Shown here: piece by piece, positions 1-64,000 of the stretch
Position numbering within the stretch: position 1 is the first letter of the stretch
How the letters are laid out: every line of letters starts with the position of its first letter
Virus record (IMG/VR): IMGVR_UViG_3300027963_003275
Location: 1-64,000 of that record
DNA: 64,000 bases
Reading direction: 5' to 3' (one strand)
DNA from: a virus
Lineage: Duplodnaviria > Caudoviricetes
Program-made: the position numbers and the translations under genes
The notes under the pieces: generated by a model
Told to the model about the DNA's origin: nothing
Database searches by the model: none
The model's input: only the letters and a program-made list of their open reading frames with translations

Positions 1-2
1 TA

Positions 3-872
3 AACAAAATTCTTAAAACAAATGATGTTGATTATGTTATTGCTTCAGATACTGATTCTATTTACCTTAATATGGGTCCTTTTGTCGAGACTGTATACAA
101 AGGAAGAGAAAAAACTACTAAAGAAATTGTTGGGTTCCTTGATAAGGTCTGTGAGGTGGAATTTGAAAAATATATTGAGAGTTCTTACCAAGAACTGGCA
201 GACTATGTAAATGCATACGACCAGAAGATGCAGATGAAACGGGAGAATATTGCCGACCGTGGAATCTGGACTGCCAAAAAACGATACATTCTGAATGTTT
301 GGGATAGTGAGGGTGTTAGGTATGATGAACCTAAATTAAAAATTATGGGATTGGAAGCAGTCAAATCTTCTACTCCTGCTCCTTGTCGTCAAAAGATTAA
401 GGATGCTCTTAAAATTGTAATGACTAAAACAGAAGACGAAATGATTTCTTTTATAGATAATTTTCGTAAAGCATTTAATGAACTTCCCCCAGAAGAAATT
501 TCATTTCCACGTTCAATTAATGACGTAGATAAACATAAATCTTCATCAACTCTTTATTGTAAGGGAACTCCTATTCACGCAAGAGGAGCAATTCTTTATA
601 ATCATCTAATTAAAGAAAAGAAATTGGATAAGAAATATGCAAAGATTCAAAATGGTGAGAAGATTAAATTTTGCTATTTAAAACTTCCAAATCCAATTCG
701 TGAGAATGTTATTTCTTATATTCAAGAATTCCCAAAAGAATTTGGACTAGACAAATATATTGATTATGACTTACAATTCAGTAAAGCATTTTTGGAACCA
801 ATGAAAGTAATTTTGGATGCAATTAACTGGAAAGTAGAAAAAACAGTAAACCTTGAATCATTTTTTGGATAA
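3..872 (+). CDS. gp43: Family B DNA polymerase, C-terminal part (5' truncated by window)
   Basis: Frame open from nt 3: YVIASDTDSIY (motif C), KKRYILNV, GLEAVKSSTP; C-terminal LESFFG clamp-binding tail. Confidence 0.97.
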   Translation, partial: NKILKTNDVDYVIASDTDSIYLNMGPFVETVYKGREKTTKEIVGFLDKVCEVEFEKYIESSYQELADYVNAYDQKMQMKRENIADRGIWTAKKRYILNVWDSEGVRYDEPKLKIMGLEAVKSSTPAPCRQKIKDALKIVMTKTEDEMISFIDNFRKAFNELPPEEISFPRSINDVDKHKSSSTLYCKGTPIHARGAILYNHLIKEKKLDKKYAKIQNGEKIKFCYLKLPNPIRENVISYIQEFPKEFGLDKYIDYDLQFSKAFLEPMKVILDAINWKVEKTVNLESFFG

Positions 873-994
873 TGGAACTTCCAATTACAGAAGAAGAATG
901 TAAATATATTATAGAATCTGTTAAAGGCAATAAACAGTTATATAATAAACTTTGGGCCTATTGGTTCAATTACAAATATCAAAAAGGTAAATAA
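872..994 (+). CDS. Small hypothetical protein (40 aa, MELPITEEEC...)
   Basis: ATG overlaps gp43 stop; fills the gap to uvsX; read manually. Confidence 0.6.
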   Translation: MELPITEEECKYIIESVKGNKQLYNKLWAYWFNYKYQKGK

Positions 995-996
995 CT

Positions 997-1998
997 ATGG
1001 ATTTTCTTAAAGACATTGTAAAAGAGATTGGTGGAGAATACACACAACTTGCAGCAGATATTGACGAGACTGAAACTTATGTGGATACGGGTTCGTACAT
1101 ATTTAATGCTCTTGTGTCTGGGAGTATCTTTGGTGGTGTATCTGGTAACAAAATTACTGCAATCGCAGGTGAAAGTTCTACAGGAAAAACTTTCTTTAGT
1201 TTGGCAGTGGTCAAAAATTTCCTTGATAATAATCCTACTGGATACTGCTTGTATTTTGATACTGAAGCTGCAATCACCAGATCCTTATTGGAAAGCAGAG
1301 GCATCGACACAACTAGAGTCGTGGTGGTCAATGTGGTCACAGTTGAAGAGTTTCGTGGTAAGGCACTGAAAGCAGTTGACCTTTATTTGAAAAAACCGGA
1401 AGCAGAACGTAACCCTTGTATGTTTGTGTTAGACTCTCTGGGAATGCTTTCCACTAGTAAGGAAATTAATGATGCCCTAAACGATAAGGAAGTTAGGGAC
1501 ATGACTAAATCCCAACTGATCAAGGGTGCATTCCGTATGATTACTTTGAAACTTGGTCAAGCAAATATTCCAATGATTGTAACAAATCATACCTACGATG
1601 TTATCGGTGCTTACGTTCCTACTAAAGAGATGGGAGGTGGTAGTGGTCTTAAGTATGCTGCTTCTACCATCATTCATCTCTCAAAGAAAAAGGAGAAAGA
1701 TGGAACAGAAGTCATTGGAAACATTATCAAGGCAAAGACTGCTAAGTCACGTTTAAGTAAAGAAAATCAAGAGGTTGAAATTCGTTTGTTCTATGATGAA
1801 CGTGGTCTTGATAGGTATTATGGTTTGCTTGAACTTGGAGAAATGGGTGGATTGTGGAAGAATGTTGCGGGTAGGTACGAAATGGACGGTAAAAAACTTT
1901 ACGCAAAAGAAATACTGAAAAATCCAGAAAAGTATTTTACTCCAGAAGTAATGCAAGCACTTGATGAAATAGCAAGAAAAGAGTTTAGTTATGGATGA
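997..1998 (+). CDS. uvsX: RecA-like recombinase UvsX
   Basis: Walker A AGESSTGKT, YFDTE, DSLGML, MGGGSG; T4-like synteny. Confidence 0.96.
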   Translation: MDFLKDIVKEIGGEYTQLAADIDETETYVDTGSYIFNALVSGSIFGGVSGNKITAIAGESSTGKTFFSLAVVKNFLDNNPTGYCLYFDTEAAITRSLLESRGIDTTRVVVVNVVTVEEFRGKALKAVDLYLKKPEAERNPCMFVLDSLGMLSTSKEINDALNDKEVRDMTKSQLIKGAFRMITLKLGQANIPMIVTNHTYDVIGAYVPTKEMGGGSGLKYAASTIIHLSKKKEKDGTEVIGNIIKAKTAKSRLSKENQEVEIRLFYDERGLDRYYGLLELGEMGGLWKNVAGRYEMDGKKLYAKEILKNPEKYFTPEVMQALDEIARKEFSYG

Positions 1999-2548
1999 GT
2001 TAAATGATTTTATTCACATTTATGAAAATTCAATAGAACCTAATGTTTGTGAGTTTCTTATTAGTTTATTCGAACAAGTTCCAGACAGGTATGAAGAAAT
2101 TGATAATAATGGAAAACAAAAATTCACTCAATTTAATCTTACAGAAAATTGTAAGTTAAATGAAGAAGTAGAAAACGTTCATAACTATCTAATTCATAAA
2201 ACGTTTGAATATAAGAATAAGTATTATGAATTTGCTGATGCTCGTGTCTTCCCTGAAACTCACGCATTTGAGCAGTTTAGAATTAAAAGATATAATAACG
2301 ATGGTGTAGATAAATTTGATACACACGTTGATGTAGTCAATCACGCAACAGCAAGAAGATTTTTATCTTTCTTTTGGTATTTGAATGATGTTGAAACTGG
2401 TGGAGAAACAAGATTTAAAGATGTTTCAGTTATTCCAAAACAGGGAACACTTGTAATGTTTCCTCCATTCTGGATGTTTCCACATAAAGCAGAACCACCT
2501 GTAAGTAATCCCAAATATTTGCTTCATACTTATCTACATTATAAATGA
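1991..2548 (+). CDS. 2OG-Fe(II) oxygenase (prolyl-4-hydroxylase-like)
   Basis: HxD (THVD), YLNDVETGGET, FPP..H, terminal K..L.TY. Confidence 0.85.
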   Translation: MDELNDFIHIYENSIEPNVCEFLISLFEQVPDRYEEIDNNGKQKFTQFNLTENCKLNEEVENVHNYLIHKTFEYKNKYYEFADARVFPETHAFEQFRIKRYNNDGVDKFDTHVDVVNHATARRFLSFFWYLNDVETGGETRFKDVSVIPKQGTLVMFPPFWMFPHKAEPPVSNPKYLLHTYLHYK

Positions 2549-3096
2549 AAAACATTCGAGTTATAAAAACTGGAATTGATGTGTTTAAAATATTAGAACA
2601 AATAAAACAATATCCAGAGGACTGGGGTTCGCAAAAAAATATCAAAGATAAAAAGATAGAACAACTTGACCCGACAAAATATATTTTTACGGTTGATGTT
2701 CTTCAATTAATAATGGGTGGAATAGAAAAAGAAGGACAATATGTTGGTGATACTGAAATTTGTATTCAAACACCAGCATACGAAAAACACACAGAAGTTC
2801 TAAAATTCTTAAAGACATATTTTAAGAAAATACGTCGTTGTGCTTTTCTTTCTTTGCCTGTTGGTGAGATTGTTGGAACTCATATTGACGAGGGGACTTA
2901 TTATCTTACAAAGGATAGATACCACCTTTCCATTCAGGGAAAATACAAGTATACTGTTGGGGACGAAACTATGATTGTTGAACCAGGAACTTTTTTTTGG
3001 TTTAACAATAAACTTCCCCATAGTGCTGAAAATATTGGTGATGAGGTTAGAATTACTTTTGTATTCGATGCTCCTCACCACAAACGAAATCCATAG
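2545..3096 (+). CDS. Aspartyl/asparaginyl beta-hydroxylase-like cupin oxygenase
   Basis: HIDEG, RYHLSI, WFNNKLPHSAEN, RITFVFD. Confidence 0.75.
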   Translation: MKNIRVIKTGIDVFKILEQIKQYPEDWGSQKNIKDKKIEQLDPTKYIFTVDVLQLIMGGIEKEGQYVGDTEICIQTPAYEKHTEVLKFLKTYFKKIRRCAFLSLPVGEIVGTHIDEGTYYLTKDRYHLSIQGKYKYTVGDETMIVEPGTFFWFNNKLPHSAENIGDEVRITFVFDAPHHKRNP

Positions 3097-3107
3097 TTAG
3101 AGGAGTA

Positions 3108-4484
3108 ATGGAAAAAGTCGAAACTACAATTCTTCGTAATTTACTTTTCAATAATGATTATTGTAGAAAAGTATTACCTTTTATTAAAAATGAATATTTT
3201 GAAAATCTTCACGAGAAAGTAGTTTTTGAAGAGATTTGTAAATTTATTGTTGCTTATGAACAACTAGCAACAAAGGAAGTTCTTTTGATTGAAACAGAAA
3301 AAAGAACTGATATTACAGAAGATACTTACAAAATTATTTGTGATTATATTTCCAATCTTAATGATGACCCAGCAGATAAGCAATGGTTGATAGATACTAC
3401 TGAAAAGTGGTGTAAAGACCGAGCAATTTATCTTGCTCTTATGGAAAGTATTAAAATTGCTGATGGACAAGATGAAAAGAAATCTAGAGATTCTATTCCA
3501 ACAATTTTACAAGAAGCACTTGCTATTGGATTTGATAGCCACATTGGACACGATTACCTAAAAGATTACCAAGAAAGATATGACTCTTATCACAGAAAAG
3601 AAGATAAAATCCCATTTGATTTGGAATATTTTAACAAAATTACCAAAGGGGGTATTCCTAATAAGACCCTCAATATTGCCTTAGCTGGAACTGGAGTTGG
3701 GAAAAGTTTGTTTATGTGTCACGTAGCAGCATCAGTTCTTCTCCAAGGAAGGAATGTTCTCTACATTACGCTTGAAATGGCAGAAGAGAAAATTGCTGAA
3801 CGAATTGACGCAAACCTTTTGAATGTAAATATTAAAGATATCGAAACATTACCAAAAATGATGTTTGATACGAAAGTAAATAATATTGCGAAGAAGACAC
3901 AAGGAACTTTGATTATCAAAGAGTATCCAACTGCTTCCGCACACGCAGGACATTTCAGAGCACTTCTAAATGAACTCTCTCTTAAGAAATCATTTAAACC
4001 TGATATTATTTTTATTGACTACCTTAATATTTGTGGGTCCTCAAGGTATAAGAGTAATTTTTCAGTCAATTCTTACTCTTATGTTAAAGCAATTGCGGAA
4101 GAACTCCGTGGTCTCGCAGTTGAATCAAATGTTCCAATTGTTTCCGCTACCCAGACTACTCGTAGTGGTTTTTCTAGCTCTGATCCTGACCTTACTGATA
4201 CTAGTGAATCCTTTGGTCTTCCTGCTACTGCTGATCTTATGTTTGCCCTTATTAGCACAGAAGAGTTGGAAGGACTAGGACAGATTATGGTAAAACAATT
4301 GAAGAATAGATATAATGACCCAACAATGAATAAAAGATTTGTAGTTGGAATTGATAGAGCAAAAATGCGTCTTTATGATGTAGAACAAAGTGCTCAAAAA
4401 GATATACTTGACTCTGGACAAGAGGAAGAGTATACTTATGAAGAAAACAAAAAAACAGACAAATTCTCTGGATTTAAATTTTAA
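3108..4484 (+). CDS. gp41: Replicative DnaB-like helicase
   Basis: LAGTGVGKS, ITLEMAE, IDYLN, SATQTTR, KNRY. Confidence 0.96.
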   Translation: MEKVETTILRNLLFNNDYCRKVLPFIKNEYFENLHEKVVFEEICKFIVAYEQLATKEVLLIETEKRTDITEDTYKIICDYISNLNDDPADKQWLIDTTEKWCKDRAIYLALMESIKIADGQDEKKSRDSIPTILQEALAIGFDSHIGHDYLKDYQERYDSYHRKEDKIPFDLEYFNKITKGGIPNKTLNIALAGTGVGKSLFMCHVAASVLLQGRNVLYITLEMAEEKIAERIDANLLNVNIKDIETLPKMMFDTKVNNIAKKTQGTLIIKEYPTASAHAGHFRALLNELSLKKSFKPDIIFIDYLNICGSSRYKSNFSVNSYSYVKAIAEELRGLAVESNVPIVSATQTTRSGFSSSDPDLTDTSESFGLPATADLMFALISTEELEGLGQIMVKQLKNRYNDPTMNKRFVVGIDRAKMRLYDVEQSAQKDILDSGQEEEYTYEENKKTDKFSGFKF

Positions 4485-4489
4485 CTAAT

Positions 4490-4900
4490 ATGACTCAACG
4501 AATTGATTTTGGTAAATATCAAAACTTTGTAGATGCTGTTACGAGTGACGCATCTAAAGATTTTCTTGCTCTTTCTGACCGTATGGTAGAACTTGATGAG
4601 AAAGGTGCTAATATTGAACGACTATTGACTGCTGGTGTTGGAATTAATGCCGAAGGTGGTGAGTTTTTAGAAATTGTAAAGAAGATGCTATTTCAAGGAA
4701 AACCTTGGAATGATGAGACCCGCACTCACCTGATTAAAGAACTTGGTGATACAATGTGGTATGTTGCCCAGGCTTGCATTGCCCTTGAAGTTTCTTTTGA
4801 TGAAGTCATTCAAACGAATATTAATAAACTAATGAAACGTTATCCCGAAGGATTTTTTGACGCATACTATAGTGAAAATCGTGAGGTAGGAGACATTTGA
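4490..4900 (+). CDS. mazG: MazG nucleotide pyrophosphohydrolase
   Basis: AEGGEFLEIVKK, KELGD.MWY, NINKLMKRYP. Confidence 0.92.
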   Translation: MTQRIDFGKYQNFVDAVTSDASKDFLALSDRMVELDEKGANIERLLTAGVGINAEGGEFLEIVKKMLFQGKPWNDETRTHLIKELGDTMWYVAQACIALEVSFDEVIQTNINKLMKRYPEGFFDAYYSENREVGDI

Positions 4901-5055
4901 TGACTGAAACATCTTGGCCTTATAATCATAGACATTCTTCAGAACTATGGGATATTTCTGCTGAAATTCTTACAGAACTTTCCAGAAGAGATGAAGTTAA
5001 GTATCGTGTAAAAGCAACCCCAGAATCGGTTAAGAAAAAGATAAAAAATTTGTAA
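4900..5055 (+). CDS. Small hypothetical protein (51 aa, MTETSWPY...)
   Basis: ATG overlaps mazG TGA; read manually. Confidence 0.6.
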   Translation: MTETSWPYNHRHSSELWDISAEILTELSRRDEVKYRVKATPESVKKKIKNL

Positions 5056-5063
5056 AAAATATA

Positions 5064-5099
5064 TCCCCTCTTTCTAAATACAAGAAAGGGGGAATTTTT
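5064..5099 (+). promoter_or_regulatory. Hairpin with late-promoter motif CTAAATA at its loop; 3' arm carries the purine-rich RBS region of the next gene
   Basis: TCCCCTCTTTCT-aaataca-AGAAAGGGGGA, then short T-run and ATG at 5102. Confidence 0.6.
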
Positions 5100-5101
5100 A
5101 T

Positions 5102-5866
5102 ATGGCCAATCCAGCACTAGCAGGAAAACAATATGAGATTACCCTTAGGAATAAATTAAAATCAGTTTTTAAAAATATTCCAAAAAATGCTGGATTTGGA
5201 AGTGGTCCAGACCTAACTATACCTTCTGCTACTAATCCAGGGCAGGCACTTTTGGTTGAAGCAAAAACAACCACACAGTCTGACTTTGGACAGAAGGCAA
5301 TAACTTTTAATGGAACTTCTTGGGTGGCAAAATTTGATGGAACAGAACCACAATCAATAGTTAGTTTGTATAATTATCTCTATTCGCAATATGATGTAGA
5401 TAGAAAAATACAACAAGCTTGGGGATTACCAGGAAATAAGTTGTCTGCGACTGAGTTACAACAAATTGTGAATAATGAAAATCTTGCTAAAGTTTTATAT
5501 TATGAAAAACTTTTAACTGAAAAAACTGGAAGTTCAAATCCATTTCCACAAACAACGATAGCATCTGGACCAGACATCGTTTCTAAAATTATATTTTATT
5601 ATAATAGTAAGGGTATTAATTATATACAGATAAAAAATGAAGGATTTTATATTCTTGGTAGTGATAAAATGGGTTTGAATTCAAAACTTCCAATTGATAT
5701 TCCAAGATTTGCTCCATCTTCTGCTAGTTTGGTAATTAGGGGAAAGTCGAGTGTTAGTAATGGAACATTTAGACCAACATTAACATTAAAAAGTGATGGT
5801 GTTGCGAGAAGTAATTTTTCATTAGATGATGCTAATGATTTAAGATTACTTTATAGCAGTTTCTAG
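5102..5866 (+). CDS. PD-(D/E)XK nuclease-like protein
   Basis: N-terminal G.QYE, GPDL, VEAK catalytic pattern. Confidence 0.6.
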   Translation: MANPALAGKQYEITLRNKLKSVFKNIPKNAGFGSGPDLTIPSATNPGQALLVEAKTTTQSDFGQKAITFNGTSWVAKFDGTEPQSIVSLYNYLYSQYDVDRKIQQAWGLPGNKLSATELQQIVNNENLAKVLYYEKLLTEKTGSSNPFPQTTIASGPDIVSKIIFYYNSKGINYIQIKNEGFYILGSDKMGLNSKLPIDIPRFAPSSASLVIRGKSSVSNGTFRPTLTLKSDGVARSNFSLDDANDLRLLYSSF

Positions 5867-5894
5867 TGAATAAATAACTAAAAATACCATATAA

Positions 5895-6956
5895 ATGAAA
5901 AGTTTTGCTAGATTTATTAAAGAAGCAGTAGAAACACTTGCGTCTACTGAGGCAAAGAATCGCGGACTTAAAGGAGATGGTCACGGTGATTGGTATGATA
6001 ATCAAGGAAATCTTGTAGCAAAAACTGTAGGTGGAAAGTTAAAGTATTTCGGTCAAGGTGGTGCTGATGCTCAACAGCAACAAGGAGAAAAGAAACAAGC
6101 AGGAGCACAACAGCAACAAAAGGCAGCACCACAACAACAAGCAGCACAGCAACAGCAACCAGAAGCAGAGCAGGTTAATGGTGTTGCGATTGTGATTGGA
6201 AGATTTAATCCTCCATCTAAAAATCACGGAGCATTATTAAAGGCAGGATATTCACAAGCAACTCGAAGAAAATTTGAGTTTAGAGTTTATCCAAGTCGTA
6301 TTGAAGATGGAGCAACAAATCCACTCAATCCAGGATTAAAGATTTCTTATCTACAATCTATGTTCCCAGAGTATGCGGAATATATTGTAGATAGTGATAA
6401 AACAAAAACTATTTTTGATGTTTTGGGTTCTGTATATAATGATGGTTATACTGATGTTGTTATTGTAACGGGACAAGACAGACTTGGAGAATTCCAAAGT
6501 TTAGTTCACAAAGGAGACGGACAACAATATCAGTTTAATAATATTGAAGTAGTACCATCTGGTGTAAAAGACCCCGATAGTGATGTTGAAAGTCCTGGTT
6601 CTTCTGCGATGATGAGAACGGCAGCAGCAATGGGAGATTATGAAAGATTTGCTACTGGTCTTCCAGCAAATATGGATACAGTCGAGAAACATGAAATGTT
6701 TAATACTGTTTCTCGTTCGATGAAAGTAAGTGAAGATACTGAGATTTGGAAGATTGCTCCAGAATTGGATTATGAAGGAATGAGATGGAATTATAAGAAG
6801 AATGGATTATTTGATGTTGGTGCTTTGGTAGAAAATTTAAATAGTGGATTGGTTGGAAGAATTCTTCGTAGAGGAGCAAATCATTTAATTTGTGTAACGA
6901 AAGAAGGTGTGATGTTTAAGAGTTGGTTGAAAGACGTTCGTGAACTTTACGAATAA
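5895..6956 (+). CDS. Cytidylyltransferase-like (HIGH-fold) nucleotidyltransferase with capsid-targeting-like N-terminus
   Basis: IGRFNPPSKNH, GQDR, SSAMMR; starts MKSFARFIKEA; Gln-rich linker. Confidence 0.8.
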   Translation: MKSFARFIKEAVETLASTEAKNRGLKGDGHGDWYDNQGNLVAKTVGGKLKYFGQGGADAQQQQGEKKQAGAQQQQKAAPQQQAAQQQQPEAEQVNGVAIVIGRFNPPSKNHGALLKAGYSQATRRKFEFRVYPSRIEDGATNPLNPGLKISYLQSMFPEYAEYIVDSDKTKTIFDVLGSVYNDGYTDVVIVTGQDRLGEFQSLVHKGDGQQYQFNNIEVVPSGVKDPDSDVESPGSSAMMRTAAAMGDYERFATGLPANMDTVEKHEMFNTVSRSMKVSEDTEIWKIAPELDYEGMRWNYKKNGLFDVGALVENLNSGLVGRILRRGANHLICVTKEGVMFKSWLKDVRELYE

Positions 6957-6992
6957 GATAAATACAAGTAAGAAAAGAAGTATCTAAGCAAA

Positions 6993-8948
6993 ATGAGACC
7001 TTGGAACGAAATTATTGCTGAGGCAAGAGATAGAAACAAAGATTATACTTTGGATGAATTTTGTGATGTTTATGAAAGATATTATGAACCAACTGAAAAA
7101 TTACCAGGAAGTGGTAAAACTCCAAATCAAAAAAATAGAAATAAAGCCAATCAATTTAGACAATCTAATAAAACATATATTGCTCCAGGATATGATGATG
7201 ATGGAGAAGAAACAGGTCCAGAAAGGGCAGGTAGATTAGTAAGGACTTACGCCATACACAAAAAGAATCGTGAGGTTTCAGCAAAAGAACAGAAAAAAAG
7301 AAAGAGTAGATTAACTCCAGACGAGTTAAAATTAAGAGAAAGAGATGTAAAAGTAAGAGAAAGACGACAAGATACAAGAGAAAAAGAAAATGAAAGAAAA
7401 GATGCACATTCCAAGTGGGTTATAGGACAAGCTGCGAAAAATGCTGAGGAAAAGAAAAAGCAGGAATTAGAGAATATTAAAAATAAACCAAGAAAAGCTG
7501 CGAGTGCTGCTCTTTCTAGTATTAGTAAACCACAATCAATATCATATAAAGATAGTGATGCGACTGCTTATACAAAGGCAATTGGAAATGTGGGGTCTCT
7601 TTTTGGTGGAGTTGCGAAAGCAGGAATTCATTATGGTATAGCAAGACACAAGGCAAAGAAAGAAGCATCAGAAATCGAAGGAAAACGTTCTTCTCCTATA
7701 CCATTCAAGGCACCTAAACCACCCAAACCACCAACGATCAAAGAAAAATATTTTGATTGGAGAGAAGAACTACTTTCAGAAAACAACTCTATAGAAAATC
7801 TACATGAGTTCCTACCAGCACTTCTTGCTGCATTGGAAGCGGGTGGTGCTGCTGAGGCCGCATCTGTTGCCTCTGGGGCAGGAAGAGCAGCAGCTGCTGG
7901 GGAAACTGGTCTTGGGTCTAAAGTATCTAATGTAATTAAAAAAACAGTTAAGAATAAATTGGGTGATGGGGACAATAGTTCAAACTCTCAAAGTTCTTCA
8001 AGTAGTAGTGAAGAACCAATTAGTTCTAATGATTCATCAGCAACTGCTTATACTAAGGCATTATCTAATGTGGGTAAAATTTTTTCAAGGGAAGAATTTG
8101 TTGCTGAAGTTGAAGATAAAGAAGCAAAAAGGAAAAAAATTATTGATGTAATGCGTGGTAAAAATAAAGTTGAACTCAATCCAAATATGAAAGAGGAAAA
8201 GGACCAAGAAGGTGGAATGGCTCATAATGAACTTGCTACGATGGAAAGAGCAGTCAAAACTCTTCGTAAAAAAATAAAATCTCCAAATCAACAACTTCCT
8301 GCTTGGGTTCAATCTAAAATCTCAAAAGCAGCAGATCATATTGATACTGTTGCTGATTATATGTCTGGTGAAACTGAACCTGTTTCGGAAGGATATGATG
8401 ATGAATATGAAACTTTCCGTCAGCATTCTCGTGAACCTTTTTCATCTCTTTCTCCAAGTGAAAGAAGAAATAGAACTGCTGGTGTTTTGAAACTAATGAA
8501 ACAAGTGAATGCCGATGTTGAAAAACCAAAGAAAAAGAAAAAGAAAAAGAACAAAGATGTAACAGAAGAATGTGGATGTGAGGATGATAAGAAAAAAGTT
8601 CTTGCGATGATGATTATTAAAAAAGCAATAGACGCAAAAAAGAAAAAGAACTTTCAATTGAATTCGGGAATTATTGGAGAGGAAAGTGCTGCTTGGCAAC
8701 GTAAGGAGGGGAAGAACCCCGAGGGTGGTTTAAACAAAAAGGGGATTGCGTCTTATCGTAGAGAAAATCCAGGTTCAAAACTCTCTCTTGCTGTGACTAC
8801 TCCACCATCAAAACTTAAAAAAGGTAGTAAAGCAGCAAAACGCAGAAAGTCTTTCTGTGCTCGTATGGGTGGGATGCCTGGTCCTATGAAAGATGAAAAG
8901 GGAAGACCAACAAGAAAAGCACTTTCGTTAAGAAAATGGAATTGTTGA
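6993..8948 (+). CDS. Large modular basic protein, probable head-internal protein
   Basis: Starts MRPWNEIIAEA; many hydrophobic-x-E sites; C-terminal KEGKNPEGGLNKKG...RKSFCARM...RKWNC module common in T4-like phages. Confidence 0.65.
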   Translation: MRPWNEIIAEARDRNKDYTLDEFCDVYERYYEPTEKLPGSGKTPNQKNRNKANQFRQSNKTYIAPGYDDDGEETGPERAGRLVRTYAIHKKNREVSAKEQKKRKSRLTPDELKLRERDVKVRERRQDTREKENERKDAHSKWVIGQAAKNAEEKKKQELENIKNKPRKAASAALSSISKPQSISYKDSDATAYTKAIGNVGSLFGGVAKAGIHYGIARHKAKKEASEIEGKRSSPIPFKAPKPPKPPTIKEKYFDWREELLSENNSIENLHEFLPALLAALEAGGAAEAASVASGAGRAAAAGETGLGSKVSNVIKKTVKNKLGDGDNSSNSQSSSSSSEEPISSNDSSATAYTKALSNVGKIFSREEFVAEVEDKEAKRKKIIDVMRGKNKVELNPNMKEEKDQEGGMAHNELATMERAVKTLRKKIKSPNQQLPAWVQSKISKAADHIDTVADYMSGETEPVSEGYDDEYETFRQHSREPFSSLSPSERRNRTAGVLKLMKQVNADVEKPKKKKKKKNKDVTEECGCEDDKKKVLAMMIIKKAIDAKKKKNFQLNSGIIGEESAAWQRKEGKNPEGGLNKKGIASYRRENPGSKLSLAVTTPPSKLKKGSKAAKRRKSFCARMGGMPGPMKDEKGRPTRKALSLRKWNC

Positions 8949-8981
8949 TAAATAATACAGGAACATTTACACGAGGTCATT

Positions 8982-9167
8982 ATGTCAATCGCAGCAATCA
9001 TCGCTTGGGCAACTGCTAATCAAGCACTTATCGCAACTGTTCTTTTTGCAGTTTCTGAAGCACTTGGAGCAAATCCAAAGGTCAAGGCAAATGGTATTCT
9101 TTCACTTATTCTTATTCAAGCACAAAATGCTTTAAAAGCAAAAGGTGCAAAGGACATTACTCCTTGA
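8982..9167 (+). CDS. Small membrane protein
   Basis: Two hydrophobic segments; GAGG RBS; upstream ATAAATA. Confidence 0.7.
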   Translation: MSIAAIIAWATANQALIATVLFAVSEALGANPKVKANGILSLILIQAQNALKAKGAKDITP

Positions 9168-9190
9168 GCATATAGATAGATTATAATTTT

Positions 9191-9216
9191 GGGGAGTTTG
9201 TTGCTCCCCTATTTTT
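9191..9216 (+). terminator. Rho-independent terminator
   Basis: GGGGAGT-ttgtt-GCTCCCC followed by T-run. Confidence 0.75.
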
Positions 9217-9223
9217 ATAAATA
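9216..9223 (+). promoter_or_regulatory. T4-type late promoter TATAAATA
   Basis: Exact T4 gp55 consensus ~30 nt upstream of ATG 9255. Confidence 0.75.
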
Positions 9224-9254
9224 ATTTTAGGAAAAAAAACTAGAGAGAAAACAC

Positions 9255-10292
9255 ATGGCACTTTGGGGTATTTCAACATCTTCGGAAACTGCGGCAAACA
9301 ATTACGCTATTCCGAAATTTCAAAATGAACTGGATCGCAACACGAGCCCTTGGAATACTTTCGCAGATGTTCGTGGTTGGATTCAAAGAAGATATAAGAC
9401 TAGAGAAAATTCTGGAATTTCTACTCGTTATTTTGATGAGGTATTGGTTACAGTTCCTGATTTAAACTCTACTAATACTGGTATTAGTAGCCAATTTGCT
9501 GGTATTGGAACTGCTGGTCCAGTTGCAGTGTTCTTTGAAGATCCAAATTTAGCATCACCAATTTCTGTTGGTGGTGGAGCAACTACTGGTATTGCTACAA
9601 ATACTACTGGTTATGTTCATGTTGTTTTTAATGAACTTGTTTTCGCAAGTGCTGGAGCAACTGTTAGTATTCGTGCCTTTGATGCAAACGGTGTATCTGG
9701 AATTGAGACAACGAGAATTGTTGCAACGGCAGCATCAATAAGTCCAAATGCTACTCAATATGCTTGGGCTGGAACTGCTGCTACTCATGGTTCACCAGGG
9801 ATATTTACTGGGTATAACGGTCAAATTACAAACAGAGTAGCATTTGCATTTACATCTCCAAGTGTTGGTCTTACTACAAATGTTTCATTCTTGAGCACTA
9901 CTATTAATACTACAGTTGCTCTTGGTTCTACTGTAATTTATGTTGGTAGTTTGACTGGTGTTTCGGCAGGAAGTTCAATTACTGTGGGAACTGCAATCAC
10001 AACAAAACCTGTAGTTTCTGTTGGTGATACCTTTGTTACAATTGGAACCGCATCTACAGTTGGATCTGTGATTGGTATTGGAACTGCTGTTACATTTAGC
10101 ACAAGAACTGTTGCTACGAAATTGTTTATTGATGCAAGTAGAGGATTTATTGGTCTTATTACCGATGGTTCTAATGGTGTTGGTGTAATTAGTTCTTTCT
10201 CACAACAATTTGTAAACATTATTCGCAACGTTGCTGGTGCCGGAACAACTTCTGGTGTTGGTCTTGGAACTACTACATTAACGGTTAGCTAA
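9255..10292 (+). CDS. Probable virion structural protein
   Basis: MALWG start, Thr/Gly/Ser-rich beta composition, late promoter. Confidence 0.6.
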   Translation: MALWGISTSSETAANNYAIPKFQNELDRNTSPWNTFADVRGWIQRRYKTRENSGISTRYFDEVLVTVPDLNSTNTGISSQFAGIGTAGPVAVFFEDPNLASPISVGGGATTGIATNTTGYVHVVFNELVFASAGATVSIRAFDANGVSGIETTRIVATAASISPNATQYAWAGTAATHGSPGIFTGYNGQITNRVAFAFTSPSVGLTTNVSFLSTTINTTVALGSTVIYVGSLTGVSAGSSITVGTAITTKPVVSVGDTFVTIGTASTVGSVIGIGTAVTFSTRTVATKLFIDASRGFIGLITDGSNGVGVISSFSQQFVNIIRNVAGAGTTSGVGLGTTTLTVS

Positions 10293-10300
10293 AATATAAT

Positions 10301-10672
10301 ATGAGATTTGATGAGTTGAATGAAGATAATTATTTGATGTTTGCTATTAAACATTATGATAATCCACAGGCTGCAACCAAAGATGATTTTTATGAGGACC
10401 TAAAAAGATTCAAGTGGATAAAAAGATTATTGAAAAGACATAAAACAACGGGTGAGCTAAACGCTCACCTTTTGATTAATCATTTTATTATTCTTTATAA
10501 TGTTTTTGGTGATGCAGCAACACCTTTATTGTTTTATAAAATAGATGGTGAATTTTGGAGTATTGTAAAAACTTTTGTAGTTTATCTTGGAAGATTGCCG
10601 GAAGTTCCAAAAACCAAAATTCATAATATTCCAATTGATATAGAATGTTTAGAACAACTTAATTTAATCTAA
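10301..10672 (+). CDS. Conserved T4-like phage hypothetical protein
   Basis: FAIKHYDNPQ...EDLKRFK...LLINH.IILYNVFG, usually found upstream of the primase. Confidence 0.8.
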   Translation: MRFDELNEDNYLMFAIKHYDNPQAATKDDFYEDLKRFKWIKRLLKRHKTTGELNAHLLINHFIILYNVFGDAATPLLFYKIDGEFWSIVKTFVVYLGRLPEVPKTKIHNIPIDIECLEQLNLI

Positions 10673-10896
10673 TGAAAGAATCTACCCTAGACAGAATTAT
10701 TTCAATTGTAAGGCATTATATTGTTGAAGATGGAATGTCAGTATCTGCTGCTCCTACGAATTCCACAAATCCACCAGGTCAAATAAATATAGCGGGTCTT
10801 CCACCAGATAATCCCCCAGTAAGAAAGAAGAATAAATACATATATGGAGCGGGATTCCGCAAAAATTGGTTACAACGAAGAAACCCACAACCATAA
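10672..10896 (+). CDS. Hypothetical protein
   Basis: Coupled ORF; APTN...IAGLPPD.PPV motif. Confidence 0.7.
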   Translation: MKESTLDRIISIVRHYIVEDGMSVSAAPTNSTNPPGQINIAGLPPDNPPVRKKNKYIYGAGFRKNWLQRRNPQP

Positions 10897-10904
10897 TCAA
10901 TCCA

Positions 10905-11297
10905 ATGTATAGTCCCCCTCAAACAATAGAAACAAAGGTTGCAATCCTTGAGGAGAAAATCCATACAAGTGAGCAATTGATGCAACGTATTGAGAGTGCG
11001 ATTGAAAAGATAAGTGAAGTAAATGCAAATGTAACTAAAATGCTTATAGTTCATGAAGAAAAGATTAATAATGGGGAAAAGATGGAAGATGTACTCTTTT
11101 CTAAGATAGATCAGTTAAAGGATAAAATGGATAAAGACCATACTGCGGTATTGGCAAAGTTGCAAGGATTAGAAAAGAAAGTTTGGATAGGTATTGGAAT
11201 AGTATTTTGCTTATCATTTGTAGTTAGAAACGCAGATTTCTTTGGAAAAATCTTGACACCAGCACAAGACAACGGTAGAATAGAGAGACTGAAATAG
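10905..11297 (+). CDS. Coiled-coil protein with C-terminal TM helix
   Basis: Heptad region then VWIGIGIVFCLSFVV. Confidence 0.7.
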   Translation: MYSPPQTIETKVAILEEKIHTSEQLMQRIESAIEKISEVNANVTKMLIVHEEKINNGEKMEDVLFSKIDQLKDKMDKDHTAVLAKLQGLEKKVWIGIGIVFCLSFVVRNADFFGKILTPAQDNGRIERLK

Positions 11298-11309
11298 TAT
11301 TCTTTTGCA

Positions 11310-12311
11310 ATGAGTTTTGTTGATTCCAAATACATCGGGTTGGTTTCTTCCCGACTGGATAAGTTTGCTAAGAAGAAAGAAGGTCTTTATAACTTTCGGT
11401 GTCCTTACTGTGGTGATAGTCAAAGGACAAAAAGTAAAACGAGAGGATATATTTACCAATTAAAGAATGATCACAATTTTAAATGTCATAATTGTGGGAC
11501 TTCTAGAACATTTACGAACTTTTTGAAAGATATGGATACTGTTCTTTACGACCAGTATGTAATGGAGAGATATAAAGAGGGAACTACTGGAAAAAGGTCT
11601 CAAACAAAGAACCCAGAGTTTAATTTTGAGAAACCAAACTTTTCAAAAAAGGCATTTGACCTGCCTACTATCGCAGAACTAAATAAAGAACACTCCGCAA
11701 GAAAATACCTAGAAGATAGAAAGATACCCAACAACTATCTGCGTGAATTGTATTTCTGTGAGAAGTTTAAAGAATGGACGAATACTCAAAAACACACCTT
11801 TGATAAAGTAGAAAAGGACGAACCACGAATCATTATTCCTTTAATCAATAAAGGAGAAATATTTGGATTTCAAGGTCGTAGTTTAAATAAAAATTCAAAG
11901 GTAAAATACATTACAATTATTCTTGATGATGTACCTCCAAAAATTTACAATTTGGATAAACCAGATTACGATAAAACTGTTTATGTTGTTGAAGGACCAT
12001 TTGATAGTATGTTTTTAGATAATTCAATTGCTATGGTTGGTGCAGACATTGACAAAATGTTTTTTGTTTCTAACTTTGGAACAGATTTTGTAATGGTATA
12101 TGATAATGAAAAACGGAATAAACAAATTGTTGATAGAATGGAAAAAGCAATACAAATGCGATTTCCAATTGTCATTTGGCCAAATGACTTGAAAGAAAAG
12201 GATATTAATGATATGATCCTATCAGGAATTGATGCTCCAAAAATCATCAAGGAAAATACTTATATGGGACTAGAAGCAAAAGCAAAACTTATTGGATGGA
12301 AACGAGTATGA
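11310..12311 (+). CDS. gp61: DNA primase
   Basis: Zn finger CPYCGDS...CHNC; TOPRIM VEGPFDS, YDNE, KDIND. Confidence 0.96.
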   Translation: MSFVDSKYIGLVSSRLDKFAKKKEGLYNFRCPYCGDSQRTKSKTRGYIYQLKNDHNFKCHNCGTSRTFTNFLKDMDTVLYDQYVMERYKEGTTGKRSQTKNPEFNFEKPNFSKKAFDLPTIAELNKEHSARKYLEDRKIPNNYLRELYFCEKFKEWTNTQKHTFDKVEKDEPRIIIPLINKGEIFGFQGRSLNKNSKVKYITIILDDVPPKIYNLDKPDYDKTVYVVEGPFDSMFLDNSIAMVGADIDKMFFVSNFGTDFVMVYDNEKRNKQIVDRMEKAIQMRFPIVIWPNDLKEKDINDMILSGIDAPKIIKENTYMGLEAKAKLIGWKRV

Positions 12312-14605
12312 GCAACGGCACAAAAGTAGTTAAGAGAAGTGGTGATAATGAACCTCTTGATCTAAATAAACTTCACTTGATGGTTGAGGAGGCATGTAGA
12401 GACCTCTCTGGTGTTTCTGCATCACAGGTAGAGATGCAATCTGGTATTCAATTTTATGATGGAATCACCACAGCAGAAATTCAGGAGATTTTAATTCGTT
12501 CTGCTTCTGATTTAATTGATTTGGATAATCCAAATTATCAGTTTGTTGCAGCAAGACTACTTCTGTTTTCTGTAAGAAAATCTTTGTACGGAAGAGTTCA
12601 AGATCATCCTGATTTTGTCGAACACATTAATAGTTGTGTAGATGTTGGAGTTTATGATCCAGAAATTTTGACCAATTATACGAAAGAAGAACTTGATAGA
12701 CTTGGTAGTTATATCAAGCATAGTAGAGATTATCTTTTCACCTATGCTGGTCTTCGTCAAGTAGTTGATAAGTATTTGGTTCAAGATCGCAGTAGTGGTC
12801 AAGTATATGAAACTCCACAGTTCATGTATATGATGATTGCTGCTACTATTTTTGCTAGATATCCAAAAGAAACACGTCTCTCATATGTGAAGAGGTATTA
12901 TGACGCAATCTCAAAACACAAAATCAACATCCCAACTCCCATTATGGCAGGAGTTAGAACACCTCTCAGGCAGTTTGCTAGTTGTGTTCTTGTTGATGTT
13001 GATGACACCTTGGATAGCATCTTCAGTAGTGATATGGCTATTGGGAGGTATGTTGCTCAAAGGGCAGGCATCGGCATCAACGCAGGTCGCATCCGTGGCA
13101 TCAACGCTAAAATCAGAGGTGGAGAGGTACAACACACAGGTGTGGTCCCCTTCCTTAAAAAGTTTGAAGCAACTGTGCGATGTTGCACACAAAACGGCAT
13201 CAGAGGTGGTTCTGCTACAGTCCACTTTCCTATCTGGCATCAAGAAATCGAAGACATTCTAGTCTTAAAAAACAACAAGGGTACGGAGGATAATCGTGTT
13301 CGTAAGTTAGATTACAGTATCCAAATCTCTAAACTGTTCTATGGACGATTTATTAAAAACGAAGAAATCTCACTTTTCTCTCCACACGCAGTTCCTGGTC
13401 TTTATGCTGCTTTTGGGACTGATCGATTTGACGATCTTTATGTTGCTGCAGAACGAAATGAATCTATTCCTAGAAAGACTATCGGAGCTCAAGAACTCTT
13501 TTTGGACCTTCTAAAAGAAAGAGCAGAAACTGGTCGTATTTACATTATGAATATTGACCACTGCAACTCACACTCTTCTTTCTTGGATAAGGTGGAAATG
13601 AGTAATTTGTGCCAGGAGATAACACTTCCTACAGTTCCACTTCAACATATTGATGACCCTAATGGTGAGATTGCACTTTGCATTCTTTCTGCTATTAATG
13701 TCGGTAAAGTAAAATCAGATGAAGAGTTTGAGGATCTTTGCAATCTTTCTGTTCGTGGTTTGGAAGAATTGATTGACTATCAAAACTATCCTGTAGTTGC
13801 TGCAGAGATTGGAACTAAAGCACGTAGGTCTTTAGGTGTTGGTTACATTGGTTTAGCACATTATCTTGCCAAACTTGGGTTTAATTATGATACTCAAGAA
13901 TCTTGGGATGCAGTTCATCAATTGTCTGAATCATTCCAATATTTCCTTCTTAAAGCATCAAATGAAGTTGCTAAAGAAAAGGGTGCTTGTGAATATTTCA
14001 ATCGTACTAAATATTCACAAGGTATTCTTCCTATTGATACTTACAAGAAAGATGTAGATGAAGTGTCTTCTGTTCCTCTTCAGCACGATTGGGAAGCACT
14101 AAGACAGTCAATTAAAGAGTTTGGATTGAGACACTCTACTCTTACAGCACAAATGCCATCAGAATCAAGTTCTGTAGTTTCAAATGCAACTAATGGAATT
14201 GAACCTCCTCGTGGATTCTTATCAATTAAGAAATCTAAAAAAGGACCTCTCAAACAGATTGTTCCACAGTATCAACATCTTAAAAACAACTATACGTTGC
14301 TTTGGGATATGCCTAGCAATCGTGGGTATATTAATATTGTTGCAGTTATGCAGAAGTTCTTTGATCAAGCAATTTCTGGAAACTGGTCGTATAATCCAGA
14401 GAATTATGCCAATAATGAAGTTCCTGTTAGCGTAATGGCACAAGATATGCTTACTTGTTTTAAACTGGGACATAAGACGGCATATTATCAAAATACATAT
14501 GACAATAAGACTGATGAAGTTAAGGAAGATAAAGTAAGTATTGATGATTTAGTTAAAGAACTTTTAGAAGGTGGAGAAGAAGATTGTGAATCCTGTAAAA
14601 TTTAG
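12308..14605 (+). CDS. nrdA: Class Ia ribonucleotide reductase alpha subunit
   Basis: ATP cone, PTPIMAG, SCVL, SNLCQEI, C-terminal CESC. Confidence 0.97.
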   Translation: MSNGTKVVKRSGDNEPLDLNKLHLMVEEACRDLSGVSASQVEMQSGIQFYDGITTAEIQEILIRSASDLIDLDNPNYQFVAARLLLFSVRKSLYGRVQDHPDFVEHINSCVDVGVYDPEILTNYTKEELDRLGSYIKHSRDYLFTYAGLRQVVDKYLVQDRSSGQVYETPQFMYMMIAATIFARYPKETRLSYVKRYYDAISKHKINIPTPIMAGVRTPLRQFASCVLVDVDDTLDSIFSSDMAIGRYVAQRAGIGINAGRIRGINAKIRGGEVQHTGVVPFLKKFEATVRCCTQNGIRGGSATVHFPIWHQEIEDILVLKNNKGTEDNRVRKLDYSIQISKLFYGRFIKNEEISLFSPHAVPGLYAAFGTDRFDDLYVAAERNESIPRKTIGAQELFLDLLKERAETGRIYIMNIDHCNSHSSFLDKVEMSNLCQEITLPTVPLQHIDDPNGEIALCILSAINVGKVKSDEEFEDLCNLSVRGLEELIDYQNYPVVAAEIGTKARRSLGVGYIGLAHYLAKLGFNYDTQESWDAVHQLSESFQYFLLKASNEVAKEKGACEYFNRTKYSQGILPIDTYKKDVDEVSSVPLQHDWEALRQSIKEFGLRHSTLTAQMPSESSSVVSNATNGIEPPRGFLSIKKSKKGPLKQIVPQYQHLKNNYTLLWDMPSNRGYINIVAVMQKFFDQAISGNWSYNPENYANNEVPVSVMAQDMLTCFKLGHKTAYYQNTYDNKTDEVKEDKVSIDDLVKELLEGGEEDCESCKI

Positions 14606-15770
14606 AGTTAATACAGAGAAAGAAAAAATGATCGAAGGAATGACCGTATTTAATACTCAAGAGATAGATGCCAAAAAGCAACCTATGTTTTTTGGTGCTC
14701 CTCTTGGAGTTCAAAGATATGATTCATATAAGTATCCTGTCTTTGATAAACTGACTCAACAGCAGTTGGGATATTTCTGGAGACCAGAAGAAGTTTCTTT
14801 ACAGAAAGATCGTGCAGATTATCAAACTCTTCGACCAGAACAAAAGCACATCTTCACTTCTAATTTGAAGTATCAAATTCTTTTGGATTCAGTTCAGGGT
14901 CGTGGACCTGGAATGGCTTTTACACCTTATTGTTCTCTTCCAGAATTGGAAGCGTGTATGAAGGTTTGGGAATTTATGGAAATGATTCATAGTCGTTCCT
15001 ATACATACATTATTAAGAATGTTTACTCTGATCCCACAGAAGTCTTTGATTCTATTTTGAGTAATGAAAAAATTCTTGAACGGGCATCATCAGTAACTGG
15101 TGCTTATGATGACTTTATTAATTCCGCACAACATTATGGAAACTCAAATCTTTGGGTTCATGCACAAGAAGGTGCTGGAACTGCAAAGGATGAAAGATAT
15201 GAACTCAAAAGAAAACTCTATCGTGCAGTAGCAAATGTCAATATTCTCGAAGGTATCAGATTCTATGTCTCTTTCGCTTGCTCGTTTGCGTTTGGTGAAC
15301 TCAAACTTATGGAAGGATCCGCTAAAATTATCTCTCTCATCGCAAGAGACGAAAATCAGCACCTTGTTATTACTCAAAACATCCTCAATAAATGGCGTGA
15401 AGGAGATGATCCAGAAATGCAACAAATTGCTAAGGAAGAAGAGGAATGGGTAAAAGGTGCCTTTGAGAATTGTGTGAATGAGGAAAAGAGGTGGGCAGAA
15501 TATTTGTTTAAGGATGGTTCAATGATTGGATTGAACGATAAACTTCTTTGGAGTTATGTTGAATGGATTGCGAATCGTCGTATGAAGTCTATTGGTATTA
15601 AACCAATTTATGATATTGCTGCTAAAAACAATCCACTTCCTTGGACGGAGCATTGGATTAGTTCCAAAGGACTTCAAGTAGCACCACAAGAAACGGAAGT
15701 TGAGAGTTATGTGGTTGGTGGGATTAAACAAGATGTAGAAAAAGATACATTTGCTGGATTTCAACTATGA
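14586..15770 (+). CDS. nrdB: Ribonucleotide reductase beta subunit (start uncertain)
   Basis: FWRPEEV, EMIHSRSY, EGIRFYVSF, RDENQH, APQETE. Confidence 0.96.
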   Translation: MNPVKFRVNTEKEKMIEGMTVFNTQEIDAKKQPMFFGAPLGVQRYDSYKYPVFDKLTQQQLGYFWRPEEVSLQKDRADYQTLRPEQKHIFTSNLKYQILLDSVQGRGPGMAFTPYCSLPELEACMKVWEFMEMIHSRSYTYIIKNVYSDPTEVFDSILSNEKILERASSVTGAYDDFINSAQHYGNSNLWVHAQEGAGTAKDERYELKRKLYRAVANVNILEGIRFYVSFACSFAFGELKLMEGSAKIISLIARDENQHLVITQNILNKWREGDDPEMQQIAKEEEEWVKGAFENCVNEEKRWAEYLFKDGSMIGLNDKLLWSYVEWIANRRMKSIGIKPIYDIAAKNNPLPWTEHWISSKGLQVAPQETEVESYVVGGIKQDVEKDTFAGFQL

Positions 15771-15773
15771 TGT

Positions 15774-15800
15774 GAGGGGGTTTCGACCCCTCTTTTTTTT
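15774..15800 (+). terminator. Rho-independent terminator followed by late promoter TATAAATA (15800-15807)
   Basis: GAGGGGGT-TTCG-ACCCCTC then T8. Confidence 0.85.
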
Positions 15801-15830
15801 ATAAATAAAAAGAAGGTATTGCTTACTCAT

Positions 15831-17441
15831 ATGTCTGGAACTTTTAAGTTTAAAAGAATTTATAGTGAAGGTGTTGCAGCAGAGCATCCAGATGTTGCGG
15901 GACAACCAGAATTTGCGAATAAGGCAGATGCTGAAATTACTCGTAGAAGAAAAGAAAGAGCAAAGAAAGCAGGACCACAACTTCCTGGATTTTTAAAGAA
16001 AGAAGAAGTAGAACTTGGTGAAGCACATTGGGACCCCGTAACTAAAACAGTTGGTGATAAGAAGAGAACTGGAACTGACTCAGAACTTCAAAAAATGGCT
16101 GCGAAAGCAGCAGCATCTGGACCTAAGAAAAGAAAACCACTTGGTTCAGTTCGTAAGAATAGTGCGACCTTCACGCCATCTTCACCAGAGCAAGCAAAGG
16201 CAGATAAGAAGAGTTGGGATACTTATTGGGAAGGTTCTTGGAAGCACAAGAGACAGAATGAATCAATTGATGTAGGTGCTGATGCTGGTGCGACAATCAG
16301 TGATTTCTTTCATTCAAAGAGCAAAACTTTTAAGGATGATAGTAAGAAGCAAAGAATTAAGAGAGCACTTGGTGCTTATTATGCGGCACAAAAAGAAGAA
16401 ACAGAAAACATTTATGATTATGTAATTGAAACTTTGGTTGATAGTGAATTCGCAGAAGATTATGAGACTGCGGAAAATATATTTGAACATATGAGTAGTG
16501 AATTTCTGGCAGTTATCCTTGAAGAGTATATTGAAGAAGCAAGACGTTCAAGAACTGAAAGAAGAGCAGCAAATGCTGGAAGAAAGGGATATGATGCTAA
16601 AGGAAATCCAATTCCCAGAGTAAGTACAACACACGTTATACACGATGTGGATGATAATGTCGCAGACCAAAGACATCCAGATGCTGCTAAAATTGATTTA
16701 TACAAAAAGAACTCAAGTTCTTATAAACACGTTAAAGCAATGACCCCCAGTGAATTTGCCCATACCCCACTTGAACTCAAACATGAATATGGATTTAATG
16801 AATTTAGAAGTTCTAAAAAGTTTAAAGATACTACTAAAAAAACAAAAGTAGCTGGAATGGGAGATAGTCCAAGAAGACCCGCAAAAAAATCTGTTGTTAC
16901 TGCTCGTGGAGGATCTCCATTTGGAAGCAATAAACCTAGCACTCCTATGGATGACCCAGGATCATTTGTGAGAGATTTGAGAGATAGAATTGGGGTGAGA
17001 GGTTTAAAAAGAGCAGATGTTCATTTTACTGGTGGAATGAATAAAGGATCAAACAGAGGTCTTTCTGGTCCTGAAAAAAAGGGTAAATTAGTTTCAAAAA
17101 TTGTAGACCCAAGTGATAAAAAACTAATTACAACTGATGATCACCTTGGTAATACAAGAGCTATGGCTGCTGCCGCAAGTGCTGCTGCTCCACAGGCTAA
17201 AGTTATAGCATATCAATCAAGACCTTCTACAAGAAAACCAAAAGGAAAAGGAAAAGTTGGAGATATAGTTCCAAAAAGAGTTGGTAAGGAAAATAAACCA
17301 GGAGATACTAATATAGGAATAAGAGCAAACACAAATCCATCAAAATCAACTAAAGAAACACAAAGAAGAAGACAAAGAGCAAGAAGAGGTATGGGAGAAG
17401 AGATGAGTTCTTATGAGTACTGGAAACAGTTTATTGATTGA
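15831..17441 (+). CDS. Large modular probable head-internal protein containing a HAD-like domain
   Basis: Late promoter; E-delimited modules; HDVDD, VVTAR, TDDHLGN HAD-type motifs. Confidence 0.65.
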   Translation: MSGTFKFKRIYSEGVAAEHPDVAGQPEFANKADAEITRRRKERAKKAGPQLPGFLKKEEVELGEAHWDPVTKTVGDKKRTGTDSELQKMAAKAAASGPKKRKPLGSVRKNSATFTPSSPEQAKADKKSWDTYWEGSWKHKRQNESIDVGADAGATISDFFHSKSKTFKDDSKKQRIKRALGAYYAAQKEETENIYDYVIETLVDSEFAEDYETAENIFEHMSSEFLAVILEEYIEEARRSRTERRAANAGRKGYDAKGNPIPRVSTTHVIHDVDDNVADQRHPDAAKIDLYKKNSSSYKHVKAMTPSEFAHTPLELKHEYGFNEFRSSKKFKDTTKKTKVAGMGDSPRRPAKKSVVTARGGSPFGSNKPSTPMDDPGSFVRDLRDRIGVRGLKRADVHFTGGMNKGSNRGLSGPEKKGKLVSKIVDPSDKKLITTDDHLGNTRAMAAAASAAAPQAKVIAYQSRPSTRKPKGKGKVGDIVPKRVGKENKPGDTNIGIRANTNPSKSTKETQRRRQRARRGMGEEMSSYEYWKQFID

Positions 17442-17495
17442 TATTAAAAAACACTAAATAAATATAGAAAAGTACTTTTTACTGCTCCTAAGAAG

Positions 17496-19406
17496 ATGAA
17501 TAAAAAAGATTTAGACGCATTGAACGAGTTATATTTAAGTGTTTATGATGAAGAGCAGTTATTGAATGAAGGACCTTATAGTGCTGATAAAGTACAAATG
17601 GTTCAACAATTACAACAAGCTAGAGATGACTTTGCCTCAATGGGTGGGTATGCTGGATGGTCACGAGCACTTGCGGCTTCTGGTGACAGTGCTAGGGCAA
17701 AAAAATATATGCAAAAGTCTCAACAAATTGGTGATAAAAAAAGAGCAGAACAAACAGCTGCTTCTGCTAGACAACAAAGTCAAAGAACACAAAATAGAGC
17801 AGATGATATTGCTGCATACAGAAACGCATTTGGTACACCAACAGCAGCAGTACAAAAACCACCAGTACAAAAACCAAAACCTTTTGAATATAACAGCAAA
17901 AATCTAGGAGATAAACAAAATGCTGAGTTTAGGGCTGGTGGTGGTAACGCAGCTGTTGGTGACTCATATACCGCTGCAGATGTAGTTGCTCGTGGAAGGG
18001 CAGCACTAAAAGCAAAAGCAGAAACAGCATCTGGTGGTTCTGGTGGTTCTGGTGGTTCTAATAGACCAGCGGCACCAAAACCATCTTCACCAACTCCTGC
18101 TGCGTCGGCACCAAAACCATCTTCACCAACTCCTGCTGCGTCGGCACCAAAACCAGCAGGTTCTCCAATGGACCAATGGAGAGCAGCAAATTCAAAACTT
18201 GCTGCTGCGGCAGATGAAAAAGCAAGAATTCGTGGAACTCAACAGACTGATAATCCTTTAATGAAGGATATGAGGTCAAATCTTCCAATGAACTCTCCTT
18301 CAGTTCAGTCTCCAGCAGTTGCTAAACTTGGTGCAGGTAATCAAAGTTTAGTTAACAATCCAAACGCAATCAAAGCAGCACCTCCCAAACCAACAGAAGC
18401 ACCAAAACCAAAACCACAAATGAATTCATACGAATGGCCTTCTGCAAAAACAATTAGAGAAATTGCAGGTGCTTATGCTTCAATTTACGAAGCAAAGAAA
18501 AAAGTAGACCAAGACGAAGATGGTGATAATGATTTTGCGGATATAAGAATTGCGAGAATGATTGCTTCTGGTGTTCCCAAAGCAAAAGCAATTGCTATGG
18601 TGAAGAACAAATCTTATAATGAAGAAGTTGAACTTTGGGTAAATGAACTTATTGAAGAAGGTTATGACCTAAGTGGATATACTTGGGATGATATGTTTGA
18701 GATTTATGAAGCAACTGCGATGGCTAAGAGAGGTTATGATGAGACTGCAATTCGTAATACAATTGCTAATAAAACTGGTGATAGTGGTGCTGGTGCGTTT
18801 GCAGACAAAGCAACTGCATTAGCAGGTCGTGAAACTTATGGTGACAATAAAAAGAAAGAGGGTAGAGAAAATCTTGCAAGAAAGCAAAGAGGCGATTTCC
18901 GTAATACAACTTCTTCATCTCCTGGTCTTCGTGGATATGCTCACAAGTCCAATGACCCTGCAGTAAAAGCAAAGCAGGCAGCAAGAGGAGCACAAAGAAG
19001 TGCTCTAACCCCAAGAGAAAAAAAGCAACTCAATAGAGAGGCATATGAAGCATATGAGTTTGTAGCATCATATCTTTTAGAGAATAACTTTGCATCAACC
19101 GTTGATGACGCAAATGTGATTATCAACAATATGAGTGAGGGTTGGTTTGAAAGTATTATGGAAGAAAAGAAACCTCTTCCTGTTGCTAAAATGAAAAGAA
19201 AGGAAAGCAAGCTCCTTGATAATGAAGAGGGACAACTACAAGCACTAAGAACTGATTTTGGTTCTAAGGAAAGAAAGGCAAGAATAAAAGAACTTGAAAG
19301 GTTTGATAACATCAATGGTGTAAGAACAAGTGTTGCTAAGAGAGGTGGTAAGCAACAGCATTCAATGCCTGAAATTGGAAGATTTAAACCAAAAGATGAA
19401 GATTGA
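17496..19406 (+). CDS. Large modular probable head-internal protein with Pro/Ala-rich repeats
   Basis: CTAAATA upstream; modules LLNE, IYEA, LIEEGYDLS, YLLENNFA; DQDEDGDNDFAD EF-hand-like loop. Confidence 0.65.
   Translation: MNKKDLDALNELYLSVYDEEQLLNEGPYSADKVQMVQQLQQARDDFASMGGYAGWSRALAASGDSARAKKYMQKSQQIGDKKRAEQTAASARQQSQRTQNRADDIAAYRNAFGTPTAAVQKPPVQKPKPFEYNSKNLGDKQNAEFRAGGGNAAVGDSYTAADVVARGRAALKAKAETASGGSGGSGGSNRPAAPKPSSPTPAASAPKPSSPTPAASAPKPAGSPMDQWRAANSKLAAAADEKARIRGTQQTDNPLMKDMRSNLPMNSPSVQSPAVAKLGAGNQSLVNNPNAIKAAPPKPTEAPKPKPQMNSYEWPSAKTIREIAGAYASIYEAKKKVDQDEDGDNDFADIRIARMIASGVPKAKAIAMVKNKSYNEEVELWVNELIEEGYDLSGYTWDDMFEIYEATAMAKRGYDETAIRNTIANKTGDSGAGAFADKATALAGRETYGDNKKKEGRENLARKQRGDFRNTTSSSPGLRGYAHKSNDPAVKAKQAARGAQRSALTPREKKQLNREAYEAYEFVASYLLENNFASTVDDANVIINNMSEGWFESIMEEKKPLPVAKMKRKESKLLDNEEGQLQALRTDFGSKERKARIKELERFDNINGVRTSVAKRGGKQQHSMPEIGRFKPKDED
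18070..18155 (+). repeat. In-frame 36-bp tandem repeat (~2.4 copies; APKPSSPTPAAS)
   Basis: cggcaccaaaaccatcttcaccaactcctgctgcgt at 18070 and 18106, partial at 18142. Confidence 0.9.
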
Positions 19407-19425
19407 TACAATATTACAATTCATT

Positions 19426-19451
19426 AAAGCACCTTGACAGGTGCTTTTTTT
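19426..19451 (+). terminator. Rho-independent terminator
   Basis: AAAGCACCT-tgac-AGGTGCTTT then T-run. Confidence 0.85.
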
Positions 19452-19462
19452 ATGACTATAAT
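19434..19462 (+). promoter_or_regulatory. Perfect sigma70-type early promoter
   Basis: TTGACA (19434-39), 17 nt, TATAAT (19457-62). Confidence 0.85.
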
Positions 19463-19524
19463 CACTCTGTTAGGGTTGAAAGATAAGTTATATCTAAATA
19501 ACTTGAAGATTATTAAGGGCCCGA

Positions 19525-19971
19525 ATGAGTTATGAAAACCCTTGGTTATATCAAGGAAAAGTTTTTGAGACAGAAGATATTCAAGAGAATTTTGGATTTG
19601 TTTATTTGATAAGTTGTGAAGAAACTCAAAGAAAATATTTGGGAAGAAAATACTTTTGGTCTTTTAGAACACCAAAAGGAAAGAAAAGAAAAGTAAAACA
19701 AGAAAGTGATTGGAAAAATTATTATGGTTCTTGTCCTGAATTAAAAGAAGATATAAAGAAATATGGAAAGGATAAGTTCCAAAGAACTATAGTGTCTCTT
19801 CATAAGACATTAGGTAAGACAAACTATGAAGAGACAAGGCAATTATTTTTAAATAACGTCCTGACGGAAGCACTTGACAGTGGAGTTCCTGCGTATTATA
19901 ATTCAAATGTCATGAATCGATATTTCAGGAAGGATTACTTTAATGCGACTTCATATCAAGAAAATCTGTAA
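19525..19971 (+). CDS. GIY-YIG endonuclease (T4 endonuclease II-like)
   Basis: GFVYLI...KYLGRK, YYGS, YEE, YYN.N. Confidence 0.8.
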   Translation: MSYENPWLYQGKVFETEDIQENFGFVYLISCEETQRKYLGRKYFWSFRTPKGKKRKVKQESDWKNYYGSCPELKEDIKKYGKDKFQRTIVSLHKTLGKTNYEETRQLFLNNVLTEALDSGVPAYYNSNVMNRYFRKDYFNATSYQENL

Positions 19972-20137
19972 TGATACGATACAACAACATATTGATCGTA
20001 TGCACGATTTGTGTGAAGAGGGTAGAGCAAGAGATGCGAAATGTATCTATGATGAGATCCGTGATTGGGTAATTCAAAAAGAAAACCTTGAAGTATTATC
20101 ACTTGATTATATCAGTGGAAAATTTTTAGATTTTTAA
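19943..20137 (+). CDS. Hypothetical protein
   Basis: Overlapping ORF in operon direction. Confidence 0.6.
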   Translation: MRLHIKKICNDTIQQHIDRMHDLCEEGRARDAKCIYDEIRDWVIQKENLEVLSLDYISGKFLDF

Positions 20138-20227
20138 TGATTTCTAAATACTCTGATATAATGCAAAAATCCATTTTTGGATTCCTATTATGAGTAGGTT
20201 TTAATATTATGAGAATTTGATTGTGAA

Positions 20228-20299
20228 AATTAGAGCCCAGGAAAGTGCCTCCCGAGAGGGTTGGTGTACCCCCTTTCTATTGGGATGTAGAGTTCAATT
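20228..20299 (+). ncRNA. Candidate structured 5' leader RNA (unclassified)
   Basis: GC-rich island with nested pairings GAGC/GTTC, CCAG/TTGG, GAAAG/CTTTC, TGCC/GGTG, CCC-GAGA-GGG. Confidence 0.5.
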
Positions 20300-20306
20300 A
20301 ATTTAA

Positions 20307-20945
20307 ATGCAAAATTTCTTTACAGTAACCTTGCCCCTTTTGGCAGCGGTTACGACCAATACGGCAACATTGCCTGGTTTATTTCCTCCTCCCCCATTGA
20401 GTGCCCCGCCACCATTTTCTGTGATTAAGGAGTTTGAGACCAAGACAACGACCAAAGAGGTTGTTCCCGAAAAACCAAAAGAGAAAAGGTTAATTTGTAA
20501 AGGGTGTTCAAATGTAGAGCAAAATGCTCTTGATTACTTCCAAGATATTGGAATCAAAGACAGAAACGCCCTTGCTACCATCATGGGCAACATTAAACAG
20601 GAATCAACATTCCAATCTAGTGTTTGTGAAGGTGGTAGTATAACGTCATACTATAATTGCTCAGGTGGTTATGGTTTGATTCAATGGACATCTGCGAATC
20701 GTTATTATGGATTGGGTGATTTTGCTAAGAAGTATGGTGGTTCTCCATCATCACTTCAAACGCAACTTCGTTATCTAACAAATGAAGTTCAGTGGAAGAG
20801 GATTGAGGAGAAGATGAAAACTCCCGGCAAATCAATTTACTCTTACATGGACTATGCGTACAGTTGGATTGGTTGGGGGCATCATGGTGCTCGCACATCT
20901 TATGCCTATGATTATGCATCTCGACTAGTTCAAGTAGAAGTCTAA
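20307..20945 (+). CDS. Phage tail-lysozyme-like cell wall hydrolase with N-terminal hydrophobic/Pro-rich leader
   Basis: ATIMGNIKQES, GYGLIQWT, QLRY motifs. Confidence 0.8.
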   Translation: MQNFFTVTLPLLAAVTTNTATLPGLFPPPPLSAPPPFSVIKEFETKTTTKEVVPEKPKEKRLICKGCSNVEQNALDYFQDIGIKDRNALATIMGNIKQESTFQSSVCEGGSITSYYNCSGGYGLIQWTSANRYYGLGDFAKKYGGSPSSLQTQLRYLTNEVQWKRIEEKMKTPGKSIYSYMDYAYSWIGWGHHGARTSYAYDYASRLVQVEV

Positions 20946-20978
20946 TATATAAGGGGAGTGTTACTGCTCTCCTTTCTT

Positions 20979-21389
20979 ATGTTTAAATTTGGAAAACAAA
21001 AACCAGATATAAAACAATATGCAATCATAGGAATTGTATTGAGTTCTATTATTGCAACACTTTCCCAATGTAGTGGTATTAAGCAAGATAGTATTTGGGA
21101 CTTACTTGACGAAGTTCAAAGAAGATATTTCCCACAAACTATTCTCAACGACTTTGTGATTAAAGATCCAGAGAAACTTGATAGAAGAATCAATCGTGAT
21201 GTTGATGCAGCAATCGCAGAGTATGAACGATTGACAGGAGATGATGGAAAGGTTAAAATACCTTCACCACGATACTCAGAGAAACCACAAGACGGGTCTT
21301 ATGCCCAATCAGTTCTTGGAGGTGAAATGAGATTGTGTGCTCCATGGGTTGATGACTGCCCAAAAGATGCGAAATTAATTCAGCGGTAG
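20979..21389 (+). CDS. Hypothetical membrane-anchored protein
   Basis: TM YAIIGIVLSSIIATLSQC; 3' end overlaps tRNA-Gly. Confidence 0.7.
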   Translation: MFKFGKQKPDIKQYAIIGIVLSSIIATLSQCSGIKQDSIWDLLDEVQRRYFPQTILNDFVIKDPEKLDRRINRDVDAAIAEYERLTGDDGKVKIPSPRYSEKPQDGSYAQSVLGGEMRLCAPWVDDCPKDAKLIQR

Positions 21390-21440
21390 AATGTCTGCCT
21401 TCCAAGCAGAACGTCAGGAGTTCGAATCTCCTATTTCGCT
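21369..21440 (+). tRNA. tRNA-Gly(TCC), CCA not encoded
   Basis: GCGAAAT/ATTTCGC acceptor, TCTGC-CTTCCAA-GCAGA anticodon arm, AGGAG-TTCGAAT-CTCCT T arm. Confidence 0.93.
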
Positions 21441-21477
21441 TTCCCAATTTTTTGGGAATACTAAATAATCCTCGTAG

Positions 21478-21495
21478 TTGTAAATCTTAATACAA
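21478..21495. promoter_or_regulatory. NtcA-box-like palindrome TTGTA-N8-TACAA
   Basis: GTA at 21480, TAC at 21491; lies between CTAAATA (21461) and ATG 21500. Confidence 0.55.
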
Positions 21496-21499
21496 TCTT

Positions 21500-22390
21500 A
21501 TGAATTTTAAATCATTTTTTGCTAGTGCCGTTGTTGTTTCTGCAATGACCGCTCCTGCTATGGCACAAGTCACCAGTGTTTCTCAACTGAGTGATGTGCA
21601 ACCTACTGACTGGTCTTATCAGGCAGTTTCAAATCTGGTATCGCGTTATGGATGTGTTGCTGGTTTCCCTAATGGAACTTTTCAACCAGGACAACCTGCC
21701 ACTCGTGCCCAACTTGCTGCACTGACTAGTGCTTGCCTGGATCGCATTAGTGAGTATCAGACTGCTGCTGATGCTGCTCTTGCTGCCGCGCTTCGTGCTC
21801 AATTCTCCAAAGAAATTGCTGCCACTAATACTCGTGTAACGACTCTGGAAGTTGCTTCTGCTCGTAAGGCACAAGGAGTTGGTCAGTATGTAGGTGTTGG
21901 CGTTCTGCTGAATAAGCAAGGAGTTGCTGGCGGTGGTAATGGTACTAATCAAACCATCTCCGGTGCTACTGTTCAGGCACGTCTTCCTGTTGCTACTGCT
22001 TGGGGAAATGAAGTTTCAATTCGCCCTTATGGCAACTTTGTTGGTAACCCTGCTGGACAGATTGGTGCTGCTGGTGGTGCTCTTGCTACTTATGATTATT
22101 CCGTTTCACGCAAGAATCTTGCAAATGGAACTAAAGTAAGTCGTGCAAACATCTATGGTGGTATTGGTGTTCAAACTCCTTTTGTGAATAACACCACTTC
22201 CAATTATCAATCTGCTGTTGGTTCTCAGACTCAAGTTGTTCTTGCTTTGGGTGTTGAAGGTCGTATTACTGATTCCTTGGTTGGTTTTGCAGATCTTAAG
22301 TTCCCCACTACCAATGCTGGTAACAGTTATGGTAGTTCAAACGGAACTTATAGTCCCGTGTTCACAACTGGTCTTGGTATCAAGTTCTGA
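21500..22390 (+). CDS. SLH-domain outer-membrane protein (short Som/porin-like)
   Basis: Signal peptide AMAQ; VSQLSDVQPTDWSYQA...RYGCVAGFPNGTF SLH; beta strands ending TGLGIKF. Confidence 0.85.
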   Translation: MNFKSFFASAVVVSAMTAPAMAQVTSVSQLSDVQPTDWSYQAVSNLVSRYGCVAGFPNGTFQPGQPATRAQLAALTSACLDRISEYQTAADAALAAALRAQFSKEIAATNTRVTTLEVASARKAQGVGQYVGVGVLLNKQGVAGGGNGTNQTISGATVQARLPVATAWGNEVSIRPYGNFVGNPAGQIGAAGGALATYDYSVSRKNLANGTKVSRANIYGGIGVQTPFVNNTTSNYQSAVGSQTQVVLALGVEGRITDSLVGFADLKFPTTNAGNSYGSSNGTYSPVFTTGLGIKF

Positions 22391-22416
22391 TAACCTTTAA
22401 GGTGTAAGTACCATTT

Positions 22417-22438
22417 ATCCCCCACAAGGGGGATTTTG
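22417..22438 (+). terminator. Rho-independent terminator
   Basis: ATCCCCC-acaa-GGGGGAT then TTT. Confidence 0.75.
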
Positions 22439-22473
22439 GTATTTGGTCATTTATAAATACTTCAAAAAGTATA

Positions 22474-22917
22474 ATGGAAACTTTATTCAAATCACTTAGT
22501 GATGCTCAGGCATCACTTTTTGTTTTATTTCAAAAAACTTGGATTTATCATTGGGATGTTGTTGGACCAGACTTTCATCAACTACACACTGTCTTTGGTG
22601 AACAATATAATGAAATGTTTGAAGAGATTGATACTCTCACAGAACATATGAGATATTTGGGAATGAAACCAGTCAGCACTCTCACAAGAATTACTGAAGT
22701 AACTCAAATTGAACAAGCATCAAATAGTGCCCAAGATATTGGTGCTATGGAAATGGTTAGGCAGTTGAGAGATGATAATAAAAAGATTGTAGAAATATTT
22801 ACAGAAATTTCAGAAGAAGCAGATAAACAAAAACAATATGCAACTTCAAATTTAGTTCAAACTATAATGGAAACGCACGGCAAATTCCATTGGATGTTGA
22901 GATCTTTTCTAGAATAA
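22474..22917 (+). CDS. dps: Dps ferritin-like DNA-protection protein
   Basis: HWDVVGPDFHQLH...EQY...ID.L.EH, HGKFHWML; TATAAATA at 22452. Confidence 0.9.
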   Translation: METLFKSLSDAQASLFVLFQKTWIYHWDVVGPDFHQLHTVFGEQYNEMFEEIDTLTEHMRYLGMKPVSTLTRITEVTQIEQASNSAQDIGAMEMVRQLRDDNKKIVEIFTEISEEADKQKQYATSNLVQTIMETHGKFHWMLRSFLE

Positions 22918-22968
22918 AAATTAATGGTATAATGTAAATACTTGACTAATTTAAAGGAATGATATAAA

Positions 22969-23223
22969 ATGTTAAAGGTCAGATGTAAAATGTGCAACAA
23001 AGAGTTGCACTCTCATCAAACACAGACTAAGTGTTGTGGATGTGATAATTTAACCACAGTAAAAGATGATAAAATTACTGCATTAGATTTAAGTTTGGTA
23101 GAGTTAATATCAAATCCAAATTTAAAAAATAATTCTTCTTCTCTTTTTACAAGAGAAGATCTTGCATATCAAGAAGCAAGAAGAAACCGTAAAGTTAGAA
23201 AAATGGAGTTTGAAATTAAATGA
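22969..23223 (+). CDS. Zn-ribbon hypothetical protein
   Basis: CKMC...CCGC. Confidence 0.75.
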   Translation: MLKVRCKMCNKELHSHQTQTKCCGCDNLTTVKDDKITALDLSLVELISNPNLKNNSSSLFTREDLAYQEARRNRKVRKMEFEIK

Positions 23224-23375
23224 GTTGGGAATCCCCAAACCTGTCTAAGGGTGATATTGAATTACTTACAATCGCATTGGATGAGTATCTTTATGCGTCA
23301 AATTTAGAAGTTCCAGATATGCCTAAAATGGAAAAACTATTACATAGATTGGAAGACCATTTGAATAAGTTTTAA
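23220..23375 (+). CDS. Small hypothetical protein (51 aa, MSWESPNLSK...)
   Basis: ATGA overlap with previous stop; read manually. Confidence 0.6.
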   Translation: MSWESPNLSKGDIELLTIALDEYLYASNLEVPDMPKMEKLLHRLEDHLNKF

Positions 23376-23390
23376 TTTTTTATAATTATA

Positions 23391-23419
23391 TTGACAGACC
23401 TTTCAATAACTGATATGAT
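23391..23419 (+). promoter_or_regulatory. Sigma70-type promoter
   Basis: TTGACA-17-TATGAT. Confidence 0.7.
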
Positions 23420-23431
23420 AATCTTATATTA

Positions 23432-23623
23432 ATGAAGCAAATGAAAAAGTTTACGGTAGAAGAATTCCAAGAAGACTTTGATAATCTAATAGAAAGAGTA
23501 GAAAATGGAGAGTCTTTTGTTATCACTAGCGAATACGGAGATGCTATGATGATTCCTTATGGTGAGTATAAAGAAGTTGACGACCTTATCCGAATACACA
23601 CGGATCACGAAGAGGGTTGTTGA
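23432..23623 (+). CDS. Phd/YefM-type antitoxin-like protein
   Basis: FTVEEFQEDFDNLIERVENGESFVIT...AMMIPY.EY fits the Phd DNA-binding fold pattern. Confidence 0.7.
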   Translation: MKQMKKFTVEEFQEDFDNLIERVENGESFVITSEYGDAMMIPYGEYKEVDDLIRIHTDHEEGC

Positions 23624-23629
23624 ATTTTT

Positions 23630-23701
23630 GGGAGTATAGCTTAATGGTCAGAGCGGCCTGCTTATAACGGGTTAGTCTGGGTTCAACTCCCAGTATTCCC
23701 A
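23630..23701 (+). tRNA. tRNA-Ile(TAT)
   Basis: GGGAGTA/TATTCCC acceptor, GCCTG-CTTATAA-CGGGT anticodon arm, CTGGG-TTCAACT-CCCAG T arm. Confidence 0.92.
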
Positions 23702-23702
23702 T

Positions 23703-23755
23703 AGTCACGGAGAGACTTTAAAAGTACTGGTGGAGTCAGTATTTAATACGACCCT
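23703..23755 (+). ncRNA. Possible partial manA/wcaG-type cyanophage RNA motif
   Basis: AGTC-acggaga-GACT hairpin, CTGGTGGAGTC...GACCC hairpin; sits between a tRNA and gmd, the known manA context. Confidence 0.4.
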
Positions 23756-23770
23756 ATGCTTACATACATT

Positions 23771-23808
23771 AAAGGAGAGTTGCATAAACTCTCCTTTTTT
23801 GATATAAT
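23771..23808 (+). terminator. Terminator hairpin overlapping a sigma70 promoter
   Basis: AAAGGAGAGTT-gcata-AACTCTCCTTT + T-run; TTGCAT(23780)-17-TATAAT(23803). Confidence 0.75.
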
Positions 23809-23828
23809 AGTACAAAATATTTTATTAT

Positions 23829-24830
23829 ATGAAAGTTGCTTTAATTACTGGTATTACAGGTCAAGATGGATCTTATCTTGCCGAACTGCTCCTAGAAAAA
23901 GGATATGAAGTTCATGGCATTATTCGTCGTTGTTCACTCATTAATACCCATCGTATTGATCATATTTACAATAAACTAAAGTTGCATTATGGTGATTTAA
24001 CTGATTCAACAAATCTTGTTAGAGTTATTCAGTTAGTTCAACCTGATGAGATTTATAATCTTGGTGCTCAAAGTCATGTAAAGGTTTCTTTTGATATGCC
24101 TGAATATACAGGACAAACAGATGCTCTTGGAACTCTTCGTGTTCTTGAAGCAGTTCGTTTGCTTGGAATGGAAGATAAGGTTCGTATCTATCAAGCATCT
24201 ACATCAGAGATGTTTGGTTTAGTGCAGGAAGTTCCACAAAAAGAAACTACACCATTTTACCCACGTAGTCCTTATGGATGTGCTAAGGTTTATGGGTATT
24301 GGATCACAAAGAACTATCGTGAGGCATATGGAATGTATGCTTGTACGGGTATTCTTTTCAATCACGAATCACCAAGACGAGGAGAAACTTTTGTGACCCG
24401 TAAGATTACTCAAGCATTTTCTCGTATTTCTGTTGGTATGCAAGATTGTTTACATCTTGGTAATCTTAATGCTAAAAGGGATTGGGGACATGCTAAGGAC
24501 TTTGTAGAAGCAATGTGGTTAATGCTTCAACAGGATGAACCTGATGATTTTGTAATTGCGACTGGAAAACAGTATTCAGTTAAAGAATTTGTAAATGCTG
24601 CTGGACCTTATTTTGGTCTTCATATTGAATGGGAAGGTGAAGGACTTGAAGAAGTTGGAGTTGAAAAATTTAGCAGAAAACCAGTTATTCGTGTGAATCC
24701 TAAATATTTTAGACCGACTGAAGTAGAGACTTTATTGGGTGATGCTTCTAAGGCAAAAGAAAAACTAGGTTGGGAACCTAAGATTTCTTTTGAACAATTA
24801 GTTGAGGATATGTGTATTCATGGACAGTGA
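23829..24830 (+). CDS. gmd: GDP-mannose 4,6-dehydratase
   Basis: [51 protein letters not shown]. Confidence 0.96.
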
Positions 24831-25752
24831 TAGTAGGATTTTGGTTGCTGGTGCCAATGGGATGGTTGGTTCTGCAATTGTTAGAAACCTTGAGAGTAAA
24901 GGATATAAAAATATCATCAAAGGTACTCGTCAAGTTGTAGATTTTACAGATCGAGACGCAACTGATACTTTTTTTAGACTTAAAAAACCAGAATATGTTT
25001 TTATTGCTGCTGCCAAAGTTGGTGGCATTATGGCAAACAATAACTATAAGGCAGATTTCCTAACTGAAAATATTCGTATTCAAACAAATATTATTGAGTC
25101 TGCTAATCGTTGGAATGTAACTAAACTTCTGTTTCTTGGTTCTTCTTGCATTTATCCTAAGTTTGCAACACAACCAATTAGAGAAGATCAGTTAATGACT
25201 GGTGCTCTGGAACCAACTAATGATGCCTATGCAATTGCAAAGATTGCTGGAATTAAAATGTGTCAGGCATATCGTCAGCAGTACGGATTTAATGCCATCT
25301 CTTTGATGCCTACAAATCTTTATGGTCCTAATGACAATTTTGATTTGAAAACATCACATGTTCTTCCTGCGATGATTGCTAAGTTTCATAATGCTCTTAG
25401 TCATAGCAAACATTGGGAGGTTGAACTATGGGGAGATGGTTCTGCAATGCGGGAATTTCTTCATGTTGATGACCTTGCTGAAGCTTGCTATATTTGTATG
25501 CAAAAATATGATGAAGAAGGACATATCAATGTTGGAACTGGTGAAGATGTGACAATTAAGCAACTGGCAGAAACAATTGCCGATGTTGTTGGTTATGACC
25601 GATATATTAATTGGGATACAACAAAACCAAATGGAACTCCAAGAAAAGTTCTAAACGTGGATAAAATTAAATCTCTTGGTTGGGAACCTAAAATTGGTCT
25701 CCGTGAAGGTATTGAAAAAACTTATGAATGGTATCTCGAAAATGCCAATTAA
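24820..25752 (+). CDS. fcl: GDP-L-fucose synthase
   Basis: [42 protein letters not shown]. Confidence 0.95.
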
Positions 25753-26542
25753 TAAATTTCCAAACATTTATTGTGCAAGTCTAAAAGAAAGCAAAGAACG
25801 ACAAGAAAACATAAAAAAACAATTTTTAGATAATGGTATTGAATCATTTCAATTTCTTTTATCTGAAAGATTTGAAAATACAAATGATGTAATAGAAGGA
25901 TTAAAAACTCATTATCTTGATGATGGGACAAAGGGAGCAATAACCTCACACCTTAGAATGATAAATTATTGGTATAATAATACTGATGAACCTCATGGTT
26001 TCTTTTGTGAAGATGATCTAAGTTTGGAAACTGTTCAATATTGGAATTTTACTTGGAATGAATTTATTGAAAATCTACCAAAAGATTGGGATTCCATTCA
26101 ATTGATGTGTGCAAGTGAAAATTCTGATGATGTGCGATTGAGAAGAAGAACTTGGGATGATTTTTCTGTTGGTGCTTACATTGTTTCAAGAAAGTTTGCA
26201 AAAGTTTTAATTGATACTTTTATAAAGGATGGTAAATTTTTATTGGAATTTCCAGGCAACCTTGATTGGGTTCCATTGGCAGAGCATTTAATTTATTACA
26301 CACCCAAAAGTGTTATAGATAGTCAAGACTTACAATATAATGTGTTTGTGCTTCCTTTATTCGTAGAAGAAATAAAATTCACTACTACATTTTTTGATAG
26401 AAAATCAAAATATTGGGGAGAAGATACAGGAGTTTATAAAGAAACACACAAAGGACATCATATTGATTCTTATCAAAAAGTTTTAAAATGGTGGAAAACA
26501 ATTGGTAGAACTTTAACTATTGAAAAAATTATGAACCTATGA
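25742..26542 (+). CDS. GT25-like glycosyltransferase
   Basis: ASL...ER, SHL, CEDDL, LPKDWDSIQL, GAYIVSR. Confidence 0.75.
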   Translation: MPINKFPNIYCASLKESKERQENIKKQFLDNGIESFQFLLSERFENTNDVIEGLKTHYLDDGTKGAITSHLRMINYWYNNTDEPHGFFCEDDLSLETVQYWNFTWNEFIENLPKDWDSIQLMCASENSDDVRLRRRTWDDFSVGAYIVSRKFAKVLIDTFIKDGKFLLEFPGNLDWVPLAEHLIYYTPKSVIDSQDLQYNVFVLPLFVEEIKFTTTFFDRKSKYWGEDTGVYKETHKGHHIDSYQKVLKWWKTIGRTLTIEKIMNL

Positions 26543-27204
26543 AATTTTTAACATTTTTAAATAGTGGATGTATAGACATCTGTAAAAACATGTTGATTTC
26601 TGCTGAGAAAGTGGGAATCAATATGGATGATTTTTATATTGCTTGTTTGGATGATAATTCTTATCAGCAACTTAAAGAATATAAAAATTGTTTTTTGTAT
26701 TTAAATCAATCTATTTTGGAGTATCAGGATTGGACATTTGACGAAAGTAGTGGATTTCGTCAAATTGTAAAAAATAAATGGCAAATTATTAAAAAAATAT
26801 ATCAAGAAAATAAAGAATTGTGTTGGGTTGATACTGATATTGTTTTTGTTAAAAATCCAATTGAATACTTAACAGGACATCAAGAAATTCTTTTTCAGGG
26901 AGATAGTCCTGGATCTACTTTGTGCTCAGGGTTTATGGTATTTAATCAGTCCAAAGAGTGTGAACAAATAGTAAGTGAATGTGCTTCTGCGATTGATGCC
27001 GATGATCAGTTAATTATAAATGAAATAATGATTAACAAATATCCAAATAATGCTGCAATTTTAAATCGTGATTTGTTTCCAAATGGTTATGCGTATTATA
27101 CTGAAGGTAAAAAGGAGAATGCGTTAATTGTTCATAATAATTGGATGGTAGGTGTAGAAGAAAAGACTAAAAGATTTAAGGAGGAAAAATTATGGTTCTT
27201 ATGA
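26539..27204 (+). CDS. Nucleotide-diphospho-sugar transferase (GT77-like)
   Basis: WVDTDIVFVKNP, CSGFM, DDQ, FPNG, HNNW...K..RFKE..LW. Confidence 0.8.
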   Translation: MKFLTFLNSGCIDICKNMLISAEKVGINMDDFYIACLDDNSYQQLKEYKNCFLYLNQSILEYQDWTFDESSGFRQIVKNKWQIIKKIYQENKELCWVDTDIVFVKNPIEYLTGHQEILFQGDSPGSTLCSGFMVFNQSKECEQIVSECASAIDADDQLIINEIMINKYPNNAAILNRDLFPNGYAYYTEGKKENALIVHNNWMVGVEEKTKRFKEEKLWFL

Positions 27205-28058
27205 ATAATGATGCGTTAAGACCTGCATCTATTTCCCCAACATATCCTCCATACCATACTGGAAAATATCTTGAGGAATATTTTTTCAAAAGATGGAATG
27301 AAGAAAATGTTCAAACAGATAGACAGTATATTGATGTCTTTTGGACGAATAATTTTTGCAATTCTATGTTTGCAGGACAGCAATACGAAAACGTTCAAGA
27401 GCAATTAGATTCTGTCCTTTCATCTAATGGAAAGTATTTTACAGTATCTCAATTTGATGATGGACCTTTTGAGAAATTTCCAGAAGACACTTTAATTTTT
27501 TCTGCTGGTGGAAATCGTGAAGGGGATAATATTATTCCTATTCCTTTGATTTGTGGTTCTATCCCAAAAGAATTAATTCCAAATAAAGAAAAAACTATTC
27601 TTGCTTCTTTTGTTGGTTCTAGAGATACTCATCCAATTCGTATGGATATGTGTAATCATTTGTCTGGAAAGGAAGGGTATGAGATTTCTGCTGGAAATTG
27701 GTCTACGACAGTCCCTATGGACAACTTTAAGAAGTTTCTGGACATAACCTGCTCTAGTAAATTTGGACTTGCTCCAAGAGGTTATGGGAAGAGTAGTTTT
27801 AGAATGTATGAAATTCTTCAATTAGGAACTGTCCCAGTTTATATTTCAGATGTTCATTATCTTCCTTGGACTGATGAATTGGATTGGAATGACTTTTGTG
27901 TTCCTGTAAATGAAGATGAGATTGAAGATATTGATACTATACTAAAATCAATAGATGATGTAGAATATAATAAGTTATTAGAAAATGGAAGAAAGGTATA
28001 TGAAGAGTATTTTGCTCTTGAAGGCATGTTTAAAAATATTGTGAAAAGAATTAAATGA
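27201..28058 (+). CDS. Exostosin-like (GT47) glycosyltransferase
   Basis: SKFGLAPRGYG.SSFRMYE...GTVPVYISD...LPW. Confidence 0.85.
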   Translation: MNNDALRPASISPTYPPYHTGKYLEEYFFKRWNEENVQTDRQYIDVFWTNNFCNSMFAGQQYENVQEQLDSVLSSNGKYFTVSQFDDGPFEKFPEDTLIFSAGGNREGDNIIPIPLICGSIPKELIPNKEKTILASFVGSRDTHPIRMDMCNHLSGKEGYEISAGNWSTTVPMDNFKKFLDITCSSKFGLAPRGYGKSSFRMYEILQLGTVPVYISDVHYLPWTDELDWNDFCVPVNEDEIEDIDTILKSIDDVEYNKLLENGRKVYEEYFALEGMFKNIVKRIK

Positions 28059-28810
28059 AAAAAATATTACTAGTTTTTGCTGATTATAAAGATCAAAGGC
28101 AAAATTTCTTTGATACTTACATGTCTCCAAGAAATCAAGAATATGCAGAAAAGCATGGATTTGAATATCTTGAATTGAAAGAAAATCTTTATAAGTATCG
28201 TGGAAGTTATACTTGGTTAAAATTTACTATTCTTGAGCAAATGCTTGAAGAGGGATACATTGAAGATGGAGATATAGTAACCCATATTGATGCTGATATG
28301 TGCGTTGCAAAAACAAATATTCCATACGAGACAACAAAATCTTTTTCATATTCTATTGATTCTGGAAATACTCATTGTATGGGATCTTTTTCTATTAAAA
28401 TTAATGAATGGTCTAGACAATTAATTTTAAATATTCTTTCAGAAGATAGATATAAAGCACTCAATGATGCTGTATCTAAACATGAAAGATTTGGATATGT
28501 GAATAGTTTTTGGCATGAATTTCGTGAACAAGCATCTTGGTATTCTCTTGCAGGAATTAAAAGACATTCTGATGAACCATTTTGGAATTTATCTGATTTT
28601 GGGTGGCATTCATCAAAAGATGAATGGACAATTTATTCTTTGGAAGAACTTTATGAACATGTTGAAGTTCTTCCGACTGCTTGGAATGTTACTGAACTTG
28701 AGGGAGAATCCTCTTGTGAGTTTTTAATAAATAAAATACCAAGAGATGATGTAATTATTCGTCATTTTGCTGGTGGTCAACAATGGAGAAAGGAGTGGTT
28801 TGAACAATGA
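28055..28810 (+). CDS. GT34/MNN10-like glycosyltransferase
   Basis: YAEKHGFEY, WLK, HIDAD, REQ, IRHFAG. Confidence 0.7.
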   Translation: MKKILLVFADYKDQRQNFFDTYMSPRNQEYAEKHGFEYLELKENLYKYRGSYTWLKFTILEQMLEEGYIEDGDIVTHIDADMCVAKTNIPYETTKSFSYSIDSGNTHCMGSFSIKINEWSRQLILNILSEDRYKALNDAVSKHERFGYVNSFWHEFREQASWYSLAGIKRHSDEPFWNLSDFGWHSSKDEWTIYSLEELYEHVEVLPTAWNVTELEGESSCEFLINKIPRDDVIIRHFAGGQQWRKEWFEQ

Positions 28811-29463
28811 AAGTTGCATTGTGTCTTAGTGGTCAAATAAGAAGTCATGAATTAGTTAAAGGTAGTATAAAAAAACATTTGCTTGATTTGTATAATTGTG
28901 ATGTTTTTTGCCATTTCTGGCATAAGTATGATAATGAAAAATATAAAAATTTTTATAATCCTCAGTGTGCAAGTGATTATGGAATTTTTGATGATAAAAA
29001 AATAAAAGATGTTATTGATTTTTATAAACCAAAATCATTAAAATATAGTTTTCCTTTTTTTGATCAGAATACCAAGAGTATGTTATATTCAATCTGTGAA
29101 TCAAATAAGTTAAAATCTGAATATGAAAAACACAATAATGTAAAATATGATTTGGTTATAAAATGTAGATATGATATGATGTTTAAAGGTGATTTAAACA
29201 TACCAAAAATTCAAGAAAATTTAATATATTTGCTTAATAGACCTGGTGGTTGTGGTGGATATGGGGATTGGGTTGTATATGGAAATACAAAGATAATGGA
29301 TATTTATATGAATGCATATGAAATTTATAAAAATACTGAAAGAATTTTGCAACCATGTCCAGAAGGAATTTATTATGAATATCTGAATAATATGGGGGTT
29401 GCGGTTAATTACATAGATAGAGTTTTTTCTGTAGTTAGGGAAGATGGACTTGAAGTTATATGA
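28807..29463 (+). CDS. Putative glycosyltransferase-like protein
   Basis: MKVALCLSGQIR, DVFCH.W, YDLVIKCRYD. Confidence 0.55.
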   Translation: MKVALCLSGQIRSHELVKGSIKKHLLDLYNCDVFCHFWHKYDNEKYKNFYNPQCASDYGIFDDKKIKDVIDFYKPKSLKYSFPFFDQNTKSMLYSICESNKLKSEYEKHNNVKYDLVIKCRYDMMFKGDLNIPKIQENLIYLLNRPGGCGGYGDWVVYGNTKIMDIYMNAYEIYKNTERILQPCPEGIYYEYLNNMGVAVNYIDRVFSVVREDGLEVI

Positions 29464-30221
29464 AATATGCTATTTGTTATAGAGGAATAAGTTATAAAGA
29501 AAATTATTTTAATGAACCAGGACTTAATTCTTACAATGTAGATTTTTGTGAATGTCTTCCTTCTAATAAAAAATATCTTATTGATCCTTTAGTTGAAAAG
29601 AAAAATAATGTTGATGTGTTTTTTAATACATATGATTCACTTAGATTGAGTGAATATATAAATGAATTAAAACCAGTAGATATAAATTTAAAACAATTTA
29701 ATTCATCTATACAAAAATATAATTTTTCACATGTAACTCAAATTATAATTGATTCTCTTGAACAGATTAAGAAGTATCAAAATGATAATAATATTGAGTA
29801 TGATTATATAATTTTAACAAGATTCGATATTGTTTTATTGAATGATTTTTCTGAAATATATTTGCCAGAAAATGCTATTTCAGTTCCTACAAGAAATGAT
29901 GATTGTTTTATTGTAATATCAGGAAATCTTTTAAATGATGCTATTGAAATTTATAAAAATAATCAACATAAATGTATTACACATCATATGGTTTATAAAT
30001 TTTTGGAAAATGGCATAAGATACCATGCAATGTATCCAAATAAACCTGGTGATGAATGTGGATATAAAGCACCTTTTTGGAGACTTGCGAGAGTTGTGCT
30101 TACTCCAGATGGACATAATGTTAAAGAATACAATTTAGAAGATGTTTATGATAAAAATTCTAAATATTATGGATTTTTATATCCTCCACATGAAAAATAT
30201 ATTAAAGTTGCTTTAGAATAA
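29460..30221 (+). CDS. Putative glycosyltransferase-like protein (distant relative of previous gene)
   Basis: MKYAICYRG, DVFFNTY, YDYIILTRFD. Confidence 0.5.
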   Translation: MKYAICYRGISYKENYFNEPGLNSYNVDFCECLPSNKKYLIDPLVEKKNNVDVFFNTYDSLRLSEYINELKPVDINLKQFNSSIQKYNFSHVTQIIIDSLEQIKKYQNDNNIEYDYIILTRFDIVLLNDFSEIYLPENAISVPTRNDDCFIVISGNLLNDAIEIYKNNQHKCITHHMVYKFLENGIRYHAMYPNKPGDECGYKAPFWRLARVVLTPDGHNVKEYNLEDVYDKNSKYYGFLYPPHEKYIKVALE

Positions 30222-30565
30222 TGAATAATACAATAAAAAAACCTTGGGGTTCTTATATAAATCTCCTTGATGAGGATTATACAAAAGTTAAAAAAATTAT
30301 TATCAATCCAGAAGAAGCACCTAGTTATCAATATCATTTTAAAAGAAGTGAAGTTTGGATAATTGTGAAGGGTCAAGCAGAAGTTAAAATAAATGATGTT
30401 GTAATACAACATTTTGTTGGTGATGTTATTCGTATCCCAAAAGAAGCAGCACATCAAGTAAAAAATACTGGTGAAGATGAATTAATTTTTATTGAAGTTC
30501 AACTTGGTGAGTATTTTGGTGAAGATGATATTGTAAGATTGGAGGATAAGTATGGTAGAGTATAA
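30221..30565 (+). CDS. Mannose-6-phosphate isomerase type II C-terminal cupin
   Basis: KPWGSY, SYQYH..RSEVW, IEVQLGEYFGEDDIVRLED.YGR. Confidence 0.88.
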   Translation: MNNTIKKPWGSYINLLDEDYTKVKKIIINPEEAPSYQYHFKRSEVWIIVKGQAEVKINDVVIQHFVGDVIRIPKEAAHQVKNTGEDELIFIEVQLGEYFGEDDIVRLEDKYGRV

Positions 30566-32099
30566 GGTTCTATTAACAACAAGTGGACTTGGATCTAGAC
30601 TTGGAAACATAACTAAGTTTACTAACAAGAGTTTGGTGCGAGTAGGTGATAAAGCAGTGATTTCTCATATTATTGAGACATATCCTAAAGATGTTGAGTT
30701 TATTGTAACACTGGGGCATTATGGATCTCATGTGAAACAGTATCTGTCTTTAGCACACCCAGATCGTAATATTACTTTTGTTGAAGTTGGTAACTATATG
30801 GGAGAGGGTAGTAGTTTGCTCTATTCCATTTCCTTATGTGAAGAATATTTGCAGTGTCCTTTTGTCTTTCATGCTTGCGATACAATTCTTCCAAAAAATT
30901 ATATTGCTGATGTTGATTTTTCATCTAACTGGTCTGTTGGTGGAATTGGAAACAATAGTCAGTCATATAGAACTCTTAACTGTTTGAATGGAAAAATTTT
31001 ATCCATCAATGAAAAGGGTGAGCAAAACTTTGACTATGTTTATATTGGAGTTTCTGGTTTTTATGATTATGAAATTTTCTGGAACACATGTAAAAATATT
31101 CTTAAAACAGTTAATACTAATGATTTAAGTGATTGTCATGTTATTCGCAAGATGAATGATTTTTCAGTTGTATCTATTGGTGATTGGCATGATATTGGAA
31201 ATATTGACGCACTCAAAAGAACTCGTTCAAAAATGAAAGAAACAATACAAGTTCTTGATAAGGAAGATGAAAATATTTTTATCTTTGATGATTTTGTGAT
31301 TAAGTTTTTTCATAATAAAAAGATTTGTTATGATAGGGTGCTAAGAAGTGCCAGTTTAAGTGGTTTAACTCCTAAACTTTTAGATAGCACTGAAAACTTT
31401 TATAAGTATGAATATGTTGTAGCAGACTTGTTATCTGATGTTGTAAACCGTATTAAGTTTTCTGAATTGTTGCACTGGGCAAAAGAAAACCTCTGGGTTT
31501 CTAAAGAACAAGAAAACTTTTTTGATAATGCACTATCTTTTTACAAAGATAAAACTTTAATGAGAATTGAAAAGTTTTTAGATAAACATAATTTATTAGA
31601 TAAAGTGGATTATATCAATGGTATTGAAGTTCCTAAAATTAAAGATCTCATCTCGCAAATAAAATTTGAAGATATTGTAGGTAAAAGACCTACAGGATTT
31701 CATGGTGATTTTATTCTTGATAACATCTTAACTTCAGAGTCATTTACATTAATTGATTGGAGACAAGATTTTAATGGCATAATTGAGTCTGGTGATATGA
31801 ATTATGATCTTGCTAAGTTAAATCATAATTTAGTGTTAAATCATGACATGTTATATCATAATTATTTTGAGATTTATTTTTCTGAAAGTATTACTTGTGA
31901 TGTTCATGTAAAAAAATCTTTAATTGACTGTAAGAGTATTCTTAAAGAATTTTGTGAAGAGAATGATATAAACTTTAATAGTATTGAAATACTTACTTCT
32001 TTAATATGGATTAATATGTCTCCCCTACATGAGCATCCACTTGATATGTTTTTATATTATTTTGGAAAGTATAATTTGTTTCTATCGTTATCTAAATGA
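30552..32099 (+). CDS. NTP-transferase (LicC/RmlA-like) fused to APH/choline-kinase-like phosphotransferase
   Basis: SGLGSRLG...NKSLV, W.DIGN; C-terminal HGDFILDNI, LIDWR, YDLAK. Confidence 0.82.
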   Translation: MVEYKVLLTTSGLGSRLGNITKFTNKSLVRVGDKAVISHIIETYPKDVEFIVTLGHYGSHVKQYLSLAHPDRNITFVEVGNYMGEGSSLLYSISLCEEYLQCPFVFHACDTILPKNYIADVDFSSNWSVGGIGNNSQSYRTLNCLNGKILSINEKGEQNFDYVYIGVSGFYDYEIFWNTCKNILKTVNTNDLSDCHVIRKMNDFSVVSIGDWHDIGNIDALKRTRSKMKETIQVLDKEDENIFIFDDFVIKFFHNKKICYDRVLRSASLSGLTPKLLDSTENFYKYEYVVADLLSDVVNRIKFSELLHWAKENLWVSKEQENFFDNALSFYKDKTLMRIEKFLDKHNLLDKVDYINGIEVPKIKDLISQIKFEDIVGKRPTGFHGDFILDNILTSESFTLIDWRQDFNGIIESGDMNYDLAKLNHNLVLNHDMLYHNYFEIYFSESITCDVHVKKSLIDCKSILKEFCEENDINFNSIEILTSLIWINMSPLHEHPLDMFLYYFGKYNLFLSLSK

Positions 32100-33085
32100 A
32101 ATTCCCAAAATATTACATAGGACCGATGAGTAAAAATGTTGTTGACTGTGTTATTGAACACAGTCAAAAATATCCTATTGGTCTTATTCCATCAAGAAGG
32201 CAGGTGGATTATTGTGGTGGTTATGTGAATAAATGGGATACTGGAAGTTTTTCAAACTACCTCAAAAGCAAAAAAGTTTTACTATGTAGAGATCATGGTG
32301 GACCAAAACAAGGTTTAAATGAAGATGATGGTATTGAATCTTTTTTAAATGACTGTGAAAACTTACAATTAATTCACATTGATCCATTTAAAGACTCTAC
32401 TTCTGTGTATGAAGCAGCAGAAAAAACCGTATCTTACATAAAACTTTGTTTTTCAAAAAATCCAAAAGTTTTTTATGAAGTGGGAACAGAAGAAGCAATT
32501 TTTAAATATGAACCAGAACATTTGAATCGGTTTCTTTCATATTTAAAACTATATCTTACTGAGGAAGAATTTTTACAAATTAAATATGCTGTTGTTCAAT
32601 CTGGAACAAGACTTGATTTATCAACTAGAACTAATACTGGAAACTTTAATAATAACAGACTTCTTAACTTTATTGAAGTTGTAAAAGAATTTAATTTGAT
32701 GAGTAAAGAGCATAATGGAGATTACTTAATTGATTCATTTGATGTTGGGACTCGTTATGCCTCTGGACTTGATGCAATTAATATTGCACCAGAATTTGGA
32801 CAAATAGAGTCTGAGTTTTATTTGGAACAGTGTAAAGGAAGTTCTTTATTTGATGATCTATATGAAATATGCTATACTTCTGGTAAATGGAAAAAATGGA
32901 TTTTTAACTTAAATAGAGTCTCAAAAGAACAAATCATCATCACCTGTTGTCATTATGTTTTATCAGATCAACAGTTTGAAGATAAAATAAAAAAACATTT
33001 TGAAAATGCTGATAAATTAATACAGAAAAAAATTAATTCTAAATTAAAATTATTAAATGAACAAACAAAAAATTATTGCATTTGA
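32096..33085 (+). CDS. GatZ/KbaZ-like TIM-barrel aldolase/epimerase
   Basis: SRRQVD..GGY, RDHGGP, IHIDP, EVGTEE, KEHNGDY, NIAPE. Confidence 0.7.
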   Translation: MKFPKYYIGPMSKNVVDCVIEHSQKYPIGLIPSRRQVDYCGGYVNKWDTGSFSNYLKSKKVLLCRDHGGPKQGLNEDDGIESFLNDCENLQLIHIDPFKDSTSVYEAAEKTVSYIKLCFSKNPKVFYEVGTEEAIFKYEPEHLNRFLSYLKLYLTEEEFLQIKYAVVQSGTRLDLSTRTNTGNFNNNRLLNFIEVVKEFNLMSKEHNGDYLIDSFDVGTRYASGLDAINIAPEFGQIESEFYLEQCKGSSLFDDLYEICYTSGKWKKWIFNLNRVSKEQIIITCCHYVLSDQQFEDKIKKHFENADKLIQKKINSKLKLLNEQTKNYCI

Positions 33086-33431
33086 TTTGGATGACGTTCT
33101 TTGTACTCGTCATTTAAAATATGATTATCTTGGTCCAAAAAAATATCTTCATTGCGAACCAATTCAAACAAATATTAAAATTGTTAATGAGTTATACGAT
33201 AAAGGAAATGTTATTGTGATTTATACTGCCAGAGGAATGACTCAGTTTTCTGGGGATGTTTCTAGAATATATTCTGAATTATATCAAATAACTTATAATT
33301 GTTTAAAAACTTGGGGAGTACAATTTCATCAACTTGTAATGGGAAAAATAAGTTATGATGTATTAATAGATGATAAATGTTTAAATTCTAATAATATAAC
33401 TCTAGATTACATTAAAAAATTTCTTGAATAA
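33057..33431 (+). CDS. HAD phosphatase (capsule-biosynthesis type)
   Basis: FDLDDVL, YTARG, MGK, IDDK. Confidence 0.85.
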   Translation: MNKQKIIAFDLDDVLCTRHLKYDYLGPKKYLHCEPIQTNIKIVNELYDKGNVIVIYTARGMTQFSGDVSRIYSELYQITYNCLKTWGVQFHQLVMGKISYDVLIDDKCLNSNNITLDYIKKFLE

Positions 33432-33434
33432 AAA

Positions 33435-34184
33435 ATGAAAAAAATTAAAAAAATCACAATATGTCTTCACTGTGGTTGCAGTAGAGAAATTGTAAATTAC
33501 CAAATGGAACAATTAGATTCCTTGAATCTAAAGTATAAAGTGTCGTGGAATAATAGGATTGATAGAAATCCTGGAATGTATGAATCTTATTCAGAACTAA
33601 TAAATCATTCTGTTGCAACTTCCAATGATGAATGGATTATTTTAATTAATGATAGAACACATCCAACTGTTGATGAAGTTGAAAAAATGATTAGACTTCT
33701 TGAAAGTGGATATGCGTGTGTTCTTCTTTATAATGTTGGATTTATGGGATTTTCCAAAGAACTTATAAGAACCATTGGATGGTGGGATCAAAGATTTACT
33801 TATGGTGGATGGGAGGATCGTGATTGGGTGTGGAGAATCAAAAAGGCAAATCTAGCATTATATGAAAGTCAAGAAGGTACTTATGATATGAGTTGGAAGT
33901 CTCCATTGAATGTTCCTGGAGCAGTTTTATCTGGACAATTTTGGGATAAAAAATATGATACATCCAATTCACATGTTGTTTACCAAAAAATATCTGAAGA
34001 AGAATATCCAAAATGGGATATAAATTTGGGAGAATCCAACGAAGATATAAAAAATTCTTGGAAAACTTGGAATGAATCTAAACTAAATATAATGTATAAT
34101 CAGATTTATAGACCTGGATCTGGTCCTTCTGGTTCAGCAATTTTAAATAATAGAAACATTGTAGAGGTATTTAATGAACATTGA
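33435..34184 (+). CDS. GT-A fold (GT2/GT7-like) glycosyltransferase
   Basis: GWWDQRF.YGGWEDRD. Confidence 0.7.
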   Translation: MKKIKKITICLHCGCSREIVNYQMEQLDSLNLKYKVSWNNRIDRNPGMYESYSELINHSVATSNDEWIILINDRTHPTVDEVEKMIRLLESGYACVLLYNVGFMGFSKELIRTIGWWDQRFTYGGWEDRDWVWRIKKANLALYESQEGTYDMSWKSPLNVPGAVLSGQFWDKKYDTSNSHVVYQKISEEEYPKWDINLGESNEDIKNSWKTWNESKLNIMYNQIYRPGSGPSGSAILNNRNIVEVFNEH

Positions 34185-34794
34185 TCAAATAGAAATTGAT
34201 ATTCTTAACTCAAAAGAGTATCCAAAAGATGATTTTCCAATTCCATGTGGAAGAAATACTTTTTATACAGAATGTATGGAATATGTTAAGGATAGGGAAG
34301 GTTTATTTTTAGAATTTGGTGTTTTTCAGGGTGGAACTATTAATTTTATGTCTTCAATTTTAAAAGATAAAATCTTTTATGGATTTGATTCTTTTGAAGG
34401 TCTTCCTGAAGATTGGGATGGAGGGGATCATAGCATACATCCTGCTGGATGGTTTAAAACTGAAATTCCTATTGTAAATGATAATGTGAATCTTATTGCT
34501 GGATGGTACGATCAAACATTGGAAAAGTTTTTGGAAAATTATACATCTAGTATTTCCTTTATTCATCTTGATTGTGATATCTATTCTTCCCACAGTTATG
34601 TTCTTGAAAAACTTGAAAATCGCATTGAGGATGATTGTCTAATTATATTTGATGATTTTTTGAATTTCCCTAATTATAAAAATCATAGCATTAAGGTATT
34701 TTTGGAATTTTTGGAAAGAAATAAGTTCTCATATAAACCATTTGGGCATATTAGGGAAGATTATTCTAGATGTGCTTTTATTGTAAAAAAATAA
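34174..34794 (+). CDS. Class I SAM methyltransferase (TylF/MycF-like)
   Basis: LEFGVFQG, GFDSFEGLPEDW, HLDCDIYSS, IFDD. Confidence 0.85.
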   Translation: MNIDQIEIDILNSKEYPKDDFPIPCGRNTFYTECMEYVKDREGLFLEFGVFQGGTINFMSSILKDKIFYGFDSFEGLPEDWDGGDHSIHPAGWFKTEIPIVNDNVNLIAGWYDQTLEKFLENYTSSISFIHLDCDIYSSHSYVLEKLENRIEDDCLIIFDDFLNFPNYKNHSIKVFLEFLERNKFSYKPFGHIREDYSRCAFIVKK

Positions 34795-34809
34795 AGTATT
34801 AATTTAATA

Positions 34810-35775
34810 ATGAGAATTCTTTTTATAACAACTCAAAATCCAACAAAACAAGGAGATCTTTTGGAAGTATCCTTACTTCGTGGATTGAGAGAATTGTTAG
34901 GTGATGATTGTGTCGATTATCCAAGAAAAAAAATTATGTATCATGATTTTTCTGATACACCCAAAGAAACTCTTCATGGTAGAGGATTTTCTTTGCTGAC
35001 AACTCCAATATCTGAAATTAAAAATAGAGATATTTTTAATCAAAAATTTGATATAGTTCTTTATGGTGATGGACATATGTATGGAGAAGATCCATATATT
35101 GAGGGTATAAATGAATTAGCAGATGGAAATACTTGGATAATTGATGGTCATGATTTATATGGAAATGCCCCAAGAAAAATATTATATGATGGTGAAGAAA
35201 TTATAGGAACTCAATTTACTAATTGCTTTAAACGAGAATTAATTGAGGAAGATGATGATGATACAGTATTTCCTACAGGATTTGGTATTCCAGAAGAAAG
35301 AATAATGGAAATGGATTTTTCTATTAAGGATCAACTCTATCAAAAAACTGCTCCAGCATTTTCTTTATTTGAAAATATAAATGACATTGGTGGTGGATTT
35401 TCTCATCATAAATTTGAAATTGAGGAAGAGTATTACGATGATCTTTCTAGATCATGGTTTGGTCTTACTTGCAAAAAAGGTGGATGGGATTGTTTGAGGC
35501 ATTATGAAATTATTGCTGCAGGATCTTTGCTTCTTTTTAGAGATTATGATAAAAAACCAAAATTATGCTCACCACAGGAACTACCTTGCTTTTCTTACAG
35601 AACTAAAAATGAACTATATAATTTGATGTCCAAATTAGTAGTGGATAATAAACCAACACAAGAATATTTGGATATGATTGACACACAAAGACAATGGTTG
35701 TATAATGTTGGAACAACTTTAGCTCGTGCTAAAAATATGATTCAAAATTTAAAAAAATACTTAGAGATAAAATGA
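34810..35775 (+). CDS. Putative GT-B glycosyltransferase
   Basis: FKREL, SWFGLTCKKGGWDCLRHYEIIA.G. Confidence 0.6.
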   Translation: MRILFITTQNPTKQGDLLEVSLLRGLRELLGDDCVDYPRKKIMYHDFSDTPKETLHGRGFSLLTTPISEIKNRDIFNQKFDIVLYGDGHMYGEDPYIEGINELADGNTWIIDGHDLYGNAPRKILYDGEEIIGTQFTNCFKRELIEEDDDDTVFPTGFGIPEERIMEMDFSIKDQLYQKTAPAFSLFENINDIGGGFSHHKFEIEEEYYDDLSRSWFGLTCKKGGWDCLRHYEIIAAGSLLLFRDYDKKPKLCSPQELPCFSYRTKNELYNLMSKLVVDNKPTQEYLDMIDTQRQWLYNVGTTLARAKNMIQNLKKYLEIK

Positions 35776-36422
35776 GTTACTCTTTACACAATTTGGATAC
35801 ATTGATGTTGGAATATATCAATTATACTGATGGATTTTTTGTAGAAGCCGGTGCCAATGATGGACTTTCTCAATCTAATACTGCTCTGTATGAATTTGAT
35901 TACGGTTGGAACGGGTTATTAGTAGAACCAAACTTTAAAAAATATCTTGATTGTAAAAAAATTAGAAAAAATTCTATAGTTGAAAATTATGCTTTAGTTA
36001 GTTCAAATTACACACATAAAACAATAAAAGGTGATTTTGACAATCAAGATTGTCAAAATAGTCTTATGTCTATGGTAATTGATGATGGTGATTATCAAGA
36101 TGATAATCTTTTATACTACAGAAATGAAAAAGTAAAAAATAATAAGATAATAGAAGTTCCCGTAATAACGATAGATGAACTTTTGACTGTACATAAAATA
36201 TCTAAAATTGATTTTTTTTCTTTGGATGTTGAAGGATATGAAATATCAGTTTTAAATGGAATGGATTTTTCCAACATAAGACCTAAATATTTTTTAATAG
36301 AAACCGCAAATAAAGAAAACTATCAAAAAACTGTTAGGAACTATATGAAAGATAAAGATTATTGTTTTATTACAAGATTAAGTGGAAATGATGATTTATT
36401 TGTAGATAATACTATAGGATGA
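35772..36422 (+). CDS. FkbM-family methyltransferase
   Basis: FVEAGANDG..SNT, GLLVEP, SLDVEGYE. Confidence 0.88.
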   Translation: MSYSLHNLDTLMLEYINYTDGFFVEAGANDGLSQSNTALYEFDYGWNGLLVEPNFKKYLDCKKIRKNSIVENYALVSSNYTHKTIKGDFDNQDCQNSLMSMVIDDGDYQDDNLLYYRNEKVKNNKIIEVPVITIDELLTVHKISKIDFFSLDVEGYEISVLNGMDFSNIRPKYFLIETANKENYQKTVRNYMKDKDYCFITRLSGNDDLFVDNTIG

Positions 36423-36429
36423 TATCAAT

Positions 36430-37356
36430 ATGGAAAAAATATTTTTAACTGGTGGAACTGGATTTCTTGGAAAAGAAATAATAAAAAAATACTATGGTAC
36501 TCATGAAATATCTGTTTATTCTAGGGATGAAGCTAAACAGTATTATTTGAAAAAGCAATATCCTAATTTGAACTGTATTTGTGGTGATGTTAGAAATTTT
36601 GATTTATTAAAAAGAGTATCTAAAGGTCACGATATTGGAATTTTTGCTGCATCATTTAAACAAATACAAGCCTGCCATGATAACTATGAAGAGGCAAATC
36701 AAGTCATAGTTCAAGGAGCTTTTAATAGTAGAAAATGTTCGGAGGATAATGGATTTAAATCTGCTTGTTTCATTTCAAGTGATAAGAGTAGGTCTGCAAC
36801 AACAATTTATGGGGCAATGAAGTATGTTGCTGGAGAATCTTTTATTTCAAATTATGAAAAATCAAACGTAAATTTAAGCACAGTAGTTTATGGTAATGTC
36901 TTGAATAGCACTGGAAGTATTCTACCACTTATTTGGAAAAGTATTTTGGAGGGATTTAGTTTATCTCTTTATGGTGAAGATATGACTAGATTTTTTATAG
37001 AAGTTAAGGATGCTGTTGAATTAATTGAGACAGCTTTGAATTATACAGGATATAATGTTATTCCCATAATTCACAGTATTAAAATTAAAGATTTATTTGA
37101 TATTTTTAAAGAAGAATTTGGATTAAAATATTCTGTTTCAACTTTAAGAAGTTGTGAAAAGAATCATGAAATAATGGCATCTTCAGATGAACTACCTAGA
37201 ATGAAAAAGAAGAATAACGTATACTTAATGCACCAAACTGAAATTTATAATAAACTTCAGTTTCAAAATAATCAATATTCCTCACAAGATTTTGTCATTA
37301 GTCGAGAAGTATTGTATAATATTTTGAAAGCTAATAATTTTTATAAACCGTTATGA
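36430..37356 (+). CDS. CapD/PseB-like UDP-sugar 4,6-dehydratase
   Basis: TGGTGFLG, SRDEAKQ, GDVR, ISSDK, YGNVLNSTGS, MTRF. Confidence 0.85.
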   Translation: MEKIFLTGGTGFLGKEIIKKYYGTHEISVYSRDEAKQYYLKKQYPNLNCICGDVRNFDLLKRVSKGHDIGIFAASFKQIQACHDNYEEANQVIVQGAFNSRKCSEDNGFKSACFISSDKSRSATTIYGAMKYVAGESFISNYEKSNVNLSTVVYGNVLNSTGSILPLIWKSILEGFSLSLYGEDMTRFFIEVKDAVELIETALNYTGYNVIPIIHSIKIKDLFDIFKEEFGLKYSVSTLRSCEKNHEIMASSDELPRMKKKNNVYLMHQTEIYNKLQFQNNQYSSQDFVISREVLYNILKANNFYKPL

Positions 37357-38144
37357 GAATTTTTATTTTTGGCTCCAGTGGAATGTTGGGAACCTATTTG
37401 GTTAAATATTTAAAAAATAATTTCAATGTAGTTCCAATCACAAGAAATGAATTTGATTTATTATCCGATTTTAAATTATTAAAAGAAAAATATGATTTCA
37501 ATTCTTCTGATATTATTATCAATGCTGCAGGTATAATAAAACAAAGGAATTTTCATTATGAAGAATTGATTGTAGTTAATAGTTTATTTCCACATTTTTT
37601 ATCTCAGTTGAAAAATGAATATAATTGTAAAGTTATTCATATATCAACTGATTGTGTTTTTAGTGGAAAAGATGGGGGATATAATGAAGATTCACCTCAT
37701 GATTGTGTAGATGAATATGGGAAAAGTAAATCTTTAGGTGAAAATGAGAATCTAACTATTATTAGGACCTCAATTATAGGAGAAGAAATAAGAAATAAAA
37801 AATCTCTTCTTGAGTGGATTTGCTCTAAATCAAATTCAGATGTAAATGGATATATTAATCATTTTTGGAATGGAGTTACTTGTTTAGAATTGAGCAAACA
37901 GATTGAAACTATTATCATTGAACATAAATACTGGGAAGGGATTAAACATTATTATTCATATGATAATGTTAGTAAATATCAGTTGATTTCATTTATAAAT
38001 GAAATCTATAAACTGAATAATAATATAATTCCAATAATAGAAAAATATTGTGATAGGACGTTAACATCAAAATTTAGTTGCCCTGTTAAAAAAACAATAA
38101 AAGAGCAGATTGTAGAAATGAAAAATTTTACTATACATCATTAA
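37353..38144 (+). CDS. RmlD-like NDP-4-keto-sugar reductase
   Basis: GSSGMLG, HISTDCVFSG, YGKSK, RTSIIG. Confidence 0.85.
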   Translation: MRIFIFGSSGMLGTYLVKYLKNNFNVVPITRNEFDLLSDFKLLKEKYDFNSSDIIINAAGIIKQRNFHYEELIVVNSLFPHFLSQLKNEYNCKVIHISTDCVFSGKDGGYNEDSPHDCVDEYGKSKSLGENENLTIIRTSIIGEEIRNKKSLLEWICSKSNSDVNGYINHFWNGVTCLELSKQIETIIIEHKYWEGIKHYYSYDNVSKYQLISFINEIYKLNNNIIPIIEKYCDRTLTSKFSCPVKKTIKEQIVEMKNFTIHH

Positions 38145-38176
38145 TTATTAAAAAATTTACATAAATTGAGATTTAA

Positions 38177-39166
38177 ATGAAAATAGCATTCCATAGTTAT
38201 CAACTGGGCGATCGGGGAACTGAAATTTGTTTGTATAAGTATGCAAAATACAATAGAGAAATTCTAGGTAATGAATCTATTATTATTTCTACTAGTTCTA
38301 GACCTACTCCATCTTTGGATAGATTTAAAGATTTTGAAACTATTCTCTACCCAGATGTGTGGATCAATGATGGTAAAAATGATTCTCTTCGTAATACTTT
38401 AGAAAATATTTGCGAAAAAAATAATGTAGATGTTTTTTATGCTATTAAAGGTGGAGAAGATGATGGATTTATGCCAACTAATACTAAAAGATTAGCACAC
38501 TGTATTTTTAGAATGGATCAACCTCATGGAGATGTGTATTCTGGGGTGTGTAAGTATATTTCAGAGAAACATGGTGGAATACATCCATATGTTCATCACA
38601 TTTTAGAAAAGGAAGCACCAGAAGTTGAAGATGATTTTAGAGAAGAATTTGGCATTCCTAAAGATGCTTTAGTTCTTGGTAGACATGGTGGATATGATAC
38701 TTTTAATTTGTCATTTGCACATTCTTCTATTCGATCTGCTTTGGAGAAAAGAAAAGATCTTTGGTTTGTTTTTTTAAACACAAATCCTTTTATCTATCAC
38801 GAAAGGGTAATTTATTTGCCTTGGACTATGGATGAAAAATACAAAGCAAAATTCGTAAATACATGCGATGCAATGATTCATGCTAGATATGATGGTGAAA
38901 TTTTTAGTTTGTCTACTGCTGAATTTTCAATTAGAAATAAACCAGTTATAACTTGGAATCCACCAAATCCTCCAAGTCATTATGATACTGGGCATATTTA
39001 TCTTATGAAAGATGATGCTATTTACTATAATGATGAAAATGAATTACTTTTTATTTTAATAAATTTGGATAAAAATGAAATAAAAAATTTAGAATGGGGT
39101 AAATATTGTAGTGATTATACTGCAGAAAAAGTAATGAATGAATTTGAAGAGGTTTATTTAAAATGA
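38177..39166 (+). CDS. GT4-like (GT-B) glycosyltransferase
   Basis: RGTE, GRHGG..TF, DAMIHAR.DGEIFSL..AE...NKPVIT. Confidence 0.7.
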   Translation: MKIAFHSYQLGDRGTEICLYKYAKYNREILGNESIIISTSSRPTPSLDRFKDFETILYPDVWINDGKNDSLRNTLENICEKNNVDVFYAIKGGEDDGFMPTNTKRLAHCIFRMDQPHGDVYSGVCKYISEKHGGIHPYVHHILEKEAPEVEDDFREEFGIPKDALVLGRHGGYDTFNLSFAHSSIRSALEKRKDLWFVFLNTNPFIYHERVIYLPWTMDEKYKAKFVNTCDAMIHARYDGEIFSLSTAEFSIRNKPVITWNPPNPPSHYDTGHIYLMKDDAIYYNDENELLFILINLDKNEIKNLEWGKYCSDYTAEKVMNEFEEVYLK

Positions 39167-39747
39167 AAAAAGTTTTTATTGATTGTGGTTCTAATGTTGG
39201 GCAAGGATTGAGGCAATTTATTAATATGTTTAATATTAATAGTGAGTGGGAAATACATTGCTATGAACCAACACCAAATTTATATTTGGAACAAGATTTA
39301 CTTAATTTGCCAAATGTGACATTACATAAATCTGCAGTGTGGAATAAAAACGGGACAATAAAATTTTCTCTTTGTATCCCAAGTGAAAAATGGGAAGAGG
39401 CATCTCAGGGATCTTCAGTTTTGGGTTTATTGGATTTAGAAGAATGTATAGATCCAAATTCCAATCAATTTAGGTTAAATGATAATATAGTAGATGTTGA
39501 ATCAATTGATATTAATGATATATTAAAAAAATATTCTAAAGATGATTATATTATTGTAAAACTTGATATTGAAGGTTCTGAATTTGAAGTTTGTAGAAGA
39601 CTTTTGGAAGGCAATGAAATAGTTAAAATAAATGAACTTTTTGTAGAATGGCATACTAGACTGATGGATTCTGAATCTATAGAATCTGAAAATAGTATTA
39701 AAGATTCTATCAGAAGATGTGGTGTAAATTTACATGATTGGCATTGA
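39163..39747 (+). CDS. FkbM-family methyltransferase
   Basis: FIDCGSNVG, YEP, KLDIEGSE, VEWH. Confidence 0.85.
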   Translation: MKKVFIDCGSNVGQGLRQFINMFNINSEWEIHCYEPTPNLYLEQDLLNLPNVTLHKSAVWNKNGTIKFSLCIPSEKWEEASQGSSVLGLLDLEECIDPNSNQFRLNDNIVDVESIDINDILKKYSKDDYIIVKLDIEGSEFEVCRRLLEGNEIVKINELFVEWHTRLMDSESIESENSIKDSIRRCGVNLHDWH

Positions 39748-40694
39748 TGATTATTGCAAGTTGTCCTTTAAGAATATCTCTTTTTGGTGGATCTACTGAT
39801 AATCCATATTTTGTTGAAAAATATGGTAAAGGTTCTGTGATAAGTTTTACATCCAACTTAAAAACTTACATTACTTTACATGAAGATAAACTTGGGTATA
39901 ATATGCAGGGTCGTAAGTATATTGTAAATTATTCTAAAAGAGAAGAGACTGAATTTGTTGGTGATATTAAGAATGAACTTGTTCGTATTGTTTTGAATTA
40001 TTTTGGATGTAAACCATTAACAGTGAGTATGACAAGTGATGCATATTCGCAGGGTAGTGGTTTGGCATCTTCGTCATCTTATATTATTTCTCTTATTAAG
40101 TGCATTTCAATCTTTAGTGAACTACATTTGACTGATACTGAAATTTGTAAATTATCTCTTAAATTAGAACAGGAAATGAATCCCTATTGTGGGTATCAAG
40201 ATCCTTATGGTTGTGGTGTTGGTGGATTTAAAAGAATTGATTTTGAAAGAGGAGGTATTATTAAATATGACTTCTTATCAACAGATTTTTTTAAACATTA
40301 TGATGCTCATTTGATTTTTACTGGAGTGACAAGAAACTCTAAAAATGTTCTTCAAGATGTGACTGCCAATATTGATAAATCTTTACCTTTACTTAAACTT
40401 GTGGATGATGCATATGATGCTTTAACGCAAAAAGACTATCCTTCATTTTTGGAACTATTGAATCAAAGTTGGGGACATAAAAAAGCAACGAGTTCTCTGA
40501 TAACTGAAAATGAGCAAATACAAAAAATAGACAAAGTTCTTTCCAATAATAAAGACGTGATTGCTCATAAGTTGTGTGGTGCAGGTAATGGGGGGTTTTT
40601 TTTAGTTTTTTCAAAACCAAATACCTTGAAAATTCCTTACAAATCAATTAAAATAGATGTAGAATCGAGTGGTGTAGTTGGAACAAAATTATGA
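39747..40694 (+). CDS. GHMP sugar kinase (HddA heptose-7-P kinase-like)
   Basis: PLRISLFGGSTD, GSGLASSS, GYQD, KLCGAGNGGF. Confidence 0.88.
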   Translation: MIIASCPLRISLFGGSTDNPYFVEKYGKGSVISFTSNLKTYITLHEDKLGYNMQGRKYIVNYSKREETEFVGDIKNELVRIVLNYFGCKPLTVSMTSDAYSQGSGLASSSSYIISLIKCISIFSELHLTDTEICKLSLKLEQEMNPYCGYQDPYGCGVGGFKRIDFERGGIIKYDFLSTDFFKHYDAHLIFTGVTRNSKNVLQDVTANIDKSLPLLKLVDDAYDALTQKDYPSFLELLNQSWGHKKATSSLITENEQIQKIDKVLSNNKDVIAHKLCGAGNGGFFLVFSKPNTLKIPYKSIKIDVESSGVVGTKL

Positions 40695-41194
40695 ATCCTT
40701 TTTTAAATTATATTAAAGCACTCCAAGGTGCTCATATTGAAGAGCAATTTTCTAAGTTTAAATGTGCCTTTAACAACTATGACAATATTATAATTCTTGG
40801 TAATGGTGGAAGTAATTCAGTTGCATCACATATTTCTCAAGATTATGTGAAGTTTCACAATAAGAATTCTTTGGTTTTTTCTGATCCATCAATGCTTACG
40901 TGTTTTATTAATGATTTTGGAATGGAGAATGCATATTCTAAATTCCTTCAATATTATGCTAAGACAGATACTCTTTGTATTTTAATTAGTTCAGGTGGGG
41001 AATCTAAGAATATTATTAATTGTATCAGGTATTGTGAAAGTAATGCAATTCCTTATGGTATTTTAACTGGATTTAATTTTACAAATAAAGCAAGAAGTAT
41101 TGCTAATAATGCTCTTTGGGACTATCATATTAATAGTAAAGATTATGGAATTGTTGAATGTGTACATCAAATATTTCTTCATGGAGTTGTATGA
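40691..41194 (+). CDS. SIS-domain phosphoheptose isomerase (GmhA-like)
   Basis: GNGGS..ASH, NDFG, ISSGGES.N, VE..H. Confidence 0.85.
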   Translation: MNPFLNYIKALQGAHIEEQFSKFKCAFNNYDNIIILGNGGSNSVASHISQDYVKFHNKNSLVFSDPSMLTCFINDFGMENAYSKFLQYYAKTDTLCILISSGGESKNIINCIRYCESNAIPYGILTGFNFTNKARSIANNALWDYHINSKDYGIVECVHQIFLHGVV

Positions 41195-41622
41195 AAGGAA
41201 TACTTGCTGGTGCATTTGATGTAATTCATCCTGGATATATTCGTATGTTTAAGGATGCTAAATTATATTGTAATCATTTGACGGTTGCACTTCATGAAGA
41301 TCCATCTGTAGAAAGATCACACAAACTTCAACCAATTCAAAGTGTTGAAGAAAGAATTGAAATTCTTAGAAGTATCAAATATATTAATGATGTAGTCACT
41401 TATAAAATAGAAGAACAATATCTTGACTATTTGAACAGTGGTGAATATGATATGAGGTTTCTAGGTACTGATTACAAAACCAGACCCTATACGGGACAAG
41501 ATATTCCAATTGATATTGTTTGGTTAGATAGAGAATCCCATGAATATTCATCCACAAAATTAAAAACACAAATTTACGAATCAGTTTTATTAAAAAAAAT
41601 AGAAAATAAAAATTATGACTAA
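41191..41622 (+). CDS. TagD/RfaE-like cytidylyltransferase
   Basis: GAFDVIHPG, GTDY, YSSTKL. Confidence 0.85.
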   Translation: MKGILAGAFDVIHPGYIRMFKDAKLYCNHLTVALHEDPSVERSHKLQPIQSVEERIEILRSIKYINDVVTYKIEEQYLDYLNSGEYDMRFLGTDYKTRPYTGQDIPIDIVWLDRESHEYSSTKLKTQIYESVLLKKIENKNYD

Positions 41623-42511
41623 ATGTTTAGTTACAGGAGCAGCAGGATTTATTGGTTCAAATCTTGTTGATGAATTGATCAAACAGGGGCATCAAGTTAT
41701 CGGAATTGATAATGAAAGTGCAGAATCCAATGAAGAATTTTATTGGAATAATAAATCTCAAAATTATAAGTATGATATTTGTGATTATGAAAAAACTAGA
41801 CCTCTTTATGATGGGGTTGATTATGTTTTTCATCTTGCCGCAGAATCACGTATTCAACCAGCAATTTTAAATCCAATTGAGGCAGTCACTAAAAATTGTG
41901 TTGGTACTTGTACTGTTCTTCAGTGTGCTAGAGAAGCAAGAGTGAAGAAAGTAATTTATTCATCTACATCTTCTGGTTATGGATTTAATGAACCACCAAA
42001 TAACGAAAATCAACCTGATGATTGTTTAAATCCATATTCAGTATCCAAAGTTGCAGGGGAAAAACTTTGTAAAATGTATAATGACTTGTTTGGACTTAAA
42101 ACAGTTATTTTTAGGTACTTTAATGTTTATGGTGAAAGACAACCAATTAAAGGTCAATATGCTCCAGTAATTGGTATTTTCTTACGTCAACGAAAGGATG
42201 GTGAACCTCTTACAATCGTTGGTGATGGAGAACAACGTAGAGACTTCACACACGTATCTGATGTAGTTCAAGCAAATATTCTTGCGGCAACAAAAGATGT
42301 GAATGATGAATTTTATGGAGAACTTTATAATGTAGGTAATGGAGTTAATTATTCAATTAATGAAATTGCAAATAATATTTCTGATAATCAAATAAATATT
42401 CCAGCAAGAATTGGTGAGTCAAGAACTACTCTTGCAAATAATGGAAAATTGAGAACCATTTTTGGATGGAGACCTCAAGTAAATTTAATGGATTGGATTA
42501 AAACTCAATGA
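41615..42511 (+). CDS. NAD-dependent nucleotide-sugar epimerase/dehydratase
   Basis: TGAAGFIGS, YSVSK, RYFNVYG, GDGEQRRDF. Confidence 0.92.
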   Translation: MTKCLVTGAAGFIGSNLVDELIKQGHQVIGIDNESAESNEEFYWNNKSQNYKYDICDYEKTRPLYDGVDYVFHLAAESRIQPAILNPIEAVTKNCVGTCTVLQCAREARVKKVIYSSTSSGYGFNEPPNNENQPDDCLNPYSVSKVAGEKLCKMYNDLFGLKTVIFRYFNVYGERQPIKGQYAPVIGIFLRQRKDGEPLTIVGDGEQRRDFTHVSDVVQANILAATKDVNDEFYGELYNVGNGVNYSINEIANNISDNQINIPARIGESRTTLANNGKLRTIFGWRPQVNLMDWIKTQ

Positions 42512-43206
42512 ATTTATTAATAGAATATTTTAGATCTGATGATTATCAGAGACATAGTGAATATCTTACTTGCATTCACGAGAATTTAGAAAATGAACAT
42601 ATTGAAAAAATATATGTTTTTGTTTCCGATGATTCTAAATTAAATTTTAAATCAGATAAATTGGAAATTGTCCAAATAGATGAACGTCCTACATACAAAG
42701 ATTTATTTGAGTTTTGTAATACAAATTTAAATAATCAAATTTGTATTATTTCAAATGCAGATATTATTTTTGATGATACTATATCAAATCTAAAAGAAGT
42801 TAATCTTCTGGAGGTCTTTATTGCTCTGACTAGATGGGAAGTATTTTGTGAAAATGGTGAATGGTGTATCGCACCATTTAATAATTCATCATCTCAGGAT
42901 GTATGGGCATTCCAAACCCCAATCAAAGTTACAGACGAAATGAATTTCCATCTTGGAAAACCTAGATGTGATAATAAGATTGCAAAATTAATATCAGAAA
43001 ATTATGAAATTCGTAACCCAGGACTTCAAATTATAACTTCCCATTTTCACATGTCTGGATATAGAACTTATTCTGGTAACGAAGGAATGCCTGGACCTTA
43101 TCTTTGTCTAGCTCCAAACGATGACATTAATAAAAAAACAGAATATATTGAAATTGATGGATTTCATGAAAATGGAATGGCTTATAGGATAGAAAAAAAT
43201 CAATAA
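42508..43206 (+). CDS. Glycosyltransferase-like hypothetical protein
   Basis: ISNADI, ALTRW, SQDVW, CDN, H.H. Confidence 0.5.
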   Translation: MNLLIEYFRSDDYQRHSEYLTCIHENLENEHIEKIYVFVSDDSKLNFKSDKLEIVQIDERPTYKDLFEFCNTNLNNQICIISNADIIFDDTISNLKEVNLLEVFIALTRWEVFCENGEWCIAPFNNSSSQDVWAFQTPIKVTDEMNFHLGKPRCDNKIAKLISENYEIRNPGLQIITSHFHMSGYRTYSGNEGMPGPYLCLAPNDDINKKTEYIEIDGFHENGMAYRIEKNQ

Positions 43207-43219
43207 TATAATGTGGTGC

Positions 43220-43248
43220 TTGACACCTCTTTATATTTGCTATATACT
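43220..43248 (+). promoter_or_regulatory. Sigma70-type promoter for hli
   Basis: TTGACA-17-TATACT. Confidence 0.75.
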
Positions 43249-43275
43249 ATTGTTGTAGAACTTTACAAAACTTAA

Positions 43276-43485
43276 ATGACTGTAACGACTAATGATCGTG
43301 GGCAACAAAACATGTTTGCCAAAGAACCAACAATGTACATTACGGAGAAAGACATGCAACAAAATGAAGTTGAAACTTATGCAGAACGGGCAGAAAAACT
43401 AAACGGAAGATTTGCGATGATGGGATTTGTCGCAGCAGTGATTTCATATGTAACCACTGGGCAACTAGTTCCTGGAGTATGGTGA
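43276..43485 (+). CDS. hli: High-light-inducible protein
   Basis: AEKLNGRFAMMGF...TGQLVPG. Confidence 0.95.
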   Translation: MTVTTNDRGQQNMFAKEPTMYITEKDMQQNEVETYAERAEKLNGRFAMMGFVAAVISYVTTGQLVPGVW

Positions 43486-43513
43486 AATACTAATAAAATA
43501 AGTAATCATACTT

Positions 43514-43547
43514 ATCCCCGCTCTAAATACGAGTGGGGATTTTTTTT
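43514..43547 (+). terminator. Terminator hairpin with late-promoter motif in loop
   Basis: ATCCCCGCTC-taaatac-GAGTGGGGAT + T7. Confidence 0.75.
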
Positions 43548-43553
43548 ATTTGG

Positions 43554-43631
43554 ATGATTTATCATATTTTCCAAATTTATTTTTCAATTTTTGTTGTTGT
43601 TTTGTTAATAAAAGCAGCAATCTCTAAATAG
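43554..43631 (+). CDS. Possible 25-aa single-TM peptide (MIYHIFQIYFSIFVVVLLIKAAISK)
   Basis: Manual translation; hydrophobic; just downstream of CTAAATA. Confidence 0.35.
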   Translation: MIYHIFQIYFSIFVVVLLIKAAISK

Positions 43632-43654
43632 GATAGTGTTATAAATGAGGTAAA

Positions 43655-44335
43655 ATGACCTTAGATCTTCATAACTTTTTTAAGTATTATGATGATAAGA
43701 ATGCAAATCACGTAGCAGCAGTGCAATGGTTAGAGGATAATCTTCCTGCTGAATATATGGATGATTCGGAAACAGATTGGGTAAAAATTTTTAGAACCAA
43801 ACCACCAACTCCTGCAGTTCTTGCAGTTCCTTATTTCAATCAAGTAGATAACTATAGAGATGCTCACCGTACTTGTAATAGTTCTTCTTGTGCCATGTGC
43901 CTTGAGTTTTTAAAACCAGGTACGCTCAAAGGAGCAAAGGGTGATGATGCTTATGTTCAAAAAGTATTTGCAATTGGAGACTCAACAGATCATGCGGTTC
44001 AAACCCGTGTTCTTGAAGGTTATGGTGTTAAGTCACATTTCAGTTACAATCTTTCTTTTGCTGATATTGATAAGAGTTTATCTGCTGGTAAACCTGTCGT
44101 TATTGGTATTCTTCATAGGGGTTCTCTTTCTGCACCTACTGGTGGGCACATGGTTGTAGTGATTGGTACTACTCCAGATGGTAAAGGTTATTATATCAAT
44201 GACCCTTATGGTTCATTGAATGATAATTATACTGGTCCTGTAACCAATGGACAAAAGACCATTTATACCAAAGCAGTACTCAAACATCGTTGGTGCCCAG
44301 GGGGCAATGACGGTTGGGGTCGTATTTTTCATTAA
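43655..44335 (+). CDS. C39-like (papain-fold) cysteine peptidase
   Basis: VPYFNQ, TCNSSSCAM, GKPV, GGHMVVVIG, NDPYG. Confidence 0.85.
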   Translation: MTLDLHNFFKYYDDKNANHVAAVQWLEDNLPAEYMDDSETDWVKIFRTKPPTPAVLAVPYFNQVDNYRDAHRTCNSSSCAMCLEFLKPGTLKGAKGDDAYVQKVFAIGDSTDHAVQTRVLEGYGVKSHFSYNLSFADIDKSLSAGKPVVIGILHRGSLSAPTGGHMVVVIGTTPDGKGYYINDPYGSLNDNYTGPVTNGQKTIYTKAVLKHRWCPGGNDGWGRIFH

Positions 44336-44354
44336 TCATTAAGGAGAAAAGACA

Positions 44355-45020
44355 ATGGCAAAAGTAGATTTACATAACTTTTTTAAGTTTTATGATGAGA
44401 AGAACCCCAACCATGTGAAGGGTATTCAGTGGTTGGAAGATCATTTACCCGTCAAGTATCTTGAAGATGATGTTGAATGGGCAGAAATCTATAGAGGAAA
44501 AAAGCATAGTGCTGTAGCAGCATCTGCTCCTGCCGTTACAGCATCTGGTGGTGATGATATGCCTATGATGGGACTAAAACTCATCAAAGAGTTTGAAGGA
44601 TGTAGATTAAATGCTTATCCTGATCCTCTTTCTGGAGGACTTCCAATCACAATTGGTTGGGGTGGAACTCGTAAGAAAGATGGGTCACCATTTCACATAG
44701 GTGATAAGATTACTCAAGCAGAAGCAGATGAACTTTTAATTGAAGAATGTAAGCACAACTTTCTTCCATCACTTCGTAAAATCCCACATTGGGGTGAAAT
44801 GTCTGATGGTAAAAGAGGAGCTCTACTCAGCTTTGCCTATAATTTGGGTGCTGGTTTTTATGGTAGTGGTGATTTTAATACTATCACTAAAAGACTGAAG
44901 AATAAAGAATGGGACTTAGTTCCCGATGCGCTTTACTTATACAGAAATCCTGGATCTAATGTAGAAGCAGGATTAGCACGTAGAAGAAAAGCAGAAGGTG
45001 AATCTTGGAAAAAAGGTTAA
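44355..45020 (+). CDS. GH24 lysozyme/endolysin
   Basis: IKEFEGCRLNAYPD...TIGWG, ALLSFAYNLG, GLARRRKAE. Confidence 0.92.
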   Translation: MAKVDLHNFFKFYDEKNPNHVKGIQWLEDHLPVKYLEDDVEWAEIYRGKKHSAVAASAPAVTASGGDDMPMMGLKLIKEFEGCRLNAYPDPLSGGLPITIGWGGTRKKDGSPFHIGDKITQAEADELLIEECKHNFLPSLRKIPHWGEMSDGKRGALLSFAYNLGAGFYGSGDFNTITKRLKNKEWDLVPDALYLYRNPGSNVEAGLARRRKAEGESWKKG

Positions 45021-45038
45021 CCTATTCACAAAGGAAAA

Positions 45039-45401
45039 ATGACTAACAAGAAAAACGAAAATGCTATGGGACAATTAATTCGTATATGTATCTTGGGTTG
45101 GTCTGCTGCTCTTCTTACAGCAAGTTATGCTGGTACTTTATCTAAGATGGATCCCACATTCATTGCTACAGTCTTCACTGCATCTGCTGCCACTTTTGGT
45201 ATTAATACAATGAAGAAAGGTGGTGATGAGGAGGATGAAAAGAAAGGAGAACCAAAGAGAGAAGAGTTTGTAGAAATTCCTCCAGAACCACCTGTTTCAC
45301 CAGAACCAGATGTTTCAGCAAATGCTGAAACAACAACATCCCTTGAAGAAAGAGTTGAAGCATTGGAAGAAGGTTTTGTTCAACCTCGCACAGGGGCATA
45401 A
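45039..45401 (+). CDS. Two-TM membrane protein (holin candidate)
   Basis: Two hydrophobic helices, charged acidic tail, next to lysozyme. Confidence 0.55.
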   Translation: MTNKKNENAMGQLIRICILGWSAALLTASYAGTLSKMDPTFIATVFTASAATFGINTMKKGGDEEDEKKGEPKREEFVEIPPEPPVSPEPDVSANAETTTSLEERVEALEEGFVQPRTGA

Positions 45402-45505
45402 TGGCAAAATCAGTAAACAAAGGCAAGAAAGATTCCAATGGTTCCAAACAGAATCAAGGGAATGCTACAGCAAAGAAAGCAAAGAATGGTGGCAAGAAAA
45501 AATGA
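45401..45505 (+). CDS. Small basic peptide (MAKSVNKGKK..., 34 aa)
   Basis: Manual translation; adjoins previous stop. Confidence 0.5.
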   Translation: MAKSVNKGKKDSNGSKQNQGNATAKKAKNGGKKK

Positions 45506-45511
45506 GGACTT

Positions 45512-45706
45512 ATGGCAAGAGAGTGGAACACTCCCAAACGTGAGTGTTGGAATAAACCAATACATCAAATACTTAAAGCCATAGATAACCACACCCGTCT
45601 TCATTTGGAGACGGGTAATTTTTGGCATGAGGAACAGGCACAGATACTAAGAAAGTATGTTAAAGATTTAAAAGTTTTTATACACAAAGAGGAAGGAAGA
45701 GAATGA
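45512..45706 (+). CDS. Hypothetical protein
   Basis: GAGG RBS; ORF track. Confidence 0.7.
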   Translation: MAREWNTPKRECWNKPIHQILKAIDNHTRLHLETGNFWHEEQAQILRKYVKDLKVFIHKEEGRE

Positions 45707-45813
45707 CTGATTTTCCTTGGGGAGTTTGCATAATTATCGGTTCTGGTTTAATTTTTACTTGTTATTGTATTTACTATATACTAAGAATGGCATATTTAGA
45801 GGAAAGGGAATGA
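45703..45813 (+). CDS. Small TM peptide (MTDFPWGVCIII..., 36 aa)
   Basis: ATGA-coupled on both sides; manual translation. Confidence 0.55.
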   Translation: MTDFPWGVCIIIGSGLIFTCYCIYYILRMAYLEERE

Positions 45814-46034
45814 AAGAACTATCACTAATTCTATCAGCACTCAGTTTAACTGTATCTTTAGGTTTAGCAGTTGGTGCTTATATAACCTACAAAAAAGCAG
45901 AAACGATTATCAATCACCCAGAAGACTTTGTAAGTTCCATCGTAGATAAAGTTGTGGAAGAACAAGTCGGCAAAGCATTTCAAAAATTACCCATTCCCAA
46001 CCTAAATACTTCGAAGTTTAAGTTACCATTCTGA
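45810..46034 (+). CDS. Membrane-anchored hypothetical protein
   Basis: MKELSLILSALSLTVSLGLAVG TM. Confidence 0.65.
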   Translation: MKELSLILSALSLTVSLGLAVGAYITYKKAETIINHPEDFVSSIVDKVVEEQVGKAFQKLPIPNLNTSKFKLPF

Positions 46035-46453
46035 TGGATAATAAGGATCCTTATATTTACAGAATCAAACAGATTTTAAAAGTAGTTGATGGTGATACGA
46101 TTGACGCATCAATAGATTTGGGGTTTGATATTGCATTAGAAAAAAGAATTCGTCTTGCTGGTGTAGATACTCCCGAATCAAGAACGGCAGATGTTAATGA
46201 GAAAAAGTATGGGATTGAGTCAAAAGAATGGTTGAAGCATAAAATAGAAAATGCTAAGAACATTTTAATTAAAACTGAGCTTCCAGATAGTACTGAGAAG
46301 TATGGAAGAATTATTGGTCACCTATTCATTAATGACCAAACAAACTCACTTAATGAACAAATGATTGATGCTGGCATGGCCTGGTCTTACGATGGAGGTA
46401 CAAAGAAGAAAAACTTTGCTGAATTAGATGCCAAACGTACCAGAAATTCCTGA
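46034..46453 (+). CDS. Thermonuclease (SNase-like)
   Basis: VVDGDT, RIRLAGVDTPE, EKYGR. Confidence 0.9.
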   Translation: MDNKDPYIYRIKQILKVVDGDTIDASIDLGFDIALEKRIRLAGVDTPESRTADVNEKKYGIESKEWLKHKIENAKNILIKTELPDSTEKYGRIIGHLFINDQTNSLNEQMIDAGMAWSYDGGTKKKNFAELDAKRTRNS

Positions 46454-47156
46454 TATAAAAACAAATAGTATAGAAACACCAAGGGTGGAGGTTCCAGTTA
46501 TTCGTAATTTGGAACCTCCACCTATTCTTATACCAATTAATAGAACACTTCCAAAACCTATTGTGGATGTTCCTATGGATGGTATTCCAAACTATGAACC
46601 TATTGATGCTCCTACAACTGAAGAGTTTAGGAAAATGGTAAATGCCCAACAAGAACCAAAGAAAGAAGAAGAAATACAAGATAAATCCAGAGGACTTCCA
46701 GACACTAAATCAATTACTGATACTTTAAAACAAGCACCAATTTCATTACCACCACAACAACAGAAGATTGATTCTTCAACACCAGAAATAGATGCTCCGA
46801 CTATTAATGTTCCTTATATTGGACCAATTCCAGTCCCCTCTACACAAACGGTTGTATTATCTGGCACCACTGCTACTGCTAGTGTTGCTGCGGCTCTTAT
46901 TGGCAAATCTTTGGTTGAACAGTTGGTAAAAGTTTTAAAACCACCTATTCAGCAGATCTTTGTGCGGGCAAAGCAATTGATGAACCGAGATCTGACGCCT
47001 TACGAGACTCAGTTGCTTTTTGCTTTTGAACTGGATAAGAAGACTTCAAAACTTTTGAAGAAGGAACAGAAGGCTGAGAGATTACGCCAGAGAAAGGCAT
47101 TTGCTGAATCACAACGACATCCGCACATATCTTTGCATAAGGAGAAGAAGGAATAA
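46428..47156 (+). CDS. Pro-rich membrane-associated hypothetical protein
   Basis: Pro-rich N-terminus, hydrophobic TATASVAAALIG segment, basic tail. Confidence 0.65.
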   Translation: MPNVPEIPDIKTNSIETPRVEVPVIRNLEPPPILIPINRTLPKPIVDVPMDGIPNYEPIDAPTTEEFRKMVNAQQEPKKEEEIQDKSRGLPDTKSITDTLKQAPISLPPQQQKIDSSTPEIDAPTINVPYIGPIPVPSTQTVVLSGTTATASVAAALIGKSLVEQLVKVLKPPIQQIFVRAKQLMNRDLTPYETQLLFAFELDKKTSKLLKKEQKAERLRQRKAFAESQRHPHISLHKEKKE

Positions 47157-47667
47157 AGAAGATACCTGCTTTCTTTGCTTCTCCACATTTTAATAATCTT
47201 ACAAGTTCAAAATCCAATCGTGCTTTATCAGTTTCTGCTTGTTGTCTAGCAGTCCAAGTATCTGCTGCTGTCTTGCATCTTGCTTGTAATCCACCATCTA
47301 ATGGAAATGATAAGGTAGCAGATAATCCATAATTATTTGCAAAACTATCTTTTTGACCAGTTCTTTCCAATCCATTTATTCCGGTAGTTGGATCATTATC
47401 AATATCGGCATATGCTTCAAAAGGTCTTGAACCACTTTTAGATGTGGTCATAAAGGGAGTAAGATTAAACGTTGGTCCCTGACAACTTACTCCACCACCG
47501 TATGAATTGGTCACGTATGGACCCTGTAAGACTTGTACTGCTTGGTTTGTTACACTTCCTGTTGATGTTGCCTGAGGATTTGCAATTGCAGTTACAGGAG
47601 TATCCCCCTCTGCATACGCAGGGAGAACAAAGACACTTAGGGCAAGGATTACTTTGAGACATTTCAT
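46945..47667 (-). CDS. Secreted hypothetical protein
   Basis: Signal peptide (PAYA-E); several Cys; beta-rich. Confidence 0.7.
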   Translation of the reverse strand: MKCLKVILALSVFVLPAYAEGDTPVTAIANPQATSTGSVTNQAVQVLQGPYVTNSYGGGVSCQGPTFNLTPFMTTSKSGSRPFEAYADIDNDPTTGINGLERTGQKDSFANNYGLSATLSFPLDGGLQARCKTAADTWTARQQAETDKARLDFELVRLLKCGEAKKAGIFFIPSSPYAKICADVVVIQQMPFSGVISQPSVPSSKVLKSSYPVQKQKATESRKASDLGSSIALPAQRSAE

Positions 47668-47668
47668 C

Positions 47669-48028
47669 TTACTGGGTAAATACTGACATTGAATCTGTAA
47701 CAGATTGAATTGTCGTGGTTCTATTGACTGTTGTATCTTTAATCAATCCAGGACCCATATAAGTTTCTGAAAACTGAAATGGTTGTCCTTGGTTCACAAT
47801 AGAATATCCTGCTCCAAGAGTTGGAGTTCCTGGAATATTGATATTTGTTCCAGTAACTGTATAACTAAATCCAGTTTGGAAATCTTGTTGTCTAATTATC
47901 TCATTTACTGTTGTGGTGGATTCAGTATGAGAAGTTACAGTACCACTAGTAAAGTTTGGTGTGACTGGAGCTGCTAGGGATGGTAAAGAAAACCCTAGCA
48001 GACAAATGCCTGCTAGGATATGTTTCAC
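47669..48028 (-). CDS. Secreted Thr-rich hypothetical protein
   Basis: Signal peptide (SLA-AP); PVTPNFTSG. Confidence 0.75.
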   Translation of the reverse strand: MKHILAGICLLGFSLPSLAAPVTPNFTSGTVTSHTESTTTVNEIIRQQDFQTGFSYTVTGTNINIPGTPTLGAGYSIVNQGQPFQFSETYMGPGLIKDTTVNRTTTIQSVTDSMSVFTQ

Positions 48029-48519
48029 TTGAATACGCTCAGTTCTACACTACGTTGACCAATAGCAGTGGTTCCAGCACCACCACCAGTAACTGTAAGA
48101 GCACCAGTAGTTGTATCAATTGTACCTGCAAGAGTACCTTTCTCACCTGCTACTTGTGTTGTATTCTTACCATATAGAGTTGGTGATGCAATTGCACCAT
48201 TAGTAACTGTCTGTGATGAAACAGTACTGTCTCCAACGTTTAGTGATTCTGTAAATGAGAATGCCTGACCATCATTATTGATAGCATAAGTACCAGCACT
48301 CATCGTTGCTGCTGCACTTGATGTGCCACCAGTCAATCCACCAAGTGCCGAGACACCGATGTTAGTTCCACCAACTGCGTAGGAACTACCAATTCTTTCT
48401 GTTTGTACCGCTGCACCCTGTACTGTTAATTGAACGGAATCAGTGATTCTTGATGTAATTTCACCTGCAAAAACAGGAGTAGTTAAGAATAACGAAAAGG
48501 CTAATAGAAGTCTTTTCAT
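48025..48519 (-). CDS. Secreted Thr/Gly-rich hypothetical protein
   Basis: MKRLLLAFSLFLTTPVFA signal; minus-strand ATAAATA at 48546-52. Confidence 0.75.
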   Translation of the reverse strand: MKRLLLAFSLFLTTPVFAGEITSRITDSVQLTVQGAAVQTERIGSSYAVGGTNIGVSALGGLTGGTSSAAATMSAGTYAINNDGQAFSFTESLNVGDSTVSSQTVTNGAIASPTLYGKNTTQVAGEKGTLAGTIDTTTGALTVTGGGAGTTAIGQRSVELSVFK

Positions 48520-48617
48520 TTTTCTATGTTTAATAGGACTATTAGTATTTATCGTCACCATTTTCATATTTGACTACTTATGGTATAGTATAAATAAGTC
48601 GAACTTATTAAATTTTT

Positions 48618-48824
48618 ATGACTGAACAACAAGAACATCTTGCAAATCTTATAAAGCAAGCACAAGACCTATCCCTTGAATTGGAAGGACTACAAACCAA
48701 GGCTACAGTAAAAAGAGAACTATTTTTGAAAGTACAAGGTGCGATTGAGTATCTTACACAAACAGGTGTATCCCTCCCAGAACCAGAACCCGAAGAAATC
48801 CCACTACCAGAAGTAGCAGAATGA
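48618..48824 (+). CDS. Small coiled-coil protein
   Basis: TATAAATA at 48589; KVQGAIEYL. Confidence 0.7.
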   Translation: MTEQQEHLANLIKQAQDLSLELEGLQTKATVKRELFLKVQGAIEYLTQTGVSLPEPEPEEIPLPEVAE

Positions 48825-48831
48825 TGCACGG

Positions 48832-48852
48832 TCCCCGAAAGGGGACTTTTTT
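48832..48852 (+). terminator. Rho-independent terminator
   Basis: GTCCCC-GAAA-GGGGAC + T6. Confidence 0.9.
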
Positions 48853-48857
48853 ATGCC

Positions 48858-48891
48858 TTGACAACATTGGCATCCAGTGGTATGATAAATA
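48858..48891 (+). promoter_or_regulatory. Composite sigma70 + late promoter (copy 1)
   Basis: TTGACA-17-TATGAT overlapping ATAAATA. Confidence 0.75.
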
Positions 48892-49002
48892 GATGTTAAG
48901 GAATCAACACATTTCTTAATCTTCTGCAACCGAGACCATCAGAAGTAAAGCATCTCTCATACCTGCACTGGAGGGTGTCGTGGAGTATACTGTACTTGTT
49001 CA
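48891..49002 (+). ncRNA. PhotoRC-II-like leader RNA, copy 1 (apparently truncated)
   Basis: TTAAGGAAT/ATTTCTTAA hairpin, CCGAGACC...TCTCTCATACC...GAGGG pattern; similar to the psbA leader. Confidence 0.55.
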
Positions 49003-49033
49003 ATATAAATAAGATACATATGAAATTTATAAA

Positions 49034-50194
49034 ATGTCCCTATCCACCAATACCGTTTATAGAGTTTTTGTAGAAAAACTTGGTGGTGCTAATCCAACTA
49101 CCTTTGTGGGGGATGAAGGTGAAGTATTTTATAATCCAAATGATGGTGTTCTAAAAATATCAGATGGTTCTACTCCAACTGGAATAGTTATGAACCCAAT
49201 AATGCCAGTTGGTTTTTTTACACCACCAGATAATCACTGGTATGTAAATCCAAATAGAACTGATACATACACTTCAACTGGTTCTGTTGCTGCTCCTTAT
49301 AAAACTGTTGGTGCAGCATTAAGTGCAATTCAAAATGCTCTACAAACTGGAATTGTATCTTTTACTGATAATGGAGATAGTATTGCAAATCCACAATTTG
49401 TTATTCTTCAAAGTTCTACAACAGAGAATATAGGACTTACAACAGGACACATTTATATTCAAGGAGATACTACAAGTGGTTCTCAAATGCCCATATGGAT
49501 TTATGGAACAGTCACCATCAATCCAACAGGAGGAACTTTATATCAAAACCGATTTGGACTTTCTAATCTTGGTATTGTAAATACTGGAAGTATTCCAGGT
49601 ATTGCAGCAACGCACTCATTAATAGTTACTGGTTCAGCACCTCTTCGTTGTTATCTAAATGATTGTAATATCATTGCAGGTTCTACAGGAAATCAGGCAA
49701 TTTTTATGGATAATAGTGGAACTGGAACTCAATTATATGCAGAAGTTCAACAATTATCCAGAGCAGGTACAGCAGGAACTGATTATATTGCAAAAGTCAG
49801 TAAAGGATATGCATTTTTTAGTAACTGCTCAACTGGTGGTTCAACTGCTACATTTAATGTAAGTGGAACAGGAACTCTACAAATCCAGTATAGTAAAATT
49901 GAAAGTGCTGGAGAAGCCTGTGTAAAAGTTGATGGTGGAACTGCTATAGTTACTAGCACATCTCTAACAAATACTGTAGGACATGGAGTATCAATGACTG
50001 CTGGTACTCTTGTAACAATCAATAATTACTTTGATATACCTACATCTCCTGCTACTAACAGAGCAATTGCTGGTGTCTCTGGAGTTTTCGTTTTTCATTC
50101 CAATACAGTAGTTGCTTATTTAAAAAATTCAAAGTATAGCACTGCAATTGGTGCTGGATATATTGGATTAGTAACTGCATTAACTGCATTATAA
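49034..50194 (+). CDS. Tailspike-like protein with fibre-type N-terminus and beta-helix (pectin-lyase-like) body
   Basis: GEVFYNP..GVLKISDGSTP.G; WYVNP...GSVAAPYKTV..AL; repetitive beta strands; TATAAATA at 49004. Confidence 0.6.
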   Translation: MSLSTNTVYRVFVEKLGGANPTTFVGDEGEVFYNPNDGVLKISDGSTPTGIVMNPIMPVGFFTPPDNHWYVNPNRTDTYTSTGSVAAPYKTVGAALSAIQNALQTGIVSFTDNGDSIANPQFVILQSSTTENIGLTTGHIYIQGDTTSGSQMPIWIYGTVTINPTGGTLYQNRFGLSNLGIVNTGSIPGIAATHSLIVTGSAPLRCYLNDCNIIAGSTGNQAIFMDNSGTGTQLYAEVQQLSRAGTAGTDYIAKVSKGYAFFSNCSTGGSTATFNVSGTGTLQIQYSKIESAGEACVKVDGGTAIVTSTSLTNTVGHGVSMTAGTLVTINNYFDIPTSPATNRAIAGVSGVFVFHSNTVVAYLKNSKYSTAIGAGYIGLVTALTAL

Positions 50195-50212
50195 TTTATT
50201 TGAGGAAGGGGG

Positions 50213-50246
50213 TTGACAGGATTTGCTGACAATGCTATGATAAATA
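50213..50246 (+). promoter_or_regulatory. Composite sigma70 + late promoter (copy 2, psbA)
   Basis: TTGACA-17-TATGAT overlapping ATAAATA. Confidence 0.78.
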
Positions 50247-50390
50247 GATGTTAAGGGATGTAACGTTTCTTAATCTTGCCGCACCAGGAATAGGCAAGTA
50301 AAATCCGTCCTTATACCTACGCAGGAGGGTTGCGTAGGAATACTTTTACCGTTCAGCACCTCCTGAACTATTACCTACCCCTTTAACGAA
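50246..50390 (+). ncRNA. PhotoRC-II-like psbA leader RNA
   Basis: Hairpins CTTGCC/GGCAAG, CCTACGCA/TGCGTAGG, GTTCAG/CTGAAC; GGAGG/CCTCC pseudoknot potential. Confidence 0.65.
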
Positions 50391-50393
50391 AAA

Positions 50394-51473
50394 ATGACTG
50401 CTACAATTGCTACACGCAAAACTTTTAATGTCTGGGACGAATTCTGCTCCTGGGTGACTTCTACCGATAACCGTCTTTATGTTGGTTGGTTCGGTGTTCT
50501 GATGATTCCAACGTTGCTTGCTGCAACCACTTGTTTTATCATCGCATTCATCGGTGCTCCCCCTGTGGACATTGATGGCATTCGTGAACCTGTTTCTGGT
50601 TCATTAATGTATGGAAACAACATTATCTCTGGTGCTGTTGTTCCTTCCTCTAATGCTATTGGACTTCACTTGTATCCTATCTGGGAAGCTGCTTCTCTGG
50701 ATGAATGGTTATACAATGGTGGACCTTTTCAACTTGTTATATTTCACTTTCTCATTGGTATCTTTTGCTATATGGGTCGTGAATGGGAACTCTCTTACCG
50801 TCTAGGTATGCGTCCTTGGATTATGGTTGCTTACTCTGCACCTGTTGCTGCTGCGACTGCCGTATTCCTGGTGTATCCTTTCGGTCAAGGTTCTTTCTCT
50901 GATGCTATGCCTTTGGGCATTTCCGGTACTTTTAACTATATGCTTGTCTTCCAGGCAGAACATAACATCCTTATGCACCCATTCCACATGCTTGGAGTTG
51001 CTGGTGTCTTCGGTGGTTCACTTTTTAGCGCAATGCACGGTTCGCTAGTGACTTCTTCACTGGTTCGTGAAACTACTGAAACTGAATCGCAGAATTATGG
51101 TTATAAGTTCGGACAAGAAGAAGAGACATACAACATCGTTGCTGCTCATGGTTATTTTGGTCGTCTTATCTTCCAATATGCGTCCTTTAATAACTCGCGT
51201 TCATTGCACTTCTTCCTGGCTGCTTGGCCTGTTGTAGGCATCTGGTTCACTGCTCTTGGTGTATCCACGATGGCTTTCAATTTGAATGGACTGAATTTTA
51301 ACCAATCGATCCTTGATAGTCAGGGTCGTGTTGTAAACACCTGGGCTGATATCCTAAATCGTGCCAATCTTGGGTTTGAGGTGGTTCACGAGAGAAATGC
51401 ACATAACTATCCTTTGGATCTTGCTGCAGTATCTACTACTGAAGTTGCTTTGACTGCTCCAAGTATTGGATAA
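50394..51473 (+). CDS. psbA: Photosystem II D1 protein
   Basis: [39 protein letters not shown]; no intron. Confidence 0.99.
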
Positions 51474-51822
51474 GTTTAGATAAAATCTGAATATTATCCC
51501 CAACTAATCCGAGTGCAGTGTTGCAGTTATTGCATAACACTCCTCGGATTTTTTCTTTATTGTGGCAGTGGTCAATACATTTTTTATTTGTTATATCTCT
51601 ACTACATACTTGGCAGTTATCGTGCTTCATAAGTTCATTATATTCTGCTTCCGATAATTTGAATTTTCTCCTCATATATTCGTGAGGTTTATAATATTGC
51701 TTTCTATTTTTAGTAGAACATTCTTTACATTTTGGTTGAAGTCCTATTTTGCCAGAACTATAAGTTCTTTTATGGAACAAATCTTCTGATAGTTCCATCT
51801 CACAAGAAGTGCAAGTTTTCAT
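51436..51822 (-). CDS. Endonuclease-VII-family (F-CphI-like) free-standing homing endonuclease
   Basis: CxxC pairs, IDHCH...[14 protein letters not shown]; minus-strand TATAAATA at 51848-55. Confidence 0.88.
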
Positions 51823-51873
51823 TATTGTAATGCGTATTTTCTATACTTATTTATAATAAATAATCAATAAAAA

Positions 51874-51939
51874 ATGCTCCTCATCCTCATACTCTTCCAA
51901 CTCTTCGGAGTGTTCCTCTTTCTAATGTCCCTACTATGA
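51874..51939 (+). CDS. Possible 21-aa hydrophobic peptide
   Basis: MLLILILFQLFGVFLFLMSLL; ATGA-coupled to next ORF. Confidence 0.4.
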   Translation: MLLILILFQLFGVFLFLMSLL

Positions 51940-52064
51940 TTTCCTCACACACCCCATATAAACTCGCAGAGATTATCAGAGATACGTGGTATAATCTATA
52001 TACACCAACCAAGTACAATCAAATTCACAAACAACTTAAATTGAGAGAGAAACCAAAAAAATGA
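51936..52064 (+). CDS. Small hypothetical protein (42 aa, MISSHTPYKLAEIIRDTW...)
   Basis: ATGA-coupled on both sides; manual translation. Confidence 0.55.
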   Translation: MISSHTPYKLAEIIRDTWYNLYTPTKYNQIHKQLKLREKPKK

Positions 52065-52378
52065 ACAAGTATAATACCGAAGATTACTTTTCCGTCATTG
52101 AGACTAAGACTGGTAGAAAAATTGTAGATTGTGGTGACGAACAAGATGCTCATGCAATGGTTGCATTTGATCCTGCCAATCGCACTTATACCAGGAATAA
52201 GTTTCTGATGGGTCAAGTGATTGATATAGTGATGCCCAAAGCACTTCCTACCAATGAGATAGTCCAAGGTGCTACTGGTAGTTCTTCGGAAATTCCAACT
52301 GCAACTGGTGTCAATGGACCTGGACCACTACCTCAAATCAAACTACCAGAAGGACAACAAGAACCCTTTGTGGTATGA
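52061..52378 (+). CDS. Hypothetical protein
   Basis: TGRKIVDCGDEQDA motif. Confidence 0.7.
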   Translation: MNKYNTEDYFSVIETKTGRKIVDCGDEQDAHAMVAFDPANRTYTRNKFLMGQVIDIVMPKALPTNEIVQGATGSSSEIPTATGVNGPGPLPQIKLPEGQQEPFVV

Positions 52379-52572
52379 ATCACCGAAAGCATAAACAATC
52401 TGATAATCTTAAAAAGAAGAGGATGTACACACCTGAGGGTTACCTAAAAGATCCCCCAGATACTAAATGTCCATACTGTGGGGAAACTAAAAAAGCATGT
52501 TCTTATGTAAATAGTTTATCAAGAGCATGGGCACGAGATGCCTGTGCTCATAAATACAAAAAAAAACTATAG
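52375..52572 (+). CDS. Small Cys-containing hypothetical protein
   Basis: CPYC...C...C. Confidence 0.65.
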   Translation: MNHRKHKQSDNLKKKRMYTPEGYLKDPPDTKCPYCGETKKACSYVNSLSRAWARDACAHKYKKKL

Positions 52573-52579
52573 CAATTAA

Positions 52580-54163
52580 ATGGGAAGATACATTAAGACA
52601 AGAATTGTTACTAGTGGATTGATTTATGTGAATGATGCAGGAAATACTAAGTCATATTCTGGTGTTGGAACAGCAGTTAAAAACTTAGTCGGTTATGGTG
52701 CGACTAATACAACATTTAATCAAACATTTGTATCTTCAGGGACAACAAGTTATTTTGTATCAACAGGTTCAACTTCTTATATAAGCAATACAAATGTTTC
52801 TGTATCTGCTTCAACAGGTCGTGGATTTACTATTTGTATGATGATTAAACCACAAACTTTAACGAATAGTGAATGGAATTATTGGTTTCAACAGGATAGC
52901 TCTAGGTCTTCCGTACAATTTGGAAGATATGGAACTTCTGGTGGATGGGAGATGAAAGATAATGCAAAACAAGAAGGAGAAAAAACATTCACTTCAGTTG
53001 GCACTACAACTTGGACGGTTCCAGTTGGTGTAACTACTATCACTGCTATTTGTATTGGTGCTGGAGGAGGTGGTGGAGGTCATAATTTTGATGAAGGAGG
53101 AGGTGGAGGTGGAGGTGGAGGACTGTCATTTGGTTCTACTATATCTGTAACTCCTGGTGATATTTTGTATATAAGAGTTGGTTCTGGTGGAACTGGAGGA
53201 ATTTCAACAACTTCAAGTAGTTCCAATGTTGCTGGAGCAGGTTCAACTGGAGGATCAAGTTATATAAAAACAGGATCACATTCTGGAACTTCACTTCTTG
53301 AGGCTTTTGGTGGAACTGGAGGACAAGGAGGTGATGGTCCAGGATCTCCAAATCCTGGAGTTGGTGGAACATCTGGTGGAACTGCTAGAACTAATGGTGG
53401 TTCTGGTGGAATTGGAGGAAGAGGGGGAAGTTTTTATTCTGGTGGAGGTGGTGGTGCTGGTGGATATACTGGAGTTGGGGGAACTGGTGCTATGTCTTCT
53501 GGGACTACTGCTTCAGATAGAGCTACCTCTGGTCTTGGAGGTGGTGGTGGAGGGGGAGGAAATAGCCAACCCAGCACACTTATCAATTCATATACAGAAA
53601 TTTTAAATTCTGGTGGTGGAGTTGGGATATATGGATCTGGATCTAACGGATCTGGAGGAAACTACACATCAGGATATTCTAATAGGGGTGGAGGTGGAGG
53701 AAGTTCAGGAACAACTGGAGATTCTGCTGGGGGACTTTATGGTGGAGGTGGAGGAACAAGACCAGAGAGTACTCTGGGAATTAATTTTGTAAGAAATGGT
53801 GGAACTGGTGGACAAGGTGCTGTAAGAATTGTCTGGGGAAGTGGCAGATCGTATCCAACCACTAGTATTTCTAATACTCCCATACCACCAAAACAATCTA
53901 CATCTTTTTCTGATTGGACTTTTGTTGTTTGTGGAGTAACAACAAACTATTATACTTTTATATCAACTAATGGAAGCACTAAGACCTTGGGATCTTCTAA
54001 TGATTGGAACAACTCTGATGAAATTAATTTGGATAAAATATTTGGAACAGGAACAAACAATTATAGTTGCTTATGGAATAATGTGATGATTTATAATCGT
54101 GAATTAACAAATGATGAAATTCAAATAAACTTTGAAGCATATAGACGTAAGTTTAATCTTTAA
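52580..54163 (+). CDS. Gly-rich fibre-like protein with LamG-like termini (paralogue 1)
   Basis: DAGNTKSYSG N-terminus, TWTVPVGVT..GGGGG Gly-rich core, IYNRELT..EIQ.NF C-terminus. Confidence 0.75.
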   Translation: MGRYIKTRIVTSGLIYVNDAGNTKSYSGVGTAVKNLVGYGATNTTFNQTFVSSGTTSYFVSTGSTSYISNTNVSVSASTGRGFTICMMIKPQTLTNSEWNYWFQQDSSRSSVQFGRYGTSGGWEMKDNAKQEGEKTFTSVGTTTWTVPVGVTTITAICIGAGGGGGGHNFDEGGGGGGGGGLSFGSTISVTPGDILYIRVGSGGTGGISTTSSSSNVAGAGSTGGSSYIKTGSHSGTSLLEAFGGTGGQGGDGPGSPNPGVGGTSGGTARTNGGSGGIGGRGGSFYSGGGGGAGGYTGVGGTGAMSSGTTASDRATSGLGGGGGGGGNSQPSTLINSYTEILNSGGGVGIYGSGSNGSGGNYTSGYSNRGGGGGSSGTTGDSAGGLYGGGGGTRPESTLGINFVRNGGTGGQGAVRIVWGSGRSYPTTSISNTPIPPKQSTSFSDWTFVVCGVTTNYYTFISTNGSTKTLGSSNDWNNSDEINLDKIFGTGTNNYSCLWNNVMIYNRELTNDEIQINFEAYRRKFNL

Positions 54164-54207
54164 AAATTAAATTTTTAAAATAAATAAAAATAAAAATAAA
54201 AAGTATA

Positions 54208-55821
54208 ATGACAATAGCACATAGTCCTCGTATTGTTATTAATGGATTGATTTATGCGAATGATGCGGGAAATACTAAGTCATATTCTGGTGTTGGAACA
54301 GCAATCAAGAATCTAGTTGGTTATGGTGCGACTAATACAGCATTTAATCAAACATTTGTATCTTCAGGGACAACAAGTTATTTTGAATCAACAGGATCTT
54401 CATCTTATATAAGCAATACAAATGTAAGTGTAAGTGCCTCTACGGGAAGAGGATTTACGATTTGTATGATGGTAAAACCACAAACTTTAACGAGTAGTGG
54501 ATGGAATTATTGGTTTCAACAGGAAAGTTCTATAACTTCAGTACAATTTGGAAGATATGGAACTTCTAATGGATGGCAGATGAAAGATAGTGCTGCTCTT
54601 GATGGAGAGCAGGTATTAACTACAGTTGGTACTACAACTTGGACTGTTCCTGTTGGTGTAACTTCTGTCACTGCTGTTTGTGTTGGTGGTGGTGGAGGTG
54701 GAGGTGGATTTAGTCCATCATCATCAGGTGGTGGTGGTGCTGGAGGAGGTGGTGGAGGTGGAGTTGCTTATGGTTCTTTTTCTGTAACTCCTGGAGATAC
54801 TCTTTATATTAGAGTTGGTTCTGGAGGTACTGGAGGTATTTCTCAGTTTTCTCCTACTAATGGAACTTCAGGTCAATCAAGTTATATAAAAACAGGATCA
54901 CATTCTGGAACTTCACTTCTTGAAGGTGGAGGTGGAGGTGGTGGAGTAGCAGGTTCAATTGGTGATTTTGGTACTAGTGGAAGTGGAGGTTCTTCTACAG
55001 GAACTGCAAGAAGTGGTGGAACATCGGGTGGAACTGGTGGAGCTGGATCTTCTGCTTTTCGTGGTGGTAGAGGTGGTGGAGGAGGTGGAGCAGGTGGATA
55101 TGGAACATCAGGATTTGGTGGTGGAAATGGAGGAAGCAATGTGACCGATCTCACAGATAATACAGGTGGATATGGAACCAATGGTGCAGGAGGTGGCGGT
55201 GGTGTTTCTAGTAGCTTAAGTAGTGATGTGAATAATTATGGTGGTGGAGTCGGTATATATGATGGGACTAGATTTACTGGTGCAGTTGGTGCCCCAGGGG
55301 GTGAGACTGCTCTTCCTGGGTCTAATAATTCTGGTGGTTTTGGTGGAAATTCTAGTGGGGGTACTAGTTTGAGTGAAACTACAAAATCAGTTGCTGGAAG
55401 TTATGGAGGAGGAGGAGGTACGATGAGGGCCAACACTACTACTTTTGTAAGAAGTGGTGGAACTGGTGGTCAAGGTGCTGTGAGAATTGTTTGGGGTTAT
55501 GGTAGAAATTTTGCTAATAATACTTCAATTGGATCAAGCATACCATCAACACAAACAGTATCATTTAGTGATTGGACTTTTGTTGTTTGCGGAGTAACAA
55601 CAAACTACTATACTTTTATATCCACAAATGCATCTACTAAAACTTTAGGTTCTTTGAATGATTGGAACAACTCTGATGAAATTAATTTGGATAAAATATT
55701 TGGAACAGGGACAAGTAATTATGATTGCTTATGGAACAATGTGATGATTTATAATCGTGAATTAACAAATGAAGAAATTCAAATAAACTTTGAAGCATAC
55801 AGACGTAAGTTTAATCTCTAA
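54208..55821 (+). CDS. Gly-rich fibre-like protein with LamG-like termini (paralogue 2)
   Basis: Same architecture; near-identical termini to paralogue 1. Confidence 0.75.
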   Translation: MTIAHSPRIVINGLIYANDAGNTKSYSGVGTAIKNLVGYGATNTAFNQTFVSSGTTSYFESTGSSSYISNTNVSVSASTGRGFTICMMVKPQTLTSSGWNYWFQQESSITSVQFGRYGTSNGWQMKDSAALDGEQVLTTVGTTTWTVPVGVTSVTAVCVGGGGGGGGFSPSSSGGGGAGGGGGGGVAYGSFSVTPGDTLYIRVGSGGTGGISQFSPTNGTSGQSSYIKTGSHSGTSLLEGGGGGGGVAGSIGDFGTSGSGGSSTGTARSGGTSGGTGGAGSSAFRGGRGGGGGGAGGYGTSGFGGGNGGSNVTDLTDNTGGYGTNGAGGGGGVSSSLSSDVNNYGGGVGIYDGTRFTGAVGAPGGETALPGSNNSGGFGGNSSGGTSLSETTKSVAGSYGGGGGTMRANTTTFVRSGGTGGQGAVRIVWGYGRNFANNTSIGSSIPSTQTVSFSDWTFVVCGVTTNYYTFISTNASTKTLGSLNDWNNSDEINLDKIFGTGTSNYDCLWNNVMIYNRELTNEEIQINFEAYRRKFNL

Positions 55822-55844
55822 ATAATCATAAGTTGCAAATACTT

Positions 55845-56216
55845 ATGGTTCCTCTACATTCGTTCAAGGACTATCTGTTTAATCTAGAGACAACAAGTAA
55901 AGCAGAAGCAAAACGAATGTGGAGGAGGATTATAAAAGAACAATGGGAACATAAGTGTGCCTATTGTAATTCAGAAGACAATATCACACTAGACCACATC
56001 ACTCCACAGTGTAAGGGTGGTCTGGACATTAAGACTAATGTAGTTGCTTGCTGTCATTCGTGCAATCAATCTAAGGGACATACTCCTTGGGAGCAGTGGT
56101 ATTATAATCAAGACTTCTTTACAGAAGCAAAAAGAGATGCTATAGTAAAATGGATGAAACCAGAAGAAAATTCAAATCTATATAAGTATAGACCAAGAAG
56201 AAATAATGCGTCTTAA
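55845..56216 (+). CDS. HNH endonuclease
   Basis: CAYC...TLDHITP...GG...NVVACCHSCNQSKG. Confidence 0.9.
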   Translation: MVPLHSFKDYLFNLETTSKAEAKRMWRRIIKEQWEHKCAYCNSEDNITLDHITPQCKGGLDIKTNVVACCHSCNQSKGHTPWEQWYYNQDFFTEAKRDAIVKWMKPEENSNLYKYRPRRNNAS

Positions 56217-56221
56217 CATTC

Positions 56222-56317
56222 ATGGATGATGGTAGTATCTACCCCATTGCAGCAAATGTAATGGGGACCTTAATTTCAATTTTAATAATTCTTATACCCT
56301 TATTAATAATTTTATGA
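56222..56317 (+). CDS. Possible 31-aa TM peptide
   Basis: MDDGSIYPIAANVMGTLISILIILIPLLIIL; ATGA-coupled to nrdC. Confidence 0.45.
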   Translation: MDDGSIYPIAANVMGTLISILIILIPLLIIL

Positions 56318-56562
56318 ATTTTACAGTTTATTCAAAAAAAGGTTGTCCTTATTGTGACAAAATTAAAATGGTTTTGGGTGATTTGAGTGTCAAAAAAGGA
56401 TACCCAGTTATTTGTTATGAACTTGGAACTGAATTTACAAGAGAGCAATTCTATGCTGAATTTGGAGAAGGTTCTACATTTCCACAAGTTGTTTTTGAAC
56501 AAAAACATATTGGTGGATGTAGTGATACCGTGAAGTACTTACAAGAGAATAATATGTTTTAA
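56314..56562 (+). CDS. nrdC: Glutaredoxin
   Basis: CPYC, TFPQV, IGGC. Confidence 0.92.
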   Translation: MNFTVYSKKGCPYCDKIKMVLGDLSVKKGYPVICYELGTEFTREQFYAEFGEGSTFPQVVFEQKHIGGCSDTVKYLQENNMF

Positions 56563-56747
56563 TGAGTACTATAAATAATTCTGGAAGAACAGACATCAAT
56601 CGTGGTGTTGAGTTATTACTTCGCAAAAAAGGAGGGACAAATCAACCAGAATTGGATTCCAGACAGTTCAGTTTTGGGAAAATGTTTTCTCTTTTTAAAC
56701 GAGAGATACATTTTAAAATTGAACTAAGAGTGGCAAAGAAAACGTAA
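56562..56747 (+). CDS. Hypothetical protein
   Basis: INRGVELLLR motif; coupled ORF. Confidence 0.65.
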   Translation: MSTINNSGRTDINRGVELLLRKKGGTNQPELDSRQFSFGKMFSLFKREIHFKIELRVAKKT

Positions 56748-56764
56748 TCTCTTGGAGAAAAAAA

Positions 56765-56995
56765 ATGTTAGCATCAGAACTCACCATTTTCACTATATTA
56801 ACTTTTTTATTTTTACTTGTGGGTGGAGTAATAGGTTGGCTAACGAAGTCTCACTTGTATGAAAATCAAGTTAGACAATTTTACACTCATCCAGAAATGT
56901 TTGATGAGAACGGTAATCTTATACCAGACGAAATTTTAGCAGTACGATTTGAAAATTATGACGACGACAACGACGACGAAGAAGACAGAGACTGA
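56765..56995 (+). CDS. Small membrane protein
   Basis: TM then HPEMFDENGN, acidic tail. Confidence 0.75.
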   Translation: MLASELTIFTILTFLFLLVGGVIGWLTKSHLYENQVRQFYTHPEMFDENGNLIPDEILAVRFENYDDDNDDEEDRD

Positions 56996-57515
56996 ACTCG
57001 AAATTCTTCCTCCAAATCCATTTATATTTGAAATCCTTGCTCTTGCTTCAAAACAAAGATCAAAGGCAAAGAAAGTAGAAGTTCTTAAAACCTACGAACA
57101 CGATTCATTAAAAGCAATTTTTATTTGGAATTTTGATGAATCAATAATATCTGTTTTACCAGAAGGTGATGTTCCATTTTTTGGTGAGAATGATATGAAG
57201 ATATCAACAATGTCTGAAAGAATTGAAGATGCAATCAAGCAAATGAATGGTTCATCAATAGGAGCACTTGATCAAAGATATTCTACAATTCGTAAAGAAT
57301 ATACTAAGTTTTATAATTTTATTAAAGGTGGAAACGATACATTGAATGGAATTCGTAGAGAAAATATTTTTGTAAATCTTTTGGAAGGTTTGCATCCTTT
57401 GGAAGCAGAAATTCTTTGTTTGTGTAAAGATAAGAAACTTGAAAGTAGATATAAAGTCAATAAAGAGATTATTTCGGAAGCATACCCTGATATTGTTTGG
57501 GGAAATAGAGGTTGA
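56958..57515 (+). CDS. Conserved T4-like phage hypothetical protein
   Basis: LPEGDVP, RRENIFVNLLEGLHPLEAE. Confidence 0.8.
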   Translation: MTTTTTTKKTETELEILPPNPFIFEILALASKQRSKAKKVEVLKTYEHDSLKAIFIWNFDESIISVLPEGDVPFFGENDMKISTMSERIEDAIKQMNGSSIGALDQRYSTIRKEYTKFYNFIKGGNDTLNGIRRENIFVNLLEGLHPLEAEILCLCKDKKLESRYKVNKEIISEAYPDIVWGNRG

Positions 57516-57790
57516 AAACTGGAGGAAAAATATTGAATATTATACATAAAGACTGCGATAAATCATTATCAAAAGATACAAGTCTTCCTATTAATTCTTA
57601 TCTTGTGACGTATCTTGTAAAAGATACAGAAAAATATGATATAGTACAAGCAGGTGGTAAGGTTGAAGTGTTTGATACTTATTATGATGAGTATGGAAAG
57701 GGAGCACTGAAAGAAATTAAATGGACTGATGGAAAAATAAATCCAAAGATGTATGGGTATGTTCCCAAAGAAACGAAAAAACGCAGATAA
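57512..57790 (+). CDS. Hypothetical protein (start uncertain)
   Basis: LPINSYLVTY...YDIV...FD.YYD. Confidence 0.7.
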   Translation: MKTGGKILNIIHKDCDKSLSKDTSLPINSYLVTYLVKDTEKYDIVQAGGKVEVFDTYYDEYGKGALKEIKWTDGKINPKMYGYVPKETKKRR

Positions 57791-57833
57791 AAGTAGCAGC
57801 ACGATACAAAAAAAATATCTGTTGCTACTTTTT
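57789..57833 (+). terminator. Terminator-like inverted repeat
   Basis: AAAAGTAGCAGC...GTTGCTACTTTT. Confidence 0.5.
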
Positions 57834-57857
57834 CATGTTTATGCTAATATATACAGT

Positions 57858-58073
57858 ACGTTCAACCCATTTTGGGTCGGAAGTAAGCCGACGCGGAACG
57901 GATCGTTCATCTATGGAAACACTCTTACTCAGTTGTCTTCAGGCACAATTGATTATTGGAAGAGTTATGAAGGCAAATATGCCTCCACAAACTCGTAATG
58001 ATTTAATTTGGGAAATCAAAAAGGTTACTCCCAAAAGGTGTAAAATAGACGCAAACGCCGACTGAAGGAACGC
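57858..58073 (+). ncRNA. Tandem glnA (glutamine-I) riboswitch; second aptamer has an ORF in its P2 loop
   Basis: Aptamer 1 CGTTCA-ACCCA/TGGGT-CGGAAGTAAG...GGAACG; aptamer 2 CGTTCATCTAT...ATAGACGCAAAC...CTGAAGGAACG. Confidence 0.8.
57913..58065 (+). CDS. 50-aa ORF nested in riboswitch aptamer 2 (METLLLSCLQAQLII...)
   Basis: ATG at P2 5' strand, TGA inside the CTGAAGGAACG strand. Confidence 0.6.
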   Translation: METLLLSCLQAQLIIGRVMKANMPPQTRNDLIWEIKKVTPKRCKIDANAD

Positions 58074-58105
58074 TCTTTAATCTAAACAACTAAGGAGAAA
58101 ACCTA

Positions 58106-58213
58106 ATGTCACAAGTAAAAACTAAAAACAACTGGCAGCTTGTTTTAATCAAGCAACAAAAAGAAAAAGAACAACGCAAACACCAAGCAAAACTTGCAAT
58201 GGCAATGCGTTAA
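58106..58213 (+). CDS. 35-aa basic peptide downstream of the riboswitch (possible DUF4278/GS-inactivating-factor analogue)
   Basis: AAGGAG RBS; MSQVKTKNNWQLVLIKQQKEKEQRKHQAKLAMAMR. Confidence 0.65.
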   Translation: MSQVKTKNNWQLVLIKQQKEKEQRKHQAKLAMAMR

Positions 58214-58219
58214 TAATCT

Positions 58220-58256
58220 AGGAGGGATTGATTCCCTCCTTTTTTTATGCTAGAAT
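58220..58256 (+). terminator. Terminator overlapping a sigma70-like promoter
   Basis: AGGAGGGA-ttgat-TCCCTCCT + T-run; TTGATT-17-TAGAAT. Confidence 0.75.
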
Positions 58257-58277
58257 GAGATGAGATAACTTTATTAT

Positions 58278-58433
58278 ATGGATAGAGAAAAAGTTAAATT
58301 GATTATAAGAAATATGGAACTGCTTTTAGATTCTTTGAAAGCAGAAATCTATACAGACGTTCAAGCACATAAAGTAAAAAGTAATCAACGAATTATTGAT
58401 TACGATGAAGTATTTGAGGATAATGATGACTAG
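58278..58433 (+). CDS. Small hypothetical protein (51 aa, MDREKVKLIIRN...)
   Basis: Manual translation; acidic DYDEVFED tail. Confidence 0.65.
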   Translation: MDREKVKLIIRNMELLLDSLKAEIYTDVQAHKVKSNQRIIDYDEVFEDNDD

Positions 58434-58590
58434 CAGATCAAAACAGTTGGTTAAACTACTTAAAAAATTAATCAAACAGGAACATTTGTATTCAGATAAA
58501 CAACTGAAAGAAATGAAATCACAATTGAGAGTTGTGGAAACCGAACTTGTTCAATTGGAAAAACTTACATCAAAAGGATTTGGAAAATGA
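58423..58590 (+). CDS. Small hypothetical protein
   Basis: HLYS...MK.QL...KGFG. Confidence 0.65.
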   Translation: MMTSRSKQLVKLLKKLIKQEHLYSDKQLKEMKSQLRVVETELVQLEKLTSKGFGK

Positions 58591-59276
58591 AACCAGAAGT
58601 TAAACTCATTTCTGCCACACCAAACGCAGAACAACATATTGCTTATTGTGCCCGTGTAAGTAATCCAAAAAATCAAGAGAACTCAAACTTTGAAGGATTG
58701 CTTAAATATTGTATTAAGAATCAACACTGGAGCATCTTTGAACATGCATTCCTCACAGTTGAAATTAATACCTCGTTGGCGATTGCTACGCAAATCTTGC
58801 GTCATAGGTCTTTCACATTCCAACAATTCAGTCAAAGATATGCCGATAGTACGGAACTTCAAGTTGAACTTCCTGTACCTGATCTGCGGAGACAAGATAC
58901 AAAAAATAGACAAAATAGTACGGACGATCTTGGAAGTGATCTAACAGAAACTATGAGTTTGTTGATTAAAAATCATTTTGAAGAGAGTTTGAATATCTAC
59001 AATCTTCTTCTTGCTCAAGGAGTAGCAAAAGAATGTGCCCGTTTCGTGCTCCCACAGGCAACACAGACCCGTTTGTATATGTCGGGTTCTCTAAGGTCAT
59101 GGATGCACTATATCGACCTTCGTAGTGCTCACGGCACCCAGAAGGAGCATATGGAGGTTGCTGAAGCAATCCGTTGTATCTTTACCTGTCAGTTTCCTAC
59201 AATCTCTTCTTCTCTTGGTTGGGGTAGAGAAAACTGCCCTGAATGTATGGATGCACCTTCTATTACATTGGAATAA
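58587..59276 (+). CDS. thyX: Flavin-dependent thymidylate synthase
   Basis: HWSIFEH, RHRSFTFQQFSQRY, KECARFVLP, RSWMHY..LR. Confidence 0.96.
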   Translation: MKPEVKLISATPNAEQHIAYCARVSNPKNQENSNFEGLLKYCIKNQHWSIFEHAFLTVEINTSLAIATQILRHRSFTFQQFSQRYADSTELQVELPVPDLRRQDTKNRQNSTDDLGSDLTETMSLLIKNHFEESLNIYNLLLAQGVAKECARFVLPQATQTRLYMSGSLRSWMHYIDLRSAHGTQKEHMEVAEAIRCIFTCQFPTISSSLGWGRENCPECMDAPSITLE

Positions 59277-59300
59277 ATATCTTTACATATTATTAAAATA

Positions 59301-59540
59301 ATGCCAACTTATCGATTCGAAAATACAGAAACTGGTGAAATCTTTGAAAAATGGATGTATATGGCGGAAAAGGAACCTTTTCTCCAAGAAAATCCAAATA
59401 TCAAACCACTCATTCCCACACAAATGAATGTTGGGGAGGTGGGTGATTTATTGAGTAGACATGTTAGAAGAAACCCTGGATGGAATGATGTTCTACACAA
59501 GGTTTCAAAAGTTCCAGGCGCAAACGTAAAACCTATTTAA
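59301..59540 (+). CDS. Conserved hypothetical (FmdB-like) protein
   Basis: MPTYRF...TGE, GWNDVL.KV...PG. Confidence 0.7.
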   Translation: MPTYRFENTETGEIFEKWMYMAEKEPFLQENPNIKPLIPTQMNVGEVGDLLSRHVRRNPGWNDVLHKVSKVPGANVKPI

Positions 59541-59542
59541 CT

Positions 59543-60301
59543 ATGGCAAGAAAAAGAAGGAGCAATGATAACCACCCAATTGGAGTTGGTTTGACGACTA
59601 GGCAAACAAAGAGAAAGAAACCAATTAGTGCTGAATATTTGGTTGATGTTGAACCTCTTACAGAAAATCAAAGAAAACTTTTTGAAGCATATAAAGAAGG
59701 TAAGCATTTAGTTGCTTATGGTGCTGCTGGTACAGGTAAGACCTTTATTACTCTTTACAACGCACTCAAAGATGTATTTGATGAAACAACACCATACGAA
59801 CAAATCTATGTGGTTCGTTCTCTTGTAGCAACTCGTGAGATTGGTTTTCTTCCAGGCGACCACGATGATAAGTCTGCTCTTTATCAAATTCCTTATAAGA
59901 ATATGGTAAAGTATATGTTCCAGATGCCAAGTGATGCTGACTTTGAGATGCTTTATGGTAATCTCAAATCACAAGAAACCATTAAGTTTTGGAGCACATC
60001 TTTCATTCGTGGTACAACACTTGATAATTCAATCATCATTATTGATGAAATGCAAAATCTTAATTTTCACGAATTGGATTCTATCATCACTCGTGTGGGT
60101 GAGAATAGTAGAATTTGTTTCTGTGGTGATGCAACTCAATCTGATTTGGTAAAAGGAAATGAAAGGAATGGTATTGTTGACTTTATGAATATTTTGAGAA
60201 AAATGGATTCATTTGAGTTGGTAGAATTTGGTGTTGATGATATTGTTCGTTCTGGACTTGTGAAAGAATATATTACTGCAAAACTTGAACTCGGGTTGTG
60301 A
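59543..60301 (+). CDS. phoH: PhoH-family ATPase
   Basis: GAAGTGKT, IGFLPG, FIRGTT, DEMQN, TRVG, GD..QSDL. Confidence 0.95.
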   Translation: MARKRRSNDNHPIGVGLTTRQTKRKKPISAEYLVDVEPLTENQRKLFEAYKEGKHLVAYGAAGTGKTFITLYNALKDVFDETTPYEQIYVVRSLVATREIGFLPGDHDDKSALYQIPYKNMVKYMFQMPSDADFEMLYGNLKSQETIKFWSTSFIRGTTLDNSIIIIDEMQNLNFHELDSIITRVGENSRICFCGDATQSDLVKGNERNGIVDFMNILRKMDSFELVEFGVDDIVRSGLVKEYITAKLELGL

Positions 60302-60978
60302 TGTTTAACTATGTGGATTTGGATCTCCCTCAATTAGAGAGGGAGACTATTGATGGGGTTCGTTATTATAAGGTTCCCAATGAGGATGAGTTATTAAGAC
60401 TTGTCTCTATTACTTCTGTAACCAGTCATAAGAACCGTCAGTTCTTTGCTGATTGGAGAAAGAAAGTAGGAGAAGAACAAGCAAATAAAATCACAAAGCA
60501 AGCAACCAGTCGTGGGACTGATATGCATACACTTGCTGAAATGTATTTGAAGAATGAAGAATTTAATTCTGAAGTTCTTCCAATTTCGCAAATGTTATTT
60601 GGGATTGCGAAACCTTATTTGAATAAGATAAATAATATTCATGCACTTGAAAACTCTTTGTATAGCAAAGTTTTAGGTATTGCGGGAACTGTTGATTGTA
60701 TTGCAGAATATAATGGTGAATTGGCAGTTATTGACTTTAAGACTTCTAAGAAACCAAAACCAAGAGATTGGATTGAGCATTATTTCGTACAGTGTGCTGC
60801 CTATGCTTGCATGTTATACGAGATGACTGGTATAATGGTAAAGAAGTTTGTAATTATAATGGCTTGTGAAAACGGAGAATGTGAAATTTATGAAGAATAC
60901 GACAAAGGAAAGTACATCAAGTTACTCACCGAATATATTAGAGAATTTGTTAGAGATAAACTTCAGCAATATGAATGA
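60298..60978 (+). CDS. PD-(D/E)XK exonuclease (RecB/Cas4-like)
   Basis: SITSV, RGTDMH, AGTVDC, IDFKTS, Q..AY. Confidence 0.88.
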   Translation: MMFNYVDLDLPQLERETIDGVRYYKVPNEDELLRLVSITSVTSHKNRQFFADWRKKVGEEQANKITKQATSRGTDMHTLAEMYLKNEEFNSEVLPISQMLFGIAKPYLNKINNIHALENSLYSKVLGIAGTVDCIAEYNGELAVIDFKTSKKPKPRDWIEHYFVQCAAYACMLYEMTGIMVKKFVIIMACENGECEIYEEYDKGKYIKLLTEYIREFVRDKLQQYE

Positions 60979-61228
60979 TAAAATCAAGGAAGAAATAGAC
61001 AGCAAATTTTTGTGTCCTCAAAAGTTTGCTCAGGATATAGAGAATATTGTCAAAGAATCTAAAATCAATTATATTGATGCAATCGTCACGTATTGTGAAG
61101 AAAATAGTATTGAAATTGATACTATATCTAAATTAGTTTCTAAACCTTTGAAGGAGAAACTTAAAAATGATGCAACGGAATTAAATTTTTTGAAAAAAAC
61201 TACTCGTGCTGCTAAATTGCCGTTGTGA
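60971..61228 (+). CDS. gp33: Late-transcription coactivator
   Basis: NYIDAIV.YCEEN, SKPLKEKLK..A..LNFL. Confidence 0.9.
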   Translation: MNDKIKEEIDSKFLCPQKFAQDIENIVKESKINYIDAIVTYCEENSIEIDTISKLVSKPLKEKLKNDATELNFLKKTTRAAKLPL

Positions 61229-61815
61229 CACCCTTTGATGTATATAAAACTTACTTAGCATTCAAAAATCATTTTACAAAAGAAAATTACGACTACTTTA
61301 AGTATTGTGGAAAGTCCAGAGCATCTCTGGACTCTTTTCATAAGAGAAAGGATAGATATTTCTTTGAACGAACTTCTAGGCAGAAGAATGATGATGAAAT
61401 CAAAGCATATTTTGTAGCAAACTTTGCTGAATGTAATGATACTCAATCTTTATGGATTGGTGAAATCATTGAAAATGGAGAGCAAGTTTATACAAATTGG
61501 TTAAAGAAATCTCAAAGTCTTTTTTACTTATTTAAAACAGAAGCAGAAGTTTTTATAAACAAAGATAGTTTTGTAGAATTATTTGAAATCAAAAATAATC
61601 AGCACCCAGAGATTCTCAAAAAATATTTTCAAAAAGCAATCAGTTTAGAGACAATGGTGATATTGGATATGATATTGGGTTATGTTAATAAGTTTGATAA
61701 AAAATTAACAGACCCAGTGTGGGAAACCGTCAGTTTAAGAATTCGAAAGTATCAACCATTCCTAAATATTGACGTAGCAAAGTATAAAGAAATTCTCAAG
61801 GAGATTGTTTTATGA
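61225..61815 (+). CDS. gp59: Helicase loader
   Basis: YLAFKNHFT..YDYFKY, RKDRYFF, ISLET. Confidence 0.92.
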   Translation: MTPFDVYKTYLAFKNHFTKENYDYFKYCGKSRASLDSFHKRKDRYFFERTSRQKNDDEIKAYFVANFAECNDTQSLWIGEIIENGEQVYTNWLKKSQSLFYLFKTEAEVFINKDSFVELFEIKNNQHPEILKKYFQKAISLETMVILDMILGYVNKFDKKLTDPVWETVSLRIRKYQPFLNIDVAKYKEILKEIVL

Positions 61816-62144
61816 GTAGATTTTTTGATTCAGAACAAGTCAGAGAATCTTTGTTTGAACTTGATAAACTACAACATAAACTTTTTAGTGAATTGATGGA
61901 AATTCCTTTTTCTGATACAGATAAAAAAAGGGAACATCTAGAAACGATGAAACAATTTTTGGAAAAACAAAAAGTTTTTATTTTTAGAATGTCTCTATCT
62001 GATGACCCAGACGCAGTAGAAATGAGAAATCGAATTCTTGATTCTGCTTTACTGTTTGGGTTAGAACCAGGAGATGATATCAATACGTTTTTTGCGAAGA
62101 TGGAAGAGTCAATTGAAAAACTTGAAAAGACCCTTGACGACTGA
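61812..62144 (+). CDS. Conserved cyanophage protein (DUF1825-like)
   Basis: FFDSEQV, KQKVF.FRMSLSDDP.A. Confidence 0.75.
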   Translation: MSRFFDSEQVRESLFELDKLQHKLFSELMEIPFSDTDKKREHLETMKQFLEKQKVFIFRMSLSDDPDAVEMRNRILDSALLFGLEPGDDINTFFAKMEESIEKLEKTLDD

Positions 62145-62162
62145 CCTTATATCTGCTATACT
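62134..62162 (+). promoter_or_regulatory. Sigma70-type promoter for gp32
   Basis: TTGACG-17-TATACT. Confidence 0.7.
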
Positions 62163-62206
62163 TAATATGTACAATACTCTCAATACTACTAATACGGAGA
62201 ATACAA

Positions 62207-63106
62207 ATGTCTTTTGCTGATCTTAAAAAACAATCCAAGATGGGTTCTTTGACTGAAAAACTCATTAAACAAGTTGAGAAACTCAACGATGGTGGTTCCA
62301 AAGATGATGATCGTTTTTGGAAACCTGTAATGGATAAAGGTGGAACTGGTTCTGCTGTAATCCGTTTTCTTCCTGCTCCCGAAGGTTGTGAACTTCCTTG
62401 GGCACAGGTTTGGTCTCACGCATTTCAAGGAACTGGTGGTTGGTTGATTGATAATTGCCTCACTACTTTGGGACAAAACTGTCCTGTATGTGAAGCAAAC
62501 CGTGAACTTTGGAATACTGGTAGTAAGGATAACCAAAACATTGTTCGTGATCGTAAGCGTAAGCTTTCTTATTTCGCAAACATTTATGTTGTAAAAGACC
62601 CTGTGAACCCTGCGAATGAAGGACGAGTGTTCCTTTATAAGTTTGGTAAGAAAATCTTTGATAAGATTATGGCTTCTATGCAACCAGAGTTTGATGATGA
62701 AGAACCAATCAATCCTTTTGATTTCTGGAAGGGTGCTAACTTCAAACTGAAGTTGGTGAAAAAAGATGGTTATTGGAACTACGATAAGTCAGAGTTCGCA
62801 CCATCTTCTGCTCTTCTTGAAGATGATGATGAACTGGAAACAATCTATAAATCACTCAACAACTTGAATGATTTTGTTTCTCCAAGTGAGTTCAAGTCTT
62901 ATGAAGATTTGAAGAAACGTCTTGATTATACACTTGGTCTCAAAGGAACTCCTAAGTATCAAGACCCCGAGACGATTGGTGAAGAGGAAGAAGATGAAGT
63001 TTCACGTCCTGCGAAGGAAACTACTTCAGTTCGTCCTTCTGCTTCTAGTGATGACGAGGACGAGGATGATGCGATGTCTTACTTCCAGAAGTTGGCAGAG
63101 TCCTGA
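62207..63106 (+). CDS. gp32: Single-stranded DNA-binding protein
   Basis: DDRFWKP, AVIRFLPAP, C..CPVC, FGKKIFDK, NYDKSEF, acidic tail. Confidence 0.97.
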   Translation: MSFADLKKQSKMGSLTEKLIKQVEKLNDGGSKDDDRFWKPVMDKGGTGSAVIRFLPAPEGCELPWAQVWSHAFQGTGGWLIDNCLTTLGQNCPVCEANRELWNTGSKDNQNIVRDRKRKLSYFANIYVVKDPVNPANEGRVFLYKFGKKIFDKIMASMQPEFDDEEPINPFDFWKGANFKLKLVKKDGYWNYDKSEFAPSSALLEDDDELETIYKSLNNLNDFVSPSEFKSYEDLKKRLDYTLGLKGTPKYQDPETIGEEEEDEVSRPAKETTSVRPSASSDDEDEDDAMSYFQKLAES

Positions 63107-63132
63107 TTTCAAAATCGACTTTTAAATCCATT

Positions 63133-63163
63133 TTACCCCCGAAAAAAATCGGGGGTATTTTTT
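63133..63163. terminator. Terminator between convergent genes
   Basis: TACCCCCGA-aaaaaa-TCGGGGGTA + T-run. Confidence 0.85.
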
Positions 63164-63175
63164 TGTCTGTAGGGT

Positions 63176-63472
63176 TCACACACCCATTACTTTTGGATTA
63201 TAACCACGTTTAGTATTTTGATCTACGTATTGTGAAGATTCCGCATATTTCATAATATTCTTCATATCACTTATAAAGACTGCTAAGTATTCTGGTTTTA
63301 GTATTAATAGTTTTCTTTTCTTTTCATTTTCCAAAACTTCATATTCATAATTACTGACTTCTTTGATGGATGTAGTTGTAATTTTAGACGCACTTGTATT
63401 TGTAATGGAAATTGGTTGAACGTCCGTTGATATTTTTACTTTTACACCACTTATAGGAGTTGGGGTAGACAT
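63176..63472 (-). CDS. gp53: C-terminal part of baseplate wedge gp53, as a separate ORF
   Basis: VSNYEYEVLENEKKRKLLILKPEYL..F..DM..IMKY..SSQY. Confidence 0.75.
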   Translation of the reverse strand: MSTPTPISGVKVKISTDVQPISITNTSASKITTTSIKEVSNYEYEVLENEKKRKLLILKPEYLAVFISDMKNIMKYAESSQYVDQNTKRGYNPKVMGV

Positions 63473-63488
63473 ATGGTTTTTATTTTAT

Positions 63489-63998
63489 TTAGATTTGTGG
63501 TTTGAGTTTAAATACAGGAACAATTACACCATTAACTTCTTCACCGACAATTTCGTATAATAATGGGGAAAGGACTACATCATTTTCAAATACAATATCA
63601 AGAACTTGAACTGTAGTATTTCCAGTTCTTCTTTTTACTATTGTGTTTCCACCCCAACTTGTGGGCCAATTAGTTAAAATATTTGTGATCTTGATATCAA
63701 TTTTATTTTCTCTTCCAGCAACTTTTAATTTAGAAAAGTTAGTAGTAATATCAGTTACAATTGCTTGTGTAGTTTCTGTATTGTTTTTATAAACAGGAAG
63801 ATATTGATTTAAATTAATTGTAATACTATAATTTGTATTTTCATTTGGAAATTCACTTAAAATATAGTCATTTTGACCTTCAGTAGTGGTGACTGATAGT
63901 GCTTTTGCTGGATCAACTTGATAACCACCAGGAATTACAACACGTCCATATTCGTCTCTAAACTCTACGGTTTCGTAATGATGAACTTTTCCAAGTTC
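63489..63998 (-). CDS. gp53: N-terminal part of gp53 with extra beta-rich extension (5' end beyond window)
   Basis: Manual translation ELGKVHHYETVEFRDEYGRVVIPGGYQVD...VFKLKPQI-stop. Confidence 0.75.
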   Translation of the reverse strand, partial: ELGKVHHYETVEFRDEYGRVVIPGGYQVDPAKALSVTTTEGQNDYILSEFPNENTNYSITINLNQYLPVYKNNTETTQAIVTDITTNFSKLKVAGRENKIDIKITNILTNWPTSWGGNTIVKRRTGNTTVQVLDIVFENDVVLSPLLYEIVGEEVNGVIVPVFKLKPQI

Positions 63999-64000
63999 TT

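Follow-up and report, generated by a model that had tools for sequence, protein, structure and literature searches.

Can a free-standing homing endonuclease protect the genome that carries it by changing the amino acids encoded at its own target? The question is raised by psbA, the gene for the photosystem II (PSII) protein D1, in the 64,000-nt stretch of phage DNA analysed here, to which we refer as the window.

An antisense nuclease gene overlaps an intronless psbA

An earlier note on this DNA had described an antisense EndoVII-family gene overlapping the 3' end of an intronless psbA by 38 nt. Both parts are borne out by the ORF list, by the PF02945 match and by an Rfam search of 47000-56000, which returned no group I intron (Intron_gpI); psbA is a single unbroken ORF. 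The locus contains the following features.

50213..50241, + strand: sigma-70-type promoter-like site 5' of psbA (TTGACA, 17-nt spacer, TATGAT), a consensus match only (11/12, with TG)
50261..50351, + strand: PhotoRC-II RNA motif of the psbA leader (RF01717; score 49.5 bits, gathering threshold 39)
50394..51473, + strand: psbA, encoding an intronless D1 of 359 aa (ORF list; PF00124, E 4e-90)
51436..51473, both strands: 38 nt over which the 3' end of the nuclease gene overlaps, convergently, the psbA codons of the D1 C-terminal extension
51436..51822, - strand: free-standing EndoVII-motif (DHHRN) homing endonuclease gene, 128 aa (PF02945; F-CphI alignment)
51848..51855, - strand: TATAAATA, resembling a T4-type late promoter and lying ~25 nt 5' of the nuclease ATG (motif match)

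The arrangement recurs in related loci, where the PhotoRC-II motif also lies 5' of psbA; the convergent overlap with psbA is kept in 10/10 relatives found via the nuclease. The earlier note had also credited the nuclease with its own late promoter. TATAAATA does lie at that place, and 21 of 51 related nuclease genes next to psbA, F-CphI among them, also have it upstream, but its frequency in the window (8 found, 7.2 expected) shows no excess over chance. The nuclease may be expressed late from this motif.

The nuclease belongs to the F-CphI family

Pfam PF02945 (Endonuclease_7) matches residues 50-122 of the 128 (E 5.3e-16; score 58.7 bits, cut-off 23.6), and the same ORF matches endonuclease VII families of PHROG. 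A BLASTP alignment with F-CphI of phage S-PM2 runs the full length at 30% identity, including the N-terminal CxxC...CxxC. It pairs D84, H85, H87, R93 and N101 with D101, H102, H104, R110 and N118, which are given as the conserved DHHRN residues of F-CphI in PMC6083498. With all five aligned, the suggestion that the gene is F-CphI-like is supported. The DHHRN columns are invariant in eight clade members (alignment A2), the protein has two CxxC pairs, and the ORF is intact with every catalytic residue kept. PMC6083498 also describes an 'endonuclease clade' whose members have an N-terminal DNA-binding region followed by the motif at the C-terminus; the window nuclease likewise has a C-terminal EndoVII motif and a Cys-rich N-terminal region. 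Its closest solved structure is Hpy99I (PDB 3fc3; residues 2-123 aligned, E 1.2e-6), which also served as template for the F-CphI model (PMC6083498). Hpy99I itself is no mobile phage gene: it is a restriction enzyme from a bacterium and has a partner methylase. The closest named homolog is the S-SKS1 endonuclease VII (YP_007674393, 59% identity), likewise encoded directly 3' of psbA. D1 of S-SKS1 deviates at 328 and 331 (GLEVIHE), with AGG at 334; the locus differs from the window in that the nuclease lies on the psbA strand with an HNH gene next to it, and D1 keeps F339 and F300. By its sequence, the 128-aa ORF falls among the free-standing homing endonucleases of the F-CphI (DHHRN) family.

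It is very improbable that the ORF is instead an inactive relic, or a housekeeping enzyme that resolves Holliday junctions like gp49 of T4, with no bearing on the psbA sequence. The Endonuclease_7 family does include resolvases, and a separate resolvase could lie elsewhere, as the available sequence covers 39% of the genome. However, gp49-type resolvases are marked by full-length similarity and an N-terminal catalytic domain, neither of which is seen here: T4 EndoVII chains match only residues 66-108 (43 residues; E 0.13-0.97), whereas the best match is the sequence-specific Hpy99I and the motif stands behind a Cys-rich N-terminus. The intact ORF with all its catalytic residues argues against a relic. 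The gene is also sporadic, an EndoVII-type nuclease being adjacent in 15 of 116 unselected deduplicated psbA alleles. Relatives found via the nuclease lie beside psbA without exception, and the window's nuclease sits in an identical cassette within diverged flanks (see below).

Recoded codons surround a known intron site within a mobile cassette

The three D1 changes reported in the earlier note, NLNGL, EVVHE and AHNYP, are all read in the sequence and correspond to L300, V331 and Y339. Together with neighbouring codons they occupy two places.

51282..51293, + strand: codons 297-300 (TTG AAT GGA CTG); codon 297 is a group I intron site in relatives, as located by their introns, and codon 300 is Leu for Phe
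51372..51410, + strand: substitution cluster round the S-PM2-type intron site (51395/51396), comprising GGG327, TTT328 (F), GTT331 (V), AGA334, CAT337 and TAT339 (Y), from allele comparison

Within codons 327-339, six codons of the resident target differ from the canonical sequence. The exons of S-PM2 psbA join at R334/N335, between V331 and Y339. In Table S3 of PMC6083498, the 60-bp F-CphI substrate is centred on R334/N335 and spans codons ~325-344, and according to PMC5931967 self-immunity comes from the intron, which splits the F-CphI recognition sequence. The statement in the earlier note that F-CphI targets S-PM2 psbA near a group I intron site agrees with this map. Because the two enzymes are only 30% identical, the cleavage site of the window nuclease could differ from that of F-CphI.

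The cluster lies in a segment shared without mismatch with one other contig, L008.

51348..51888, no strand assigned: 541-nt mobile cassette comprising psbA codons 319-359, the whole nuclease gene and the upstream promoter region (100% identity to contig L008)

Leftward the tract extends 48 nt from the presumed site; rightward it runs through the nuclease gene. Over the whole alignment the window and L008 differ at 172 of 1583 columns. Since the 541-nt tract is 100% identical while psbA to its left is only ~85% identical, the nuclease and the psbA 3' end are, on this comparison, a unit that has moved laterally. A second, unrelated convergent nuclease type shows a similar tract: L104, L134 and L016 share an identical stretch that reaches from about -270 to about +500, counted from the site.

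The earlier note had pointed to atypical codons, aga and ggg. Each is indeed unique in psbA, AGA being used once among 12 Arg codons (R334, 51393-51395) and GGG once among 32 Gly codons (G327, 51372-51374), and both fall inside the cassette, but as a mark of the nuclease AGA at 334 is less telling: AGR stands there in 15/53 nuclease-free alleles. F328 is likewise common without a nuclease (24/53), while the synonymous H337 CAT occurs at 19/25 nuclease loci versus 13/53 free loci.

L300 does not appear to belong to this target recoding, contrary to what the earlier note had assumed. It lies 102 nt from the R334/N335 site and outside the cassette, but 8-10 nt from a different intron site, inside codon 297, which is occupied in six loci (L109, L136, L121, L127, L131 and L145). 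Most likely L300 was left by an earlier, independent event of this type at codon 297. In all, the D1-coding segment has at least three group I intron sites: codon 297, 334/335 and 337/338.

We next consider how unusual the substitutions are. Among 116 evaluable deduplicated alleles from unselected phage psbA samples, Y339 occurs in none, a non-Met residue at 331 in 6 and L300 in 5; the sample came from a degenerate pattern (YTN at codon 300, which also encodes Phe) that returns psbA generally. When scanned with a DNA pattern for Y339, the viral collection yielded 11 stretches and the metagenome collection 51, and a set of 185,579 species-representative genomes yielded a single one. From the metagenome matches, L137 was dropped as not being psbA, and 7-8 plastid-like matches were set aside as non-phage; L018, a match of 21 residues, was left out. 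One Geitlerinema (cyanobacterial) MAG has Y339. Outside any phage context, a plastid-like D1 family that lacks the extension has L300 as its majority residue (61/96) and Y339 as a minority one (9/96), so that neither is incompatible with PSII function. The replacements do lie close to functional sites: E333, a Mn ligand of D1, is two residues from a changed residue. The backbone nitrogen of F339 helps to bind the chloride Cl-2, according to PMC9896922.

Y339 is associated with an adjacent nuclease gene

The earlier note proposed to align phage psbA 3' ends and look for co-occurrence of the substitutions with a nuclease. For Y339 there is a statistical link: an EndoVII-type gene is adjacent in 31 of the 34 evaluable unique alleles, and 1 further allele has another nuclease-like ORF, against the baseline of 15/116. 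In a matched-neighbour control on psbA codons 150-295, the nuclease is present in 17/19 Y339 alleles versus 2/19 nearest F339 neighbours, a comparison that uses 15 distinct neighbours for the 19 alleles and is not a formal phylogenetic test. Over the same codons, most Y339 alleles are closer to an F339 allele than to another Y339 allele, and Y339 requires 11 changes on the psbA tree. On the nuclease tree it occurs in most clades, and it is found with both gene orientations.

Closer relatives of F-CphI give a complementary result. Among 55 loci whose nuclease is at least 72% identical to F-CphI, 53 have an intron-bearing psbA, 2 are intronless and substituted (L313 with M331A; L319 with I331, S336 and Q338), and none is canonical and intronless. 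Locus L009, whose nuclease is 89% identical to that of the window, has a group I intron exactly at R334/N335 and canonical exons. The changes A331, S336 with Q/G338, and Y339 are different, and all lie within five codons of one site.

The co-occurrence is not complete. In the clade of the window nuclease (77-81% identity), L010 (81%) has a canonical D1 and L011-L014 are changed only at M328L; among all 51 nuclease-adjacent alleles, 17 have F339 and no intron, and more distant F-CphI relatives stand beside canonical intronless alleles in 10/25 cases. Y339 is found in 0 of the 15 nuclease-bearing alleles of the unselected samples, suggesting that it is one solution among several rather than a rule. 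Conversely, no nuclease gene was detected beside Y339 in L138/L141, L140 and one cyanobacterial MAG. The earlier note had named, as evidence that would count against it, substitutions that are common in phages lacking the nuclease. Y339 is not (0/116), but V331 with F339 often comes without an EndoVII gene: among 12 such viral loci an EndoVII-type match was found in 3 (adjacent in L285, ~1.1 kb downstream in L289, and a 27-aa remnant in L290).

With low power, an AU test gave p 0.61 for the five V331/Y339 alleles as one clade, which is thus not rejected. Independent-pairs tests gave 3 starred pairs for Y339 versus nuclease, all in the expected direction (median p 0.25), and 11 for nuclease versus traits, few of them informative; neither comparison reached significance. 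In a per-position scan, +14 A, the middle base of codon 339, ranked top, a ranking biased by the many nuclease-bearing alleles that were found through the Y339 pattern.

The S336/Q338 alleles were also considered. The prediction that they always have an EndoVII-type neighbour failed, as such a gene is present in only 3 of 8 evaluable unique cases; the other five have a Pfam-supported GIY-YIG gene (1) or HNH-like ORFs without a Pfam match (4).

A model of homing with protection by recoding

We consider it probable that a homing nuclease gene forms, with a late-type promoter of its own and the 41 final psbA codons, a cassette that moves between cyanophages, with the resident allele protected by recoding. 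In a mixed infection, the nuclease would cut psbA alleles that do not have the cassette, at or near the highly conserved sequence round R334/N335, the place of the S-PM2 group I intron. The break would be repaired from the cassette-bearing genome, and repair would carry over both the nuclease gene and the neighbouring 3' end of psbA as a co-conversion tract. The resident allele would remain uncut because the sequence round R334/N335 has been recoded at GGG327, TTT328, GTT331, AGA334, CAT337 and TAT339. Two of these codons alter D1 at otherwise near-invariant positions (M331V and F339Y); in sister lineages an intron would give the same protection. Both the cleavage site and the ability of the substitutions to block cleavage are inferred, while the predicted immunity by substitution is well supported by comparison of the alleles.

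It is possible, though unlikely, that V331 and Y339 are passengers in the co-conversion tract, and that immunity comes from synonymous changes, from a target outside psbA or from regulation of the enzyme. As the two substitutions lie inside the 541-nt identical tract, linkage alone predicts that they co-occur with the nuclease. The canonical D1 tolerated by a close nuclease relative (L010) and the enrichment of the synonymous H337 CAT also agree with such hitchhiking. Yet linkage from one origin fits poorly with the occurrence of Y339 with most nuclease clades, in both orientations and on many psbA backgrounds (the 11 changes). Passengers would also not be expected to produce 0/55 canonical intronless alleles beside nucleases at least 72% identical to F-CphI, nor to place A331, S336 with Q/G338, and Y339 all within five codons of the same site. 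A different explanation, in which the D1 substitutions are lineage markers or PSII adaptations to host or habitat and the co-occurrence reflects shared ancestry of a nuclease-carrying phage clade, appears more unlikely still. It is compatible with the AU test, in which monophyly of the five V331/Y339 alleles is not rejected, with L300 and Y339 in the plastid-like family, with Y339 in the Geitlerinema MAG, and with V331 and L300 alleles that have F339 and often no EndoVII gene. Against shared ancestry speak the nearest F339 neighbours, most of which have no nuclease, and the fact that most Y339 alleles are closer to an F339 allele than to one of their own kind. Moreover, the variant segment of the window is identical in L008, with ~85% identity over the rest of psbA, and the changes flank known intron sites instead of being scattered. 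We therefore retain the recoding model as the preferred reading.

Under the recoding model, the locus would be a new variant of intronless homing. The T4 GIY-YIG enzymes SegF and SegG are examples of intronless homing by free-standing phage endonucleases. The concept is set out in PMC3984707 and PMC3037559, and its two hallmarks can be recognised here: the resident target differs at six codons, with predicted immunity, and the flanking markers appear to be co-converted. As with SegF and SegG, a free-standing nuclease lies beside a conserved gene, the resident target has diverged and co-conversion accompanies it (compare the 541-nt tract). The differences are that the candidate immunity changes of the window are amino acid replacements in a segment that is among the most conserved of a photosystem core protein, that its substitutions recur across many nuclease clades, and that the enzyme belongs to the DHHRN rather than the GIY-YIG family. 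In collaborative homing a nuclease is paired with a protective intron, which is absent from the window but present in the sister locus L009. F-CphI shares with the window nuclease its family, domain order, position at the psbA 3' end and upstream TATAAATA, and the same conserved psbA segment is implicated. As F-CphI lies on the psbA strand, 67 nt downstream, the antisense 38-nt overlap of the window is a different layout. The S-PM2 psbA has an intron, whereas that of the window is intronless and shows M331V, F339Y and synonymous recoding instead.

Implications for D1 and phage psbA

Homing endonucleases are usually seen as neutral passengers that target conserved DNA and leave the host protein unchanged. 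This locus points elsewhere, as a free-standing nuclease appears to protect its own genome through amino acid changes and not through an intron. In a literature search covering mostly titles and abstract openings, and few subscription journals, we found nothing that links D1 F339Y, M331V or F300L to homing endonucleases. We tentatively suggest, at somewhat less than even likelihood, that selfish DNA elements compete over the D1 segment that binds the second chloride and the Mn4CaO5 cluster, and that self-protection of nucleases has repeatedly forced replacements at near-invariant positions (F339Y, M331V/A/I/L, A336S with N338Q/G). If so, homing endonucleases, and not photosynthetic function, would set part of the phage D1 sequence, and PSII may behave measurably differently in infected cells as a result. 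Related enzymes at one site offer a natural series of immunity states (intron, Y339, S336/Q338, A331 and none), and the new intron sites and nuclease layouts extend the S-PM2 model. Environmental phage psbA is a widely used marker, and our comparison suggests that selfish elements may shape part of its diversity.

Besides the intron sites, the elements converging on the Mn4CaO5-binding D1 segment include EndoVII-type and GIY-YIG nuclease genes, both Pfam-supported, and HNH-like ORFs without a Pfam match.

Transcripts of the locus

S-PM2 has an annotated antisense RNA of ~200 nt, CfrI (PMC2984593), and an antisense transcript to the psbA 3' end is expected in both phages. In the window this transcript would differ in being the mRNA of the nuclease. 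Contigs from RNA libraries, which carry no strand information and may include DNA carry-over, were also compared: two metatranscriptome runs contain contigs that match the body of the nuclease gene without a difference, and in two other runs contigs join the sequence from 51336 onward to a different upstream psbA.

A nuclease gene convergent with psbA

The earlier note described an endonuclease VII (EndoVII)-family gene on the minus strand that overlaps the 3' end of psbA, the gene for D1, by 38 nt. This arrangement was borne out, as was, overall, what that note had read from the sequence. The locus is laid out as follows.

50213-50241, sigma-70-like promoter upstream of psbA
50261-50351, PhotoRC-II RNA motif (RF01717, 49.5 bits) in the psbA leader
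50394..51473, + strand, psbA, 359 aa, a single uninterrupted ORF
51436-51473, both strands, convergent overlap of psbA and the nuclease gene, 38 nt shared
51436..51822, - strand, nuclease ORF, 128 aa
51848-51855, - strand, TATAAATA motif, ~25 nt 5' of the nuclease ATG

The overlap codes for the final residues of the D1 C-terminal extension, which is cleaved off in mature D1. The TATAAATA motif occurs window-wide at chance level (8 found versus 7.2 expected), and of 51 related nuclease genes adjacent to psbA, 21 (including that of F-CphI) have it upstream. The psbA gene is ~80-82% identical at the DNA level to Synechococcus myovirus psbA; the window also encodes a DnaB-like helicase and a ribonucleotide reductase, and its source viral record is 74.8 kb long with a completeness estimate of 39%.

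The surroundings hold several further features. A second PhotoRC-II motif (RF01717, 48907-48996, 43.3 bits) lies upstream of a 386-aa ORF (49034-50194) that is also preceded by TATAAATA (49004-49011), and PhotoRC-II is likewise found upstream of psbA in six comparison loci (L009, L085, L109, L131, L136 and L145). Just past the nuclease cassette, two adjacent Gly-rich ORFs (52580-54163, 527 aa; 54208-55821, 537 aa) both match phrog_4474, of unknown function, the former with a further weak match to a family of tail fiber assembly proteins; the pair has the look of paralogous structural genes in tandem. The nuclease gene body (51564-51821) has identical contigs in two metatranscriptome runs from different studies (248 nt and 176 nt, 0 differing letters), matches to contigs only, which indicate neither strand nor true transcription.

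The minus-strand protein matches Pfam Endonuclease_7 (PF02945, E 5.3e-16, residues 50-122) and the PHROG endonuclease VII families. Its best solved-structure match is Hpy99I, a sequence-specific enzyme (E 1.2e-6 over residues 2-123), and T4 endonuclease VII aligns with it over 43 residues only (E 0.13). Of the description "antisense F-CphI-like" in the earlier note, the family assignment stands: the protein shares 30% identity with F-CphI across its full length, carries two CxxC pairs, and has D84, H85, H87, R93 and N101 aligned with the five residues by which the DHHRN family is defined (PMC6083498). The antisense layout, in contrast, is not that of S-PM2, since F-CphI there shares the psbA strand, its gene lying 67 nt downstream of psbA with an annotated CfrI RNA antisense, whereas the nuclease gene of the window is convergent and overlapping. 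The closest named relative, at 59% identity, is the "endonuclease VII" of phage S-SKS1 (locus NC_020851, 22229-30588), encoded immediately downstream of psbA in the same orientation and with an HNH gene (HNH_3/NUMOD4) next in line; D1 of S-SKS1 has the sequence GLEVIHERNAHNFP, and codon 334 is AGG. A second reaction-centre gene follows 2.2 kb further in that genome, and then another annotated "endonuclease" without a Pfam match.

The nuclease gene and the psbA 3' end form a shared tract

A nuclease-based search returned 11 loci. Leaving aside L018, which matched over 21 residues only, psbA is convergent with the nuclease gene and overlaps it in all 10.

Loci recovered with the nuclease of the window (nuclease identity; state of psbA and D1)
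L008: 100%; D1 variant identical to that of the window
L009: 89%; group I intron exactly at the R334/N335 junction (Rfam Intron_gpI, 72.7 bits), exons canonical
L010: 81%; canonical D1 residues, AGG at 334
L011-L014: 77%; M328L as the only D1 change
L015, L016, L017: ~30% (other EndoVII-type nucleases); D1 variant of the window

The D1 variant of the window also occurs in L019, where an F-CphI-like gene, in the same orientation as psbA, is followed by an HNH gene. Between the window and L008 there are 172 differences in 1583 aligned columns, none of which falls within the 541 nt of 51348-51888, a tract that holds psbA codons 319-359 with the entire substitution cluster, the nuclease gene and, upstream of it, the region with the promoter motif. 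Just outside the tract, 19 differences occur in 60 nt, and psbA to its left is ~85% identical between the two, no closer than to unrelated phage alleles. In two RNA libraries, contigs join 51336 onward to different upstream psbA sequence, which agrees with a mosaic boundary there. A second, unrelated type of convergent nuclease gives a similar picture: L104, L134 and L016 are identical from ~-270 to +500 around the junction, with flanks beyond that are diverged or unalignable. Such identical tracts are the signature expected of homing with co-conversion, a pattern that does not by itself fix the position of the cut; the left edge of the 541-nt tract lies 48 nt 5' of the R334/N335 junction. We have little doubt that the gene encodes a mobile homing-type nuclease, and very probably the gene and the psbA 3' end travel together as a cassette.

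Substitutions in D1

The D1 changes listed in the earlier note are all present, namely NLNGL (L300), EVVHE within GFEVVHE (F328, V331) and AHNYP (Y339). Among nuclease-free relatives, V331, Y339 and L300 each occur in 0 of 53, while F328 (24/53) is not unusual. The same note pointed to atypical codons, and AGA (1 of 12 psbA Arg codons, R334) and GGG (1 of 32 Gly codons, G327) are indeed single occurrences; AGR at 334, however, is not unusual, being found in 15 of the 53. Among unselected deduplicated alleles (n = 116 evaluable), Y339 was found in none, a residue other than Met at 331 in 6 and L300 in 5, and the Y339 DNA pattern had one match, in a Geitlerinema MAG, among representatives of 185,579 prokaryote species.

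Key residues of D1 are intact: Y161, D170, E189, H190, H332 and E333 are invariant alignment columns, and H337, D342 and A344 are present in the translation. F339Y and M331V are conservative changes. PSII function is probably retained, because Y339 and L300 also occur in a plastid-like D1 family (9 and 61 of 96 anchored relatives, respectively). Eight short metagenome contigs (L105, L106, L122, L126, L139, L147, L150 and L151) encode a D1 with L300 and Y339 that ends at A344 and has no C-terminal extension; dinoflagellate and Euglena D1 also lack the extension. According to published work, H332, E333, D342 and A344 are ligands of the Mn4CaO5 cluster. F339 is in hydrophobic contact with CP43-F317 (bioRxiv 10.1101/2025.07.17.665390), and binding of chloride Cl-2 involves the backbone nitrogens of N338 and F339 (PMC9896922).

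Association of Y339 with adjacent nuclease genes

The Y339 pattern, scanned regardless of neighbours, was found in 51 metagenome stretches and 11 viral contigs; a non-psbA match (L137) and the plastid-like D1 ending at A344 were excluded and the rest deduplicated. An EndoVII-type gene lies directly downstream, on either strand, in 31 of 34 evaluable unique phage-type Y339 alleles, versus 15 of 116 unselected alleles (a further 4 of which have other nuclease-like genes). One of the remaining Y339 alleles (L125) has an HNH-like ORF instead, and no downstream nuclease gene was found in two (L138/L141; L140). Co-occurrence of the substitutions with an adjacent endonuclease, which the earlier note had set as a check, is seen for Y339; with V331 and F339, 3 of 12 viral loci have an EndoVII-type match (adjacent in L285, ~1.1 kb downstream in L289, a 27-residue remnant in L290).

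The Y339 alleles do not form a clade. Y339 requires 11 changes on a tree of psbA codons 150-295, and most of these alleles sit closer to an F339 allele than to any other Y339 allele. When neighbours were matched, the nuclease was present in 17 of 19 Y339 alleles with 5' sequence versus 2 of 19 nearest F339 alleles (15 distinct neighbours, 2 with nuclease). In the nuclease tree of 51 rows (30 Y339, 4 with an intron at 334, 17 intronless with F339), Y339 rows are spread across most clades, formal tree tests of the association being underpowered.

Proposed protection of the resident psbA

In S-PM2, the psbA exon junction falls between R334 (CGT) and N335 (AAT). A published 60-bp F-CphI substrate, taken from S-BM4, is centred on this junction (codons ~325-344; PMC6083498 Table S3), and self-immunity is ascribed to the intron interrupting the recognition sequence (PMC5931967). 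A profile of eight F-CphI-clade proteins gave 80 viral loci, not deduplicated. Where identity to F-CphI is at least 72% (55 loci), 53 lie beside a psbA with an intron at 334/335, inferred in partial loci from alignment ends and confirmed in L336 by read-through of intron sequence. The two intronless loci carry M331A (L313, nuclease intact, 146 aa) and I331 with S336 and Q338 (L319), and a canonical intronless psbA was found in 0 of the 55; the resident gene of near-F-CphI enzymes is therefore always interrupted or substituted within five codons of the site. This does not hold for more distant clades: the other 25 loci comprise 10 canonical intronless, 5 with an intron, 3 with S336 plus Q338 or G338, 1 with Y339 and 6 without psbA within 2.6 kb.

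On the best reading, the locus holds the gene of a free-standing DHHRN homing endonuclease in a convergent, overlapping layout. The gene would move along with the 3' end of psbA, and its likely target site in the resident copy would be protected by recoding, with two amino-acid replacements among the differences. From these sequence comparisons we lean, by a modest degree, towards the view that V331 and Y339 provide immunity. The kind of system, intronless homing in the F-CphI family, is already known. Three variants appear to be new, namely the proposed recurrent gain of immunity through amino-acid changes in D1, the antisense layout and the extra intron sites, and the literature searched, mostly titles and abstract openings, contained no report of them.

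L300 and further intron sites

Phage psbA has group I introns at several sites beyond that of S-PM2. One lies inside codon 297 (CT/C) in L109, L121, L127, L131, L136 and L145 (Rfam 76-94 bits), and another at H337/N338 in L085 and L237. Others were noted near codons 61, 97-108 and 184-231 (L131, L305, L308, L316, L324, L331 and L340), with three Rfam-supported introns in the single psbA of L131. L300 had been counted among the changes that the nuclease may be driving, and an EndoVII-type neighbour does accompany 12 of 14 evaluable L300 alleles; the residue is, however, outside the cassette shared with L008, and codon 300 lies 8-10 nt 3' of the codon-297 insertion point. The link to the nuclease is weaker because L300 also characterises the V331/F339 lineage and the plastid-like D1 family. 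L300 is tentatively taken as a relic of a separate event at the codon-297 site, a reading to which we give less than even odds.

Other nuclease families at the psbA 3' flank

If such substitutions reflect pressure from nucleases, S336/Q338 alleles would be expected to have nuclease neighbours as well, a prediction that held in part. The scan gave 11 loci, 9 unique and 8 evaluable; three of the eight alleles have an EndoVII-type gene, one (three contigs) a GIY-YIG plus NUMOD3 gene (Pfam), and four HNH-like ORFs recognised by eye, with no Pfam match. Among the 12 viral loci with V331 and F339, three have an HNH-like ORF and one a GIY-like ORF, and nothing recognisable was found in five, one of them too short downstream to judge. 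The D1 substitutions are not specific to the EndoVII-type nuclease, and the psbA 3' flank thus receives nuclease genes of several families.

Variant psbA alleles with another nuclease-type gene directly downstream are L385 (gene at 1766-2407, - strand), L386 (gene at 2669-3379, + strand), L287, L294, L286, L125 and L288. Among these genes are a GIY-YIG plus NUMOD3 gene (Pfam), a GIY-like ORF, and HNH-like ORFs of two kinds, neither of which has a Pfam match. Short minus-strand ORFs in L286, L287, L294 and L290 retain nothing of the convergent nuclease but its C-terminal tail (…QYLEQSRQL-like), which suggests replaced or decayed copies. In L113, L116 and L149, nuclease ORFs of the F-CphI clade on the psbA strand lack an ATG close to the conserved start and either start within the 3' end of psbA or overlap it (-36 to -81 nt), suggesting that the start codon is unusual or that translation is coupled to that of psbA.

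Follow-up and report, generated by a model that had tools for sequence, protein, structure and literature searches.

Comparison with relatives among cyanophages shows the leader at 57859-58097 of the DNA analyzed here to be, as far as its sequence can tell, a composite type-1 glutamine riboswitch in which one core is folded inside the other. According to the joint reading that we regard as on balance probable, a hairpin of the inner core, P2i, closes around a real gene of 50 codons (ORF-B), and the nested riboswitch would exert reciprocal, glutamine-dependent control over this gene and the one downstream. Riboswitch aptamers are viewed as RNAs that do not code, and tandem glutamine aptamers are pictured as beads on a string; in this leader the nucleotides of the sensor core double as the start region, codons and stop codon of a conserved gene, and the two cores interlock. 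The window, i.e., the whole 64,000-nucleotide stretch under analysis, is part of a 74.8-kb IMG/VR virus record (IMGVR_UViG_3300027963_003275, positions 1 to 64,000) from a freshwater cyanophage, and its relatives are T4-like cyanophages. Elsewhere it contains two PhotoRC-II RNAs (48907-48996 and 50261-50351, with 43.3 and 49.5 bits in Rfam) and two tRNA genes (21369-21440 and 23630-23701).

Architecture of the composite leader

Inspection of the sequence places CGTTC at 57859-57863 and 57904-57908, GAACG at 57896-57900 and 58068-58072, TCTAT at 57910-57914 and ATAGA at 58045-58049; every motif named in an earlier note on this DNA lies where that note had put it, including the ATG at 57913 and the TGA at 58063. 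In the nested fold, all of whose elements are on the plus strand, the outer core would be built from a P1 helix (CGUUC, 57859-57863, with GAACG, 58068-58072), a hairpin P2o that is compact in the window (ACCC AUUUU GGGU, 57865-57877), and an E-loop formed by the junction CGGAAGUA (57878-57885) and GAAG (58064-58067). The junction fits the RF01739 consensus, as does the segment 58064-58072, which joins GAAG to the 3' strand of outer P1 and corresponds to the consensus GAAGGAACG. A long-range linchpin pair, G57880-C58073, would complete this core. The shared helix P3, which pairs AGCCGACG (57886-57893) with CGCCGACU (58056-58063), is predicted to open into a circularly permuted inner core, consisting of a P1 hairpin closed by a GAU loop (GAACG-GAU-CGUUC, 57896-57908, with strands 57896-57900 and 57904-57908), the hairpin P2i (UCUAU, 57910-57914, with AUAGA, 58045-58049) and the inner junction CGCAAA (58050-58055), which is kept in compact and ORF-bearing forms alike.

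For the comparison IMG/VR was scanned twice, first with the 3' core as anchor and then with the central GGAACGGATCGTTCA, the second time without selection on the 3' core. Each scan recovered at least 119 loci; pooled with named phages, these gave 142 unique elements among the matches listed. Four cultured freshwater or estuarine phages match the window: S-SRM01, DSL-LC02 and DSL-LC03 have the whole region in common with it, insert included, and S-CREM1 carries an annotated 99-nt glnA riboswitch without the insert, the 3' half of which is identical to that of the window and which is given 44.0 bits in Table 4 of PMC9964418. The marine phages P-SSM2, S-SSM7 and P-TIM40 display the same layout as the window, and S-PM2 has the compact form. 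When genome contigs were scanned with a 15-mer, only L328 among the 120 matches listed had the flanking core motifs, the rest being chance matches; this result has no bearing on host genomes. The nearest CGTTCA upstream of the 3' core lies either 16-48 or 145-160 nt away (121 loci with upstream sequence, among the matches listed), and in the long class of the 3'-core sample this distance is 145, 148, 151, 154 or 160 nt among the matches listed.

Covariation in P3 and at the linchpin points to two cores that are nested rather than placed side by side. P3 pairs the stretch that follows GUA in module 1 with the stretch that precedes (G/A)AAGG in module 2; among the matches listed, its pair 8 is UA in 84 cases, GC in 28 and AU in 4, and its pair 1 is AU in 119, GC in 8 and GU in 7. 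Two positions of the helix are conserved A-C mismatches, and some lineages have a short AGUCG/CGACU helix instead of the 8-bp P3. In an alignment of 51 compact elements the P3 pair 46-91 is GC in 19, UA in 18 and AU in 3, with none of 40 unpaired. Across these 51 elements the whole nested structure is 93.8% paired, as against 84.5% after shuffling (0 of 500 shuffles as high), and moving the partners by 1-3 columns leaves at most 51% paired. For the linchpin, base 3 of the module 1 motif CG[N]AAGUA was compared with the base after the last GGAACG: among the matches listed the two are G and C in 73 elements and C and G in 69, with no exception in 142 unique elements, although these states largely follow two clades and the counts may not represent as many independent changes. 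The hairpins that follow CGUUCA, corresponding to the first hairpin of the Rfam model, also covary in the 51 compact elements: all four pairs of P2o have changed on both sides, with 99.5% paired, as have seven of eight pairs in P2i. The P1 strands, by contrast with these helices, bear against an unqualified nested reading: both strand pairs are present, but both helices are invariant (in 51 of 51 compact relatives), so their partners are not directly assignable by covariation and follow from the topology of the nested fold.

The earlier note had instead envisaged two aptamers side by side, the second with a P1 of its own between 57904 and 58068 and with the ORF in its P2. Since the four P1 strands are identical in sequence, such pairing is possible. 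Nearest-neighbour energies do not favour the nested fold either, being -54.1 kcal/mol for it and slightly better, -55.8 kcal/mol, for the side-by-side arrangement, with an unconstrained optimum of -62.5 kcal/mol; and each unit scores by itself against the Rfam model, module 1 with 34.2 bits and compact second modules with 33-38 bits. This arrangement is nevertheless quite unlikely. It leaves the covarying helix 57886-57893/58056-58063 and the G57880-C58073 covariation unexplained, and once P3 has formed the side-by-side P1 pairs would be pseudoknotted. Additionally, there is no GAAG strand in module 1 and no GGAAGUA in module 2, so that the full consensus, with both E-loop strands present together, is matched by the outer combination only.

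Searching Rfam at its gathering threshold identified no glutamine family in the window. A search of the window with the Rfam glnA model, which the earlier note had suggested, had a divided outcome: module 1 (57857-57904) reaches 34.2 bits against RF01739 (E 1e-5), just below the gathering score of 35 bits, and a search with E-values returned nothing across the insert or for the split module. The low score of the window can be put down to the 130-nt insert and the nesting; natural compact relatives, used in place of a window freed of its insert, score 33-46 bits, and in one of them (L049) the best Rfam alignment, at 46 bits, joins the 5' half of module 1 to the 3' half of module 2. Standard Rfam scans will miss elements of this kind. 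A covariance model of our own, built from the 51 compact relatives, was set aside: it matched 57857-57950 with 43.8 bits, but, being unable to span the 140-nt insert, placed its 3' half on unrelated sequence close by, and on the whole 74.8-kb record it gave the same single match.

The closest described counterpart is the type-1 glutamine riboswitch of the Synechocystis gifB/IF17 leader, with which the window element shares the core sequences CGUUCA, CGGAAGUA and GAAGGAACG, a three-helix junction, a long-range G-C linchpin, an anti-Shine-Dalgarno (anti-SD) segment right after the linchpin C and, in the relatives of the window, a small DUF4278-type gene downstream. The passage of PMC6212724 that cites Ren et al. 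gives the linchpin of the solved aptamer as G23-C60, to which the covarying pair G57880-C58073 corresponds. Unlike that leader, the window element appears to have two cores, one inside the other, with the outer P3 leading into a circularly permuted inner core, the hairpin of which holds a gene whose codons are core nucleotides too; and unlike an ordinary type-1 glnA RNA, it is missed at the Rfam gathering threshold.

Upstream of the element, a weak sigma-70-like promoter (TTGCTA, a 17-nt spacer and TAATAT; 57822-57850) was recognized by eye about 8 nt 5' of it; a consensus scan did not flag it (8 of 12 matches), and relatives have TATAAT 9-12 nt before CGTTCA. After the upstream gene, at 57793-57833, come a long hairpin rich in A and U (GUAGCAGCACGAUAC...UAUCUGUUGCUAC) and then a T run; this segment overlaps the weak -35 region of the promoter and is spanned by the RNA-library contig X18 (57767-58132).

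The gene within the inner hairpin

ORF-B runs from the ATG at 57913-57915 to the TGA at 58063-58065 and encodes 50 residues (METLLLSCLQAQ...KRCKIDANAD), forming a two-Cys microprotein; the list of open reading frames gives a longer frame, 57835-58065, around it. The AU of its AUG lies within the 5' strand of P2i, codons 45-46 contain the 3' strand, U58063 is at once the last base of P3 and the first of the stop codon, and the UGA falls within CUGAAGGAACG. These observations confirm what the earlier note had read from the letters, namely a start codon in the 5' strand of the stem and a stop codon in the conserved 3' core strand, and the conservation of ORF and stem described below agrees with its view of a protein-coding ORF enclosed by a hairpin of a glutamine-riboswitch core.

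Several lines of comparative evidence indicate that ORF-B is a real, conserved gene. A peptide of the same type, 50-53 residues long, is found in 47 of 48 unique long forms of the 3'-core sample, the exception (L077) having 20 residues, and an ORF is present in all 67 unique long hairpins of the pooled set, both among the matches listed. Its start lies 3-6 nt into the 5' strand of the stem in 66 of these 67 (among the matches listed) and 15 nt into it, preceded by UAGGAGG, in the remaining one; in L161 both the Shine-Dalgarno sequence (SD, UAGGAGG) and the AUG are inside the stem. Among the same listed matches, 61 of 67 ORFs stop at the core U(G/A)A, the GGAACG following exactly 4 nt later; of the others, three continue past this stop and three end 21-22 nt earlier. 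Freshwater-type hairpins are 140, 143, 146 or 149 nt long, in steps that are multiples of 3. Outside the RNA overlap dN/dS is 0.20 (27 sequences), and values of 0.28 and 0.20 (13 and 7 sequences) come from the sample obtained without selection on the 3' core, so that the dN/dS check proposed in the earlier note yields 0.20-0.28 across cyanophage relatives and speaks for conservation of the ORF, with synonymous sites saturated. C8, C43 and the terminal D50 are invariant in 59 aligned peptides. Synonymous divergence drops to 0.22 in the last 8 codons, as against 0.67-0.70 in the rest of ORF-B, which is the signature expected if these nucleotides are both codons and RNA core.

An alternative that takes the insert not for a gene but for a domain of the RNA, or for an element excised from it in the manner of an intron, draws on the observation that the region folds somewhat better than shuffled sequence (z -2.45). 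It was rejected as highly improbable, being contradicted by the coding signature, i.e., a dN/dS of 0.2-0.28 at saturation of the synonymous sites, indels that are multiples of 3 and two invariant cysteines. Further, RNA-library contigs from four studies, read within their covered parts and away from contig ends, which do not amount to proof of transcription, show the unspliced form, with the ORF contiguous with the core and no joints, and this argues against intron-like removal of the insert.

The product of ORF-B is modeled by AlphaFold2 as a two-helix hairpin (pLDDT 84.7) and weakly matches phrog_504, a family of unknown function (E 6.2e-4, 20.4 bits, residues 6-49). Searches with it found no Pfam family, no PDB match with E < 2 in Foldseek and no usable match in the ESM Atlas, and its homologues fall into 11 clusters that are unnamed or oddly named, with no informative name among them. 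Existing annotation treats the nested genes as ordinary hypothetical proteins in S-SRM01, DSL-LC02, P-SSM2, S-SSM7 and P-TIM40.

The stem around the gene is likewise maintained. At least 5 consecutive pairs form in 60 of 67 unique ORF-bearing stems, and the mean over these 67 is 6.42 consecutive pairs, whereas shuffling of the partners gives 3.97 and none of 2000 shuffles reached the observed mean, both among the matches listed. The sequences differ by lineage while the ends stay complementary, e.g., UCUAU/AUAGA in the window, UCUCAU/AUGGGA in P-SSM2, UCCUAUGA/UCAUGGGA in S-SSM7 and GAUUAUGGU/ACCAUAAUC in L201. The TCTAT/ATAGA pairing put forward in the earlier note hence stands up to the covariation check. 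Two observations count against the favored reading at this point: in the window P2i is a weak, AU-rich stem of 5 bp, and an additional inner helix, 57919-57923/58037-58041, departs little from expectation (3.92 versus 3.61 pairs, 7 of 2000 shuffles).

Translation, folding and the downstream gene

Downstream of the core, the anti-SD CUCUUUA (58073-58079), which begins with linchpin C58073, pairs in the minimum free energy fold with the SD sequence UAAGGAG (58091-58097) to give a 7-bp hairpin. This SD belongs to a 35-aa ORF (58106-58213), the gene expected to be under control of the switch, which is followed by an intrinsic terminator with an 8-pair stem and a T run, detected by a terminator scan (58220-58249). 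The anti-SD/SD hairpin is present in most tails of the freshwater clade, and variant tails keep a hairpin on the SD (among the matches listed); compact forms without a nested ORF have the same tail and SD hairpin. In tails of the marine clade (e.g., L124:890-930) GGAACGG is followed by a GGGG...CCC hairpin and then by an SD, GGAG, which appears free in simple folds, and the expression platform may accordingly differ between the freshwater and marine clades.

The 35-aa ORF itself matched no Pfam family, PF14105 (DUF4278) included. In relatives the peptide at this position is DUF4278-like (phrog_5049, E 6e-12), and those with YRG motifs approach PF14105 (E 1.3e-3, 19.5 bits) while staying below its 25.3 cut-off. 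The window peptide is without the YRG motifs seen in the DUF4278-like peptides of most relatives; it resembles the C-terminal half of the 48-aa protein of S-CREM1 and the peptides of L059 and L065, and in L077 a YRG-type and a window-type peptide are fused in one 86-aa ORF.

The positions of start and stop codon suggest how translation of ORF-B and folding of the sensor might compete. A 30S subunit on AUG 57913 would need inner P1 and P2i to be open. The last 7 codons correspond to the inner junction and the 3' strand of P3, with the UGA beginning at the last P3 base, and elongation through codons 44-50 would be expected to unwind both P2i and P3 together with the inner junction. On arrival at UGA 58063, a ribosome would cover or unwind the 3' strand of outer P1 and reach the anti-SD (58073-58079), which otherwise hides the SD of the downstream gene. 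With the start in the 5' strand of the stem and the stop in the core, translation and folding are geometrically exclusive; to this extent the mutual exclusion foreseen in the earlier note is borne out, and we infer that one RNA molecule cannot at the same time be folded with glutamine bound and be translated across the nested gene. In the gifB leader glutamine turns translation on, and in the parts of their study that bear on this platform Klahn et al. 2018 postulate that it melts an anti-SD helix beside the linchpin C (PMC6212724); the anti-SD/SD tail of the window fits the platform so postulated. On these grounds, reciprocal glutamine-dependent control of two small proteins by one sensor seems, by analogy, the most likely outcome: glutamine would stabilize the fold, closing the nested start and freeing the downstream SD as proposed for gifB, such that the nested protein would be made from unfolded RNA and the downstream protein from folded RNA. 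If the competition holds, the phage would read host nitrogen status and choose between small proteins with one short mRNA, a few hundred nucleotides from 57859 to the terminator ending at 58249, and nature would here offer an example of a ligand sensor gated by the passage of ribosomes. The coupling of ribosome traffic to sensing and the switch between two peptides that the earlier note suggested are conjectural.

A rather unlikely alternative is that ORF-B is a passenger, i.e., a microprotein "moron" cassette lodged in a tolerant loop and translated constitutively or in a first co-transcriptional round; the riboswitch would then act on the downstream gene in its ordinary way, and ORF-B would be outside glutamine control. 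It accords with the finding that close relatives display every one of the four possible combinations of empty and filled hairpins (53, 33, 11 and 12 of 121 loci, among the matches listed), that the same ORF family sits in either hairpin (P2o in L242, P2i in L234) and that a homing-endonuclease-like gene occupies a third loop, patterns that look like cassette traffic through conserved core halves. Against it stands that in 66 of 67 cases the start codon begins no more than 3-6 nt into the closing stem, that 61 of 67 ORFs stop in the core (both among the matches listed) and that covariation maintains the stem, so that the overlap with the sensor is systematic; to initiate there, a ribosome must open the inner core.

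The geometry also lends itself to a coupling akin to that of leader peptides, in which a ribosome ending at UGA 58063 would unwind outer P1 and part of the anti-SD, activating the downstream gene, while the main role of glutamine would be to gate initiation at the AUG of ORF-B. Ribosome footprints extend about 12 nt in the 3' direction from the A-site codon, and the stop codon precedes the anti-SD by 10 nt, at a position fixed in 61 of 67 elements among the matches listed. Opening of the anti-SD by the terminating ribosome could allow nested translation to switch the downstream gene on at any glutamine level; this, the chief difficulty for the favored reading, argues against clean reciprocal control and for such coupling. 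Yet this explanation, too, is unlikely, since compact forms without the nested ORF keep the tail and the SD hairpin, implying a platform that works without coupling, and the direction published for gifB is on with glutamine (PMC6212724, as far as its gifB results go). Reciprocal control by a nested, gene-bearing sensor hence stays the reading we favor.

Known systems and hairpin loops as possible gene slots

Group I introns carry homing-endonuclease ORFs in peripheral loops and resemble the present leader as structured, functional RNAs with an ORF in a hairpin loop, in which translation and folding can conflict; in L021 and L051 the riboswitch loop even holds a homing-endonuclease-like ORF. 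They differ in that no splicing is apparent here, the RNA contigs having no joints, and in that the usual nested gene is a 50-aa two-Cys microprotein whose 3' end consists of conserved core nucleotides and thus extends beyond the loop. A short ORF within a regulatory RNA, with the position of the ribosome deciding the fold, is likewise a feature of leader-peptide attenuators and of RNAs with a dual function, e.g., RNAIII/hld and SgrS/SgrT. Unlike these, the leader would sense its signal through a ligand-binding aptamer and not by ribosome stalling, and its ORF is inside the aptamer, not beside it.

Weinberg et al. describe tandem glnA RNAs and link them to more digital regulation, an arrangement comparable to this one in having two glutamine-aptamer-like units in one leader for one gene; the covariation seen here, however, supports a nested fold with exchanged strands, and the passage concerned mentions no ORF. 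In the portion of Klahn et al. 2018 dealing with such genes, single type-1 and type-2 switches precede DUF4278 genes (PMC6212724), and PMC12379486 mentions glutamine riboswitches only inside deletions. A literature search over the full text of articles found neither an ORF within a glutamine aptamer nor a nested double aptamer.

Turning to the relatives, P2o holds an ORF of its own in 37 unique elements (59-69 aa, MTKALLLLAWVPLLS...C; among the matches listed), with the AUG in the stem, as in L012:235-441, L046, L053, L193 and L230. In 12 of these 37 (among the matches listed) its stop is the UAA of the core AAGUAAG, and some elements have ORFs in both hairpins. One microprotein family, with the pattern ML.L....C.D..WL...........C., is found in either hairpin (P2o in L242, P2i in L234 and L189), which suggests that microprotein cassettes move between the two slots. 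A broader reading, possible although short of probable, takes the loops of the nested double riboswitch as slots for two-Cys microprotein genes, occasionally for a homing endonuclease, under opposite glutamine control. As parts of this same tentative reading, genes with buried starts might be made at low host glutamine or before folding and the IF17-like peptide at high glutamine, and the conserved core halves could act as portable homology by which cassettes move between hairpins and between cyanophages.

The 167-aa homing-endonuclease-like ORF of L021 (509-1012, minus strand; phrog_10820 with E 2e-9, phrog_314 with E 3e-4) lies in the loop of inner P1, reads through the 3' strand CGUUCA of that helix and a compact hairpin, and stops at the core UGA; the flank covered is too short to show module 1 upstream. 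L051 displays the same arrangement, and in L013 a 44-nt remnant of the 3' end of such an ORF forms the spacer between the two P1 strands.
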